From assembly GCA_965248535.1 (NCBI GenBank), contig CBDFJR010000002.1, forward strand, positions 320,001 through 384,000: a DNA stretch of 64,000 bases, in the 5' to 3' direction. Positions 1 to 64,000 of this stretch are shown here, piece by piece. The first letter of the stretch is position 1. Each line of letters begins with the position of its first letter. This stretch comes from Phormidesmis sp. (GTDB lineage: Bacteria; Cyanobacteriota; Cyanobacteriia; Leptolyngbyales; Leptolyngbyaceae). Both the position numbers and the translations under genes were made by a program. The notes below the pieces were generated by a model. The model did not search any database and was not told the origin of the DNA. It saw only the letters and a list, made by a program, of their open reading frames with translations.

Positions 1-1
1 T

Positions 2-88
2 CAATGGCAGGCGATTCGCGACGCATCTTTAGAGCAGTTAGCGATCGAGCCTGACAAAAATCCGGTTGCGGGCAGCGATAGTTACTAA
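2..88 (+). CDS. 3' end of an unidentified gene entering from the left edge (partial)
   Basis: Open frame QWQAIRDASLEQLAIEPDKNPVAGSDSY* ending in TAA at 86-88, just before the next gene. Confidence 0.45.
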   Translation, partial: QWQAIRDASLEQLAIEPDKNPVAGSDSY

Positions 89-142
89 CCAGGTTTGGGG
101 GATCGGGGATATGCTGGGGTTTCATTCCTGATCCTAAAAGCT

Positions 143-757
143 ATGCCCGACGATCGCCAATTTGCCCCAGCGACTCAACGGAATCGAGAGCCAATTCTGG
201 ATATTTTGCTGCAAGTTTTGCAGCCGACAGGCACCGTGTTAGAGATCTCTAGCGGCACAGGAGAACACGCAGTTTTTTTTGCGCCTCGACTTGCGCCCCG
301 CCGATGGTTGCCGTCTGATCCAAATCCCGTTGCGCGGGCCAGCATTGCCGCATGGCGACAGGATCAACCCTGCGAAACGTTAGAAGCCGCGATCGCGATC
401 GACGCTCGTGACCCAATTTGGACGATCGCGCCCGATCAGCAACGCTCGATTACGGCGATCGTCAATATCAACATGATCCACATAGCGCCTTGGTCAGCCT
501 GTTTGGGGTTGATGAGCGGAGCCGGAAGACTGCTGCCCGTCGGTGGAGTGTTGTATTTGTATGGCCCCTTCAAGCAGGGCGGCAACCATACAGCGCCGAG
601 CAATGCGGCGTTTGATAAGAGTCTGCAAGCCCAAAACCCAGCTTGGGGAGTTAGAGATTTAGAGGCGGTGATTGCGATCGCTCAAGGGCAAGGTTTAACG
701 ATCGTCAAAACCTATGACATGCCAGCTAATAATCTTTCGGTAGTTTTGCGACGGTAA
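143..757 (+). CDS. DUF938 family SAM-dependent methyltransferase
   Basis: FAPATQRNREPI, VLEISSGTGEH, NMIHIAPW, LYGPF and WGVRDLE motifs; ATG at 143 preferred over TTG at 95. Confidence 0.88.
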   Translation: MPDDRQFAPATQRNREPILDILLQVLQPTGTVLEISSGTGEHAVFFAPRLAPRRWLPSDPNPVARASIAAWRQDQPCETLEAAIAIDARDPIWTIAPDQQRSITAIVNINMIHIAPWSACLGLMSGAGRLLPVGGVLYLYGPFKQGGNHTAPSNAAFDKSLQAQNPAWGVRDLEAVIAIAQGQGLTIVKTYDMPANNLSVVLRR

Positions 758-983
758 AGATGAAACTTTGATGCAACATTACGAAAGATATTTAAATATT
801 GCGAAAGATTATCCTTTGAGAACTTCCTCACAACATCCTCATATTTAAGTTTTATCGTCACCCTTAATACACGCTGTATTGCCAAAACAACTGTTTTTTA
901 ACACAAACACCACTCGATTTGTGAACGCATCCAAACTAGTTGTGTGAATCCGTGAAATTGTTATAACTTAGGACTTTAAAGCC

Positions 984-1154
984 ATGATTACATGCCCTTG
1001 TTGTTCGCATTCAATGCTGCGCCACATTCGCCACGGGTCAGTATATTGGTTTTGCCGCACCTGCTGGTCAGAGATGCCAGATATTCATTACTCGGTCGGA
1101 CGATCGGTTCAGGCTGTGCCGATGCTTAACACAGGCATTCTGGCTCATCGCTAA
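984..1154 (+). CDS. Small cyanobacterial zinc-ribbon-like protein (56 aa, not in ORF track)
   Basis: MITCPCCSHSMLRHIRHGSVYWFCRTCWSEMP... with CPCC and CxxC; AGGA upstream. Confidence 0.75.
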   Translation: MITCPCCSHSMLRHIRHGSVYWFCRTCWSEMPDIHYSVGRSVQAVPMLNTGILAHR

Positions 1155-1190
1155 AAGTGACCAGACGATCGTGGCCCGCTTCACCTAGTG

Positions 1191-1979
1191 CTAGGTTGCT
1201 TTAATTTTGCGCTGGTGAAGCTTAGGTAGCCCCCACCAAGGGACATCTGGCTGTTCGTGATGCTCTTCGTGATAACCAAAGTGATAACAGGTGATAAATG
1301 ACCAAAAGATAGACCAATGGCTGCTCTGGGCGCGAGTTTCGTTGAGATAACCGCCCTTTGGCTCACGGTGAGGCAAGTAGGTGCCAAAGAGAAATAATTG
1401 TAGGGAACTGGCGATCGCAGGCACCACCCAAAACCAATTTAAATTCACTTCTGGAACGTGAAGCCCAATGCTAATGAGATTATAAATCGCCATCAAGCCA
1501 AACAGACGCATCCAACTCCAATAACGAAACATGAAATAGCCATACCAGGCAAAAAAGTTCTTGAATCTACCGTTGTGAAAATCTGGGTCAACGTCGCTGG
1601 CAGGCTGTTGATGATGCAGCCAATGGCTTCTCACCATCTTTTTATAATCAAATAACGCATAGGCGATTAACGCAAAAGAACCAACCCACTGATTGATTTT
1701 TGGATTGCCAGGAGCAATGGCCCCGTGCATGGCATCGTGTCCGGTAATAAACAATCCTGTATATAAGAACGTTTGCCAAACCGTTGCGGCGATGCGCCAC
1801 CCGATCGAAAGCTGAGAGATATCGATCGACAATAAAACAATCAAGCTGATAGCCCAAGTTCCGAGGATGCCAAAGGCGACCAAAACTCCCCGGTTGTAAG
1901 ATAAGATTCCTTCAACTCGTCTGACAGTGGTGCTAGAGACGGGCGCTGATGGCGCGAAAGTTTGGCTAAATTGAGTCAC
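1191..1979 (-). CDS. crtW: Beta-carotene ketolase CrtW
   Basis: His boxes HDAMH, HWLHH and HEEHH; DPDFH and ITCYHFGYH motifs; GTG start at 1979 with GGAG upstream. Confidence 0.9.
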   Translation of the reverse strand: MTQFSQTFAPSAPVSSTTVRRVEGILSYNRGVLVAFGILGTWAISLIVLLSIDISQLSIGWRIAATVWQTFLYTGLFITGHDAMHGAIAPGNPKINQWVGSFALIAYALFDYKKMVRSHWLHHQQPASDVDPDFHNGRFKNFFAWYGYFMFRYWSWMRLFGLMAIYNLISIGLHVPEVNLNWFWVVPAIASSLQLFLFGTYLPHREPKGGYLNETRAQSSHWSIFWSFITCYHFGYHEEHHEQPDVPWWGLPKLHQRKIKAT

Positions 1980-2042
1980 GCAGTTACTCCACAAAATGGC
2001 AAACGGGTATGACCAAGGTTTAATCACCTTGACCTTGAAATC

Positions 2043-2060
2043 TTTACAAATTTTAACAAG
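2043..2060. promoter_or_regulatory. HLR1-like (RpaB) direct repeat upstream of crtW
   Basis: TTTACAAA-TT-TTAACAAG, 10-bp period. Confidence 0.4.
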
Positions 2061-2092
2061 CGCTTCGCTACAATACACCTTTCTATAGGCTT

Positions 2093-2293
2093 ATGGCTAC
2101 CGCTTGGAAATTATTAGAAGCCTTTGCCCAAGGACTTGGAAGCCTTAATTATTCAGCGCTGGCAATTCCTACAGACAGAGCGCCGCAACAGGTCAAGAAT
2201 TTAGTGCAGCAGCCACTGGCAGAGTATGGCTCGATCAACGTGCTAATCAACAACACCGGAATTTATGCGTCTGGCTCGGTCGATAGTTTCTAG
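2093..2293 (+). pseudogene. Short-chain dehydrogenase (SDR) gene fragment
   Basis: ALAIPTD...YGSINVLINNTGI resembles SDR IDVLINNAGI; no N-terminal TGxxxGIG and no YxxxK. Confidence 0.6.
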
Positions 2294-2677
2294 CGCAAAT
2301 GCACAGACGTGAGCGTCGGCTTTGCCGATTTATCGATCGCCTCTAAGCGCCTGTTTCCTAATCTAAGGCAGTGGGTGTTTAGGCGTACCTTCGAGAACCA
2401 AGATTATGGCGCTTCGATCAAGTAGCTGCTAGAAACATAAATCGAAGTATGGGTAATGTAGAAACGAGCATTGACAGCCGAACTAAATCTGAAAATATGT
2501 GGAATGTTTTCGACTACCCTGCTAGTGCAGTATACTGTACAGGAAGCTTCCGTTCATCTACCATTTGAGGTGATATATAGCAACCTTTCGTATATTCGTA
2601 GGTTCTCAAACGATAAGTAGAAACGTTTAGCCCAGTACATAGTTATTCTGTTTACTAGCTGTTCCTTCAAGTGCTTT

Positions 2678-3202
2678 ATGGAGCCTAAAGAAAAAAGTAG
2701 CTCTGGTGGTTGTCTTGTTGGGATAGCTGCTGTCGTCGCCGCAGTTCTGGGTACTGGAGGAATCGCTGGGCTAATTTCACACAGTCCAACTCCAACCCCA
2801 ACTCCTTCTGTGTCTGTATCACCGTCACCCTCAGTGCCTACACAGAAGTATTGTTTTGGAATGAACTTTAAATACTACCCTGATCTGACTTTGCCTTCGC
2901 AAAAAAGTTTAAATAAATATAGAGGTGCAGCAGTTATCCTAGACTTTCTAGCAGACTATCCTGCAATCTCGTCTGGTTTATTGCAAGGTGATGCAGTTGT
3001 TTCTGTTGATGGTAATCCTGTCTTGGGCGAAAATACCCTTAAAGAAGCAGGAGATTATGTCACTGGTGGTCGCCCTATTGAAATGCATATAGTTCGACCG
3101 TCTAAGTACTCGCTTACTAAGTCAGGTTCAATGACGTTATTTCCTCCTTTCTCAGAGTACATATATACTGTCCCTGTAAAACTTTGTCCTTGGCACCACT
3201 GA
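2678..3202 (+). CDS. Membrane-anchored PDZ-like domain protein
   Basis: N-terminal TM helix, Pro/Ser/Thr linker, PA-SSGLLQGDAVVSVDG PDZ-type motif; AT-rich. Confidence 0.65.
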   Translation: MEPKEKSSSGGCLVGIAAVVAAVLGTGGIAGLISHSPTPTPTPSVSVSPSPSVPTQKYCFGMNFKYYPDLTLPSQKSLNKYRGAAVILDFLADYPAISSGLLQGDAVVSVDGNPVLGENTLKEAGDYVTGGRPIEMHIVRPSKYSLTKSGSMTLFPPFSEYIYTVPVKLCPWHH

Positions 3203-3461
3203 TTAGAACTGCTCGTTAGGACGTTTCTATCGCTGATCTTGTAAGCTGATCGACACATGGAAATAAAACGTCTTTGTTCCACCTATAACTTTGACAATTG
3301 CCACCGTTTCAGCGCGATGGTAATATCGCCACAAACTCTGTTCCGCGCCAACTGCATAGCATTTCTTCGTTGAGTCCGAGAAGTTGATAGCAGTAGGTAA
3401 CCCTCTAGATGCACTTGCCCTGCCGCTAAGAAAAAGAACTCGTGCCCTGTTAAATAATTTC

Positions 3462-3683
3462 TCAAGCTTTTGCAGGCTTTAAAACTAGCCACCCAATGAA
3501 AAAGAATGCCGCAGTAAACAACTGCACAATTTCTAAGGCAGAAAGATAGCCATCAGAGAGAGTTGCGATCGAGCGATCGCCAATTCCAAATAGCCAAGAG
3601 GAAACGCCAAAGAGCCAAATCCCATTTTTGAGACTCATTAAAAACGCCATTGGGTCAGAAGTTTGGGGGGTCATATCAGTCAC
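3462..3683 (-). CDS. Small hypothetical membrane protein
   Basis: Two hydrophobic segments (GIWLFGVSSWLFGI; LFTAAFFFIGWLVL). Confidence 0.7.
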   Translation of the reverse strand: MTDMTPQTSDPMAFLMSLKNGIWLFGVSSWLFGIGDRSIATLSDGYLSALEIVQLFTAAFFFIGWLVLKPAKA

Positions 3684-3894
3684 TCTTTGGTTAGACCAGA
3701 TAGGTAAGTCAGTAAATTGAGCAGTCCATCCACCACTTGGTTTTATACATATTAAGAAATATTTTAACTTCTTGCCATATTTCCCAAGATGTACACCCTA
3801 GCTCTTTGACCTAGATCATAAAGTTTGTCAGCAACGCTTTTGGTAGGATTTAACGAGAAGCCGCTCCCCATCTCGCCCTTATCCTTACTAACTG

Positions 3895-5496
3895 ATGACC
3901 TATGCCATTGATTTTGGAACCAGCAACACTGTCGTCACTCGCTGGAACCCAGTCATCCAAAAGCCTGAAACGCTTTCTCTGCCGGGAATCTCGCTTCGAG
4001 CCGGACAGAATCCGCCGTTGATTCCTAGTTTGCTCTATGTTGAAAATGCTCAAAAAGGAACCGTGATCGTTGGGCAACAGGTGCGCGATCGGGCCCTCGA
4101 TCTAGCCACCGATGCGCGATTTTTTCGCAACTTTAAGCGGGGCATCGGCTCAAATGTGCAGGGTTTTTTGCCGGAGCTAGATGGCCAAACCGTCAACTTT
4201 GAGCAAGTCGGCGACTGGTTTTTGACTCAAATCATTACCCAACTCAAAGCGACCGATCCTGAGATTGCCCGATCGCTGGTCTTCACCGTCCCGGTTGATA
4301 GTTTTGAGGTCTACCGTCTGTGGCTGGGTCGAGTCTGCCAATCGCTTAACATTGACCAAGTGCGAATGTTAGATGAGCCAACGGCGGCGGCCTTGGGCTA
4401 TGGACTCAGCGATCGTCAAACGCTCTTGGTGCTCGACTTTGGCGGCGGCACTTTAGATCTGTCGCTCGTGCAGCTAGATGGCAACGAACAAACCAAAGCA
4501 AAACCCCTCGGATTCGTGCTCAAATGGGGGCAAAAATCCTTTGCTGAACAGTCCGGACAGCGCCCCAAAATTGCGAGAGTTTTGGCTAAGGCCGGACAAA
4601 ATTTGGGCGGCTCGGATATTGATCATTGGCTGGTTGATTACTTTGTTGAGACTCAAGGAATCTCAGCCACTCCGTTAATCTCTCGGCTGGCAGAACGGCT
4701 CAAAATTCAACTCTCGCTGCAACAGCAAGCGCAAGAAGTTTACTTCAACGACGAGACGTTTGAGAGCTATGAGTTGTCTCTCACCCGCAGCCAGTTTGAG
4801 CAGATTCTCACCGAGCACCAGTTTTTTGAAACTTTAGATGAGGCGATGGGGCAAGTTCTGCAACAAGCGCGACGACAAGGACTGGAGATCAAAGACATTG
4901 ATGCTGTGTTGCTCGTCGGCGGGACGGTACAAATTCCGGCGGTGCAGACGTGGGTGGGTCAATATTTTGAAGGGTCAAAGATTCGCTGTGAAAAGCCGTT
5001 TGAAGCGATCGCTCAGGGTGCTTTGCAACTCAGCCAAGGCATTCAGCTTAAAGATTTTCTCTATCACGGCTATGGCATTCGCTATTGGGATCGACGCAAC
5101 AACTGCCACAGTTGGCATCCGCTAATCAAAGCCGGACAGCCTTACCCGATGCAAAACTCGGTTGAACTGGTGCTGGGTGCGTCGCTAGACAGTCAGCCTA
5201 GCATTGAGCTAATCATTGGCGAACTCGGCACCGACACGGCTCAGACTGAAGTGTATTTTGATGGCGATCGCCTGATCACGCGCAGTCTTGCCAGCAGTCA
5301 AGCTCAGGTGCAGCCGCTCAACGATCGCGCCGGGGCCCGCAACATTGCCCAACTCGATCCTCACGGGTCACCAGGGAGCGATCGCATCAAGGTCCATTTT
5401 CAGGTAGACGACCAGCGCTTTCTTCGCATTACCGTTGAAGACTTGCTGACTGCCCGCACTCTCTTGGACGATCAGCCTGTGGTGCAACTGAGTTAA
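3895..5496 (+). CDS. Hsp70 family protein (non-canonical cyanobacterial DnaK-like)
   Basis: AIDFGTSNT, DEPTAAALGYG, LDFGGGTLDLS and VLLVGGT motifs; shortened substrate-binding region. Confidence 0.9.
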   Translation: MTYAIDFGTSNTVVTRWNPVIQKPETLSLPGISLRAGQNPPLIPSLLYVENAQKGTVIVGQQVRDRALDLATDARFFRNFKRGIGSNVQGFLPELDGQTVNFEQVGDWFLTQIITQLKATDPEIARSLVFTVPVDSFEVYRLWLGRVCQSLNIDQVRMLDEPTAAALGYGLSDRQTLLVLDFGGGTLDLSLVQLDGNEQTKAKPLGFVLKWGQKSFAEQSGQRPKIARVLAKAGQNLGGSDIDHWLVDYFVETQGISATPLISRLAERLKIQLSLQQQAQEVYFNDETFESYELSLTRSQFEQILTEHQFFETLDEAMGQVLQQARRQGLEIKDIDAVLLVGGTVQIPAVQTWVGQYFEGSKIRCEKPFEAIAQGALQLSQGIQLKDFLYHGYGIRYWDRRNNCHSWHPLIKAGQPYPMQNSVELVLGASLDSQPSIELIIGELGTDTAQTEVYFDGDRLITRSLASSQAQVQPLNDRAGARNIAQLDPHGSPGSDRIKVHFQVDDQRFLRITVEDLLTARTLLDDQPVVQLS

Positions 5497-5505
5497 ACGC
5501 CACTA

Positions 5506-5537
5506 AGATCCCCGACTTCCCAAGAAGTCGGGGATCT
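5506..5537. repeat. Perfect 14-bp inverted repeat between convergent genes (dispersed repeat or bidirectional terminator)
   Basis: AGATCCCCGACTTC-CCAA-GAAGTCGGGGATCT. Confidence 0.75.
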
Positions 5538-5548
5538 GTTTGACCAGC

Positions 5549-6688
<1,140 letters not shown>

Positions 6689-7011
6689 TCAGAGATTGAC
6701 CTGCCTCTATCTTATTGATCTCTATCTTTGTTTTTCCAGTCGGTTTGTGTTAACTTTCTTGAGCTTTAACGGCGGCACTTTAACGAGTTTGCAGGGCTTT
6801 CAAGCATTGGTCTGAATCCTGCATCTTTACGTTTAAAGTCATTAGCTGAATCGCGATCGAGCCGTGATTGAATTTTGGTGATCTCAGGCATTGAAACCGT
6901 TGAATTGGGTTCGTCTATCTTTACGTTTCTTCACCCAATTTTTGTGAATCTTTACACTAAAAAGCGCCCTGACTATCAAGGCGCTAATCCCTTAAGAGAG
7001 GATTTTTAAGG

Positions 7012-7710
7012 CTAGGCGATCGCCGCGATCGTGTCCAGCAGTCCCTCAAACAATCGCCGTCCGTCGGTGCCGCCCAACCTCTTGTCAGCCGCCCGTTCGG
7101 GGTGAGGCATCATGCCCAACACATTGCCCTGACGGTTGCAAATGCCCGCAATGTGATTCAGCGACCCATTGGGATTGCTAGACTGATCAGACTTGCCCTC
7201 AGCATTATAGTAGCGAAACAAGACTTGATCGTGGTCTTCAAGAGACTTCAACGTGTCGGCATCGGCGTAATAACTGCCTTCACCGTGGGCGATCGGCAGT
7301 GTGATCACCTCGTCAGTCTGATAGCCAGTTGTCCAGGGTAAATCAGTTCGCTCGACTTTAAGCGGCACCCGATCGCAGACAAAATGCAAATCTCGATTGC
7401 GAACGAGCGCCCCCGGCAGCAAGCCCGCCTCGGTTAAAACTTGAAACCCATTGCAAATTCCTAAAACAAACTTGCCCTGTTCTGCGTGTTTGATCGTGGC
7501 TTGCATGACGGGAGAAAATCGGGCGATCGCGCCGCATCGCAGATAATCGCCGTAGCTAAACCCACCGGGCACAATCACCACATCAATATCAGACAAATCA
7601 CTGTCTTCATGCCAAATCATGCGAGTCGGCTGACTGAGCAACCCTTGGGTCACCCAAACCACATCACGATCGCAGTTCGACCCCGGAAAAACTACTACCC
7701 CAAATTTCAT
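7012..7710 (-). CDS. purQ: Phosphoribosylformylglycinamidine synthase subunit PurQ
   Basis: [27 protein letters not shown] and MMPHPER motifs. Confidence 0.97.
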
Positions 7711-7796
7711 GCTGCGCCCAACTCTTAGCTTGGATTGAGAGTGCCGTTACTCTATCATTTCGCCGTCGCCAGATCTTAGAGAACTTGGACTGACGA

Positions 7797-8453
7797 CTAG
7801 GAAATTTCGGCTGAGGCCCGAACGGCTTCTGTGTCTGCGATCGCGCTTTGAGTCACCGCAGCTAGCGCCTCGGTTTGAATTTCGCGTTCTTGAATCAGCA
7901 ATCCGCCTAGATGAATAATTGCTAACCCAACCGCCGCGATCGACACCAAATAGCTGTGAAGCGCATAGAGATGTTCGACGCTGACCGTGCCCAGCGCCCC
8001 GCCCCCCGTCAGCGCATCTTTTAGCTGAGGGCCAATGAGCGGAATCGCCTCGATCGTGCCCAGTTCGATCTTGAGTCGCCAAAAACCAAGCTGACTCCAG
8101 CCCAAAAGCATCGCAGTCCAAGCCAGCCCGATCGCTGACAGCGTGAACAAAATGCCACTCACCCAAGCCGTGAGCCAACTGCGACGAAATCGCTCACCCA
8201 AAAACATCACCACGATTTGAATCAACCCTACGCCAATCACCCAATTGCCCGCTAGGTTGTGCATTGTGTGAATCAGCCAACCATAGGGGATGGCAGTGTC
8301 GATCGCTTTGAGAGATGTGTAGGCACCGCTCGCCGACGGCTCATAATAAAACGCCAAAAGAACGCCGCTACTAGCTGCAATCAGCGTCAACGTCAGGGTT
8401 GCCACCGCTAAAATCGTCGATAGTCGTCTCAAGATGAAGGAGGAGTCTTTCAT
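7797..8453 (-). CDS. Cytochrome b/b6 N-terminal domain protein (PetB-like paralog)
   Basis: SGVLLAFYYEP, GWLIHTMH, LTAWVSG, AIPLIG and LYALH motifs; about 4 TM helices. Confidence 0.82.
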   Translation of the reverse strand: MKDSSFILRRLSTILAVATLTLTLIAASSGVLLAFYYEPSASGAYTSLKAIDTAIPYGWLIHTMHNLAGNWVIGVGLIQIVVMFLGERFRRSWLTAWVSGILFTLSAIGLAWTAMLLGWSQLGFWRLKIELGTIEAIPLIGPQLKDALTGGGALGTVSVEHLYALHSYLVSIAAVGLAIIHLGGLLIQEREIQTEALAAVTQSAIADTEAVRASAEIS

Positions 8454-8578
8454 GGGATCTAAGCTCTCTTTTGATCAGATAGGTCAAGACAAAAGCGGAA
8501 ACCACCCAACGGCTTATCTCCTAAGATATAAAGCTTTACAAATCTTACAATCCTCCTAAGCGTAGAGATAGCGATCGC

Positions 8579-9280
8579 TCAAGCTAAATAAGTCACCCAC
8601 TTGGGCACCACGTCTGAAGAGCCATACCAAAGCCCGCCCGATCTCGGCGAATGTCTGACCTGATCTAACGTCAAGTTTTCTGCCCCGTCTAAATGAGCCG
8701 ACTCGATCGGGCAAATTCCATCTCCCCAAGTGTTGCCGTGCCCACAGGTTAACTGATAGCTGCTATAGGCTAACCAACGACCCGGACGGCGTTCTCCATA
8801 GACGGCTTTACCCGCGACACAGGCATAGTTCACATCGGCATAAAAAGCACCGGGGTAAGTGAGATTGACGAAATCGAGATTGGTGCGAGTCCAGCGCTCA
8901 AAGCTCGTGTGGGGAGTGCCCAAGGTGATCAAATTCGCGACCCAAGAATGGGCTTTCCAAGTGTAAGTGCGGCTGGGCTGCGTTCCGTGGACATCATAGA
9001 GATGCTCACCGAGATAAATGCGCGAGATCCAGCCGCCTGCTGAGTGTCCGATCAAATTAATCTGCGACGCATTGTGATGCTGCAACACTTGCTCAACGGT
9101 TTGATGCAGGCGCTCTAAAATCGGCAGCATCGATCGTCCGCCCAACGTCGGCAACCAGTCTCGTTTGAGCAATGGCACTGTCACCGTCGGGTGGCCCGCC
9201 TCAATTAACTGGTGTTGGAGATCGCGATAATCGATCGCGCTGGCAAGATATCCGGGCAAAATCACAGTCGGTAAGGGCAT
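8579..9280 (-). CDS. Alpha/beta hydrolase (lipase/esterase-like)
   Basis: GHSAGG nucleophile elbow, LITLGTPH, GDGICP and terminal His. Confidence 0.85.
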   Translation of the reverse strand: MPLPTVILPGYLASAIDYRDLQHQLIEAGHPTVTVPLLKRDWLPTLGGRSMLPILERLHQTVEQVLQHHNASQINLIGHSAGGWISRIYLGEHLYDVHGTQPSRTYTWKAHSWVANLITLGTPHTSFERWTRTNLDFVNLTYPGAFYADVNYACVAGKAVYGERRPGRWLAYSSYQLTCGHGNTWGDGICPIESAHLDGAENLTLDQVRHSPRSGGLWYGSSDVVPKWVTYLA

Positions 9281-9457
9281 CAGTCAACGCTCAAAGGACA
9301 GGATCATTTTAGAATTTAACGCTGGGAATAGTGGAAACAAAAAAATATTGCCACTCTTCACGCTAGGGGTATCATGAATGTCGGAGGGTCGATCCCTTTT
9401 GAAACGTCTGATTAGAGGATCACCTCTGACAGGGTTGTTCTCTCACGTTTTAGCTTT

Positions 9458-9973
9458 ATGCGGTGTCCTTCTTGTCATCATCCAGATAACCGTGTGCTTG
9501 AGTCGCGATCGGCAGAAGCCGGGCAAAGCGTGCGGCGACGGCGCGAGTGCTTGCGATGCACCCATCGGTTTACCACCTATGAGCGGATTGAGTTTGTGCC
9601 GATCGTGGTGCTTAAACGCAATGGTGAGCGAGAGTCTTTCGATCGCTCAAAGCTGCTGAGAGAATTAGTGAGAGCCTGTGAAAAAACCACCATTTTAGAG
9701 CCGCGCATTGAGATCCTAGCCGAAGAAATCGAGTCTGACTTGCAGCAGCGGGTTGGGCGCGAAGTCACCAGCGCTGAAATCATTGAACTGGTGCTGCATC
9801 ACCTCCGATCGCTCAACGAAGTGGCCTACATTCGCTATGCTTCTCTCTACTGTCAGTTTGAAGGCATTCAAGATTTTGTCGATGCCATTGACCAACTTCA
9901 CGATCGCGTTAAGCTAGCCAACCACCCCTCTGACCCCGAAGCACTGTCAGAAATAAACGCCTTTAATCGGTAG
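9458..9973 (+). CDS. nrdR: Transcriptional repressor NrdR
   Basis: MRCPSC...RRRREC..C..RFTTYE zinc ribbon followed by an ATP-cone. Confidence 0.93.
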
Positions 9974-10063
9974 CGGTTACGCTGTTTTGGCGCAAACTCA
10001 GTTGCTATTCTAGAGAAGCCGGATTGCGGCTAAGATTCTTGCGTTTGTGCAGTCTACTGTTCT

Positions 10064-11755
10064 ATGTCTCAACCAGCGCTTTCTCATCAACTTGAGACCA
10101 CTCTTCAGCAGGAGACGATCGGGCAGTTAGGGGTGGGCGGCTCCGTCCTGTCGGTCGGGTCTATCTATGGAGCGTTGCTCAGTGTTTGCCCCAATAGCGA
10201 GTCTGTGATTGAGTTAAAGCAGACTCCGATCGTGCAGATCCCCCGTGCGTTTGCAGGGTTGGTCGGTCGGCAAACCGAAATCGACTCGGCGATCGCGGCG
10301 CTGCAAGCCAAACAAACCGTCGAGATTTATGGCCAAGCCGGAACCGGCAAATCAGTGCTGCTGCGCTATCTTGCCCACAACCCGCAGATCACCACCTCTC
10401 ATGCCGATGGCATTGTTGACTTGAGTGCGATTGGGTCGGTGAGCGATCGCTTGCAGACGTTATTCAGTTTGTTCTATCTCAGTTGTCCCAATCTCAAGCT
10501 GTCTGATGGCAACGTTCGGCAAGCGCTGCGATCGCCACAGGTTTTGATATTGCTAGATGATGATGGGTTGACCGCGACTGAGCTTCAGCAACTCATTGCG
10601 GCGCTGCCCGACAGCACATTTTTAATTGCGTCTCGCGATCGCCGCTTTTGGGGAGAGGGGCGCTCGATCGAGCTAGACGGCTTATCGCTGCCTGATAGCG
10701 TCACCTTAATCGAGCGAGAGTTAGCGCGGTCTGTGTCACGCACTGCCCAAACAGCGCCAGTTTTACCGCAGACAAAGACGATCGAGACTCTTTGGAAACT
10801 CTTGCAAGGCAACCCCCAACGACTTTTGCAGGTGGCGGCTCTAGCGCGAGAAGAGAAACTGCCTCTAGAGGCGGTGTTGAGCCAGATTCAGCTAGACGAG
10901 CTTGAACAGTCGCTGACACGGCTGATTTTGGCTTCTCTGCCCAAACCTCAGCGCTGGATTATGGCCGTGCTGGTGGCCATGGGTGGCACGGGGCTGTTAC
11001 CTGAACAAATTGCGGCGATCACTGGGCCGCCCAATCCTTTACCCAGTCTGCAAGCTCTGGTGCAGCGCCATCTGCTGCAAATTGAGGGGCATCACTACTG
11101 TCTGGCTTCTAGCTTGGTTGAGATTTTGCAAAAGGTCTCAAACTCAACCCCCTGGATGGAAAAAGTTTTAGCCTATTTGGTGCCCTGGGTGGAGACTCAC
11201 CAGCGATCGCCCGACACACTTTTAGCCCAAAAAGCCCTGATCTTGCACACTTTAGAGTGGGCAGTCAGTCAAGCACGTTGGGCAGAGACGCTGCGGCTGG
11301 TGCGATCGCTCGAAGGCTCACTCGCCTTAGGCAAACAGTGGGACACTTGGCGACGGGTGCTCAACTGGGGGCTGCAAGCTGCCTGGGCCAGACAAGACTC
11401 GCTCAGCGAAGCTTGGGGACTACACCAACTGGGCACCCTAGCGCTTTGCCAAGAAGAACTCACCACCGCTTATGACGCACTGACAGAGGCTATCAGCCTA
11501 CGATCGCTGCTCAACGATGAGGTCGGAGAGCGCCTGAGTCGCCACAACTTAGAGAGATTGAGGGATATGACGTTACCCAGTTCTGGGGGTGAACCCTCTA
11601 AGCTCGTGGCTAACCCGGTGGGAGTCTATCTAACCTTGGCGCTGATTGGCTTTTTGGTGTTTGTGATGTCTGCTTTAGTAGGAGTCGCGATCGTGCAACG
11701 ATACGGTCAGCCTGTGCCACTGGTCAAGCCCACCCCAGCCCACCCCAAAAAATAG
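10064..11755 (+). CDS. STAND/NB-ARC-like ATPase with TPR-like helices and C-terminal TM helix
   Basis: LVGRQTE, Walker A GQAGTGKS, Walker B LILLDDD, GNP motif, EAWGLHQLG TPR-like segment. Confidence 0.75.
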   Translation: MSQPALSHQLETTLQQETIGQLGVGGSVLSVGSIYGALLSVCPNSESVIELKQTPIVQIPRAFAGLVGRQTEIDSAIAALQAKQTVEIYGQAGTGKSVLLRYLAHNPQITTSHADGIVDLSAIGSVSDRLQTLFSLFYLSCPNLKLSDGNVRQALRSPQVLILLDDDGLTATELQQLIAALPDSTFLIASRDRRFWGEGRSIELDGLSLPDSVTLIERELARSVSRTAQTAPVLPQTKTIETLWKLLQGNPQRLLQVAALAREEKLPLEAVLSQIQLDELEQSLTRLILASLPKPQRWIMAVLVAMGGTGLLPEQIAAITGPPNPLPSLQALVQRHLLQIEGHHYCLASSLVEILQKVSNSTPWMEKVLAYLVPWVETHQRSPDTLLAQKALILHTLEWAVSQARWAETLRLVRSLEGSLALGKQWDTWRRVLNWGLQAAWARQDSLSEAWGLHQLGTLALCQEELTTAYDALTEAISLRSLLNDEVGERLSRHNLERLRDMTLPSSGGEPSKLVANPVGVYLTLALIGFLVFVMSALVGVAIVQRYGQPVPLVKPTPAHPKK

Positions 11756-11811
11756 GGGCATAGTCAAGCTGAGTAGGGACATTTCAGGCAACATCCCTAC
11801 TGACTGAGATC

Positions 11812-12186
11812 CTATTCCTGATGGCTAGGCTGTCCTTTCTCGATCGCTTTGTGGAGCAAATCATCAGTGATATTTCCGGCTGCGCCTTGGTCATGGCTGA
11901 CCGACTTTGCCATATCAAGAAAGTCACCTGGATCTCCCGTCGGCTCGGCTTTGGCGTGGGTGGTTTCTGATTCACGAATCTCAAAGGCAGGGGCGCTGGC
12001 AGCTTGGGCAGCTTTTTCGCCTTCACCCGTGCGATCGAGGTCGCTAACGCTAAATTCTTTTGAGGCTTCATAATCTGCCGAGACATCGACTTTAGAAGCC
12101 GGAAGACTGCCTTCGGCAATTTCTTCTGAAACTTGTTGCGCGTCGTAAGTTTGGGCAGAGTTCAAATCGCGATTGATTGCTGACAT
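11812..12186 (-). CDS. Acidic hydrophilic hypothetical protein
   Basis: 124 aa ORF with AGGAG RBS. Confidence 0.7.
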   Translation of the reverse strand: MSAINRDLNSAQTYDAQQVSEEIAEGSLPASKVDVSADYEASKEFSVSDLDRTGEGEKAAQAASAPAFEIRESETTHAKAEPTGDPGDFLDMAKSVSHDQGAAGNITDDLLHKAIEKGQPSHQE

Positions 12187-12411
12187 AAAAAATCTCCTGT
12201 TATTCCTTCAAGGTTTGGCAAACAGCCTTACCGTTGGTTCTTGCTCACCTTATCAGAGTGATCCCCAAGGGGTTGAACCGTCTGAGGAGGGATTGCTAAC
12301 CTCTCTCATCGGAGTGAGATTGAAATAGCAAGTTCGGTCGATTGGTAGTCGCTAAGAGGCTGTCAATCTTGATAAATCTCTTGGTGAACCAACTCATTGA
12401 GAGGGATTTCT

Positions 12412-12948
12412 ATGGCTGAGTCTGCAAATCACGGCACGGTGCGATCGCAATATATTGACGAACCGGGGCAGAAGGCGATCGAGGGCTATGACAAGCTAAC
12501 AACGGATGGCAAACTGGCGTTTTTATATTACGTCTATGAAAAAATGGGCGACTCGATCACACCTGCGGCTCCTGCGGCTGCCGAGCCAGAGCTAGCGCCG
12601 ATTTTGTTAGGGGATTTTTATAATCTTTCTCACGATGATCAGCTTCAGGCGATGCGCGACATCGTGAACGGAGCCGACAGCGACTATTCTCGCGATTATG
12701 GGGCGTTGACCGCCAACAATCAACTGGTGGTCTGGTATGCCTGGGCGCAGGCAATGGGCGAGTCAGTGGTGGGAATGCCCGCAGGCTATAGTGCGTCGGA
12801 AGTGATTACAACTGTGTTGGGTCAAGTCGAAAAACTAGATTTTGATCAACAGATTTCTCTATTGCGAGAGATTGCGGGCACGATGGGCTACACCGATGTC
12901 AAAGAGATTCCAACCCAAGCCCAGACGGGTAAGACGGCTAGCCTATAG
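12412..12948 (+). CDS. Helical carotenoid protein (OCP N-terminal domain homolog)
   Basis: KLAFLYYVYEKMGDSITPAAP, QLQAMRDIV, YGAL..N.QL..WY and DQQISLLR..MG motifs. Confidence 0.9.
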   Translation: MAESANHGTVRSQYIDEPGQKAIEGYDKLTTDGKLAFLYYVYEKMGDSITPAAPAAAEPELAPILLGDFYNLSHDDQLQAMRDIVNGADSDYSRDYGALTANNQLVVWYAWAQAMGESVVGMPAGYSASEVITTVLGQVEKLDFDQQISLLREIAGTMGYTDVKEIPTQAQTGKTASL

Positions 12949-12967
12949 AATCCCAGCAGCCAATTCT

Positions 12968-12994
12968 CGTAGGGGCACAGCAACGCTGTGCCCC
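12968..12994 (+). repeat. GTAG-type REP-like palindrome
   Basis: CGTAGGGGCACAGC-AAC-GCTGTGCCCC; related copies at 47881-47942. Confidence 0.7.
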
Positions 12995-13142
12995 CAACCA
13001 CCGCACCGTTATACCGTACCTTTATCTTTATAGCGATCGCTGACCTTCGCCAGTCAATGTATCCGCAAGTCAATGTATCCACAAACCAAATCGACAAACA
13101 AGCTAAGATCGATATCTACTCAGTTTTTGCTTGATTGCCGAA

Positions 13143-14312
13143 ATGTCTACTCGAACTGATTCCATTATTTCCCTGAAGATCGCGCCTGCTCAAGTGATTA
13201 GAGGCAACGGTGCTGTGTCGCAAGTCGGTTCTACGATCGCTCAGTTAGGTTCCCGTCCCCTACTCATTGGCGGCGATCGTACTCTGCAACTGATTCTGCC
13301 TTGTCTTGAGTCTGCTTTGGCCGCTCAAGATTGCACGATCGCGGCAGCCTCCTATGGAGTCGATTGCAGTGAGGCAGCGCTGAAATCCCTTATGCAGTCC
13401 GTTGCCGAGCATCAAGCCGATCTGATTATTGGGAGCGGAGGCGGCAAAGCCCTTGATGCGGCAAAACTGGTGGCGGAGCGGTGCAAGCTGCCGATCGTTA
13501 CCATCCCAACATCGGGGGCAACCTGTGCAGCCTGGACTGCCCTATCTAACGTCTACTCAGATGAGGGAGCGTTTCTCTATGATGTCAGTTTGTCAAAATG
13601 CCCTGACTTATTGATTTTGGATTATGACCTGATCGCCACGGCCTCTCAGAGAACCTTAGTAGCCGGGATCGGAGACGCGATCGCTAAATGGTATGAAGCT
13701 TCGGTCAGCAGTGGTCACTCTAATCAAACGTTTTTGATCGCCGCCGTTCAGCAAGCGAGGGTGCTGCGGGATATTTTATTTCAACAGTCCGCAATGGCTC
13801 TGCAAGATCCCGGTGGCGACGTGTGGCGAGAAGTGGTGGATGCCACAGTGCTGATGGCGGGCGTGATTGGCGGCATTGGTGGGGCCCAGTGTCGAACGGT
13901 GGCGGCCCATGCTGTTCACAATGGACTCACCCACTTGTTAGAGAGCCACGGCACCCTGCACGGTGAAAAAGTTGCCTTTGGCATTTTGGTGCAGCTTCGG
14001 CTCGAAGAAATGCTCCAGGGCAATCGCCTGGCTGCGACTTCAAGGCAGCAGCTTTTAAAGTTCTATCGTGAGATTGGGTTGCCCCAGACTTTGATGGATT
14101 TGGGACTGGCAAATGTCTCGATCGCCGATCTGCAACGGGCGGCTGAGATTGCCTGTGCTGACTCGTCTGACATTCACCGACTGCCGTTTAGCGTCGCGCC
14201 GACTCAGCTAATGGCGGCGATGGTGTCTACGATCGCGCCGGGTCACAATCCGAAGAATGACGAGAGTTTTGAGGTAGAATATCCAACTCAAACCTTAAAT
14301 CTCAACCCTTAA
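13143..14312 (+). CDS. Glycerol dehydrogenase-like / iron-containing alcohol dehydrogenase family
   Basis: GGGKALDAAK, IPTSGATCAAWT, AGIGDAIAKW, AHAVHNG and LHGEKVA motifs. Confidence 0.88.
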   Translation: MSTRTDSIISLKIAPAQVIRGNGAVSQVGSTIAQLGSRPLLIGGDRTLQLILPCLESALAAQDCTIAAASYGVDCSEAALKSLMQSVAEHQADLIIGSGGGKALDAAKLVAERCKLPIVTIPTSGATCAAWTALSNVYSDEGAFLYDVSLSKCPDLLILDYDLIATASQRTLVAGIGDAIAKWYEASVSSGHSNQTFLIAAVQQARVLRDILFQQSAMALQDPGGDVWREVVDATVLMAGVIGGIGGAQCRTVAAHAVHNGLTHLLESHGTLHGEKVAFGILVQLRLEEMLQGNRLAATSRQQLLKFYREIGLPQTLMDLGLANVSIADLQRAAEIACADSSDIHRLPFSVAPTQLMAAMVSTIAPGHNPKNDESFEVEYPTQTLNLNP

Positions 14313-14345
14313 TTTCCTCACGCTTGTTTTTAGAGAGATTGCGAC

Positions 14346-15548
14346 ATGAGCCTAAGTTGGATTACGCCCGCCGATCGTCTGCGAATTTTGCCTCCCTATG
14401 TGTTTGCGCGTCTCGATGAGCTAAAAGCCAATGCGAGAGCACAGGGCGTTGATTTGATCGACTTGGGAATGGGCAACCCCGATGGGGCGACCCCGCTGCC
14501 GATCGTCGAAGCTGCCACCGAAGCGCTCAAAAATCCTAAAAATCACGGCTATCCTCCGTTTGAAGGCACGGCCAGTTTTCGGCGCGCCATCACCGATTGG
14601 TATCGTCGTCGCTATGATGTCGATCTCGACCCCGATGGAGAGGCGCTGCCGCTGCTGGGATCTAAAGAAGGGTTGACCCACTTGGCGCTGGCTTATATCA
14701 ATCCGGGTGATCTGGTGCTGGTGCCGAGTCCGGCTTATCCGCCCCATTTTCGCGGCCCGCTGATTGCCGGAGCCGAGATTTATCCCCTGATTCTCAAAGC
14801 CGAGCAAGATTGGCTGATTGATTTGGCGGCGATCCCCGATCGCATTGCCGAACGAGCCAAAATTCTCTACTTTAACTATCCGAGCAATCCCACAACGGCG
14901 ACGGCTCCGCGTGAGTTTTTTGAAGAAGTCGTGGCCTTTGCCCGTCATTATCAAATTATGCTGGTGCATGATCAAGCCTATGCAGAGTTAGCATTTGACG
15001 GCTATCAGCCCACTAGTTTGCTAGAGATTCCGGGAGCGAGAGAGATTGGGGTTGAGTTTCACACCCTGTCTAAAACCTACAACATGGCAGGCTGGCGAGT
15101 CGGATTTGTGGTCGGCAATCGCCACATCATTCAAGGATTGCGAACGCTAAAAACAAACTTAGATTACGGGATTTTTGCGGCCTTGCAAACGGCAGCAGAA
15201 ACAGCGCTGCAATTGCCCGATCAATACTTAACCGAAGTGCAAGATCGCTATCGCACTCGTCGCGATTATTTGATCGAAGGGCTGGCGCAATTGGGTTGGT
15301 CAATTCCTAAAACCCAAGCAACGATGTATTTATGGATTCCCTGCCCACCTGGTGTCGGCTCGACTGATTTTGCGCTGTCGGTGCTGCAAAAGACGGGCGT
15401 AGTTTTGACTCCGGGCAATGCCTTTGGGGCTGGGGGCGAAGGCTATGTGCGAATTAGCTTGATTGCGGAGTGCGATCGTTTAGGTGAAGCCCTAGCGCGC
15501 ATGAAGCAAGCCAATATTCGCTATGACGCGCCAAAGCCAGAGGCTTAA
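14346..15548 (+). CDS. PLP-dependent class I/II aminotransferase (aspartate / LL-DAP aminotransferase-like)
   Basis: DLGMGNPD, NYPSNPT, DQAY and TLSKTYNMAGWRVG motifs. Confidence 0.9.
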   Translation: MSLSWITPADRLRILPPYVFARLDELKANARAQGVDLIDLGMGNPDGATPLPIVEAATEALKNPKNHGYPPFEGTASFRRAITDWYRRRYDVDLDPDGEALPLLGSKEGLTHLALAYINPGDLVLVPSPAYPPHFRGPLIAGAEIYPLILKAEQDWLIDLAAIPDRIAERAKILYFNYPSNPTTATAPREFFEEVVAFARHYQIMLVHDQAYAELAFDGYQPTSLLEIPGAREIGVEFHTLSKTYNMAGWRVGFVVGNRHIIQGLRTLKTNLDYGIFAALQTAAETALQLPDQYLTEVQDRYRTRRDYLIEGLAQLGWSIPKTQATMYLWIPCPPGVGSTDFALSVLQKTGVVLTPGNAFGAGGEGYVRISLIAECDRLGEALARMKQANIRYDAPKPEA

Positions 15549-16558
15549 TCGGCTTGGGGAGCGATCGCTTCGGTTATCGCTTTGTTGGCGGTTCGTTTTT
15601 GCTGAATGACGAGGGTATTGCGTTCCCAAAATACACCCTCAGAAAAGCCCTGAATCTCAGGCTCAGAGTCCGCGATTTCTAACCGTCGCTCAACTAGTAG
15701 GCTGTAGGTTTCGTCTAACTCGATGCCGAGGTAGTTTCTGCCGAGTTTTTTGGCTACAACTGACGTGGTGCCGCTGCCCAGAAAGGGATCGAGCACGAAA
15801 TTTCCGGGGTTGCTGCTGGCTAAAACTAACTTAGCTATGAGTTTTTCGCTTTTTTGAGTCGGATGATCTGTGTTTTCGGGCATTGACCAAAACGGAATGG
15901 TCAAGTCAGTCCAGAGATTTGAGGGATGGGTGTCGCGAAAGTTGCCCTCGCCTGTTGCCTGCCAGTCTTTGGGGGTGCCGTCTTGGTTTCGATAAGGTGC
16001 AACGACTTTTCTGCGAAGCTTGACATCATCAACGTTGAAGGTATAGTTTTCCGACATCGTGCAAAACCAGATATCTTCACTGGAATTTTTCCAGTTTGAT
16101 TGAGCGCCTCGACCCTTTTCGCGCTCCCAGGTGATGCGGTTTTGAACGATAAAGTGCGACGACGCAACGGAGAAAATCGAGGCAGAAGATAGCCAATCGC
16201 CACAGATATAGATCGAGGCGGTAGTCTTCAGCAAAGGTTTAAAGGCACAAACGACTTGATCAAGCCAGGTTGCATAGTCGTCAACGGTGCGCTTTGCAAA
16301 TTTTCGCCCGTTAAAACTTTTGCTGAGATTATAGGGCGGATCGAGAATCAACAGATCAACACTGTGCAAGGGCAAAAGCTTTGCCACTTCTAGACAGTCT
16401 CCTTGAATCGTGCCCGTTGGTGCACTCAAAAAAGGATCTGACGGCAAGTTTTTGAGGATGCGCGGAGCCAAACGGACTCTATCTTCATCACTGAGGGTGA
16501 GAGTCCGGTTCATGGGGGCGCGTGGCTTGGCTTGGTCGGGCTGGAGCGAACTAGCCAT
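15545..16558 (-). CDS. Orphan beta-class N6-adenine/N4-cytosine DNA methyltransferase
   Basis: DPPY precedes HPTQK and VLDPFLGSGTT. Confidence 0.9.
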   Translation of the reverse strand: MASSLQPDQAKPRAPMNRTLTLSDEDRVRLAPRILKNLPSDPFLSAPTGTIQGDCLEVAKLLPLHSVDLLILDPPYNLSKSFNGRKFAKRTVDDYATWLDQVVCAFKPLLKTTASIYICGDWLSSASIFSVASSHFIVQNRITWEREKGRGAQSNWKNSSEDIWFCTMSENYTFNVDDVKLRRKVVAPYRNQDGTPKDWQATGEGNFRDTHPSNLWTDLTIPFWSMPENTDHPTQKSEKLIAKLVLASSNPGNFVLDPFLGSGTTSVVAKKLGRNYLGIELDETYSLLVERRLEIADSEPEIQGFSEGVFWERNTLVIQQKRTANKAITEAIAPQAD

Positions 16559-16567
16559 CCATCATCC

Positions 16568-16774
16568 TCATTCAGATTGTCTCAGCTTATCTCTAAAGAT
16601 GGCTTCAACTTCACTCGGATCGGCTAAATCAAAGGGATAGGGTTGGCGGTTAGCTGGGTTACGGCGACTCATCAGCACCTCTAGCCCTGCTCGAAACGCT
16701 TCCTGATCGTTCCGCTGCTCAGAGAGATAGCGCTTCAATTCGGCGTTTGTCATTTCAGGTAAATTTGGTGTCAT
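16568..16774 (-). CDS. DUF6887-like small protein
   Basis: PNLPEMTNAELKRYLSEQRNDQEAF; ATGA overlap with the upstream gene. Confidence 0.7.
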   Translation of the reverse strand: MTPNLPEMTNAELKRYLSEQRNDQEAFRAGLEVLMSRRNPANRQPYPFDLADPSEVEAIFRDKLRQSE

Positions 16775-16953
16775 AAAACAAACTCCCAACTTCCATCTTC
16801 GTCAATTATGAGAGCAAGTTCATCAGTCATTCCAGCCTGAATGTAAATTGTTTTGAGCCTGCGATCGTAGCGGAAAATCTGAATGGGCTGATAAAGGTTA
16901 GAAAGTAACTGGCAGACGAATATTGCGGTGTCTGATTGTTCTCGCGTAGGCAA
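16771..16953 (-). CDS. DUF6888-like small protein
   Basis: MPTREQ...CQLLSNLYQPIQIFRYD...IYIQAG...IIDEDGSWEF; TTG start. Confidence 0.7.
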   Translation of the reverse strand: MPTREQSDTAIFVCQLLSNLYQPIQIFRYDRRLKTIYIQAGMTDELALIIDEDGSWEFVL

Positions 16954-17090
16954 CCGTAAGACATCTTTGGATCTCTCGATCGTAGAGTATCAGATAGACA
17001 GGCAATGAGCGAACATTCTCAACTAAAAAGCGATCGCTTCACTCAAACAGCCCTCTAACTCAAGAACCAGTAACCGTTTTACTGCTTGTC

Positions 17091-17498
17091 TTAGTCCTGA
17101 CTCCAATCTCGTAGCTCTAACCCTTCGACGCGGTGAAAATGTTTTTGATTGTGAGTAATGAGAATGAGATCATTAGCAATAGCTACGCCAGCGATCAGCA
17201 GATCAATATCATCGACAGGAGTTCCATTAAATCGCAAGTTGGCGTAAATCTCTGCGGATAGGGACACAGATCGCTCCGTCAAAGGTAGAACGTTACTTCT
17301 AGTTGCAAACTCTATAAACAAGGAAAGCTGCTTCTGAGCATCGCGGTGTTTTAGACCACTCAAAATCTCATAGTAGGTCACAATGCTGATGTTAATGTTG
17401 CGATAGTTCGCCAGATAAGAGCCAAACTGAGCAACAACTTTGGGAGTACCTCGAAAAAACATTGACAAAATATCAGTATCAATCAAGGCTGGTTTCAC
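17091..17498 (-). CDS. vapC: VapC PIN-domain toxin
   Basis: LIDTDILS, YYEI..G, DDIDLLIA and ITHNQKHF PIN motifs. Confidence 0.9.
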   Translation of the reverse strand: MKPALIDTDILSMFFRGTPKVVAQFGSYLANYRNINISIVTYYEILSGLKHRDAQKQLSLFIEFATRSNVLPLTERSVSLSAEIYANLRFNGTPVDDIDLLIAGVAIANDLILITHNQKHFHRVEGLELRDWSQD

Positions 17499-17739
17499 GG
17501 TTTTGTCTCTGTGAGAATGCCTGCTGACGGCGTGTTGTCAGGTCTTTTAAGAAATTAGCGTGAATTGAGTCTGATAAGTCTGCCCAGCAGCCCGCAAACT
17601 GCATGATTTCAGGGGAGCGATCGCTGGTTTCTGACTCGATCCGAAAGTGATGAATTAAGTCATAGAGTTGTGTCAGCTTATCATCTGGGATGTGCTGTAG
17701 TTCTTCAATCAGTTTGACTCTCATTTCAGAATTGCTCAT
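17479..17739 (-). CDS. Putative antitoxin of VapC
   Basis: Small ORF overlapping the vapC start; IMQFAGCW motif. Confidence 0.75.
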   Translation of the reverse strand: MSNSEMRVKLIEELQHIPDDKLTQLYDLIHHFRIESETSDRSPEIMQFAGCWADLSDSIHANFLKDLTTRRQQAFSQRQNRETSLD

Positions 17740-17863
17740 GATCTACTTCGCTCTATTCCCTTGTACTTCTTTAAAAAACAAGTGCGAGTCAATTGATTCA
17801 TCGTGAACAGGGTAATGGAAAGCGTCTATCAAAGATTTCCCATTACCCTCGCCAATCACCCAA

Positions 17864-19909
17864 CTAAGGCGACAGATAGGTATAGCCGCTTAAACTGCGC
17901 TCATAGTTTTGCAGCAAAATCTGAGACTCTTCTAGCGTGATCCGATGTTCTTCTAGCGCTTGCTCAGTCTGGCGGCGAATGCTCTCGATCATATCCTCCG
18001 CGTCATATTGCACATAGCCCAAAACCTCCTTCATCGTGTCGCCCCGCACAACGTGCTCAATCTGGTAGCCCTTGGGCGTGAGTTGAATATGCACCGTATT
18101 CGTATCGCCGAACAAATTGTGCAGGTTGCCCATAATCTCTTGATAGGCACCGTTGAGAAACATCCCCAGATAGTAGGACTCACCAAGCTTTAGTTTGTGC
18201 AATTCCAATACCGATTTCACATCGCGCAAATCGATAAATTGATCAATTTTGCCGTCACTGTCACAGGTGAGATCAGAGAGCGTTGCTCGCTGGGTTGGCT
18301 CCTCATCTAAACGATGAATTGGCATGATCGGAAACAGTTGATCGATCGCCCATGAGTCAGGTGCAGACTGAAACACCGAAAGATTCATGTAATACATCGA
18401 AGCCATGATTTTCTCAAGGTCTTCTAAATCGTCAGGGACGTAATCAAGCTGACGCACGATCGCCAAAATTTTGTGACAGCAGGCCCAATACAATCGCTCT
18501 GCCCGCGCCCGTTCTGGCAAACTCAGATAGCCAAAGCCAAACAAACTGACGGCTTCTTCTTTAAACTGAGTCGCGTCGTGATAAGCCTCCTGGAAGTTTT
18601 CGGGCTTGATCGAGTTGTAGGTTTCATGAAGGTTGCGAATGATCAGGTGCTCCCCGTCTTGGAGCGGTTCAGGTTTGTCAGCCGGAACCTCACTGGTGCC
18701 CAACACATCAAACACTAAGACCGATTGATGAGACGCGATCGCTCGTCCACTTTCGCTCACCAAGGTCGGCACCGGAATTTTTGCCCCTGTGCAGGCATCT
18801 TTAATCGCCGCCACCACATCATTGGCGTAGTTTTGGGTGTTGTAGTTTTTAGAGGCGTGAAAATTGGTCTGAGAGCCGTCATAATCCACGCCCAAACCGC
18901 CACCGCAGTCTAGGTACTGCATATTTGCGCCCAGTTTCACAAGCTCGACATAGATTTGACCTGCCTCCCGCAAGGCATCTTTAATGACGCTGATCGCAGA
19001 GATTTGTGAGCCGATATGAAAGTGCAGCAGTTGCAGCGAATCCAACATATTAGCGGCCCGCAGTTGCTCGATCGCGCCAATGATTTCAGGAATCGTCAAG
19101 CCAAATTTTGCCCGATCGCCCGCCGAGGTTCCCCAGCGACCAATGCCTTTGGCGCTCAGTTTTGCCCGCACTCCGAGAATGGGCTGCACTCCCAGTTTTT
19201 TGCTAGCCTCGATCGCTAACGCGACTTCCTCGACTTGTTCTAAAACAATGATGGGCGTTTGTCCCAACCGTCTCGCCAGCATTGCCGTTTCGATATACTC
19301 GCGGTCTTTATAGCCGTTGCAAATTAATAGCGCTCCCGGAGTTTTTAGCGATGCCAAAGCAATCATCAATTCGGGTTTCGATCCGGCCTCTAGCCCAAAT
19401 TGATGGGGTTTGCCAAAGCGCACTAAGTCTTCGATCAAATGGCGTTGTTGATTGCATTTCGTCGGAAAAACGCCCTTATAAACGCCCTCGTAGTTATAGC
19501 GAGCGATCGCTTTAGCAAAGGCTGCATTGAGCCGCTCGATCCGATCTTCTAAAATGTCTGAAAACCGGATCAGTAGCGGCAATCCTAAGTTGCGCTGTTT
19601 CAACGCATTGGTTAATTCGTATAGATCTAATGAGCCACCGCGATCGCCCTTGGGAGAAACCGTCACATGACCCGCCGCATTGATCGAAAAATAGGGGTTG
19701 CCCCAGCCTTGAATGCGATAGAGTTCTTCACTGTCCTCGATCGTCCAATTTTCAGGCGCGTTTGTAGCGATCGACGCTGAAGATGAACTAGATGATTTGG
19801 ATGGTAAGGCTTCAGATTTATTTCTGGGCTTCTTCCCGTTCGATTCTGGCGATGCTTCGACCAGTGCTTTTTCCGCCTCTGCTTTCGCTGAGGTGTGGCG
19901 CTCCCCCAT
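17864..19909 (-). CDS. speA: Biosynthetic arginine decarboxylase
   Basis: GLEAGSKPEL, HFHIGSQI, GGGLGVDYDG, DLTCDSDG and GAYQEIMGNLHNLFG motifs. Confidence 0.96.
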   Translation of the reverse strand: MGERHTSAKAEAEKALVEASPESNGKKPRNKSEALPSKSSSSSSASIATNAPENWTIEDSEELYRIQGWGNPYFSINAAGHVTVSPKGDRGGSLDLYELTNALKQRNLGLPLLIRFSDILEDRIERLNAAFAKAIARYNYEGVYKGVFPTKCNQQRHLIEDLVRFGKPHQFGLEAGSKPELMIALASLKTPGALLICNGYKDREYIETAMLARRLGQTPIIVLEQVEEVALAIEASKKLGVQPILGVRAKLSAKGIGRWGTSAGDRAKFGLTIPEIIGAIEQLRAANMLDSLQLLHFHIGSQISAISVIKDALREAGQIYVELVKLGANMQYLDCGGGLGVDYDGSQTNFHASKNYNTQNYANDVVAAIKDACTGAKIPVPTLVSESGRAIASHQSVLVFDVLGTSEVPADKPEPLQDGEHLIIRNLHETYNSIKPENFQEAYHDATQFKEEAVSLFGFGYLSLPERARAERLYWACCHKILAIVRQLDYVPDDLEDLEKIMASMYYMNLSVFQSAPDSWAIDQLFPIMPIHRLDEEPTQRATLSDLTCDSDGKIDQFIDLRDVKSVLELHKLKLGESYYLGMFLNGAYQEIMGNLHNLFGDTNTVHIQLTPKGYQIEHVVRGDTMKEVLGYVQYDAEDMIESIRRQTEQALEEHRITLEESQILLQNYERSLSGYTYLSP

Positions 19910-20081
19910 CGTGTCTTACCCCTTGAAACTCTCATTGAGATGACAGTCTATCGCATCCTTCCCAGATTCGTAGGTTAAGCAGCACACTCCTGCCCGCGCC
20001 TTTAGCGACTGAGAAGCCAATCGTCTCCGTTCTGGGCTAATCTTGTTTTGTAAAAATCCATAAACTTCTGGGGAATGACTC

Positions 20082-20531
20082 GTGGAAAGGACATTTTTGG
20101 CAATCAAACCGGATGGCGTGCAGCGTAAGCTAGTCAGCGAGATTATCGGGCGCTTTGAGACCAAAGGATTTACCCTCGTGGGTTTGAAATTCATGAACGT
20201 CAGCCGCGAACTTGCCGAACAGCACTACGGCGTTCACAAAGAGCGTCCCTTCTTTGGCAGCTTGGTCGAGTTCATCACGTCGGGCCCCGTGGTGGCGATG
20301 GTTTGGGAAGGCGATGGCGTGATTGCCTCTGCTAGAAAAGTGATTGGAGCCACCAACCCTCTCACCGCAGAACCTGGAACTATTCGCGGCGACTTGGGTG
20401 CCAATATCGGGCGCAACCTGATTCATGGCTCAGATGCACCTGAAACGGCTCAAAGTGAGATCGCTCTATGGTTCAAGGCTGAAGAATTAGTCAATTGGCA
20501 GCCTACCATTCTGTCCTGGATCTCCGAATAA
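20082..20531 (+). CDS. ndk: Nucleoside diphosphate kinase
   Basis: [21 protein letters not shown] and NLIHGSD motifs. Confidence 0.98.
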
Positions 20532-20556
20532 TCTCTGACGGTTCTAAAAAGATATA

Positions 20557-20594
20557 AAAAAGGAGAGATGTTTGACAGAGCATCTCTCCTTTTT
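20557..20594. terminator. Bidirectional intrinsic terminator (ndk / TerC)
   Basis: AAAAAGGAGAGATG...CATCTCTCCTTTTT. Confidence 0.8.
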
Positions 20595-20619
20595 GGTGTG
20601 TGTTCAATAGCCGATTGAT

Positions 20620-21384
20620 TCAAACTTCTAGTTTTTTTTCGTCAGGTTCAGCTAGCTTTTCGAGCGTAGGTTCGGCTAACTTCTCAGTTTCTATTGCCTG
20701 ACCTTCAACCAGATTACGCTTAGAGAATCCCCAGGCGAAGATCAGAGCAACGGCTGTCACCATCACCCATTCGGGCGGCACGAGACTGTCGTTGATCACC
20801 CTCGTCAACAGACGCAACCCGACCAAGGCAACAGTAATGTATCCTGCGTCTTCTAAGTGAGTAAACTCGTCTAACCAGCGAATGAATAGGCCTGCCATAA
20901 ATCGGAGGGCGATAATCCCGATCGTGGCCCCGATCAAAATCAGCCAGGTTTCTTGAGAGACGGCGATCGCGGTCGTGACGCTATCGAGAGAGAAGGCCAA
21001 ATCTGTGATCGCCAACATGGGGATCGCCTGCCACAGCGAGGTAAATCTCGGCCCGTGGTGCTCGTCTTCCCCTTCTGAGTCAGACGTAAAATATTGAAAG
21101 ACCAGCCACAGCAGATAGACTGCCCCTGCCAACTCAAACTGCCAATATTTGCTCACCCATGAGGCGGTCAAAATTAAGCTCATCCGCAAAATATAGGCAA
21201 ACACTAGCCCAATATTGAGGGCACGCCGTTCGAGTTCAGGCTTTTGTAACCCTTGGGCGATCGCGGCTAGAGCGATCGCGTTGTCTGCCGACAGCACGGC
21301 TTCTAAAGCGACTAAAACCAAGAGCAGCAAAAGCGTTTGAACGTCAAAGCTGGCAGGTAGATCTGAAAGTTGGTCTAGCATCAA
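20620..21384 (-). CDS. TerC family membrane protein
   Basis: LEAVLSADNA and DLAFSLDSV motifs. Confidence 0.9.
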   Translation of the reverse strand: MMLDQLSDLPASFDVQTLLLLLVLVALEAVLSADNAIALAAIAQGLQKPELERRALNIGLVFAYILRMSLILTASWVSKYWQFELAGAVYLLWLVFQYFTSDSEGEDEHHGPRFTSLWQAIPMLAITDLAFSLDSVTTAIAVSQETWLILIGATIGIIALRFMAGLFIRWLDEFTHLEDAGYITVALVGLRLLTRVINDSLVPPEWVMVTAVALIFAWGFSKRNLVEGQAIETEKLAEPTLEKLAEPDEKKLEV

Positions 21385-21610
21385 TGATTTCTTAAGCGTT
21401 ATAAACCGGATCGACTCAACCCTGACTTAGGAAAGAGTTTTACTCACTTATCAGCCTACCTTAACTGGGAGGTCTGAGTCATGATGACCCATCAGCCTGA
21501 GCCTCTTGATCCCCGCTTTGTGTTGAATCTTGTAACAAAACCCGCCGAAAGCGGACGGTTTGATCGACATTGAGGAACGATAACCCTGAGATTAAGGAGT
21601 TTCAAACCCA

Positions 21611-21706
21611 ATGCCACTATCAGATACCCAAATTCTAATCGCCCTGGTGGTTGCCCTAATTCCGGGCATTCTGGCCTTCCGGCTCTCAACCGAGTTGTAT
21701 AAATAG
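21611..21706 (+). CDS. psaM: Photosystem I subunit XII PsaM (not in ORF track)
   Basis: [40 protein letters not shown]. Confidence 0.96.
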
Positions 21707-22108
21707 ATCGTCCTTAGCGATCGCAGCAGGAAAGCTGTTTTGTCTAATCTCCGCAGTGGCAAATGATTTTCTCGAAGTTGAGTGATCGTTTTTTAAGATG
21801 CGGGGTACACTGACGGGACAGTTTTCCTGCCAGTTCCGTTGAGTTGTGATTCAGACGGATGGTTGAGAAACACTGCTCAGTTCAGTTGTACTTCTTGATT
21901 TGGGTGCTGATTTTTGCGATTTTAGGTTAACTCTATGAGTAGAGTTACTGAGTAGCTGCAAAAACCTCTCTGGAATGAGTTTTTAGTCTTCTGAAATTCA
22001 GCCTGGTTTTTCAGATTAAAAGCGCTCGATTTAGAATTGATTGCCAAAGGCAGTTACTCCCATCAAGACTGTCAAAGTCTACCGTCTGCACTCGCATCCG
22101 TTGAACTC

Positions 22109-22510
22109 ATGAACGCACTTCAATCGCCGACTCCCCCCCTTCAGCCTGTCAGAACGCCACGATCGCAGCCTCGATCGGGTCAGCAAAAAAAACGCCAACA
22201 CCAGCGGGCGATCGCGATTGAAACCTCGATTAAGCTGGGGGTTAACCTGGCGCTTTCAAGCGTGGCGATCGCAGCATTGGGTCAACTGGTGCCCTACAGC
22301 ATGGTGCAACAGGCAAAGCTGCAAGAGATTAACGCCGAAGTTAAGACCACAGAACGCCGGGTTGGTCACGTCAAGGCAGAATTCAACCGCTATTTTGATC
22401 CCCGACAGGCAAAGGTGATCATGCAAGAGCAAACCAACCGCGCTGACCCTAGCCAGCGCCAAATAATTTGGGGCGATGCAACGTCTGAGACGGCAGCGCA
22501 GCTTCCTTAG
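22109..22510 (+). CDS. Conserved cyanobacterial bitopic coiled-coil protein (FtsL/FtsB-like topology)
   Basis: Basic N-terminus, one TM helix, coiled coil, FNRYFDP motif. Confidence 0.7.
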   Translation: MNALQSPTPPLQPVRTPRSQPRSGQQKKRQHQRAIAIETSIKLGVNLALSSVAIAALGQLVPYSMVQQAKLQEINAEVKTTERRVGHVKAEFNRYFDPRQAKVIMQEQTNRADPSQRQIIWGDATSETAAQLP

Positions 22511-22541
22511 ATAATTTTGAGAGAGTCAGCTTTGGGTTGGC

Positions 22542-22567
22542 AAAGGCGCTCGATCGAGCGCCTTTTT
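22542..22567 (+). terminator. Intrinsic terminator
   Basis: AAAGGCGCTCGATCGAGCGCCTTTTT. Confidence 0.7.
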
Positions 22568-22995
22568 GGTTTTTAGAAGCCCCTCAACTCGTCAAGTCTA
22601 GTCGTCTTATGCGGGGATCGCACTCCAGAGATACAAAATCTACATCATTGCAAGCGAATTGTATCAACGGTAACCTAATGATCTTGGCTAGACTGTCTAA
22701 AATAAAACCTGAACAGTTCAACCAGCGCTACAAAGTTACTTCTACACTATTACTTGGGTCAACCCTCACGACTCTGATTCTTTCACTGGCTAACCACGAT
22801 CGCCAAAGTTCAGTAATTCTTCGCATTTACCTCGCTGAAACTTTAGGCAATATAGTTGCGTCAGGTAAAACGTGTAACGACAACTTTACACACCTGCCTC
22901 ACCTTCCGAAACCGTGGTTCTTGGTTATGTAGTTAATACACACGCTTTACTCCTCTCCCATTCCGCACTTCAACAGAGTCGAGGAAACGATAGAC

Positions 22996-23370
22996 ATGAA
23001 ATTGCAAGACACCCAACGCCGGATCACTCTAGCAGGGTGGGTTAGATTTTCACCCACAGCAGACTCTACCAACGCTGCCACGGCTACCCGACTGCCTCAC
23101 GCCTCGCAAAAACCTGATTTACTTCGTCCGCTTCGCAATGCACTCGATCGCGTTCAAGTCCGCAACCCTGGTCTCGCTCATCGCCTTTGTAAGTCCATTC
23201 CGTCTCAGTGCCCCTTTGAGCGCGACGTTAAAGCCTTCGGGAAGACGTTGTTTCACATTCCTCCAATGTGCAAGCTCAACCCCCTTTATGACGAAGTGGT
23301 GGCCCTGCGGTTTCGAGCACTCTGCTATCTAGCAGATGAATGTGGAGAAGATATTAGCTGCTATTGCTAA
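22996..23370 (+). CDS. Mo-dependent nitrogenase C-terminal domain family protein (function unknown)
   Basis: LCKSIPSQCPFERD...IPPMCKLNPLYDEVVALRFRALCYLADECGED. Confidence 0.88.
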   Translation: MKLQDTQRRITLAGWVRFSPTADSTNAATATRLPHASQKPDLLRPLRNALDRVQVRNPGLAHRLCKSIPSQCPFERDVKAFGKTLFHIPPMCKLNPLYDEVVALRFRALCYLADECGEDISCYC

Positions 23371-23498
23371 AGGCTCCACGCTCCTTCTAAGAGGCTGTCT
23401 CTCAATCCTCGATTTTCCAGGTAGACAAATTCTACCGTCTTGATCCCCAAGGGGATCACGTTCTTAAAAAAGCTTATCGTGTCTGATTAAGTCACTAG

Positions 23499-23531
23499 AA
23501 AAGAGATGCCCTTGAAGGGCATCTCTTTTTT
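23499..23531. terminator. Bidirectional intrinsic terminator
   Basis: AAAAGAGATGCCCTTGAAGGGCATCTCTTTTTT. Confidence 0.8.
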
Positions 23532-23532
23532 G

Positions 23533-24447
23533 TTAGTTGAGCGCGATCGGAAACACCCAATCTCGATAATCTGGGTCTAAGTTTTCGGTGATGGCCGTGA
23601 GTTTGGCTTTTAACTGATCGGTGATGGGATGGGTGGTCGGCGTTGAATAAGTTTCGATTTTTTTGACGGGCGTAATCTTGGCCGCGGTGCCACTTAAAAA
23701 AACTTCGTCAGCAATAAATAGTTCTGATTTGTCTACGGGGCGCTCGATCGTCTTGATCCCCAAATTTCGCGCCAAGGTCAAAATGCTGTCTCTGGTGATT
23801 CCTTCTAAGATGTCTTGCTCATAGCCCGGCGTGATCAATTCACCATTGCGGATCAGAAAGATATTCATCCCCGATGCTTCGCTGACTTTGCCTTGAGTGT
23901 TAAGCAAAATTGCCTCATCAAACCCCGATTCGACCGCTTCGGTTTTGGCGAGAGAGGAGGTAATATAAGCGCCGCTAATCTTTCCTCTCAGGGGCAAACT
24001 GCGATCTTCTTGACGACACCAAGAGCTAATGCGACAGGTCACGCCATCTGCTGAAAGATAATCTCCTAACTCAAGCCCATAGACAAAAAAATCTTTCTCA
24101 ATGTTATGAAGTCGAGGTGCGATCCCCAACCCCGATGTGTAGACAAACGGACGAATATAAAACGATTGATCGGGTTTATTTTTTTGCACAAACTCAGTAA
24201 TAATTGCCTGAATTTTATCGGCGGACAACTCGTAGTGAATCAGTTTGGCACTGTTGCTGAGACGTTGACAGTGACGATCGAGCCGAAACAACAAAATTTG
24301 ATGGGCATTCTTCGGATCAGGAATGCCTCGCAGTCCGCCGAATGCCCCGGTGCCATAGTGGAGAGCGTGAGTCGCGATCGAGAGATTGGCCTCGGCAAAC
24401 GGGACAAACTGATTTTTGAAATAAGCGATCGGCAGAAAGTTGTGCAT
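23533..24447 (-). CDS. ilvE: Branched-chain amino acid aminotransferase
   Basis: HALHYGT, YIRP, KISGAY, EASGMNIF, LEGITR and EVFLSGTAA motifs. Confidence 0.93.
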   Translation of the reverse strand: MHNFLPIAYFKNQFVPFAEANLSIATHALHYGTGAFGGLRGIPDPKNAHQILLFRLDRHCQRLSNSAKLIHYELSADKIQAIITEFVQKNKPDQSFYIRPFVYTSGLGIAPRLHNIEKDFFVYGLELGDYLSADGVTCRISSWCRQEDRSLPLRGKISGAYITSSLAKTEAVESGFDEAILLNTQGKVSEASGMNIFLIRNGELITPGYEQDILEGITRDSILTLARNLGIKTIERPVDKSELFIADEVFLSGTAAKITPVKKIETYSTPTTHPITDQLKAKLTAITENLDPDYRDWVFPIALN

Positions 24448-24601
24448 AGCAGCGTTGAAGAGGATTGGACGAGGAAAATTTTTGCTGGACATCAGGCACC
24501 GTTCGTCGGGTTATCTTTAACCAACTCAACGACCCGTGACAATTCGCCATTGACACCCGTAGCATCTACTGACGATAATGGGAGTTTGTTGAAAACTCTA
24601 G

Positions 24602-25942
<1,341 letters not shown>

Positions 25943-26021
25943 CAGGCACCTCAAAAAGTTTTGGATTGAAACTGCTTAAAATCCAACGTCAACGTTCATC
26001 TCTCACATTCTCAAGGTCATT

Positions 26022-26612
26022 ATGCAAATCACGATCGACTGTCACAAACGCGCCGCCGGAAGTAAGCCCAATGCCCTGCGCCGTTCAGGACAAATCCCGG
26101 CTGTGCTCTATGGTCACAACGGCACCGAATCTCTAGAGTTGACCATTGATGCTAAAAAAGCCGAATTTTTAGTACGCGATGCCTCGGTCAACAACACGCT
26201 GATCGATGTCAATATTCCTGAACTGCCTTGGACGGGTAAAGCGCTGCTGCGCGAAATTCAGTCGCATCCCTGGAAGCGTCATCTCTATCACCTCAGCTTT
26301 TTCTCAGTCTCGGCCGAGAGCGTTCTTGAAATCACGGTGCCTCTGCACTTTGTGGGCGAAGCCTATGGGGTCAAGCAAGAGAGCGGCGTAATGGAAACCG
26401 AACTGACGGAATTGGTCGTGAAATGTCTGCCCGATCGCATTCCTCAAAGCATCGAAATTGATGTGACGAGTCTCAAAGTGGGTGACGCGCTCCACGTTCA
26501 CGAGTTGCCTCTGCCTGAAGGCGTAACCGCCCAAGGTGAAGCTAGTCGAGTGGTGGTGATGATCTCAGCCACCCGTGCCGGAGCCGGAGAAGAGGCTACA
26601 GCAGCCGTATAA
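26022..26612 (+). CDS. rplY: 50S ribosomal protein L25/Ctc
   Basis: LRRSGQIPAVLYG, EIQSHP and VPLHFVGE motifs. Confidence 0.95.
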   Translation: MQITIDCHKRAAGSKPNALRRSGQIPAVLYGHNGTESLELTIDAKKAEFLVRDASVNNTLIDVNIPELPWTGKALLREIQSHPWKRHLYHLSFFSVSAESVLEITVPLHFVGEAYGVKQESGVMETELTELVVKCLPDRIPQSIEIDVTSLKVGDALHVHELPLPEGVTAQGEASRVVVMISATRAGAGEEATAAV

Positions 26613-26694
26613 GCGCGGTTCCTGTCAATTTGAAGTGTATGTAGAACCAGGGAGCCACCATTCCCTGGCTTTTTTATGAGTGTCTGAGCGAACT

Positions 26695-28194
26695 ATGACC
26701 CAAACAACGTTGCCTCCTTTAATTCAGCAAATGCTGCGATCGGAGTTTTATCCGCACTCGGTGACGGAGCCGATCGCCCTGATTCAAACCCACGTCTCTT
26801 ATGTGCTGCTCACGGGCGAGGTGGTTTATAAACTCAAAAAATCGGTCAACTTCGGCTTTTTAGATTTCTCAACCTTGCAGAAACGGGAGCATTTTTGTCA
26901 TGAAGAAGTGCGCCTCAATCAACGGGGAGCCGCCGAACTCTATTTAGGCGTTGAGCCGATTATGCAGACGGGCGACACGTTTCAACTGGGCGGCGCTGGG
27001 GAGCCTGTTGAATATGTCGTCAAAATGGTGCAGTTTCCGCAAGAGACGCTGCTGAGTGCAATGTTCGATCGCGGCGAACTCACTGAATCATTATTAGAAG
27101 ATTTGGCGAGAGAATTGGCGGCGTTTCACCTTAAGGCACCCACCAACGACTACATTTTGAAGTTTGGGGAAGTCTCGCAAGTTCGACAAGCGATCGACGA
27201 AAACTATGATCAAACCGTGGGCTATATTGGGCGATCGCAAACCCAAGTCCAGTTTGATGAGACTCGCGCCTACACAGACAAGCTGTTTGCTGAACAAAAG
27301 CAACTATTTGACAGCCGAGTTCAAAATAAATGGATTCGTGAATGTCATGGCGACGTGCATTTGAGAAATATTTGCTTTTGGCATAACAAAATCTTGCTGT
27401 TTGACTGCATCGAATTCAACGAGCCGTTTCGGTTTGTCGATGTGATGTTCGATATCGCCTACATCGTGATGGATTTAGATGCGCGAAATCGTCCTGATTT
27501 GAGCAATTTATTTCTCAATGCCTACGTCGAGCAAACAGGCGACTGGGAAGGCTTGCAGGTGTTGCCGCTCTATCTCAGCCGTCAGTCTTATGTGCGGGCT
27601 AAAGTGACTTCGTTTTTACTAGATGATCCGGCAATTCCAGAATCGGTGAAGCAAGAAGCGAGTCAAACCGCCGATCGCTACTATCGGTTAGCGTGGGACT
27701 ATACGCGCCACAAGTCAGGACAATTGACGATGATGTCCGGTTTGTCCGGTTCGGGCAAAAGCACCGTGGCGCGTCAGTTAGCCCGTCAGACGGGAGCGAT
27801 TCACCTACGATCGGATGCCATTCGCAAACATCTGGGCGGCGTTGCGCTTGATGCCAAAGGAGAAACTGATCTCTATACCTCAGAGATGACTGAGAAAACT
27901 TACGATCGCCTTCTCAATCTCGGCATCGCGCTAGCATCCCAGGGCTATTCAGTGATTTTGGATGCCAAATATGATCGCCAGGCTTTACGATCGCCCGTCA
28001 TTGCCCAAGCCACTGCTCATCAGCTTCCGTTAGAAATTCTCTATTGTGATGCGCCGATATCGGTGTTGAGCGATCGCTTGCAGCAGCGTCAGGGCGATGT
28101 CTCAGATGCCACGGCTGACCTACTCAAAACCCAGCACATGGAGCCGTTTAGCGACACCGAAAAACCGTATCTCAAGACGTTAGACACTCTTTAA
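26695..28194 (+). CDS. Bifunctional aminoglycoside-phosphotransferase-like / AAA_33 kinase protein
   Basis: IQTHVSYV, RECHGDVHLRN, FDCIEFN; C-terminal GLSGSGKS P-loop. Confidence 0.88.
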   Translation: MTQTTLPPLIQQMLRSEFYPHSVTEPIALIQTHVSYVLLTGEVVYKLKKSVNFGFLDFSTLQKREHFCHEEVRLNQRGAAELYLGVEPIMQTGDTFQLGGAGEPVEYVVKMVQFPQETLLSAMFDRGELTESLLEDLARELAAFHLKAPTNDYILKFGEVSQVRQAIDENYDQTVGYIGRSQTQVQFDETRAYTDKLFAEQKQLFDSRVQNKWIRECHGDVHLRNICFWHNKILLFDCIEFNEPFRFVDVMFDIAYIVMDLDARNRPDLSNLFLNAYVEQTGDWEGLQVLPLYLSRQSYVRAKVTSFLLDDPAIPESVKQEASQTADRYYRLAWDYTRHKSGQLTMMSGLSGSGKSTVARQLARQTGAIHLRSDAIRKHLGGVALDAKGETDLYTSEMTEKTYDRLLNLGIALASQGYSVILDAKYDRQALRSPVIAQATAHQLPLEILYCDAPISVLSDRLQQRQGDVSDATADLLKTQHMEPFSDTEKPYLKTLDTL

Positions 28195-28320
28195 ACTCTA
28201 GAAGGAAAATCCTTGAAGTAGTCGCCTGTCATTCGTCGTCAAATCTCCTGTTTCCAAGCGAGGGAAAAATGACGAATGACTGACGATGAATGAGGTATCC
28301 TGTGTAGTGGTCATCAAGGG

Positions 28321-28668
28321 TTGAGTACAGTGCGAAGACAACCAATCTCAAAAGGATTTTCGACAGGACTGCAAATTTGGCTGCTGTTCTTGATCGGCCT
28401 ATTTGGGATGGGCTATTCTGCTCCCTTAAGTATTTTGCTAGGCGCGATCGGCGGTCTAGCCAGCGGCTTAATTGTCGATTGGTGGGGGTCAAAAGACGAG
28501 GAAAAGAAGCCAAAACCCAAAGCAGTTGAAGACGATGGGCTGGCCGAAGAAACCAAGGTTCGCAAAAAACGCAGCCAATACTCTAGCCTTAAGCAGCGCA
28601 GCAAGAAACGCAAACAGCAGCAAGAACCCACTACCTCTTGGTGGCAGCAGCTTCGCAGACGCTCCTAA
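28321..28668 (+). CDS. Hypothetical membrane protein with basic C-terminus
   Basis: Two TM segments (LGAIGGLASG) followed by a Lys/Arg-rich tail. Confidence 0.6.
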   Translation: MSTVRRQPISKGFSTGLQIWLLFLIGLFGMGYSAPLSILLGAIGGLASGLIVDWWGSKDEEKKPKPKAVEDDGLAEETKVRKKRSQYSSLKQRSKKRKQQQEPTTSWWQQLRRRS

Positions 28669-28687
28669 TCAGCACCCAATCAGTCGC

Positions 28688-29776
28688 CTATTGCTCTTCG
28701 CCACACTGTCCGCGCTGTCGCAACAGGTGATCACACAAAACTAGCGCCACCATGGCCTCTACCATCGGCACGGCTCTTGGCAACACACAGGGATCGTGGC
28801 GACCTTTGGCGGCCAGCGTCACTTCTTCTCCGGTGTTGGTGACGGTGCGCTGCTCTTTGCGAATTGTGGCGGTGGGCTTGAAGGCGACCCGAATCAGAAT
28901 ATTTTCTCCGTTCGAGATGCCGCCCTGAACGCCGCCCGATCGGTTGGTCACAGTGCGAATTTCGCCATTCTCGGTATAGAATTCGTCGTTGTGTTCGCTG
29001 CCTGTCATCACGGTGCCTGCAAACCCAGAGCCAATCTCAAAGCCTTTGGTGGCGGGGAGAGACATCACGGCTTTGGCCAGATCGGCTTCTAGCTTGTCAA
29101 ACACCGGGTCGCCTAACCCCTTAGGAACACGCCGCGCCACGCACTCGACTACGCCCCCGATCGAGTCGCCCTGATTGCGAATTTTCTCGATCAAATCGAT
29201 CATTTGCTCGGCGCACTCTGAGTCAGGACAGCGCACGATGTTGCTCTCAACCGCCTCTAGCGTCACGGTATTGGGATCGACTACGCCTTCTATATCTTTG
29301 ATGCGTTTGACGTAGGCGATGATCTCAACACCTGCGATCGCGTGCAGAATTTTTTTAGCGATCGCGCCTGCTGCTACGCGCCCGATCGTTTCTCGCGCTG
29401 ACGATCGTCCGCCACCCTGCCAGTTGCGAATGCCGTATTTCGCGTCATAGGTCGCGTCGGCGTGAGACGGACGATATTTCACCGCCATCTCGTCATAGTC
29501 TTGCGATCGCTGATCTTGATTGCGAACTAAAATCGCGATCGGCGTTCCCAACGTTTTGCCCTCAAACAGTCCTGACAGAATCTCGCAGCGATCAGCTTCA
29601 TTGCGAGGCGTGGTGATTTTGCTTTGCCCCGGTCGTCGTCGATCTAGCTCAAACTGAATCTCGTCTGCCGAAATCTCAATCTTGGGCGGACACCCGTCGA
29701 TCACCACGCCCACGCCGCCGCCGTGCGATTCGCCAAACGTAGAGATGCGAAACAAATGACCGAAGTTGCTGCCCAT
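28688..29776 (-). CDS. aroC: Chorismate synthase
   Basis: [20 protein letters not shown] and GRHDPC motifs. Confidence 0.98.
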
Positions 29777-29853
29777 GATGTTTGAAGGAATAGAGTTACG
29801 ATCGTGTCTAAAAAAATGAATAGGGAGCCAGCCATTGCTAACTCCCTACTTGA

Positions 29854-29925
29854 TGGGTTGCCCGGGATTCGAACCCGGGACCAGTCGGTTAAAAGCCGAA
29901 TGCTCTACCACTGAGCTAGCAACCC
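29854..29925 (-). tRNA. trnK: tRNA-Lys(UUU)
   Basis: GGGTTGCTAGCTCAGTGGTAGAGCATTCGGC-T-TTT-AACCGA...GGTTCGAATCC...GCAACCCA cloverleaf. Confidence 0.97.
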
Positions 29926-30048
29926 CCGTTTGCGCGTTTTTAACGTGCGTATGCAAATATAGCACAGATTCAGAGGAACTTGGCAACCCATTGAGAATCA
30001 TGGATTCAATCAAGCCAGAATCGACACTAGCCACGGCATCTCAGCCCA

Positions 30049-31002
30049 CTATTGCTCAAACGTCTCATAGGCTTCAACAATGCGTTGAACGAGATGATGT
30101 CTAACCACATCAGCTTTTGAGAGATTGCAGAACGCGATGCCATCTACCGATCGTAAGATTCGCTCTGCCATCGCCAGCCCAGAGGTTTGATGGTGGGGCA
30201 AATCAGTCTGCGTCAAATCGCCCGTCACGACCATTTTAGAGCGAAAGCCAATGCGCGTCAGCAGCATTTTCATTTGGGCGGGCGTGGTGTTTTGAGCCTC
30301 ATCCACAATCACAAAGGCATTGTTGAGGGTGCGACCGCGCATATAAGCGATCGGAGCCACTTCAATAATCCCTCGCTCCATTAAACTAGCGATTTTTTCT
30401 GGCTCTACAAACTCATAGAGCGCGTCGTAAAGCGGACGCAGATAGGGATTCACCTTTTGCTGCAAATCTCCGGGCAAAAAGCCTAACTTCTCGCCAGCCT
30501 CCACCGCCGGACGGGTAAGCACTAAGCGCTCATATTCATTAGACAGCAGCGCTTGAACGGCTAAAACGGCTGCTAGGTAAGTTTTCCCAGTCCCGGCGGG
30601 GCCGATGCCAAAGGTTAGGTCATGGGTGCGAACGGCTTGAATGTATTGCCGCTGTCGAAAGGTTTTAGCTCGAATCACATCGCCGCGCCGCGTCCGTGCC
30701 AAGATATCTTGCTGAAGCTCTTGTAGAGTGTCTTCTTGATGATCATCCAAAGCTTGACGCGCCGTGAGAATATCAACACTCGTGATCGGCTTACCCTGGC
30801 TCCAATAGTCTTCGAGCGCCTTGATCAGTTTTTGTCCTAGATTAATTTGCTGCTTAGTTCCAGAGATGATTAACTCTTGTCCTCGCATCACTAGCGTGGC
30901 TCCAGTTTGCTTGGATAGCGTCTTCAGGTTATTTTCCTGGGTTCCGGCTAGCGCGATCGCGCTTTCAACATTGGGCAATTCAACAGTTAAGGTTTCTACC
31001 AT
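30049..31002 (-). CDS. phoH: PhoH family protein
   Basis: GPAGTGKT, RPAVEAGE.LGFLPG, MRGRT and DEAQN motifs. Confidence 0.93.
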   Translation of the reverse strand: MVETLTVELPNVESAIALAGTQENNLKTLSKQTGATLVMRGQELIISGTKQQINLGQKLIKALEDYWSQGKPITSVDILTARQALDDHQEDTLQELQQDILARTRRGDVIRAKTFRQRQYIQAVRTHDLTFGIGPAGTGKTYLAAVLAVQALLSNEYERLVLTRPAVEAGEKLGFLPGDLQQKVNPYLRPLYDALYEFVEPEKIASLMERGIIEVAPIAYMRGRTLNNAFVIVDEAQNTTPAQMKMLLTRIGFRSKMVVTGDLTQTDLPHHQTSGLAMAERILRSVDGIAFCNLSKADVVRHHLVQRIVEAYETFEQ

Positions 31003-31187
31003 GCAGACCAGGGCTAGGGTTTAGAGTCGCGACGCTGAATCTTGATAAAAGCTGATCTAAAACTCAACATCTAAACGCTAAAGACACCTGAGCCTCTGTC
31101 TTTGCAGACTGATCAGGTGTCTCTTGAGCATCTATCTATTAGTGTAGCGAGAGTCAGGAAACACTGGCTCAAAACTGTAACCTTCGG

Positions 31188-31592
31188 TTACTCACTGGGT
31201 CGAGGTTTGGGCTTAGGCACCACTCGCGGTGCGCTTGACGGTCGAGGAGGCGCTTCTGAGCGACGCGGAGCAAATGACTCATCCGATCGCTCCTGATCAG
31301 ACCCTTCTTTTTGGGTGCCATAGACATCCAGCAGGGCCGTGTGTCCGGCAGCTTTTGCCACCCCTTCAAGGACACTGCGGATCGCCTGGATGTTGCGTCC
31401 ACCGCGGCCAAACACTCGCCCATTATCGGTTCCTTCAAAGGCTAGCCGCACCCAGACCCGCGATCGCGACGAAATCTCGCAGTCAACCTTGAGCGAGTCT
31501 GGGGTTTGTAAAAATGGCTGAACTAGAAATTGCACCAGACCTGCATAGTCTGGGACGGCGGTTGCGGGTTCTGGCATAGAAGCATCAGGCAC
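31188..31592 (-). CDS. khpA: KH-domain RNA-binding protein (KhpA-like)
   Basis: [15 protein letters not shown]; lies downstream of rpsP. Confidence 0.85.
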
Positions 31593-31836
31593 GAACTTTT
31601 TGTTCTAAAACGCTGGCTTTGGTCAAAATATTGCGAACGGTTTCGGTCGGCTGGGCACCTTTTTGCAGCCAAGCCTCGATCGCAGGCACATCTAGCCGCG
31701 TTTCATCAGTGCGGGGATTGTAGAACCCGACTTCGGCGATCGGTCTACCATCGCGACGATCGCGACTATTAATGGCGACGATGCGGTAGCTGACTTCGCG
31801 CTTTTTGCCGTATCGCTTTAATCGCAGTTTGATCAT
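31585..31836 (-). CDS. rpsP: 30S ribosomal protein S16
   Basis: [29 protein letters not shown]. Confidence 0.98.
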
Positions 31837-31940
31837 GCTAGAAAACTAAACTCCTGTTGGATTACAAAATCGTTCGATCATGGACTTATCATCCTATCAC
31901 AGCAAACGGACAGGATCATGGGGATGGAACCCGATCGGGC

Positions 31941-33416
31941 TTACAGTGTCCCAAATCCCTTCTTTTTCTTGTCTTTTTTCTTCTTCTTATTAGGATTGCC
32001 CCCACCGCCTCGCCATCCGGGTTGGGGCGGATTGTTGCCACCCATTCCGGGCATTCCGGGCATTCCGCCGCCCATACCCGGCATTCCCATTCCGGGCATT
32101 CCGCCCATACCAGGAAAGTTGCCTTGCCCCATTTGCTGCATCATCGTTCGCATTCGCTGGAAGTTGGTCACCAGTTCACTGACTTCTCTCTCGCCATAGC
32201 CAGAGCCTTTGGCAACGCGACGACGACGACTGGGCGAACTCGACAAAATATCGGGATCTTTGCGTTCTTGAATGGTCATAGAGCCGATCATCGCTTCGGC
32301 CTTCTTGAGTTGAGTTTCTCCTTGCTCAAGCTGTTCGCTGCTCAACTTGCCCATGCCAGGAATCATTTTCATGATGCCGCCCAGAGAACCCAAATTTTTG
32401 AGCAAGCGGGTCTGCTTGAGAAAGTCGGTAAAGTCGAATTTTGCAGAAAGAATTTTCTCCTGCATCTTTTCGGCTTCGGCAAAATCAACTTCTTCGCGGG
32501 CTTTTTCCACCAGCGTCAGAACGTCACCCATGCCGAGAATGCGCGATGCCATGCGATCGGGATAAAACGGCTGCAAGGCATCGACTTTTTCACCCACCCC
32601 GACGAATTTGATCGGTTGCCCCGAAATGCGTCGCACTGATAGCGCCGCCCCGCCGCGAGTATCTCCATCCAACTTGGTGAGAATGGCTCCGGTGATGCCA
32701 ATCTGCTCGTGAAAGGTGCGAGTCAGGTTGGCGGCTTCTTGCCCGGTCATCGCATCCACGACGAGCAAAGTTTCGTGGGGCTGAATGATTTCTTTAATGC
32801 GGGCCAACTCGCCCATCATGTCTTGGTCGATTTGCAGCCGACCTGCTGTGTCAACAATCACGACATCAACGCCGTCGGCTCTGGCTTTCTCGACCCCCTG
32901 ACGCGCAATCTCAACCGGGTCAGCGCTGGTGCCCAACTCAAAAACGGGGATGTTAATCTGCTTGCCGAGGGCCACGAGTTGGTCGATCGCCGCAGGTCGA
33001 TATACGTCGGTGGCGACTAGCAGGGTAGTGCGTTCTTCTTTGCGAAGATGGAGCGCAAGCTTGGCGCTGGCGGTGGTTTTACCCGTGCCTTGCAGACCTG
33101 CCATGAGCACGATCGTCGGTTTTGATGGCGCTTCAGCTAGGGGGACGTTGGCCTCGCCCATCACCTGCACTAGCTCGTTATAGACAATTTCAATAAACTG
33201 CTGATCTGGGCGCACCCCTTGCACGACTTCTGCGCCGAGTGCTTTTTGCTCAACCTCAGCTACAAAGTCTTTGACGATTTGCAGGTTGACATCGGCTTCG
33301 AGCAGCGCCCGCCGAACCTCCCGCAGTGCGTCTTTAACGTTGGATTCAGAGATTTTGTCCTGACCGCGTAATTTAGTCCAGGCTTGTTCTAAGCGTTCAG
33401 CGAGAGCGTCAAACAT
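31941..33416 (-). CDS. ffh: Signal recognition particle protein Ffh
   Basis: GLQGTGKTT, DTAGR and TKLDGD motifs; Met-rich M domain. Confidence 0.98.
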   Translation of the reverse strand: MFDALAERLEQAWTKLRGQDKISESNVKDALREVRRALLEADVNLQIVKDFVAEVEQKALGAEVVQGVRPDQQFIEIVYNELVQVMGEANVPLAEAPSKPTIVLMAGLQGTGKTTASAKLALHLRKEERTTLLVATDVYRPAAIDQLVALGKQINIPVFELGTSADPVEIARQGVEKARADGVDVVIVDTAGRLQIDQDMMGELARIKEIIQPHETLLVVDAMTGQEAANLTRTFHEQIGITGAILTKLDGDTRGGAALSVRRISGQPIKFVGVGEKVDALQPFYPDRMASRILGMGDVLTLVEKAREEVDFAEAEKMQEKILSAKFDFTDFLKQTRLLKNLGSLGGIMKMIPGMGKLSSEQLEQGETQLKKAEAMIGSMTIQERKDPDILSSSPSRRRRVAKGSGYGEREVSELVTNFQRMRTMMQQMGQGNFPGMGGMPGMGMPGMGGGMPGMPGMGGNNPPQPGWRGGGGNPNKKKKKDKKKKGFGTL

Positions 33417-33594
33417 AGGTCAAATAAGTGCCACACGATCGGCGTTTCATCAAAGTACGGCAAAGCAATCGCAGAGAATGCTCACTTATTCAGATTAGCG
33501 TGTTTCGGAAAAACTCATCTGCCCCGTTGAGCAGTTCACAGCCTGACTCAAAAAATGCCCTACAACTGCCTGAGCTTTTAAAACCAAGCTCCCA

Positions 33595-33658
33595 AAAACT
33601 CGGAGGTTTAAGAAGCACTCTCCAGTAAGATGCGTTTTCGGTTAAACCTCCGAGTTTT
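33595..33658. repeat. 17-bp perfect inverted repeat with 30-bp spacer
   Basis: AAAACTCGGAGGTTTAA (33595-33611) / TTAAACCTCCGAGTTTT (33642-33658). Confidence 0.75.
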
Positions 33659-33732
33659 ATATAAGGGTTTTGCGCAGGAGCGAAAAATTTAGAGATACTT
33701 GAGCGATCGCTTAACCCAAACGAACCAAAATA

Positions 33733-34935
33733 ATGCCGAGAAATGTCGTCGCTCAAATTCAGCAGTTTAATCAAGACCGTGATCCGCAGCTTTTGAAGCT
33801 CAAATATCAGGCGATGGCAACTAACGCGTTTGCCTTCTTTCGGGGGACGTGTCATCTGTTTTATCAAGACATTCCTGCCGATGCCGCGATCGATAAAACG
33901 CCCCCAGTCTGGGTCTGTGGCGACTTGCATTTGCAAAATTTTGGCAGTTTTCGGGGCGACGATCGCTTGGTCTATTTCGATATCAACGACTTTGACGAAT
34001 CGGTGTTAGCACCCTCTAGCTGGGATACGGCTCGATTTATCACCAGCGTATTGGTCGGCGCTCACACCTTGGGAATCAATGATGAGGAAGCGCAAGGGCT
34101 TTGTCAGTGTTTTTTAGACTCCTACACAGCCGCCTTGAAACTGGGTAAAGCTCGTGACATTCATCCAGAAACGGCAACTGGATTGGTCAGAGAATTGTTA
34201 GAGAGTTTGAGAACACGCGATCGTAGAACTTTCCTGACCGAGCGCACCGAGTTAAGAGACAGGCAGCGCAAGCTAAAAATCATTCCAGGAAAAACGTCTG
34301 CGGTAACACCGAAAGAACGCAAAAAAATCACTAGCTTGATAAATCAATGGGCGACAAGTCAGCCTAATCCCAAGTTCTTTAACGTGTTGGATGTGGCGCA
34401 TCGCATCGCCGGAACAGGAAGTTTAGGACTCGATCGCTACGTGCTCTTGGTCGAAGGCAACGGGTCACCTCATCGCAATTATTTACTCGACCTAAAAGCC
34501 GCCCGATCGTCCTCTCTCTATCCTCATTTGCAGCTTCATCAGCCCGACTGGACTAGTCAAGCTGACCGCATTGCCGCCATTCAATATCGGTTTCAAGAAT
34601 CACCTCCGGCGCTGCTCAACCCGCTGGAGTTAGACAATGAATCCTATGTGCTGCGAGAGCTTCAGCCCGTTGCCGATCGGGTCGATCTCGCCGCTTGGAA
34701 TGGCAAAATCAAACGCCTCAAAAAAGTGATTCAAACTATGGCAGAGGTGACCGCTTGGGGGCAGTTGCGAAGCGGTGGCCGGCAGGGGTCAGCGATCGCT
34801 GATGATCTGATCGCCTTTGCCGAAGCTGCCCCTGATTGGCATCCTTGGTTATTAGACTACAGTCGCACCTATGCTAGACAGGTCGAACTAGATTTCATCG
34901 ACTTTCAAGCGGCTTTCAAGCAAAAAGCACTCTAA
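33733..34935 (+). CDS. DUF2252 family protein (kinase-like fold)
   Basis: FAFFRGT, CGDLHLQNFG, FDINDFDE and GTGSLG motifs. Confidence 0.9.
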   Translation: MPRNVVAQIQQFNQDRDPQLLKLKYQAMATNAFAFFRGTCHLFYQDIPADAAIDKTPPVWVCGDLHLQNFGSFRGDDRLVYFDINDFDESVLAPSSWDTARFITSVLVGAHTLGINDEEAQGLCQCFLDSYTAALKLGKARDIHPETATGLVRELLESLRTRDRRTFLTERTELRDRQRKLKIIPGKTSAVTPKERKKITSLINQWATSQPNPKFFNVLDVAHRIAGTGSLGLDRYVLLVEGNGSPHRNYLLDLKAARSSSLYPHLQLHQPDWTSQADRIAAIQYRFQESPPALLNPLELDNESYVLRELQPVADRVDLAAWNGKIKRLKKVIQTMAEVTAWGQLRSGGRQGSAIADDLIAFAEAAPDWHPWLLDYSRTYARQVELDFIDFQAAFKQKAL

Positions 34936-34959
34936 GTTAGCCAACTTACTTCTTGCGAT

Positions 34960-35361
34960 TTAGTGGCTAACGGATGGTTCGATCGCCCATTCGGTGCTGA
35001 TCCACGGTTGGCAAGCTTGCAGTCCCAAGGTCGGATCTTGATGATAGGTCTCGCCTGCTGCCCAGACAATCACTGAGCGATCGCGCCCCACTAAATACAA
35101 ATACTCGGCGGTGGGGTCATAGTTCACGCCCACTTTGAGATTCGAGAAATCATCCTCGCAAATCTCGTAGCCAAACCGCACCACAATCTGTGCCAACAGG
35201 CATTCTGGCGTGTCGCTGTGTTCTCCAGAAAGATCGCGCTCTTGCCAAAACTTATCAAGAAATCGCTCTAAGGTCGGCAACACCTTACTGGGCGTTCCTC
35301 CTCGACTGGCGTACACGATCGCGGGGTTGCCTTCAACAATGATGTGACACGGTGTAGGCAT
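34960..35361 (-). CDS. Conserved hypothetical protein
   Basis: 133 aa ORF with typical composition. Confidence 0.65.
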   Translation of the reverse strand: MPTPCHIIVEGNPAIVYASRGGTPSKVLPTLERFLDKFWQERDLSGEHSDTPECLLAQIVVRFGYEICEDDFSNLKVGVNYDPTAEYLYLVGRDRSVIVWAAGETYHQDPTLGLQACQPWISTEWAIEPSVSH

Positions 35362-35536
35362 CTTAAAAGAATGAGGGATAGAAGAGGAATAATCACCCTA
35401 TCATTTCATATTTTTTGAGATTTCACTGCTCATTGCTCATCCTTTTCAAAAGTCGGGATTTTCACGGTTCTAAAACCCGATCGCGAGTCAGCATAATCTT
35501 TCTTAACGATTGTTTTATCTTTGGGGTCAAAGACCT

Positions 35537-36115
35537 ATGCGCTCCCAGGTTCATTCTTCCTTTTCGGCTGCTTCGCAGATGCCTGATCAGCCTCTATACA
35601 AGGTTTTGGGGTCTCGCAGTCACTATCGCTCCTGTCATATTCAGGTGCCTGACGAGAGCGATCGCTTGGCGGCGATTCAAGTGGGCGACCAATACTATAG
35701 TTTTTTTAAAGTCGTTAAAGAGCGGCAAAAAACGCTGCAAATGGCGGCTCGACTGGTCTATAAAGGTGACAAAGTGGTAATCACTCACGTTTCTAAAGGC
35801 GACGTGATTTGGATTTTAGAACCTAATGCTTGGCTCAGTCAGATCAAAAACTCTGCAAATCGTCTCTGGAAAATTTTGCAAAACGACTGGGAATATGAGG
35901 CTTGCACGATTTTGGTGCCTGATGTGGCGCAGCCCCTAGAAGCGATTTTTGCAACGGATAACTACTACAGTCTTTTGCGGGTTGTCAAAGACCGAGAAGC
36001 CGCGATCGAGCTAGCTGATCGTCTGGCTCAAAAGGGAAACGCGGCCCTGATCACAAAGCGCGATCGCAGTTTCTCAGTCTGGGTGTTAGAACCCGACGCA
36101 TCTATCAACGCTTAG
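35537..36115 (+). CDS. Hypothetical protein with internal tandem domain duplication
   Basis: Two copies of C.I.VPD....L.AI....YYS...VVK.R.......A.RL..KG....IT......W.LEP.A. Confidence 0.75.
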   Translation: MRSQVHSSFSAASQMPDQPLYKVLGSRSHYRSCHIQVPDESDRLAAIQVGDQYYSFFKVVKERQKTLQMAARLVYKGDKVVITHVSKGDVIWILEPNAWLSQIKNSANRLWKILQNDWEYEACTILVPDVAQPLEAIFATDNYYSLLRVVKDREAAIELADRLAQKGNAALITKRDRSFSVWVLEPDASINA

Positions 36116-36261
36116 AAGATCGCCCATCATGACTAAAAGGACGAAGCATTCAAAAACGACCTCTCGGAGCGCCCGATGATCGCTTGAATGCTTTACCCTC
36201 ACTTTTATTTGAAGTGACAAACCCGACTTGACAGCGATCGGATCGCCCAGCAGACCGAGCT

Positions 36262-36771
36262 TTAAAGGTCGTTTTCGCCCAACTCTCGCGACATGTAATC
36301 AAACGGTTGGTCAACAAACGCAGCTTTTTCAATCCCTGCGGCCGCAACCTGCTCTCTGACAATTTCTTTCATGATCTGGATGCCGCGCACCGTCGGGCCA
36401 CCAGGCACCCCCAGCGAGTTGTAGGTTTCTCGTAGACCTTCTAGCACCCGCTCATCAAGCACATCGTTGTCTCCAGCGACCAGCGCATAGCTGGCATAGC
36501 GCAAGTAGTAGTCCATATCTCGCAGACAGGCCGCATAGCGACGAGTGGTATAAGCATTACCACCAGGGCGAATCAATTCGGGAAGCTCATCAAACAATTG
36601 CAAGCCAGCTTGCTTGACGATCGCCGCCGCATTGGCGTTAATCACTCCGGCTGCTTGCACCCGTGCCATCCCAGTCTCAAAATAAGATTTCAAATCATCG
36701 ACCGCGTTACGATCGAGATATCGCCCGGTGATGTCATAGTTTCTAATCAGGCTTGTCACTGCATCCCGCAT
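36262..36771 (-). CDS. apcF: Allophycocyanin beta-18 subunit
   Basis: MRDAVTSLIRNYDITGRYLDR and PGGNAYTTRRYAACLRDMDY; divergent from glnA (conserved synteny). Confidence 0.95.
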   Translation of the reverse strand: MRDAVTSLIRNYDITGRYLDRNAVDDLKSYFETGMARVQAAGVINANAAAIVKQAGLQLFDELPELIRPGGNAYTTRRYAACLRDMDYYLRYASYALVAGDNDVLDERVLEGLRETYNSLGVPGGPTVRGIQIMKEIVREQVAAAGIEKAAFVDQPFDYMSRELGENDL

Positions 36772-37020
36772 GAAATTCTTCTCCCAATTAATCCCAGTAA
36801 ACAAAATTTAGTGTTTGGGGTTCTAGAGCCTCGACCCACAGCAACTAGCCGAGCCGCCCATCAAATGATTTAGGGTAAGTCTACCATGCAGGGTCGAACC
36901 GATTGAGACGCTGGCCGCCTTGATCCCATCAGTCTTTGTGAAACGTTACATTCTTGCTTTTTTAGCCAACTGCCGCCATCGTTAACCTGAGTTTAATCCT
37001 GGGCAATCACTCAAGATTTT

Positions 37021-37062
37021 GTAGCATAAAATACAAAATTCCCGTATCGCTCTCCCTACCAT
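37021..37062 (+). promoter_or_regulatory. NtcA-activated (class II) promoter of glnA
   Basis: GTA-GCATAAAA-TAC at 37021-37034, then 22 nt, then TACCAT -10 box at 37057-37062. Confidence 0.88.
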
Positions 37063-37235
37063 GATTCAGAGAACTCAGGGTATCGCTGCGGAAAGATGCA
37101 CACCCATTCATTTCCTGTCAAAGCCCCCACAAACCACCTCGATCGAGGTAGGGCATCTTAGCGGGGTTACCGTCTTCAACCCGTTCTCAAACTCTTCAGG
37201 GAAAACCCTTTAGCCAACGATTTAAGGAGTAGTTC

Positions 37236-38684
37236 ATGGCCGAGACAGCACAAGAAATTCTAAAGATGATTGAGGATCAGAACATTGAACTGATTGACCT
37301 CAAGTTTGTAGATCTTTATGGAATCTGGCAGCACTGCACGTTTCATAAAAGCTTGATCGAGGAAGAATCGTTCCTCAACTCAGGAGGCGTGGCGTTTGAC
37401 GGCTCTAGCATTCGCGGTTGGAAAGCCATCAACAGTTCAGACATGGCGATGGTGCCCGACCCCACGACTGCTTGGATGGACCCTTTCATGGCGGTGCCCA
37501 CTTTGAGCATGGTGTGCACGATCGTAGATCCTCGCACCGGGCAGATGTATGAGCGCGACCCTCGCTCGATCGCCCAAAAAGCCGTTGACTATCTAATCGC
37601 GAGTGGCGTAGGCGACACGGTTTATTGCGGGCCAGAACCCGAATTTTTCATCTTTGACGATGTTCGCTATGGGCAAGAGGGTCACACGGGCTACTATGCC
37701 GTTGAGTCGAGCGAAGGTGCCTGGAACTCAGGCAATACTGAACGGGACTCAGGCTATTCTGAGCCGGGCGGCAACTTGGGCTTCAAAATCAGCAAAAAGC
37801 GCGGCTATTTTCCGACGGCTCCCTCGGATATGCTGCAAGACATCCGCACTGAGATGCTGCTGACGATGGCCAAGTGCGGCGTGCCGATCGAGAAACATCA
37901 CCACGAAGTCGCCGCAGGCGGACAGTGTGAACTGGGCATTCGTTTTTCTAACCTAGTGCACGCGGCTGACTATGTGATGACTTATAAATATGTCGTCAAA
38001 AACGTCGCCCGCAAGCATGGCAAAACTGCGACCTTTATGCCCAAGCCAATCCACGACGACAACGGCTCTGGAATGCACAGCCACATGTCGATCTGGAAGG
38101 ATGGACAGCCTTTGTTTGCGGGTGACAAATATGCAGGCTTGAGCCAAACGGCGCTGCACTTTATCGGCGGCTTGATTCGCCATGCGCCTTCACTGCTGGC
38201 GTTCACCAACCCGACTGTCAACTCTTATAAGCGGTTGGTTCCTGGCTTTGAAGCTCCGGTCAACTTGGCCTACTCGGCGGGCAACCGATCGGCATCGATT
38301 CGGATTCCGCTCTCTGGCACCAACCCCAAAGCCAAGCGCCTAGAGTTCCGTTGCCCCGATGCGTCGAGCAACCCTTATCTAACATTCTCAGCCATGCTTT
38401 GTGCGGGTCTAGACGGCATCAAAAACCAGATCGATCCGGGCGAACCTTTGGATGTAGACATCTACGAGATGAGCAAAGAGGAGTTGGCAAAAGTGCCCAA
38501 AGCCCCGGCAAACCTTGGCGAAGCGTTGGCAAATCTAGAGCGAGATCACGAGTTTCTCACGGCGGGCGGTGTCTTCCCTGAAGACTTTATCTATAACTGG
38601 ATTGCGATGAAGATGGAAGGTGAGGTGAAGCCGATCAGCAAGCTGCCGACTCCCTATGAGTTTGAGTTGTATTACGACTGCTAG
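37236..38684 (+). CDS. glnA: Glutamine synthetase type I
   Basis: [39 protein letters not shown] and RLEFRCPD motifs. Confidence 0.98.
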
Positions 38685-38711
38685 ACCCAGACACTTCTGG
38701 CTCGGTTAAAT

Positions 38712-38750
38712 AAATCCCTCACTGAAACTATTCGCTGGGGGATTTTCTTT
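38712..38750 (+). terminator. glnA terminator
   Basis: AAATCCCTCA...TGGGGGATTT followed by a T-rich run. Confidence 0.6.
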
Positions 38751-38826
38751 AAGTGGGCTAATCATTCTGTTTTGGGCAGAAAAACCATAAACCTTTATGA
38801 ACCTAATGCAAACTAGGCTAAATTTT

Positions 38827-38840
38827 GTTACATTGGATAC
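38827..38840. promoter_or_regulatory. NtcA-like site at a repressor position
   Basis: GTT-ACATTGGA-TAC immediately downstream of a TAAATT -10-like hexamer (38819-38824). Confidence 0.6.
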
Positions 38841-38848
38841 AGAAATGA

Positions 38849-38926
38849 ATCGTTCATCTCTTTCGGAAATTAGGTTTTCTTGATTTTTGGAGAGACGGAA
38901 GTAGGGAGTTTCCCGAAGGAACGCGC
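38849..38926 (+). ncRNA. Glutamine-I riboswitch (glnA RNA motif)
   Basis: ATCGTTCATCTC...GAGACGGAAGTAGGGA-GTT-TCCCGAAGGAACGCGC; P1 CGTTC/GAACG, P2 TCTCT/AGAGA, P3 GGGA/TCCC. Confidence 0.9.
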
Positions 38927-38961
38927 CTCTGTTGACTTCAACTCTTTAAGAGGTAAGCGCC

Positions 38962-39114
38962 ATGAAACGGTTTAACCAACCCAATAAATCTCAGATCGTA
39001 GACGTGAGTGATGACACCGTTGCTTTTATGCTGGCTAACGGCTTTTCCATCGACGGAAGCTGGTACAAATGGCACAAAAACCGCCATCAGCAGCCAAAAG
39101 TGACGGATCAGTAA
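38962..39114 (+). CDS. Riboswitch-controlled 50-aa peptide (not in ORF track)
   Basis: AAGAGG RBS; MKRFNQPNKSQIVDVSDDTVAFMLANGFSIDGSWYKWHKNRHQQPKVTDQ*; downstream hairpin at 39168-39201. Confidence 0.7.
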   Translation: MKRFNQPNKSQIVDVSDDTVAFMLANGFSIDGSWYKWHKNRHQQPKVTDQ

Positions 39115-39246
39115 CAGGCTGTGATTTCGGATTTCTAAACTCGACTCACGATTTAATCATTAACGTCGGCGATCGCATCTCACTCAGCGATCGCCATTTT
39201 TGTCGATAAATCTGCAAATACCTGATGAAACTGACTCCTAAGATTC

Positions 39247-39264
39247 GTTACACTTAGTTACAGT
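39247..39264. promoter_or_regulatory. HLR1-like (RpaB) direct repeat
   Basis: GTTACACT-TA-GTTACAGT, about 30 nt upstream of the methyltransferase ATG. Confidence 0.5.
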
Positions 39265-39292
39265 CGTCGATCGCGAGTCTCTTAAAGTCATC

Positions 39293-40412
39293 ATGCCCGA
39301 CACATTAACTAAGCTGGCATATCAAACCTTTCAGCAAAGCAAAAGCTATTTTGGGCTGGCGCACAAAGTGCTGAGTACTCAAGTTCTAAATTTCGTGGCT
39401 CCCGCGCAAGAGAAACAAACCATTTCGCTTGCTCCTGAGTTGCTGCTTAAGATTCAGCAACGGTTTAATCAGATTCTTGAAGCAGACTGGCAAGATGCAG
39501 AAACAGGCATTTACCCAGAAAGCCTTTTGTTTGACAACCCGTGGGAAGATTTTTTTCGGTTTTATCCGGCTGTCTGGCTCGATATGCCTCAGATCTGGGA
39601 TCGGGCAAACCAAAAGCGCTACCAAGAGTTTTCATCGGATGTTGAGACAAGTGGCTACCCTAGCTACTATGTGCAAAACTTCCATCACCAGACCAATGGC
39701 TATCTCAGCGATATGTCAGCCAATCTCTATGATTTGCAAGTAGAGTTGCTGTTTAACGGGTCGGCTGACGCAATGCGCCGTCGGATTTTAGCTCCGTTAA
39801 AAGAAGGTCTGACAGCGTTTAGCGCGATCGCGCCTCGTCAAATTAAGATTCTAGATATGGCCAGCGGCACGGGTCGCACGTTGAGAATGCTACGAGGGAT
39901 GTTGCCCAAAGCCTCTCTATATGGAGTTGATCTCTCGCCTGCTTATTTGAGAAAGGCCAACCAATTGCTTTCTCAGATTCCCTGGTGAGTTGCCTCAATT
40001 GCTGCAAGCCAATGCCGAAGAGTTGCCTTACTTAGAGAACTATTTTCATGCGGTGACCTGCGTGTTTTTGTTCCACGAGTTGCCGCCCCAAGCGCGTCAG
40101 AATGTAATTGACGAAGCCTTTAGGGTTGTTAAACCCGGTGGCACGTTTGTGATCTGTGATTCGGTTCAAGTTAGCGATTCGCCAGACCTGGCTCCGCTGA
40201 TGGCTGGCTTTTCAGAAACCTTCCACGAGCCTTATTATCGTCACTATATGACCGATGATTTGACGGCTCGCTTAGAGAGCGCTGGCTTTACCAAGGTCTC
40301 GACGCAGGTGCATTTTATGAGTAAGTATCTGACTGCTCACAAGCCTGCTGAAGGATCTCAAGCTGACTCTACTCAGCATTCTGAGCAGCAGGTGATTCCG
40401 CTAGGAGTCTAA
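39293..40412 (+). CDS. Class I SAM-dependent methyltransferase, split by a +1 frameshift near 39981
   Basis: QNFHHQTNGYLS and ILDMASGTG motifs; removing one C gives SQIPGELPQLLQ and joins the two ORFs. Confidence 0.85.
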
Positions 40413-40427
40413 AATCTAGCTTAAACA

Positions 40428-40459
40428 AAAAGAAGGCACCCGATCGGGTGCCTTCTTTT
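40428..40459. terminator. Bidirectional terminator (perfect 32-bp palindrome)
   Basis: AAAAGAAGGCACCCGATCGGGTGCCTTCTTTT. Confidence 0.85.
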
Positions 40460-40462
40460 CTA

Positions 40463-40544
40463 TGCGGATGGCGAGACTCGAACTCGCAAGGACAATGCCA
40501 CACGCACCTCAAGCGTGCGCGTATACCAATTCCGCCACATCCGC
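40463..40544 (-). tRNA. trnL: tRNA-Leu(GAG)
   Basis: GCGGATGTGGCGGAATTGGTATACGCG CACGC-TT-GAG-GT-GCGTG; long variable arm; GTTCGAGTC. Confidence 0.97.
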
Positions 40545-40745
40545 ACGGGCTGGCTGAGGAACCAGGGCAGTCATCGAGCTAGCTGATAAACTAGTTTGAC
40601 TTAAGCCTTAATCAGCATAGCAAAAAGAGACCCGATCGCCACAAGTTTTCGTGATATCTGCTTTGACCATCTCAAAACTTGCCAAGGGCACCCGCTACAA
40701 CGTTCAATAAATTAGCTTGATTCCTCCTCACGCCATTAGTTTTTT

Positions 40746-42113
40746 ATGTCATTTCACGCCTCGCTGACTCAACTGATTGACGTTCTCGGTGCAACGGCCG
40801 AAAATTTAACCGAGCCGATGCTGACTCAAACCGCGATCGCCATCACCACCGACAGTCGCCATCTCAAGCCGGGAGAGGTTTTTTTAGGGCTGCGGGGCGA
40901 AAAATTCGACGGGCATGAGTTTGTGGGAGTGGCGATCGAGCGAGGAGCGATCGCAGCGATCGTCGATTCTCACTTTCCAACCTCAACTCTGCCAGTTCTG
41001 CGAGTTCAAGATACTCTTGCTGCTTATCAAGCGATCGCGCACTGGTGGCGAAATCAGTTCACTATTCCCATCATCGCGATCACAGGTTCGGTGGGCAAAA
41101 CCACAACTAAAGAATTGATTGCCGCTGTGCTGTCAAACTATGGTCACGTTCTGAAGACGGAGGCGAATTATAACAACGAGATTGGCGTTCCTAAAACTCT
41201 GTTGGGATTGGATCAAACTCATGACTATGCCGTGATTGAGATGGGAATGCGGGCGAAAGGGGAAATTGCCCTTCTCAGCCAGATTGCGAAGCCGGATATT
41301 GCGGTGATTACCAACGTCGGCACGGCTCACATTGGGCGACTCGGCTCAAAAGCAGCGATCGCCGCCGCCAAATGTGAACTGCTGGCAGAAATGCCCAAAA
41401 CCGCGATCGCGATTCTCAATCACGACAACGCGCTATTAATTCAAACCGCTCAGACTGTTTGGACGGGGCAGACCCTCACCTTTGGACTAGAAGGCGGCGA
41501 CCTGTACGGGCACCTCATCGGCGCTGAAACCCTTAAAATTGGAGAGCGATCGCTGCCGCTACCATTAGAGGGGCAGCACAATGCGCTAAATTATCTAGCC
41601 GCTTTGGCTGTCGCAAAAACTCTAAACCTAGACTGGTCAGCCCTAACCGCAGGCGTGAAGGTAGTGGTTCCAGGGGGGCGATCGCGCAAATATGAACTCC
41701 CGAATGATGTTGTGATTTTGGATGAAACTTACAACGCGGGATTAGAGTCGATGCTGGCAGCGCTGCGCCTGTTGGCGGATACTCCCGGTCAGCGTCACAT
41801 CGCCGTGCTGGGCACGATGAAAGAGTTAGGAGACTGGTCAGTGCCCTTTCATCAGCAAGTTGGCGAGATGGTCAAGCAACTTAACCTAGATGGGCTGCTG
41901 ATTTTGGCAGACGACGCAGAAGCCGAAGCATTGGCGATCGGAGCCTCACCCCTCAAGGTCGAGCGGTTTTCAACCCATGCAGCGATCGTGGCTCAATTGA
42001 AGGCAGAGGTGCGATCGGGTGATCGACTGCTGTTTAAAGCCTCTCGTGCAGTCGGTCTTGATCAAGTCGTTGAGCAATTTTGCGCGCAATACTCAACATC
42101 CATACTCCTGTAG
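40746..42113 (+). CDS. murF: UDP-MurNAc-tripeptide--D-Ala-D-Ala ligase
   Basis: TDSR, ITGSVGKTTTKE, NNEIGVP, DETYNA and KASR motifs. Confidence 0.96.
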   Translation: MSFHASLTQLIDVLGATAENLTEPMLTQTAIAITTDSRHLKPGEVFLGLRGEKFDGHEFVGVAIERGAIAAIVDSHFPTSTLPVLRVQDTLAAYQAIAHWWRNQFTIPIIAITGSVGKTTTKELIAAVLSNYGHVLKTEANYNNEIGVPKTLLGLDQTHDYAVIEMGMRAKGEIALLSQIAKPDIAVITNVGTAHIGRLGSKAAIAAAKCELLAEMPKTAIAILNHDNALLIQTAQTVWTGQTLTFGLEGGDLYGHLIGAETLKIGERSLPLPLEGQHNALNYLAALAVAKTLNLDWSALTAGVKVVVPGGRSRKYELPNDVVILDETYNAGLESMLAALRLLADTPGQRHIAVLGTMKELGDWSVPFHQQVGEMVKQLNLDGLLILADDAEAEALAIGASPLKVERFSTHAAIVAQLKAEVRSGDRLLFKASRAVGLDQVVEQFCAQYSTSILL

Positions 42114-42256
42114 GCGTATCTCCTCTTCTCACCTGTGAGGGATGCCAAAACCCTGCCCACTCAGTCATCCTGTCAGCAAGCGTCGTCTTACACAATTACA
42201 GCACTTGGCTGGCGCAGTTGACTCAGTTGCGCGAGTTTGGTGAAGAGGAAATCCCT

Positions 42257-45200
42257 ATGTTTCAACTTTCAAAAATTACTTGGGAACTTAGTCAGATTCC
42301 CTGGCTGATGCAAGTTCCCGTCGATCGGGGGGTCAACACTCCCGAACAGGCATCCTTAGTATTTTCAGGCCCAAGATTTTTTGTTGCTCTGATAGCAGGG
42401 CTAGTATTAGCATTTGCATTCCAAATCTTGTTAACAAACTTGTCCGTCGCGGCAGGCATTTCCTATTTAGGGCGCTCTTCTGACTCTGATCACGATCATG
42501 ATCACAATCATGAGTCAGGCAGTCCAGGAGGTACCATTCGCAAAATTGAGTTTGCGGTTGGCTTATGGACACTGATTACCGTTACTATTGCTCTATTTTT
42601 TGCTTGTCTCTTGGCAGTGAAGCTGAGTTTGTTAAGCAGTGCCACGCTGGGCGCGATCGTCGGTTTGGTGATCTGGGGTGCTTATTTCGTGGCGTTGGTG
42701 TGGTTTAGCTCTACCACAGTCGGCTCTCTCGTTGGCTCATTGGTCAACAGTGCCACATCTGGGTTTCAGGCAATTTTGGGCACAGCAACGGCGGCCGTCG
42801 GCGCTAAGGCTATCAATCAGCAAGTCGTTTCCACCGCAGAAGCAGCAGCAGCAGCCGTGCGCCGAGAGTTGGGGAACGCGATCGATCCAACTCACATCCG
42901 CGACTCGATCGAAGACTATATCGAAAAAATTCGACCACCTCAGCTAGACGTGTCTCACATTCGCGGAGAGTTTGAGAAACTGCTCAACGACCCCGAACTC
43001 AAATCTATCGCAGGCAGCACCTCTCCGACTGAAGTCATGGAGCGGCTGCGACACATCGATCGCAACACGTTCTTAAACCTGATCAGCAGCCGCACTGATT
43101 TGTCTAAAAAAGATGCAAATCGATTGGTTGATCAATTGGAATCGGTTTGGCAAAAAACCCTCGGTCAGTTTCAGCGCAAAGACCCGACCGCTGAAATGAT
43201 GGAGTATCTCAAAACTGTTAAATCTGGCTCGGTCAACACCGACGAGCTAAACGCCAAGCTCGATCGCCTGACCGAAGAAGTTCGTCGTCAAGGACAAATG
43301 CTGCAAACCCCTCAGCAGTCTGGCATGGCGGTCATGGGTCAGCCCAAACCAGAACAAGCTAGCCTCGTCGATCGGGCGATGGAGTTTGGTTTCTCGACCA
43401 TCATGGGCACGGTCATGGGACGCACGGATCTGTCAGATCTGGATGTCGAAAAGATTTTAGGACAACTTCAGACTGCAAAAGATAAAGTCACCCAGGGCGC
43501 TAAACAGGTCGGAAATCGAGTGGCTGATAAGGCTTCAGGCTTTAGCCCGATCAAGGCTGATGTCGAAAACTATCTTCTCAACACCTATGCCTGGCACCTA
43601 AATCGGGAAACGCTGGAACACGAATTTAGAGATGTCCTCTACGATCCTGAAGCAAACCCAGCGATCGTGCGTCGTCAGCTAGAGCAGCTAAACCGCAGCG
43701 ATTTTGTCAATCTGCTGACTCAGCGCGGCGATCTGTCGGTGGTGAGAGTGGCTGAGGTGGCTGACCAGCTAGAAACGATTCGGGCGGCGATTTTAGGAAC
43801 AGTGCAAGCCTCTGATGAGCAGGGTCAATCTCAAGACCTGCGAGGTCGGCTAGAGAACTATTTGCGATCAACCGACAAAACCGAACTCAACCCCGATGGC
43901 ATCGAGCGAGAACTCTCGCTGCTGATGCAAGACCCCGAAGCGGGTTATGATGCCCTTCGCAGTCGCCTAGGTCAGTTCGATCGCGATACGATCGTGCAGC
44001 TATTAGCCCAGCGCCCCGATATGTCTCAAGAAGAAGCTGATCGGGTCGTCAGCCAGGTTGAAGGAGTGCGCGATCGCGTTCTCAACACCGCAAAAACGGC
44101 TCAAGATCGGGTCAAATCTGAAGCCGATGCCCTGCGGATTCGGGTCGAATCTTATCTGCAAAACACCAACAAAACGGAACTCAACCCCGACGGCATCAAG
44201 CGCGATTTCAAACTGCTGCTAGACGATCCCCAAGCTGGGGCTTCGGCGCTGCGGGGTCGGCTGAGTCAGTTTGATCGAGACACCCTCGTGCAGCTACTAG
44301 CCCAGCGCAAAGACATGACCGCCGAAGAAGCCGATCGGGTGATCGGCCAGCTTGAAGAGGTTCGCAGCAACATTCTTCACGCGCCTCAAATTGCCGCCGG
44401 AAAGGCCAAAGAGCAAGTCGATCAGGTGACTACCAAGATCTCAGACTACTTGCGGAACACCAACCTGCAAGAGCTTGACCCTGACGGCATTAAACATGAC
44501 TTAAACACCTTGCTGCACGACCCTAAAGCGGGAGCCTATGCCTTGGGCGATCGGCTTTCTCACGTCGATCGTGAAACTCTGGTCAAGCTTCTCAGCCAGC
44601 GCCAAGATTTGAGCGAAGAGCAGGTTAACCAGGTGATTGATCAAGTTCAATCGTCGCTTCGCGGCATTGCCCGTGCGCCACGTCGTTTAGCCGCCCGGAC
44701 TCAGCAGCGAGTCATGAACTTTGAGTCAGCCCTAGAAGGCTATCTCCGCAACACTCACAAAGCCGCTCTCAACCCCGACGGCATCAAGCACGATTTGCAC
44801 ATCTTGCTGCGTGACCCCCGATTGGGATTGAGCAACCTAGGCACCCGCGTCGCGGAGTTGGATCGCCCCACGATCGTGGCTCTTCTCTCCCAGCGTCAAG
44901 ACATGACCGAAGAAGAAGCCAATCGCGTGGTTGACCAAATTCTCTCGGTGCGTGAGCAGTTTATGGCGCAGATTCAGGGCATTCAAGACCGCATTCAGTC
45001 AGTGATTGACGGCATCTTTGGTCGAGTGCGCGACTATCTAAATTCCCTCGATCGCCCTGAACTCAACTATGACGGCATCCGTCAAGACGTGCGGACTCTG
45101 TTTCACGACCCCCAAGCTGGCTTTGATGCCATGCGCGATCGGCTCGGCAGTTTTAACCGTGAAACCCTAGTGGCGCTTCTTAGCTCTCGTGAAGACATCT

Positions 45201-45439
45201 CAGAAGCCGATGCTAACCGCGTCATCGACCAGATTGAAGGCGCACGAAACACCGTTCTGCAACGGGCAGAGCGCGTGCAAGAAGAGGCCCAGCGCCGTCT
45301 AGAAGCCGTCAAGCGGCAGGCGAAGAAGCAAGCTGAAGAAACTCGTAAAGCTGCTGAAACGGCGGCTTGGTGGCTGTTTGGCACTGCCATCGTCTCGGCG
45401 GCGGCGGCGGCGATCGCTGGGGCGATCGCGGTTCTTTAA
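42257..45439 (+). CDS. Large membrane protein with about 100-aa helical repeats
   Basis: 3-4 N-terminal TMs; repeated YL..T.K.ELNPDGI..D...LL.DP.AG...L..RL..FDR.TLV.LL.QR.DM..EEA.RV; C-terminal AAWWLF TM. Confidence 0.85.
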   Translation: MFQLSKITWELSQIPWLMQVPVDRGVNTPEQASLVFSGPRFFVALIAGLVLAFAFQILLTNLSVAAGISYLGRSSDSDHDHDHNHESGSPGGTIRKIEFAVGLWTLITVTIALFFACLLAVKLSLLSSATLGAIVGLVIWGAYFVALVWFSSTTVGSLVGSLVNSATSGFQAILGTATAAVGAKAINQQVVSTAEAAAAAVRRELGNAIDPTHIRDSIEDYIEKIRPPQLDVSHIRGEFEKLLNDPELKSIAGSTSPTEVMERLRHIDRNTFLNLISSRTDLSKKDANRLVDQLESVWQKTLGQFQRKDPTAEMMEYLKTVKSGSVNTDELNAKLDRLTEEVRRQGQMLQTPQQSGMAVMGQPKPEQASLVDRAMEFGFSTIMGTVMGRTDLSDLDVEKILGQLQTAKDKVTQGAKQVGNRVADKASGFSPIKADVENYLLNTYAWHLNRETLEHEFRDVLYDPEANPAIVRRQLEQLNRSDFVNLLTQRGDLSVVRVAEVADQLETIRAAILGTVQASDEQGQSQDLRGRLENYLRSTDKTELNPDGIERELSLLMQDPEAGYDALRSRLGQFDRDTIVQLLAQRPDMSQEEADRVVSQVEGVRDRVLNTAKTAQDRVKSEADALRIRVESYLQNTNKTELNPDGIKRDFKLLLDDPQAGASALRGRLSQFDRDTLVQLLAQRKDMTAEEADRVIGQLEEVRSNILHAPQIAAGKAKEQVDQVTTKISDYLRNTNLQELDPDGIKHDLNTLLHDPKAGAYALGDRLSHVDRETLVKLLSQRQDLSEEQVNQVIDQVQSSLRGIARAPRRLAARTQQRVMNFESALEGYLRNTHKAALNPDGIKHDLHILLRDPRLGLSNLGTRVAELDRPTIVALLSQRQDMTEEEANRVVDQILSVREQFMAQIQGIQDRIQSVIDGIFGRVRDYLNSLDRPELNYDGIRQDVRTLFHDPQAGFDAMRDRLGSFNRETLVALLSSREDISEADANRVIDQIEGARNTVLQRAERVQEEAQRRLEAVKRQAKKQAEETRKAAETAAWWLFGTAIVSAAAAAIAGAIAVL

Positions 45440-45466
45440 CCGATAGTCCACCGTTAATCTCACTCT

Positions 45467-45493
45467 AAAGCCTCCCGATCGGGAGGCTTTTTT
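45467..45493 (+). terminator. Intrinsic terminator
   Basis: AAAGCCTCCCGATCGGGAGGCTTTTTT. Confidence 0.8.
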
Positions 45494-45591
45494 AATGAAG
45501 ACCAACGCCCAAGCGCGATAAAATCAAACCTTAATCAAACCTTTAATGAGTCTCGGAGGCTAAGTCCTTCGATCGTAGGAAATCAACTGTC

Positions 45592-47413
45592 ATGGCGCTA
45601 ATCGTTCAGAAATATGGGGGCACTTCAGTCGGATCGGTCGATCGCATTCAGGCGGTTGCCCAGCGAATTGTTAAAACAGTCAACGCCGGAAACTCAGTCG
45701 TCGTCGTCGTTTCAGCAATGGGAAAAACGACCGATGGGTTGGTCAAACTCGCCAATGAGATCTCCAGCAACCCCAGTCGGCGCGAAATGGATATGCTGCT
45801 CTCGACCGGAGAACAGGTGACGATCGCGCTCCTCAGCATGGCCCTGCAAGAGCTTGGTCAGTCCGCCGTCTCTCTCACAGGCGCACAGGTCGGGATTGTG
45901 ACTGAAACCCACCACACTCGCGCCCGAATCTCTGAACATTGCTACCGATCGCTTAGAGCGCCATCTCAAAAAGGGCGAAGTGGTCGTCGTCGCCGGATTT
46001 CAAGGAGTCAGCCGCACTGAAGATCTAGAAATTACCACCCTCGGCCGCGGTGGTTCAGACACGTCAGCCGTGGCTCTTGCTGCCGCCCTCAAAGCCGACT
46101 TTTGCGAAATCTACACTGACGTTCCGGGCATTCTCACGGCCGATCCGCGACTGGTCGAAGACGCTCAATTAATGACCGACATCACCTGCGATGAGATGTT
46201 AGAACTCGCCAGCCTAGGGGCAAAAGTTCTGCATCCTCGTGCCGTTGAGATCGCCCGCAATTATGGAATGCCGCTTGTTGTGCGGTCTAGCTGGACAGAC
46301 GACCCCGGAACGTGGGTGACTTCGCCGACTCCCCAACCCCGATCGCTGGAAGGGTTAGAGATTGCCCGCCCCGTCGATGCGGTGGAATTCGACACCGATC
46401 AAGCCAAAGTCGCGTTGCTGCGAGTCCCCGATCGTCCGGGTGTTGCTGCGCGGTTATTTGGTGAAATTGCCACTCAGAGTTTAGATGTTGATCTTGTGAT
46501 CCAATCCATTCACGAAGGCAATACTAACGACATTGCCTTTACGGTGACTAAAAATTCTCTTAACCGTGCAGAAGCGGTTGCCAATGCCATCATTCCAGCG
46601 TTGATGATCAATCAACCCTCTAGTTTAGAAAAAGCTCCCGAAGTGATGATTGAGCAGCAGATTGCTAAAGTGACGATCGCCGGAGCCGGAATGATTGGCC
46701 GCCCCGGAGTTGCTGCTCGAATGTTCTCAACTCTGGCAAATGCTGGAATCAATATTCAAATGATTTCGACTTCTGAAGTCAAAGTTAGCTGCGTGATTGA
46801 TCAGCGAGATTGTGAGACCGCAATCTCCACCCTTTGCCAAGCGTTTGACATTACTCAGTCAGCCCTCGATCGTCAACCCAAACCTTTAGCAACTCTGACA
46901 ACTCAAAATCCGGTTCGGGGTGTGGCGCTCGATCTCAAGCAAGCTCAATTAGCCATTCGTCATGTGCCCGATCGTCCTGGCATGGCGGCAAAAATCTTTC
47001 AACTGCTCGCAGATCACAACGTCAGCGTCGATATGATTATCCAATCTCAGCGCTGTCGAGTGCTTGATGGCATTATGACCCGCGATATCGCCTTCACCGT
47101 CGCGCAAATGGATGCAGAAGCGGCTCGGACAGTGTTAGAAACAGCGGCTCCTGAGTTGGGCTGTGGTGAAATTGGGGTGGATGTAGCGATCGCCAAGGTC
47201 AGCATTGTCGGCTCAGAAATGGTTGGTCAACCCGGAGTTGCAGCTCGAATGTTTGACGCACTGTATCAGCAAAAAATCAACATCCAAATGATCGCCACGT
47301 CTGAAATTAAGGTCAGTTGTGTAGTCGCAGAAGATCAGGGTGTGCTGGCGCTGCGGGCGATTCACAAAGCCTTTGGTCTAGCCGGAAGTCAGACCATTCA
47401 GGTATCAGCTTAA
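45592..47413 (+). CDS. lysC: Aspartate kinase (four ACT domains), split by a +1 frameshift near 45931
   Basis: [23 protein letters not shown] and YTDVPG motifs; removing one base restores [15 protein letters not shown]. Confidence 0.93.
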
Positions 47414-47502
47414 ACAACTAGGTTTAGAAGTAACGTTCGTAGCATCAGCGATAGCGGTGATAAACTTAGAGCAACACAGCTATTCAGCAGATGAGGCGCT
47501 CT

Positions 47503-47703
47503 ATGAAGGCAGAGTTCACTCAAGTTTTTGAATTAGCCCTTTCAGAAAAATTGCAGCTTGTTGAAGATTTGTGGGACAACATTGCCTTAGTTCCAGAGCA
47601 AATTCCTATGCTGGATTGGCAAAAAGAAGAACTTGCTAGAAGAAAAGTAGCTTATTTGCAGAATCCTGACTTAGGTAGCTCATGGGAAGCAGCTAGGGAA
47701 TGA
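47503..47703 (+). CDS. Addiction module component (TIGR02574-like antitoxin) without a partner toxin
   Basis: LSEKLQLVEDLWDNI...WQKEELARR...SSWE. Confidence 0.75.
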   Translation: MKAEFTQVFELALSEKLQLVEDLWDNIALVPEQIPMLDWQKEELARRKVAYLQNPDLGSSWEAARE

Positions 47704-47845
47704 ATTCGCAGTGGACAGCATGGTGCTTGCAATCACTCCTCCAAAGTACCTCAAAGAGAAACTAGGTGGAGTCGATCATGCTCCAGAGTTTTTTTCTCAG
47801 GTTTATGTGGGCAGGACATAGCTAAAGTTTTATCTGTCAGTGTTG

Positions 47846-47984
47846 ATACCAATTTGATTTGTGAATGCGACAGATCCGCACGAGGGCACGGCAGTGCCAC
47901 GCCCGTACAAAAAGCGTAGGGGCATGGCACCGCCGTGCCCCGTCGGATTGAACGATCAGTCGCAAGTGCATCCGAAATTGGTAT
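47846..47984. mobile_element. MITE/REPIN-like element (139 bp)
   Basis: 10-bp terminal inverted repeats ATACCAATTT/AAATTGGTAT enclosing two GGGCA.GGCA..GCC..GCCC palindromes. Confidence 0.6.
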
Positions 47985-48021
47985 GAACAAATGGAAGCAG
48001 GTGTATTCGTCTTTGGGCACT

Positions 48022-48062
48022 AAAAAAGGGGACGATCGCATCACACGATCGCCCCCTCTTTC
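48022..48062 (-). terminator. groEL terminator
   Basis: AAAAAAGGGGACGATCG...CGATCGCCCCCTCTTT. Confidence 0.7.
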
Positions 48063-48080
48063 AAGTTAATTCGGATGAGA

Positions 48081-49793
<1,713 letters not shown>

Positions 49794-49801
49794 CTAGAAA
49801 T

Positions 49802-49828
49802 TTAGCACTCGTTAAGGCAGAGTGCTAA
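49802..49828. promoter_or_regulatory. CIRCE element (HrcA operator)
   Basis: Perfect TTAGCACTC-N9-GAGTGCTAA. Confidence 0.95.
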
Positions 49829-49837
49829 TTAAGATTA

Positions 49838-49853
49838 GATCGGAAAACCGAAC
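49838..49853 (-). promoter_or_regulatory. K-box-like element
   Basis: GTTCGG-TTTT-CCGATC versus recalled consensus GTTCGG-NNAN-CCNNAC. Confidence 0.5.
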
Positions 49854-49888
49854 GATCGGGGCAAACCCTGCCCAAGTAGGCATAACCT

Positions 49889-50798
49889 GTGAAAATTTCC
49901 CCTCAGCCGACGGGTTGGCAAACTGCGATCGTGCTCACGATCGGGATTTTATCAGTCTCTACGGCCGCAATTCTGGTTCGGTTAGCGACTCGTGAAGCTC
50001 ATCTTTCGACCGTCGGTTTTAGTCTCGTGCTGGCTGCATCTCGGCTCGTCCTCGCGTCTGCTGTGCTGCTTCCCGCCTGGCAACCTATTCGTCGCAATCC
50101 GCCCACGGCTTCGGCATGGCGCTATGCTGTCGCTGCGGGAATCGCTCTCGCTGCCCACTTTGCCACTTGGATCACCTCGCTGTCTTATACGTCGATCGCG
50201 GCCTCTACCACGATCGTCACCACGACTTCGATTTGGGTGGCGCTGCTCTCGTGGAGGTGGTTTGGCGAAAAACCCAATCGTGAAATGTGGATAGGCATCG
50301 CGATCGCTTTAATTGGCGGACTCACGATCGGTTGGGAAACTGGCAATTCTACAGGTGAAAATCCACTTTTAGGAAACGGACTGGCGCTGATTGGAGCCTG
50401 GACAGCCACGCTCTATCTGCTGTTAGGACGAGAAGCCCAGCGACAAAATTTAGGCGTAGGAAGTTACAGCACGATCGCTTATGGTGTGGCGGCGATCGTG
50501 CTGTTTCCATTGCCCTCTGATTGCGGGAGCCTCCTACACGGGCTATTCACCGCTCACCTATGGACTGATGCTGCTGATGGCGATCGTGCCGCAGCTAATC
50601 GGACACACCAGCCTCAACTGGGCAGTGTGCTGGGTGTCGCCAACGCTGGTAGCCGTGCTGAATTTATTTGAGCCAGTTGCATCGAGTGGGCTGGCGCTGG
50701 CGCTGTTTGGAGAGATGCCCGGAGTGCAGGTAATTACCGGAGCCGTGATTTTGTTAGCAGGAGTGGCGATTTCGATCGCCGCCAATCGAGACGTTTGA
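49889..50798 (+). CDS. DMT/EamA family transporter, split by a +1 frameshift near 50515
   Basis: HFATWITSLSYTSIAAS, PQLIGHTSLNWA and EPV motifs; removing one base gives FPLPLIAGASY. Confidence 0.88.
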
Positions 50799-50803
50799 GA
50801 AAT

Positions 50804-52094
50804 CTATCGACTCGCGGCTTCTGGTTTGGCAGGCTTCAAGAGGCGCATTCGCTCAAAGCTGAGGGCTGTGACCCCGATCGTCACCAGCAAAATGCCCCAC
50901 ACCTGCACCTGCTGCAACTGACTGTGAATGATGATCGCCGCCAAAACTGCTGTGATCACAGGGCCGCTAGACGCAATAATCGACGATCGCGCCGCGCCTA
51001 GGTGCCGCACTCCAAAGTTATTGCTCAGATAGCCGACCAGCGTTAAAGCACCCAGCACCAATCCGCCTAAAAAGAATCCCAGTCGCTTTTCGGGCAAAAC
51101 GGCAACCCCCAACTGAAGCGGCAGCGTCAGACTAAGACTCGACAAAAATAAAATCGTGACAAACTGCACCAAACTCACCGGAACGGGATGCAGTTTGCGA
51201 AAACCAAGCTGCATGAAGATCAGATAGAAGGCGAACGCAATGCCCGCAGACATAGCCGCCAAGACTCCGCCCGAAGTCACCAATCCGGCTTTTGCCAGGT
51301 TGGGCAGCGCCGCCATAATCACGCCCACCAAGATCGCCACCATCACCACCAGCCGCAGCCGAGTCGGACGATCGCCAAACAGCCACCAAGCTAGCGGCAC
51401 CGTGACTAACGGATACATAAACAAAATTGTGACGGCCGGGCCGGGGCCAATTTGCCCGATCGCGATGTAAATCAGCACCTGCGACAAAAATAAAAAGCCA
51501 CCGCTGCCCACCACGTTAAACAGCGCCCGGCGATCGCGATCGAGCACCAGCTTTTTGATGTCATTCCAGACAGGGGGATAGAGAAAAGCGGCGATCGCGG
51601 CCATCAAGGGCACCACGATCAGCATTCGCATCCACAAAATCAGCAGCGAGTTGCCCAGACTAGGCTGAATGAACCCTCCAAAGTTCAACAGCCCCAGCAG
51701 ATTCACTGGGCTGCCGATGATCATTTTGACAACTACATTGTGAATCGACAGCGCTAGGGTCGAGATCAACACAAACCCCAGCCCAACTCTGAAGCGGAGA
51801 CTGGGAGCCGAGCTTGGTGATGAGCGGCAGAGGAGCGGCAGGCACTTCTAGAGGAATGGGACGGGCTTCGGGGATGGGTGAGTAGTTTTGCAGTGTCTGA
51901 TAGCGGGCTTGCAGGTTGGCGATATCTTGAATGAGCTGCATTTTTTCAATCTGCAACTGAGTCACCTCTTGAGACAACTCATTGACTGCATGGTGTTGCA
52001 GCCCTCTGAGATCGTGGACTCTTGAACCCAAGCCAGAAAAATTTGGTTCAGCATCCTCATTTTCTGAGGGGCGCGATCGACTATCCTCACCCAT
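50804..52094 (-). CDS. SepJ-like protein (coiled coil, Pro-rich linker, EamA permease), +1 frameshift between 51773 and 51848
   Basis: Coiled coil LSQEVTQLQIEKMQLIQDIANLQ; permease PSLGNSLLILWMRMLIVVPLM...PPVWND resembles SepJ. Confidence 0.75.
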
Positions 52095-52183
52095 TGGATT
52101 TCTATCCTCTACCCTGCAATTCACAAACTAACATTTAGTCTTCACAAAAGCTTTATTTCTTAGTTGTTATTGTTCCCCACCGC

Positions 52184-53455
52184 TTAGAGAATCTGCACAG
52201 AATATCGGGTGAGCAAATATTGAATGACGGTGAAAATGGCAGCACTTAGCCCCGCCGCGATCGGAACCGTCACCAGCCAAGTTAGACCAATCGATCGCAG
52301 CGTTTGCCCCTGAATCGATCTCCAGCCTTGAACCAGTCCGACTCCGACAACCCCCCCGACCAAGGCGTGAGAGGTTGAGACGGGCAGCCCCCAGCGAGAG
52401 GCCACCAAAATAGTTGTGGCAGTAGATAACTCGGCGCAAAATCCACCACTGGGCTGAAGGGCGATGATGCCTGACCCGATCGTGGCGATCACCTTTTTTC
52501 CCATCACGGCTAATCCTGCTACGATGCCCATGCCGCCGAGCATCAAGATCCACAGCGGCACCTGAAAGTCTTGGAGCGGAACGGATTGAGTCTGGATGAT
52601 GAAGACGATCGCCGCTAGGGGTGCAACCGCATTGCCGACATCATTTGAGCCGTGGGCAAAGGCCACAAAACAAGCGCTCAAGAGTTGAAACCGAGCCAGC
52701 AACAGTTCAGGATTTTTGGCGAGAGCGATTTGATCGAGTTGTCGCCAGATGATTAGCGTCAGAACGATCGCACTAATGCTGCCTATCAACAACGGCAAAT
52801 CGTGAGCCGGCCAGTTTAAATTCCAGCGATCGCGCAACACGATTTGAAGAGGTCGGCTCACCGTCGGCAAGACAATTACGCCAAAGATGCCCATTAGAGC
52901 GGCACTCAGCCAAGGAATCCATTCTCGAAGTTGGGCGATCGGGTCGGGCTGATCAAGAATCCAGCGTTTGATTTGGCTGTAAAAGAGGGCAGCGATCGCA
53001 CCACTAACTAGCGGTGTAACGATCCACGTCAGAGAGATCACGCCGATCGCTGACCAATCAACGGCGCTGGGACTGAGGGCGACGCAGGCAAATCCGGCGA
53101 TCGCGCCTACGGTGGCATGAGATGACGACACTGGAAGGCCAAACAGGGTGGCAATATTCAGCCAAATGCCCGCCGCAACTAAGACAGAAGCCATGCCAAT
53201 CAATAAAGTTTGAGGCGTTTGAGCAAACAAAGCCGGAGCGACAATTCCCGTCGCTAGCTTGGCCGAGACTTGTTGCCCAAAGACGATCGCCCCAGTGAAT
53301 TCTAGAATTCCAGCGATAATCAGGGCTTGTTTGAGAGTGACGGCTTTGGAGCCAACCGAGGTGCCCATGGAGTTAGCAACATCGTTTGCACCAAGGTTCC
53401 AAGCGAGGTAGAACGCTAAAACGCTGGTGAGAACTGAAAGGAATGAATGATCCAT
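52184..53455 (-). CDS. PiT family inorganic phosphate transporter
   Basis: GANDVANSMGT, PVSSSHA, HGSNDVGN and LPVSTSH motifs. Confidence 0.93.
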   Translation of the reverse strand: MDHSFLSVLTSVLAFYLAWNLGANDVANSMGTSVGSKAVTLKQALIIAGILEFTGAIVFGQQVSAKLATGIVAPALFAQTPQTLLIGMASVLVAAGIWLNIATLFGLPVSSSHATVGAIAGFACVALSPSAVDWSAIGVISLTWIVTPLVSGAIAALFYSQIKRWILDQPDPIAQLREWIPWLSAALMGIFGVIVLPTVSRPLQIVLRDRWNLNWPAHDLPLLIGSISAIVLTLIIWRQLDQIALAKNPELLLARFQLLSACFVAFAHGSNDVGNAVAPLAAIVFIIQTQSVPLQDFQVPLWILMLGGMGIVAGLAVMGKKVIATIGSGIIALQPSGGFCAELSTATTILVASRWGLPVSTSHALVGGVVGVGLVQGWRSIQGQTLRSIGLTWLVTVPIAAGLSAAIFTVIQYLLTRYSVQIL

Positions 53456-53555
53456 AAATTCAGGAATACTGAGACTTTGAAGTGGAGCTTCTAGTTGATT
53501 GGGCTGCATCTACAGTTTTTGACGCTTGACCAAACCTATCAAAGCAGCAATCTGC

Positions 53556-54815
53556 ATGAACTTCACTCAGCAAATTAGAGAAAACTTAGAAAATCCCGGT
53601 GAGTTAGAGCGGCTGTTTCAAGAAGATTCAGAAGCTTTTCGAGTTGCTTTTGAGTCAGTGTTTGCCGAAAATCCCGATGCGATCGTGTTAAAAGTCTGGC
53701 ACGAAAGGCTTCATTTTCAGCCAGTTCAATTAAATCAATCTCGCTTTGTCTTTGCAGACAGCATTTTAATCCTAGTTCTCTGTTTGTTTGCAGGAACGAT
53801 CGCCAAACTTCCCGCTTACTTTCCTCAACTGTCAACAAGTTGGTATTATCCAAGAAACATTGCTTTCGTCATTTTCCCAGCCCTTGCTGCTTATTTTCTG
53901 ATCAAGAATAAGCCTGGTAAAAGTATTTTTGGGGCCAGCGTTGCGCTGTTTTTTCTGCCGCTCGTTTTCATCAATACACTACCAAATTTAGATCGATCGG
54001 ATACTGTGATTCTGTCTTGTCTGCACTTACCTTTTTTCCTGTGGGCAGTTTTAGGTTTTGTCTTCACAGGTCAGGATGTTAGGAACAGCGATCTCCGGAT
54101 GGCATACCTTAAATACAATGGTGAGATGTTAATCTACACTACACTGTTCATCATTTGTGGCAGTGTACTAGTTACAGTCACAGCCGGACTTTTTTCTGTG
54201 ATTTCGGTGAATATTGACAAGCTTTACTATGAGTACATTCTTATCTATGCACTGTGTGCAGCCCCGATCGTGGCCACTCATCTAACTCATGCCCAAAGTC
54301 GTTTAGTGGGTAATTTGGCACCCACGATCGCTCGAATTTTCAGTCCCTTAGTGTTGTTGACTTTGGTAGTTTACCTGATCAGTATTTTGACTTTACAACG
54401 CAATCCATTTACTGATCGAGAGTTTCTGATAGTGTTTAACGTGATGTTATTAGGAGTGTTGGCGATCGCGGTTTTCACGCTGTCCGAACGAGCGTCTACT
54501 CCTAAAAAACTGGTTGGAGATTACATTACTTTTGCGCTGATTGCGATCGCGCTGATTGTAGATTCAGTTGCCCTAGCAGCGATCGTGTTTCGCCTTGCAT
54601 CCTATGGCACTTCGCCAAACCGAGTGGTTGTTCTGGGCGCAAATTTCTTGGTGTTTGGCAACTTAGCAGGAATGTTGGTGCAGTATGTGCGATTCTTTTT
54701 GGGCAAAGTCGCGATCGCCTCGATCAAAAACTGGATTACAGGATATTTGCCCCTCTATGGAGCTTGGACAGCGATCGTACTATTTGCTTTTCCGTTTCTC
54801 TTCTCGTTTAAGTAG
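53556..54815 (+). CDS. Multi-pass membrane protein (DUF4153-like)
   Basis: About 11 TM segments; W.ERL and YGTSPNR motifs; lower GC. Confidence 0.7.
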   Translation: MNFTQQIRENLENPGELERLFQEDSEAFRVAFESVFAENPDAIVLKVWHERLHFQPVQLNQSRFVFADSILILVLCLFAGTIAKLPAYFPQLSTSWYYPRNIAFVIFPALAAYFLIKNKPGKSIFGASVALFFLPLVFINTLPNLDRSDTVILSCLHLPFFLWAVLGFVFTGQDVRNSDLRMAYLKYNGEMLIYTTLFIICGSVLVTVTAGLFSVISVNIDKLYYEYILIYALCAAPIVATHLTHAQSRLVGNLAPTIARIFSPLVLLTLVVYLISILTLQRNPFTDREFLIVFNVMLLGVLAIAVFTLSERASTPKKLVGDYITFALIAIALIVDSVALAAIVFRLASYGTSPNRVVVLGANFLVFGNLAGMLVQYVRFFLGKVAIASIKNWITGYLPLYGAWTAIVLFAFPFLFSFK

Positions 54816-54884
54816 ATTTGGGTAGCCTAAAGTTAGGGAGCGTTTCCTAAAAGGGGATATCGACGACTCCCTAACCTCAACTTC

Positions 54885-55256
54885 CTATAGTTGAATGGTT
54901 GTTTTGTTGTGCAACTCCTCTACTTGAATCAGTGCACCACTACCCAGAACAATGTTGAATTTCACTAAAGAACGTTCAACCTGATAACCGGGCAACACTC
55001 GAACAACTTGATACTCTGTGGTCAAATCACTCGTGCCATCCCACTTCAGAAATGCCAGTTGATTGGATGCGATTTCACTCAGTTCTGAGACAAACTCTTC
55101 AATGCTGTCGCTAACATTCACGAGAATGCCAGACGGCACAAAGAGATAACGCTCTTGTAAATCCAAAGTCACACTCACCCGATATCGCTTTTCGATTGAG
55201 AATCGCAACTCAACCGTAAACGAAATCGAGCTAGGCACGATCGTCCTAACTGCCAT
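54885..55256 (-). CDS. Orphan hypothetical protein (123 aa)
   Basis: AAGAGGA RBS inside a hairpin; downstream hairpin GTTAGGGAG/CTCCCTAAC. Confidence 0.65.
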   Translation of the reverse strand: MAVRTIVPSSISFTVELRFSIEKRYRVSVTLDLQERYLFVPSGILVNVSDSIEEFVSELSEIASNQLAFLKWDGTSDLTTEYQVVRVLPGYQVERSLVKFNIVLGSGALIQVEELHNKTTIQL

Positions 55257-55273
55257 AGTTTTTGTCCTCTTAG

Positions 55274-55393
55274 TTAAGTTAAAGAGGACAAAAACGCGGA
55301 TCTCTCAGACATTGGGTTGGGGTGAAATCTGTATGCAGGATCTTGATTCCAGCCTTTCAAGATCCCATAGCAAAGCCGACGGTGTACAATCAT
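55274..55393 (-). CDS. Putative 39-aa leader peptide (not in ORF track)
   Basis: Perfect AGGAGG 5 nt before ATG; MIVHRRLCYGILKGWNQDPAYRFHPNPMSERSAFLSSLT*; stop codon lies in the hairpin loop. Confidence 0.55.
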   Translation of the reverse strand: MIVHRRLCYGILKGWNQDPAYRFHPNPMSERSAFLSSLT

Positions 55394-55396
55394 GAA

Positions 55397-55487
55397 CGCC
55401 TCCTGAGTTATGAACGCTAACTAGGGATGGAAGTCCTCGGAGTTCTGATGCGCCACATCAGACTTCGGGGCACAACTCCATCACTGC
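55397..55487 (+). ncRNA. Putative cis-antisense RNA
   Basis: TACAAT at 55385-55390; long hairpin 55426-55482 with G-U pairs valid only on the + strand. Confidence 0.5.
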
Positions 55488-55677
55488 GGTGTATTGTACA
55501 AGAGTTTTTTGTTTTTTGGAATGCTGAGTTTTTTGGAGAGGGAAGCGATCGGTTTTTGGGGAAGAGAGGGGGGCGATCGTGAATTCTCCCTAATTTATGT
55601 TCCAGTCGTTTACTTTCGGCTCCCTCAAAATCGAAAACTCTGAGCGCCATTCCGTATAATTACCCGAAATCGGAGAG

Positions 55678-55769
55678 TTATCCTGTGGGAATTCAGGATA
55701 ATTCCTGAAGAAACAGGAGTTATCCTGAATTCCATACGGCATAGTTTCTTTGAAGGAGTATTTATCCTG
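55678..55769. repeat. TTATCCTG array and 20-bp inverted repeat
   Basis: Direct copies at 55678, 55720 and 55762; inverted copy at 55694; inverted repeat 55688-55707/55714-55733. Confidence 0.7.
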
Positions 55770-55843
55770 TTTGATAGGAGTTCAAACGGCAGAAATAATA
55801 GTTAGACCTCAAATTCAGTTATTTCCCACGAAGCATAATCACC

Positions 55844-56275
55844 ATGAAAAAGCTTGTTGCCTGTATTGCCTGCCTCACGGTTGCCTTACACTTAAATCTC
55901 GCTATTGCGAATGCTCAGCGAAGTAGTCGTTCGCTTTGGAATGCCTTTGTAGAGGGAGTTTTTAGTGAGTTTGGAGCACAAGCTACACGGGGAATTCTCG
56001 ATGTACTATTTGGTTCAAGTGGTAATGCACAAGTTGCCCAGAGGTCACAAAGACCAATTATCTGTATTGTTAATGATCCAACTGATACACCTCTCAACGT
56101 TAGAGAAACACCTAATGATCCTGTGATTCTGGCAAGTTTGCCTAGTGGACCGAGAGTAATTCCTTACAAGATTGGATACGATGAGAGAAATCGTTATTGG
56201 GTTCTTGTGGGAGACTCTAAACAACCTTGGGGTTGGGTTTTTGGAAGTTATGTATCGTGCGGATTGGATTCTTGA
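55844..56275 (+). CDS. Secreted protein with SH3b-like domain
   Basis: Signal peptide MKKLVAC...ANA; VNDPTDTPLNVRETPN...WV...GWV. Confidence 0.75.
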   Translation: MKKLVACIACLTVALHLNLAIANAQRSSRSLWNAFVEGVFSEFGAQATRGILDVLFGSSGNAQVAQRSQRPIICIVNDPTDTPLNVRETPNDPVILASLPSGPRVIPYKIGYDERNRYWVLVGDSKQPWGWVFGSYVSCGLDS

Positions 56276-56340
56276 TTCAGGCTTGGTCAGGCTTGAGACT
56301 TGTAAAATAAATTAAAATATTGACAGCTCTGAATTGAAGG

Positions 56341-56852
56341 TCACTCGCCTGCAATTTGCAAAATGGTTGTATACAGTTCATTACCAACGCGAAAATCAGC
56401 TTGTTCAACCAATTGATCTACCAGTGGTTTAACAGCTTCAATTAAGTTGTTTTGTTTCGCTTGAACAAGTACACCCAATAAACCAGTGACCTGCAAACCA
56501 TAGCTTGTTGCCACAATACGCCCTCGGCGTTCATCCATTAAAAGTAAATCAGCTTTGAGTTCTAATGCTAGGGCGATCGCTTCAGCTTCACCCAAGTCAA
56601 TGTTTTCTTCACTTTCCTGAATTGTGCTTACTCGTTGTTGATCCACAACTGCCTGAGTTTGAATCCAGGGTAAGGTTTGCACCTCCATAGCACCAGGAAC
56701 AGGTTTACCGACATTGACCATCTCGTCGTAGACGGCTACTGGAATAATGATGCGGATATACAGTCTTTGTAGCAAATCTAGCTGTCCAATAGCTAAAAAA
56801 ACACAAAAGCTGCTAGATTCGTAATCGGTGATGTATCACTAACAACAATTAC
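56341..56852 (-). pseudogene. DUF3368 / PIN-like toxin disrupted by a 17-bp insertion
   Basis: IVVSDTSPITNLAA [insertion] IGQLDLLQRLY...DLGEAEAIALA..LMDERRGR. Confidence 0.8.
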
Positions 56853-57094
56853 AATAGCCTCATCGACTGCAAAGTCTTAACATCTGCCTGAAAATCCTCG
56901 ACATCATAGTTGATGTAAAGCCCTCGCTTAGCAAGTTCGTGCTGAAACTCAATTACCGTCAGTCCAGTCCAAGCACGAGCCTTGCCACTACTGATTTTTT
57001 CTTGCTTGTAGAGCATAATAGCGATTTCTAGTTTTAGTTCATCCTCCGTCATTCTTGTTGCGCGGAGAATGTCGTCAGGGATTAAGACAGTCAT
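56849..57094 (-). CDS. UPF0175 family antitoxin-like protein
   Basis: ELKLEIAIMLYKQEKISSGKA...EFQHELAKRG..INYDVEDF. Confidence 0.85.
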   Translation of the reverse strand: MTVLIPDDILRATRMTEDELKLEIAIMLYKQEKISSGKARAWTGLTVIEFQHELAKRGLYINYDVEDFQADVKTLQSMRLL

Positions 57095-57164
57095 AAGAAT
57101 TATGCTTGGAATCGCTTACTCTACAATTTTAAGGTATGGGGAGCAGAAGCGTGGGATAGTCGCA

Positions 57165-57251
57165 GTCTAACAACCCGGTTGGAGCGGACTGACGCGAGAT
57201 CTTAGTGGGGGAACAAAGATTCATTGCAGCCGCTTAACCGGAACGTTCTAC
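57165..57251 (+). mobile_element. Integron attC-like recombination site (87 bp)
   Basis: R'' GTCTAAC, 5-nt spacer, L'' GGTTGGAG ... L' CTTAACC, 5-nt spacer, R' GTTCTAC; arms carry two unpaired bases. Confidence 0.72.
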
Positions 57252-57287
57252 TGCTTGAGATTTCTGTAAGGACAATTCGCCTCCGCT

Positions 57288-57707
57288 ATGGCATCTAATG
57301 AAGAGAAGCAGCGTCGGATGGAAATTCGGCGAGATATTGGAAATCGAAAGGTTGGAGTTTCTCAATCTCTACCTTATTTTTCCTATCGGTATTTGGGCGC
57401 TCATGCCTGTTTCAATTGTCAAAAAAGTTTCAAGTTGAGTTACGAAAAAGAGCATATTTGCTCAGATTGTGGCGATAAGATTTATCTGATGGGACGCTCG
57501 TTTAAAGCTCCAAAGCGGGGTGATCGTCAGCAGTGGAAGAAAGTCCAAAAACTGTATGCGTTAGGATTCCGATTTCATAGCTACGGTGGGGATTACCCAC
57601 CACTGCCAGAGCGTTTACGAGAGGTAGATCGATTTGTCGAGCAGCATCCTGAGCATGAACTCCGAGTTGCAGAACCAAATCGATCGCTACTACCAGATGA
57701 GCAGTAA
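57288..57707 (+). CDS. Hypothetical Cys-rich protein (cassette-like)
   Basis: ACFNCQKSFK, CSDCG and MGRSFKAPK...WKKV..L...GFRF motifs. Confidence 0.75.
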   Translation: MASNEEKQRRMEIRRDIGNRKVGVSQSLPYFSYRYLGAHACFNCQKSFKLSYEKEHICSDCGDKIYLMGRSFKAPKRGDRQQWKKVQKLYALGFRFHSYGGDYPPLPERLREVDRFVEQHPEHELRVAEPNRSLLPDEQ

Positions 57708-57781
57708 CTCTGCCAAGACTGGCAAATATTGGCTGCTAGAATAGAGGGGCTTCTTCTTACTGAATCATCGCGAATTGGCTT

Positions 57782-58012
57782 ATGTCCTCCCCTGCTATCA
57801 CAACAATTGTAAAGATGGTTGAATCTTTGCCGGATGACTTGCAAGAAAAAGTTGCAGAGCATATTCGAGAGTACATTGCTGATTTGGAAGATGAGCAGCA
57901 ATGGGACAGTTCATTTAAGCGAACACAAGAAAATTTAGTTGCGGCGGCTCGGAAAGCAAAACAAGAGATTGCAGCGGGTGAATCAGTACCGATGGATTAT
58001 GAGCAGCTATGA
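57782..58012 (+). CDS. Putative antitoxin
   Basis: LEDEQQWDSSF..TQENL..AARKAKQEIAAG; ATGA overlap with the toxin start. Confidence 0.75.
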   Translation: MSSPAITTIVKMVESLPDDLQEKVAEHIREYIADLEDEQQWDSSFKRTQENLVAAARKAKQEIAAGESVPMDYEQL

Positions 58013-58131
58013 GGTCAGCAACGCTGCCGTCCTTCTGGGAGAATTATCGAGAACTGAGTGGTGGAGTGAGAGCAGGAGCAAGAAAAGCATATCGATTGTG
58101 GGCAGAGAACCCATTTCATCCGTCGCTGCAC
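58009..58131 (+). pseudogene. Truncated RelE/ParE-like toxin
   Basis: SFWENYREL....ARKAYRLWAENPFHPSLH, after which similarity is lost. Confidence 0.65.
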
Positions 58132-58239
58132 GCAATTAAGCGCCGACAAGTTAGCTCCCCCATCCGGGTTCATCTCCCTGTCGAGCTTTACGGCTCCTCC
58201 CTGCTCTCTGACGTTCAGCCCTTCACCCTATCTCACCCA

Positions 58240-58482
58240 TTACGATGAGCGTTTGGCTACTGTTAGAAACTCAACTAAACTAGCTAGAGCAGCAGCTAAC
58301 TCCGCAGTTTCTATAGGCTGGGTCAGACAAACCTGGAAGCCAGAGCGAAGAGCTTGTCTACAATCGATAGAACTTGTAGAAGCGATGAGGGCGATCGTCG
58401 CAATTCGATTGCCTTGGGCTGACTCAAGCTTATGAATTTGACGAATTAGCGTGTATGCCTGGCTGTCTGATATCTCGGTCAA
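58240..58482 (-). pseudogene. Response-regulator receiver domain fragment
   Basis: AYTLIRQI...IALIAS...ALRSGFQVCLTQPI; N-terminal half missing; conserved KP is QP. Confidence 0.55.
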
Positions 58483-58716
58483 CTCTGGGAAATCGTCCAG
58501 GATTCCTGTAGAAGACCTTCTTGGTGCTAACTAACCTCAACATCATACACAGTGCGCATCTGCCTGATGCAAGGCTTTCCACCCCGCTTGCCTGGCTCAA
58601 TAGTGGTGATGTCTCCAGCGCAAGCTAATCTGGTTGCATTCTCGATCGCTTGATTGATCAACATCAGTCAATCACCGAAATTTTTGCTGCTGTTAGGGTT
58701 TAGATACTTTTTCCCT

Positions 58717-59430
58717 TCAGCGCAGCAACCGCTCTCGTTTAACCCAATAGTGCAAAAACACCTCCTCACCCACAGGTCGAACGTCTAACAATTTTAGGCG
58801 AGGAGCAACTTCTGCCAAAAAACCCACGCCTTCCACTGGAGTCGGAGCGGCTGCGCCCCCCAAAATCAATGGGCAGACCGTCAGCCAGAGTTCATCAATG
58901 AGGTCTGCGGCAAACAGCGATGCGACTAGTTCACCGCCGCCCAAAATCGCCAACCGACCCAAACCCAGAGCAGAGAGTTGTTTTAAGGCTTCTGGCCAGT
59001 CGATTTTTGACGAACCTGCTTTTGACTCAGCGACTAGAATTCGTTCAAACTCAGCCCGATCGTGCCATCTCTCTGCCCCGATCGTCGTCGTCAACAACCA
59101 CCGCGGCACTGGCTGCATAAAAAACCGGGCGTGGCAATCTAGCACGGCTGAACCCGAACAGACGATTTGCACGGGCTGAAGAGGCTTTCCTTGCTGTTGC
59201 CGTTGGTTTAGCAAATCAGAATGGGCAACCTTGAGGGTAGTGCCATAGACCTTTAAGGTTCCCGCTCCAAACAAGACGGCATCTGATTGAGCGACTTGCG
59301 TTTCGAGATGGAGTTTGTCGATCGCACTGCCAAACCGAGCCGGGGCACGAGTTGCATCCGCAATTTTGCCGTCTGCACTCATGGCTAAAATAACCGTTGT
59401 GTGAGGAAACTGATGGTCAGGGTCGGGCAT
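58717..59430 (-). CDS. RibD C-terminal (reductase) domain protein
   Basis: AMSADGKI, DAVLFGAGT, ILGGGEL and DELWLTVCPLILGG motifs. Confidence 0.88.
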   Translation of the reverse strand: MPDPDHQFPHTTVILAMSADGKIADATRAPARFGSAIDKLHLETQVAQSDAVLFGAGTLKVYGTTLKVAHSDLLNQRQQQGKPLQPVQIVCSGSAVLDCHARFFMQPVPRWLLTTTIGAERWHDRAEFERILVAESKAGSSKIDWPEALKQLSALGLGRLAILGGGELVASLFAADLIDELWLTVCPLILGGAAAPTPVEGVGFLAEVAPRLKLLDVRPVGEEVFLHYWVKRERLLR

Positions 59431-59586
59431 AGGCAGCGATCGTCACCTGCGCTAGGTGAGTCTTATGGCACGATTCAGATCCCATCTCTTTTAGAAATAG
59501 GATGAACTTCATGAGTCAAATCGCTAAAATATTCAATTATAGATTGACTTTTCAGGTTGAATTTTCTAAGTTCAGATACTCTCTAT

Positions 59587-61014
59587 CAAAGCGCCGGAGA
59601 ACTGCAACCATAACGGTACTCCGTTTGGTCGTATGGGGGTAGGCGGCTTGCCGGAGGTACGGAGTCAAGCAATCTCTTAAGTATCTACACAGATGATATC
59701 TCAGTGTAGATATGCTAATATCGCAGCATGATTACTTTCACCTACGAGTACAAGCTGATTCCCACACCCGAACAAGCAGACCTCATTGACCATGTGTTAG
59801 AGGTTTGCCGCAAGGTGTGGAATTTTGCGTTGAAAGAAAGCAAAGATTGGAGCGCTTCCCGCAAGTGCCCCATCAACGCTTGCTCACTCGTGGCTGAATA
59901 CATCATGGCTCCTGATGCGCCCTACCCTAACTACCACAAACAAGCTAAATCACTGACGACAGCAAAGACGACTAACCCTGAATTGGGCAGCGTCAACGCA
60001 CAGGTGTTGCAGCAGGTTTTAAGGACACTGGATAGAGCCTTTGAGGATATGAAAACGAGAGGGTTGGGCTTCCCTAGATTCAAGAAATGGGGTAGGCAAC
60101 GCTCTTTTGTGTTCCCGCAAATGCTCAAAAACCCGATGGTGGGAGATACGGTCAAGTTGCCGCAACTGGGCGTTGTCAGACTGCGGTTATCTCGCCCCAT
60201 TCCAGATGGGTTTGAGATTAAGCAAGCCCGAATTGTGAAACGAGCATCGGGGTACTTTGTGATGCTGTCTTTGCAGGCAGATGTCACGATTCCTGATGCG
60301 CCGATTCACGGTCATCCCTTGGGTGTGGACGTGGGGTTAAAATCCTTCTTTGCCACCTCAGACGGAGAGTTAGTGTCGCGTCCTAAATTCTTCAAATCCC
60401 TGCACCGCCAGTTGGAATTACTGCAACGCAGACTGAAGAGAAAGAAACTAGGCTCGAATAATCGACGCAAACTCAACCAGAAAATCGCCAGAGTTCATGA
60501 ACGGATTTCGGACACTCGCACGGACTTTCACTTCAAGCAGGCTCATCATCTCTGCGACCAAGCGGGCATGATTTTTGTTGAGGATTTGGACTTCCGCATC
60601 ATGGCAAAAGGAATGTTGGGCAAACAGACGCTCGATGCTGGATTTGGGCAGTTCCTGAATCAAATCTTGCCCTGGGTGTGCTGGAAGCGAAGCGTTCATT
60701 TTGGCAAGGTAAATCCCAACGGCACCAGTCAAACTTGCCCCAACTGCGAAGCGCACACGGGCAAGAAGGAGTTGAGTGAGCGAGTTCACCACTGCCAAGA
60801 ATGCGGTTACACCACGAACCGGGATGTGGCGGCCGGACAAGTGATCCGCAATCGAGGTCTTTCTGCGCTGGGGCACAGCGTGAATGAAACGGTCTGTGGA
60901 GGCGTACTGACGGGGGCAGCAATGTCTAGTCAAGTGCCTGTGAAGCAGAAACCTAAGTCGTGAGTCTTAGGTTTCTGCGTCCATACCCGCAGGGTTGGGC
61001 GTAGAGGATGTCAA
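59587..61014 (+). mobile_element. IS200/IS605-family element, tnpB only (IS1341-like)
   Basis: Related subterminal hairpins CTGCAACCATAACGG..CCGTTTGGTCGTA (left) and CTGCGTCCATACCC..GGGTTGGGCGTA (right); right end TCAA; left boundary approximate. Confidence 0.7.
59728..60963 (+). CDS. tnpB: RNA-guided endonuclease TnpB
   Basis: YEYKLIPT, GFPRFK, RuvC GVDVGL / VEDL / RDVAA, zinc finger CPNC..CQEC. Confidence 0.95.
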   Translation: MITFTYEYKLIPTPEQADLIDHVLEVCRKVWNFALKESKDWSASRKCPINACSLVAEYIMAPDAPYPNYHKQAKSLTTAKTTNPELGSVNAQVLQQVLRTLDRAFEDMKTRGLGFPRFKKWGRQRSFVFPQMLKNPMVGDTVKLPQLGVVRLRLSRPIPDGFEIKQARIVKRASGYFVMLSLQADVTIPDAPIHGHPLGVDVGLKSFFATSDGELVSRPKFFKSLHRQLELLQRRLKRKKLGSNNRRKLNQKIARVHERISDTRTDFHFKQAHHLCDQAGMIFVEDLDFRIMAKGMLGKQTLDAGFGQFLNQILPWVCWKRSVHFGKVNPNGTSQTCPNCEAHTGKKELSERVHHCQECGYTTNRDVAAGQVIRNRGLSALGHSVNETVCGGVLTGAAMSSQVPVKQKPKS

Positions 61015-61219
61015 TGTTTCTCAGCTAACTATCGCTTTAAGCCGACGATTAGGGCGCTTTGAGCGCGTGTTTATCACTATTCTCAGATTTTGTTTCAACC
61101 CTATCCAAGCTTGACCTTTTGAGGGGTGGCGATCTGGCCTCTCAGCGTGGGGTGCTGACAGCGCCTCATGCAGTCTCAGGTGGTTGTGAGGGAGAGTCAG
61201 TTTCAGATTATCAGCGCTT

Positions 61220-63235
61220 ATGACTAAACTCGGACACTCCTCTTTTCGTCGCATCTTGCTGGCGCGGCTTTTGCTCCTCAGCATCCCCGTTTTGCTGACC
61301 GGAGAAATCGTCGCGTATCGCAAAGCTCGATCGGGGCTGCTCGAAACGGCCCGCCATAATTTGACGATCAGCGCGGTCAGAAAGGGGGAAAGTGTTCGAG
61401 ATGCCCTCACGTCTCTGAAGACCAGTTTGGCGATCGCCACCACCGCCTCGGCGCTTCAGTCTCAGCAGCCTGCCAACGTTAAGGAATTTTTAGCGCAGTT
61501 GCAGCAGTCTTCAGCGATCGAGGTGCAGTGTGTGCAGCTCACAGATGCTCAAACCCGGCAGATTGTAGCTAGCACTTGTGGGCAATCGGCGATCGCCCAG
61601 TCTCCAGAAAACCCCTGGCCAAAGCAGCAGAGGGGCGGGCTAATCAAACCCGCATCGGTGCAAATGTCTCTCGGCCAACCGTCGCGTTCATCAACCCCTA
61701 CTGATGATCAGCTTCGCCTTGTGTTGAGTGCTCCGGTCTATGGGGCCCAAACTTCTAAGAGTCTGGTTAGCCCACTTCGCTATGTTTTAAGCCTCCAGTC
61801 TGCGCTGCATCAAACCGATCGTGACTCCCCAAGCGTGACGGTGGGCTACACGGTGATTATTAGCGAAGACGGCACTATTTTTGCACACCCTGACCCCGAT
61901 CGGGTCGGGCAGTCGATCGCCCAAGATCGCAACGCCGATCGCTGGCAAACACTGCTCAAAGACGCGATTGCTGGCAAACAAGAGTCACTCTATCTCTTCC
62001 CGCTTGAAGAAAACGGGGCAGATTGGCTAGCGGGCTACAGTTCTGTGCAGATTTCCAGCGAGGGAACTGCCCGAACTTGGGTCATTTTAGCCGCAACGCC
62101 TCTCACAACAGCGCTTTCTAGCCTGAATGGGATTCAACAAGTCCTGTTAATTTTGATGGTTGGGCTGTTGATGGCAATCTTGCTAGCAACGCTTTATATT
62201 GCTAGAGATTTAGCTCGCCCGATCGAGCAACTCAGCGACTATGCTTTGCAAATTCGAGACCGTTGTTCCTCCGATCGGGCACCCAAAAACTTCAAAGTTA
62301 AAGAACTCAATCACCTAGCCGAAGCCCTTGATAGCATGGTCGAGCGGCTCGAAGAACGAGCAGAAGAACTCCAAACCGCCTGGCAAGAAGCCCAGATTGC
62401 TAACCAGCTAAAAAGCGAGTTTTTGGCTACCACCTCCCATGAATTGCGGACTCCTCTCAATGCCATTATTGGCTGCGTTCGTCTGGTGAGAGATGGCTGC
62501 TGCGACGATCGAGCCGAAGAATTAGAATTCTTGCAACAAGCCGATGACGCTGCCCTTCATCTGCTGAAGATCATCAACGATCTGTTAGACATTGCCAAAA
62601 TCGAGGCAGGCAAAGTCGAACTCAACTTGCAGCCTGTGCCCATGCAGGATCTCTGCCGCCAGTGTCTCAAAATGGTTGAGCCAGGGGCAGAAATGAAGCG
62701 ATTGAGACTCATTTTAGAGCTAGACGATCGCGTCGATCTCGCCCTCATTGATGAACGCCGCGTGAGACAAATGGTGATTAATCTGCTCTCTAATGCAGTC
62801 AAATTTACGCCCGAAGGGGGGCAGGTGACGCTGAAAGCTAGGCTGGCCCAAGGGCATCAACTAGAGCAAGATACTCGCCCTGACCACAGCCCGGTTAACC
62901 CCAACACGCCTTATCTGTGTTTAGAAGTCCAAGATTCAGGCATCGGCATTCCTAAAGATCGCTGGCACCTATTGTTTCGTCCGTTTCAGCAAATTGACTC
63001 GTCGCTGACTCGCAAACACGAAGGCACCGGGTTAGGGTTGGCGCTAACCAAACGCCTCGCCGAACTGCATGGCGGAACGCTGTCGTTTGACTCAGTTCCA
63101 AGCCACGGCAGCCTGTTTCGGATCTGGCTACCCCTGCTCGAACCCATGCCTACAAATGTGGCTAGAGTCACGATCGACTCGGCAGACTTCATCGTCCCAC
63201 CCCCTCAACTGAGTGAGACAACCTCTCTTAACTGA
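61220..63235 (+). CDS. Membrane sensor histidine kinase (Cache-HAMP-HisKA-HATPase)
   Basis: Two TMs; SHELRTPL, NLLSNAVKFT, DSGIGI and GTGLGL motifs. Confidence 0.93.
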   Translation: MTKLGHSSFRRILLARLLLLSIPVLLTGEIVAYRKARSGLLETARHNLTISAVRKGESVRDALTSLKTSLAIATTASALQSQQPANVKEFLAQLQQSSAIEVQCVQLTDAQTRQIVASTCGQSAIAQSPENPWPKQQRGGLIKPASVQMSLGQPSRSSTPTDDQLRLVLSAPVYGAQTSKSLVSPLRYVLSLQSALHQTDRDSPSVTVGYTVIISEDGTIFAHPDPDRVGQSIAQDRNADRWQTLLKDAIAGKQESLYLFPLEENGADWLAGYSSVQISSEGTARTWVILAATPLTTALSSLNGIQQVLLILMVGLLMAILLATLYIARDLARPIEQLSDYALQIRDRCSSDRAPKNFKVKELNHLAEALDSMVERLEERAEELQTAWQEAQIANQLKSEFLATTSHELRTPLNAIIGCVRLVRDGCCDDRAEELEFLQQADDAALHLLKIINDLLDIAKIEAGKVELNLQPVPMQDLCRQCLKMVEPGAEMKRLRLILELDDRVDLALIDERRVRQMVINLLSNAVKFTPEGGQVTLKARLAQGHQLEQDTRPDHSPVNPNTPYLCLEVQDSGIGIPKDRWHLLFRPFQQIDSSLTRKHEGTGLGLALTKRLAELHGGTLSFDSVPSHGSLFRIWLPLLEPMPTNVARVTIDSADFIVPPPQLSETTSLN

Positions 63236-63295
63236 CTTCCTGCATCCTTCCCAACCCACTAAAGAATCGTGGCCAGTTCACGATCTTAAGTAAAG

Positions 63296-64000
63296 TTAAT
63301 GAGTCAGGGGCTTGAGAGACACGACTTGCCCCCCTTGTTGCAGTGACTGAGACAGCGCCACGAGAATTTGAACTAGCGCCGCGCCGCGCCAACCCGCAGA
63401 GATCTCTGAAGGCTGATTTTGCAGAACACAGGCCAGAAAGTGAGCACAGACTTGCTGAAGTGGCTCACCCGGCGGCAAGGTTAAACACTCTTGGCTTTGA
63501 TTCACCGGGGTAAACTGCTGCCCCTGCTGCTGTAGCTGCCCCCGCCGAATTGAGAGCAACTCTGGCGACAGTTCATCAAAAGTCAGCGTTCCCTGACTGC
63601 CCACTACACTAAGACGGCGCTGTTTGTCAGGGTTGAGCCAGCATAGATGAATCGTTGCCTCAAATCCGCTGGGATAGGTGAGAGTGACCCAAACCACATC
63701 CGATAGGTCTGCCTGAAGCCATGCCGTCCCTTTGGCTTGCACCTGACAGGGCATCTCTTCTAGCCACTCATTAAAAATAGCAATATCGTGAATCGCTAGA
63801 TCCCATAGGGCATCGACATCCGATCGAACTGGGCCGAGATGGGTGCGAGCGGCATAGCCATAGCGCAAATCGCCTAGTGCCTTAGCTTGCATCACCGCTC
63901 TTCCGCGCAGCACGGCAGGATGAAACAGATAGGTATGATCGATCACGAGTTGACGGTGCTGCCGATCGGCAAGCTGACAAAGTTGAACCGACTCTGCCAC
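63296..64000 (-). CDS. Gfo/Idh/MocA oxidoreductase (partial, runs off the right edge)
   Basis: DHTYLFHPAV, GPVRSDVDALWDLAIHDI and WLNPDKQR motifs. Confidence 0.88.
   Translation of the reverse strand: MAESVQLCQLADRQHRQLVIDHTYLFHPAVLRGRAVMQAKALGDLRYGYAARTHLGPVRSDVDALWDLAIHDIAIFNEWLEEMPCQVQAKGTAWLQADLSDVVWVTLTYPSGFEATIHLCWLNPDKQRRLSVVGSQGTLTFDELSPELLSIRRGQLQQQGQQFTPVNQSQECLTLPPGEPLQQVCAHFLACVLQNQPSEISAGWRGAALVQILVALSQSLQQGGQVVSLKPLTH

Follow-up and report, generated by a model that had tools for sequence, protein, structure and literature searches.

The hairpin region flagged in the window (by which we mean the whole 64,000-nt stretch of Phormidesmis sp. DNA that was analysed) is the control region of a small repeated gene that lacks a family match. 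The gene encodes a 123-aa protein on the minus strand and is preceded by a leader ORF (uORF), upstream of which lie two hairpins with 7-nt loops. Comparison of the copies supports the view that selection on these hairpins (55406-55482) acts on the plus strand, the one opposite to the gene. The reading that we favour, with moderate confidence and from sequence comparison and analogy, is that a cis-antisense RNA would block translation of the leader ORF, and hence of the gene coupled to it, by means of loops that are specific to each copy. The coordinates of the features are collected in Table 1.

Table 1. Features of the repeated module in the window copy (positions are those of the window)
Feature	Position	Strand	Details
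3' stem-loop GTTAGGGAG / CTCCCTAAC	54832-54875	-	After the stop codon; left edge of the repeated module
123-aa ORF	54885-55256	-	From the ORF list; no family, no fold match
SD-hiding hairpin	55258-55295	-	14-nt arms, 100% complementary inverted repeat; from the predicted fold
Leader ORF (uORF)	55274-55393	-	39 codons; from the ORF list
Hairpin GGATCTTGA / TCAAGATCC within the leader ORF	55338-55365	-	9 bp, invariant; from the predicted fold
Candidate antisense -10 box TACAAT	55385-55390	+	Over leader-ORF codons 2-3
Leader-ORF SD site AGGAGG	55399-55404	-	Five bases before ATG 55393-55391
Hairpin H1	55406-55422	+	5-bp stem AGTTA/TAACT; 7-nt loop 55411-55417
Hairpin H2	55426-55482	+	Long stem, apical stem CTGAT/ATCAG; 7-nt loop 55450-55456
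Candidate mRNA promoter	55493-55521	-	-10 TACAAT/TAGAAT 55493-55498, -35 TTCCAA 55516-55521, 17 nt spacing
T-runs	55505-55510, 55512-55517, 55529-55534	+	Right edge of the module at ~55533

Nucleotide matches identified window positions 54885-55533 as one of 17 copies of the module in its own genome. A wider query (54824-55808) gave 16 further matches there at 86-93% identity, and a covariance model built from copies of the genus (R1) returned exactly the same 17. The 123-aa ORF is present in all 17 (intact in 16, broken in one), as are at least 250 bp upstream of it, the flagged hairpin region included. RNA motif and gene always occur together. Flanking genes differ between copies, and no other ORF family recurs at more than four of the 17 loci. 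When the 17 copies of this genome were aligned with 55 from relatives (72 in all), the conserved core began at the stop codon (54885) and extended to about 55533, beyond which conservation drops.

The 123-aa protein belongs to a family of 410 near-identical members (E up to 0.001). Nearly all of the at least 120 members that were listed are 123 aa long and 81-100% identical, and the source annotation of these, where given, is 'hypothetical protein' of Phormidesmis. A search of 61 related genomes located the family in the own genome and in all seven others of the same genus (4-21 matches each) and in none of the 53 genomes of other genera; the RNA motif was likewise absent from 150 other cyanobacterial genomes searched with model R1. 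The sequence-only reading of this region had proposed a three-tier switch of antisense RNA, leader peptide and hairpin-gated orphan gene. The three tiers stand as sequence features conserved in the 72 copies and in a distant homolog described below, but a gene with 410 near-identical relatives and 17 copies in its own genome is no orphan.

The ORF is under purifying selection, with a diversity of pi 0.089 at codon positions 1 and 2 compared with 0.307 at position 3 and 0.349 at four-fold sites. AlphaFold2 with a 36-member family alignment (A2) predicted a fold of three strands, a 30-residue helix and three further strands (pLDDT 90.3, pTM 0.84), and the single-sequence prediction was useless (pLDDT 40). 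The protein is predicted to be soluble and would not be the small hydrophobic peptide typical of type I toxins. No match was obtained in Pfam, NCBIfam, PADLOC, PHROGs or ESM Atlas. Extending the Pfam search to E 0.1 gave no Hok/Gef or SymE match and a sole row, a sub-threshold CtsR; NCBIfam gave no SymE match either, and neither of these two collections matched the protein to a transposase family. At the level of the predicted fold, there was no match in the PDB (best Foldseek E 0.076, best VIA Z 4.7), no viral match (Foldseek against BFVD) and no AbrB-type chain among the fold matches listed. Two matches from a search of representatives, to proteins of 2642 aa and 394 aa, were discarded as repeat artefacts, the latter being a tandem reverse-transcriptase fragment.

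On the minus strand, an A-tract lies upstream of the candidate mRNA promoter. The -10 box reads TACAAT in 23 and TAGAAT in 47 of the 72 copies (column counts), and the TTCCAA 17 nt upstream of it is conserved among copies. About 90 nt of leader separate the promoter from the leader ORF, whose SD site has a diversity of only pi 0.009 in the 72 copies. The leader ORF consists of an ATG and exactly 39 codons in 66 of the 72; the exceptions are four copies with 37-40 codons, one that is truncated and one with a mutated start. Codons 20-33 vary equally freely at the three codon positions (pi 0.27, 0.24 and 0.27), with gaps in two rows only. The frame is maintained and the middle of the peptide evolves neutrally, as expected if translation through to the following hairpin matters. 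Codons 1-19 are near-invariant at every codon position (pi 0.02-0.05), which points to a constraint on the nucleotides and not on the peptide; the invariant 9-bp hairpin within the leader ORF lies here, and the region 55335-55410 as a whole has pi 0.031.

The leader ORF ends 16-18 nt before the ATG of the main gene, with its stop codon TAA (55274-55276) inside the loop of the SD-hiding hairpin. The SD of the main gene, AGAGGA (55265-55270), lies in the 3' arm (mRNA sense) of this hairpin, and the core pairs GTCCTC/GAGGAC are nearly invariant in the 72 copies. The stem-loop that follows the gene may be the 3' end of the mRNA; it is only partly conserved, and its pair counts are mixed, without clear strand bias.

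On the plus strand, the TACAAT box is unchanged in 70-72 of the 72 copies and has no -35 box. A sigma-70 consensus scan flagged neither of the two TACAAT boxes, because neither has a good -35, and the window contains 16 such hexamers where 18.4 would be expected, which is not above chance; what lifts the boxes above chance is their conservation. Segment 55397-55486 of the plus strand complements the leader exactly and overlaps, at its 5' end, the AGGAGG of the leader ORF, so that CCUCCU, the complement of this SD, would sit at the 5' end of the candidate antisense RNA. The long hairpin H2 is built from the arms GATGGA (55426-55431) and TCCATC (55477-55482), CCTCGGAG and CTTCGGGG, and CTGATG and CATCAG. 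The first T-run begins 22 nt after H2, and a terminator scan called none at 55505-55534, where the arrangement is not canonical. These T-runs are a possible 3' end of the candidate antisense RNA and are equally explained as parts of the mRNA promoter, namely its spacer, -35 box and A-tract. A plus-strand ORF of 51 aa (55427-55582) was rejected because of polymorphic 1-nt indels inside it. The elements that the sequence-only reading had pointed out, namely two facing TACAAT boxes, the three pairs of hairpin arms, T-runs after the hairpin and the AGGAGG of the uORF that a plus transcript would cover, are all present in the sequence. The smaller hairpin H1, which precedes H2, was not among them.

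The decisive comparison is between the folds of the two strands, and it favours the sequence-only reading. The plus strand of 55397-55486 folded at -35.9 kcal/mol (z -3.9), with none of 200 shuffles as good, and the minus strand at -29.8 kcal/mol (z -2.0), with ten of 200 as good. A typical copy of the genus had a z of -2.55 when its antisense strand was folded and of 0.01 for the sense strand. When 27 pairs were scored in 64 distinct copies, 1717 of the 1728 cells were paired on the plus strand compared with 1492 on the minus strand. G.U pairs filled 228 cells on the plus strand and three on the minus strand. The plus-strand G.U pairs fall at six positions, two of them fixed and four polymorphic (GC/GU or UA/UG), and six helix positions become C.A mismatches on the sense strand. 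Caution is called for in that the strand bias by itself, counted as six events, would arise by chance with a probability as high as ~1 in 64. In every case, the stem polymorphisms keep pairing on the antisense strand only. In all 64 distinct copies (64 of 64), stability was greater on the plus strand, the mean difference being 10.9 kcal/mol. The earlier proposal of a structured antisense element was supported in that the plus-strand fold beats its shuffles and is the more stable throughout, and the two G-U pairs that it had assigned to the plus strand alone were confirmed and joined by four polymorphic ones of the same kind.

That reading had also suggested covariation and Rfam analyses as checks. 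Within the genus, none of the 27 pairs showed a change on both sides, so that strict covariation rests on a single distant homolog, in which compensatory changes were found. Rfam gave no match at gathering score for 54500-56500 on either strand (E up to 10); the best rows were chance microRNA-like matches at 55661-55757, outside the flagged region.

The homolog came from a profile search of 401 class-level genomes, which gave one hit outside the genus, in Microcoleus sp. FACHB-1515 (G128), a member of another cyanobacterial family. It is a single-copy gene of 124 aa and is 46-49% identical, a figure stated against other distant relatives. Its antisense strand folded at -40.9 kcal/mol (z -4.1, none of 200 shuffles as good) and its sense strand at -22.3 kcal/mol (z -0.8). 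Model R1 matched the antisense strand over its full length (31.4 bits, E 8e-8) with all pairs canonical, and in H2 the apical stem is fully rewritten around a loop that has kept its 7 nt. G128 has kept the fold on the antisense strand through compensatory changes. The remaining layout recurs as well: a canonical mRNA promoter (TTGACA-17-TATACT) ends 11 nt before the hairpin, the leader ORF begins MILRQLC (MIVHRQLC in the window copy), and the gene is preceded by a hairpin that has the leader-ORF stop codon at the loop and an SD, GGGAGGA, in the 3' arm. Antisense to leader-ORF codons 2-3, G128 has TAAGAT at the place of the TACAAT of the window. As read from the predicted fold, its SD-hiding hairpin and the hairpin within its leader ORF have their G.U pairs on the sense strand, which fits two RNAs, one per strand. 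Family alignment A3 recovered only this homolog from genome contigs and none from metagenome contigs, and alignment A2 recovered none from viral contigs. Loci in metagenome contigs that matched a DNA pattern (at least 120 stretches) were dismissed as chance, since none of the 80 that were fetched encodes the family.

These data bear on an alternative without any antisense RNA, in which the structure is solely that of the 5' leader of the sense mRNA and serves, for example, to stabilise it or to bind a protein. The mRNA promoter is indeed well placed, 11 nt before the hairpin, and is the canonical one in G128; the apical 5-bp stems are pure Watson-Crick and form on both strands; contigs from RNA libraries cover leader and gene together; and the antisense side has neither a -35 box nor a called terminator. 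We nevertheless regard this explanation as improbable, because the sense strand has the six C.A mismatches and 1492 paired cells where the opposite strand has 1717, because shuffled sequences fold as well as the sense strand of the typical genus copy (z 0.01) and of G128 (z -0.8), and because the polymorphisms of the stems all preserve pairing on the antisense strand only.

The most telling feature of the module, which is absent from the earlier reading, is that both 7-nt loops are hypervariable. Their diversity is pi 0.647 in H1 (55411-55417) and 0.535 in H2 (55450-55456), compared with 0.018 for 55418-55449, 0.018-0.031 for the loop surroundings, 0.349 for four-fold sites and 0.53-0.67 for unrelated flanks. 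Among the 71 loops of each kind that were parsed, the first loop occurs in 48 distinct forms and the second in 32, and the 17 copies of the own genome all carry different loop pairs. In 24 pairs of copies at an ORF distance of 0.03-0.06, the first loop was common to none and the second to 4%; likeness of the loops does not follow ORF distance. By contrast, the window copy is identical in both loops to its positional ortholog in one relative (G007; same contig, same flank order), although the ORF distance between them is 0.23. A further six sets of copies with one flank 83-96% identical, their orthology resting on that one flank only, differ in one or both loops, which argues against a simple rule that loops are stable in orthologs.

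Both loops are anticodon-like, are kept open and carry the U-turn signature. Positions 1 and 7 could form a Watson-Crick pair in none of 46 distinct first loops and in one of 27 distinct second loops of 7 nt, where chance would give a quarter. Position 2 is U in 35/46 first and 21/27 second loops, and position 6 of the second loop is A in 21/27, giving the pattern Y-U-NNN-A-N. First loops start with YUNR in 16/46 cases on the plus strand and in 4/46 on the minus strand. The U-turn is a loop form typical of fast-pairing antisense loops. The loops had no better complement in their own element or its 300-nt flanks than the loops of other copies had, and the first loop (L1) is not complementary to the second (L2); these comparisons rule out a target-site code like that of introns as well as an internal pseudoknot. 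The lack of a better complement elsewhere fits a partner that is the exact opposite strand. Hypervariability of the loops could also reflect relaxed constraint while gene conversion homogenises the rest.

An RNA selected on the plus strand might act in another manner, either as a ligand of the 123-aa protein, as in type III toxin-antitoxin systems, or in trans as a small RNA, for example against foreign nucleic acids. Such a role would accommodate the selection of structure on this strand, the anticodon-like loops that differ between copies, and the joint occurrence of motif and gene (17/17, with none in the 150 other cyanobacterial genomes). The protein alignment, however, has no hypervariable patch to match the loops, and within its own element and flanks a loop finds no better complement than the loops of other copies do. 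The anti-SD at the 5' end and the full overlap with the leader are, moreover, what a cis-antisense regulator needs. We therefore give this alternative a low probability.

Our preferred reading, cis-antisense control of the leader ORF, can be laid out as follows. The mRNA would start on the minus strand near 55486, and ribosomes finishing the leader ORF inside the hairpin loop would open the SD-hiding hairpin, so that the 123-aa gene would be translated only when the leader ORF is translated. On the plus strand, an RNA of ~90-140 nt would start a few bases after TACAAT 55385-55390, near 55397. Its 5' end would be the complement of the leader-ORF SD, followed by the two hairpins with their 7-nt loops. 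These loops would be the first to meet the matching loops of the mRNA leader ('kissing'), and from there, if hok/mok/sok and Sib/Ibs are a guide, pairing would extend across SD and start codon, shutting off both ORFs. Since the loops differ between copies and the rest of the overlap is near-identical, the main target of each antisense RNA would be the mRNA from the same copy.

Four RNA-library runs of relatives (ice and mat samples) contained contigs over gene and leader, and one contig of 533 nt spans 54982-55410. The contigs are unstranded, match at 80-95% likeness and give no start, end or strand; the module turns up in RNA libraries of relatives, and nothing more is to be drawn from them. 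A drop in depth after 55455 was discarded as a signal, as it coincides with the variable loop, where assemblies break.

Some copies and fragments bear on how the module moves. Solo pieces made up of the last ~45 codons of the ORF and the 3' stem-loop are scattered across related genomes (for example G003:C123:2538-2663 and G001:C12:66456-66590; also L026 842-963), and some solo pieces of the ORF 3' end lie only a few hundred bases from a full copy. Such copies truncated at the 5' end may be a hint on module spread. One copy of the own genome, C5:1690590 (L005), has a left flank that is orthologous in 5/5 relatives searched, all of them without a module at that place; these empty sites indicate that the module has been gained or lost within the genus. 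For the right flank of this copy there was no ortholog in the relatives searched. Exact insertion junctions could not be taken from the empty site, as homology in the relatives stops ~85 bp short of the element and conservation is lacking on its right side.

The dispersal of the module among unrelated neighbours, the empty site of this one copy and the scattered 3' fragments would suit hairpins that act as single-stranded DNA signals for spread of the repeat, like the ends of IS200/IS605 elements or integron attC sites, and the strand bias would fit DNA too, with G.T in place of G.U. This explanation strikes us as very unlikely. The homolog in G128 retains the fold although it is single-copy, and the hairpins lie ~50 nt inside the right edge of the module and not at its ends. 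No terminal inverted repeats or target duplications stood out in a non-systematic look at the alignment, the protein matches no transposase family, and the loops are unrelated to the flanks.

Several observations concern the surroundings of the copies. In the own genome, a copy at C2:1675291-1677557 is split by ~1.26 kb at the equivalent of window position 55504; the insert holds a 342-aa ORF on the strand of the gene and may be an insertion sequence. Of the 17 copies, 8 are followed by a separate repeat of ~200 bp (window 55609-55808), which also has partial, weaker matches at two other places, C2:2140237 and C2:2448467. It contains a 20-nt inverted repeat (55688-55733, 95% complementary) and a promoter-like TCGAAA-18-TATAAT (55631-55660). 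At 55608/55609, the window copy is without a 58-bp stretch that is present in seven other copies. A stretch of ~90 bp at 57161-57256 has four weaker genomic copies (76-79% identity), two of them near module copies. To the right of the module and outside the repeat, 55844-56275 on the plus strand is a gene for a protein of 143 aa, which starts like a signal peptide and matches bacterial SH3 below threshold (E 0.0097). Further on, at 56341-57094 on the minus strand, Pfam matched adjoining DUF3368 (144 aa) and UPF0175 (81 aa) proteins, which we take to be a type II toxin-antitoxin pair.

A more far-reaching version of the cis-antisense reading is that the module is a selfish addiction unit. The 123-aa protein would be a putative toxin with an unseen fold, gated by the leader ORF, and the antisense RNA an antitoxin with a kissing-loop address code that insulates the copies and makes each of them indispensable. 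We put this forward tentatively and consider it rather unlikely as a whole. If it were true, up to ~20 near-identical copies per cell would be mutually insulated and would form a large, self-diversifying type I family in cyanobacteria, for which a single candidate type I system has been published.

The antisense RNA itself, if real, would have wider consequences. Each cell would hold a natural set of near-identical RNA-RNA regulator pairs, apparently kept apart by two 7-nt loops only, in which it would be testable how much sequence antisense specificity needs and how new specificities arise after duplication. A large antisense-controlled family would be added to the cyanobacteria, in which type I-like systems are barely described (PMC12390103). 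A new fold, predicted with confidence, would be tied to a regulated and probably harmful or costly protein. Orthogonal sets of loops could be reused as insulated RNA switches.

Among known arrangements, facing promoters at the end of a repeated element recall IS10. In its RNA-IN/RNA-OUT pair, the promoters stand face to face at the outer end, the outward stem-loop antisense RNA covers the start of the inward mRNA, and the antisense RNA acts on all copies (multicopy inhibition). The module shares the position of the facing promoter boxes; unlike in IS10, its loops would keep the copies apart, and its protein matches no transposase family.

In cyanobacteria, MsoT1/MsoA1 of Microcystis aeruginosa is a candidate type I system and, according to its authors, the first in the phylum (PMC12390103). 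It resembles the module as a candidate type I-like system in a cyanobacterium and differs in that the abstract describes a single pair from a search for small toxins and no repeat, leader ORF or variable loops (PMC12390103). A survey of RNA structures in 202 cyanobacterial genomes used a strategy that, by its own account, excludes antisense RNAs (PMC12873609). Our literature search, which ran outside subscription journals and paper supplements, returned no description of the module family.

The copy-specific loops find their closest parallel in Ibs/Sib of E. coli. There, cis-encoded paralogous antisense RNAs repress their own copy only, with specificity set by two separate recognition domains (PMC2943612). 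The module too has paralogous copies with two variable patches, which by the same logic would confine repression to the own copy. The Ibs toxins are tiny (IbsA of Salmonella has 19 aa, according to a preprint) and come in five copies and not 17. Unlike in Ibs/Sib, the variable parts of the module are two 7-nt hairpin loops, and it has a leader ORF and an SD-hiding hairpin.

Hok is a membrane peptide of roughly 50 aa. The module protein, unlike Hok, has 123 aa, is predicted to be soluble with mixed strands and a helix, and gave no Hok family match. In hok/mok/sok of plasmid R1, Sok blocks mok and thereby hok (PMC4147584). Several traits of that system are also those of the module: the leader is long and structured, the downstream gene depends on translation of a leader ORF (a coupling that is presumed here), an antisense RNA (a candidate one here) lies over the start of the leader ORF and not of the main gene, and the family has several copies (PMC4147584). 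In that system mok overlaps hok, whereas the leader ORF of the module stops before the main ATG in the SD-hiding hairpin; the two hypervariable loops are a further difference from hok/mok/sok. The module is not a member of the hok/mok/sok or Sib/Ibs families, because its protein is large and unrelated, its leader ORF does not overlap the gene and its variable parts are hairpin loops.

A protein of this kind has a precedent in SymE, which at 113 aa is large for type I and not hydrophobic (PMC4147584). A small hydrophobic toxin is typical of type I systems, SymE and RalR being among the exceptions. The sequence-only reading had likened the geometry of the module to symR/symE, and the likeness extends to a candidate antisense promoter inside the 5' end of a reading frame and an RNA that would cover SD and start. 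It ends where SymR covers the start of symE itself and the antisense RNA of the module would cover that of the leader ORF (PMC4147584). Because the start covered is that of the leader ORF, the geometry of the module is closer to hok/mok/sok than to symE/symR.
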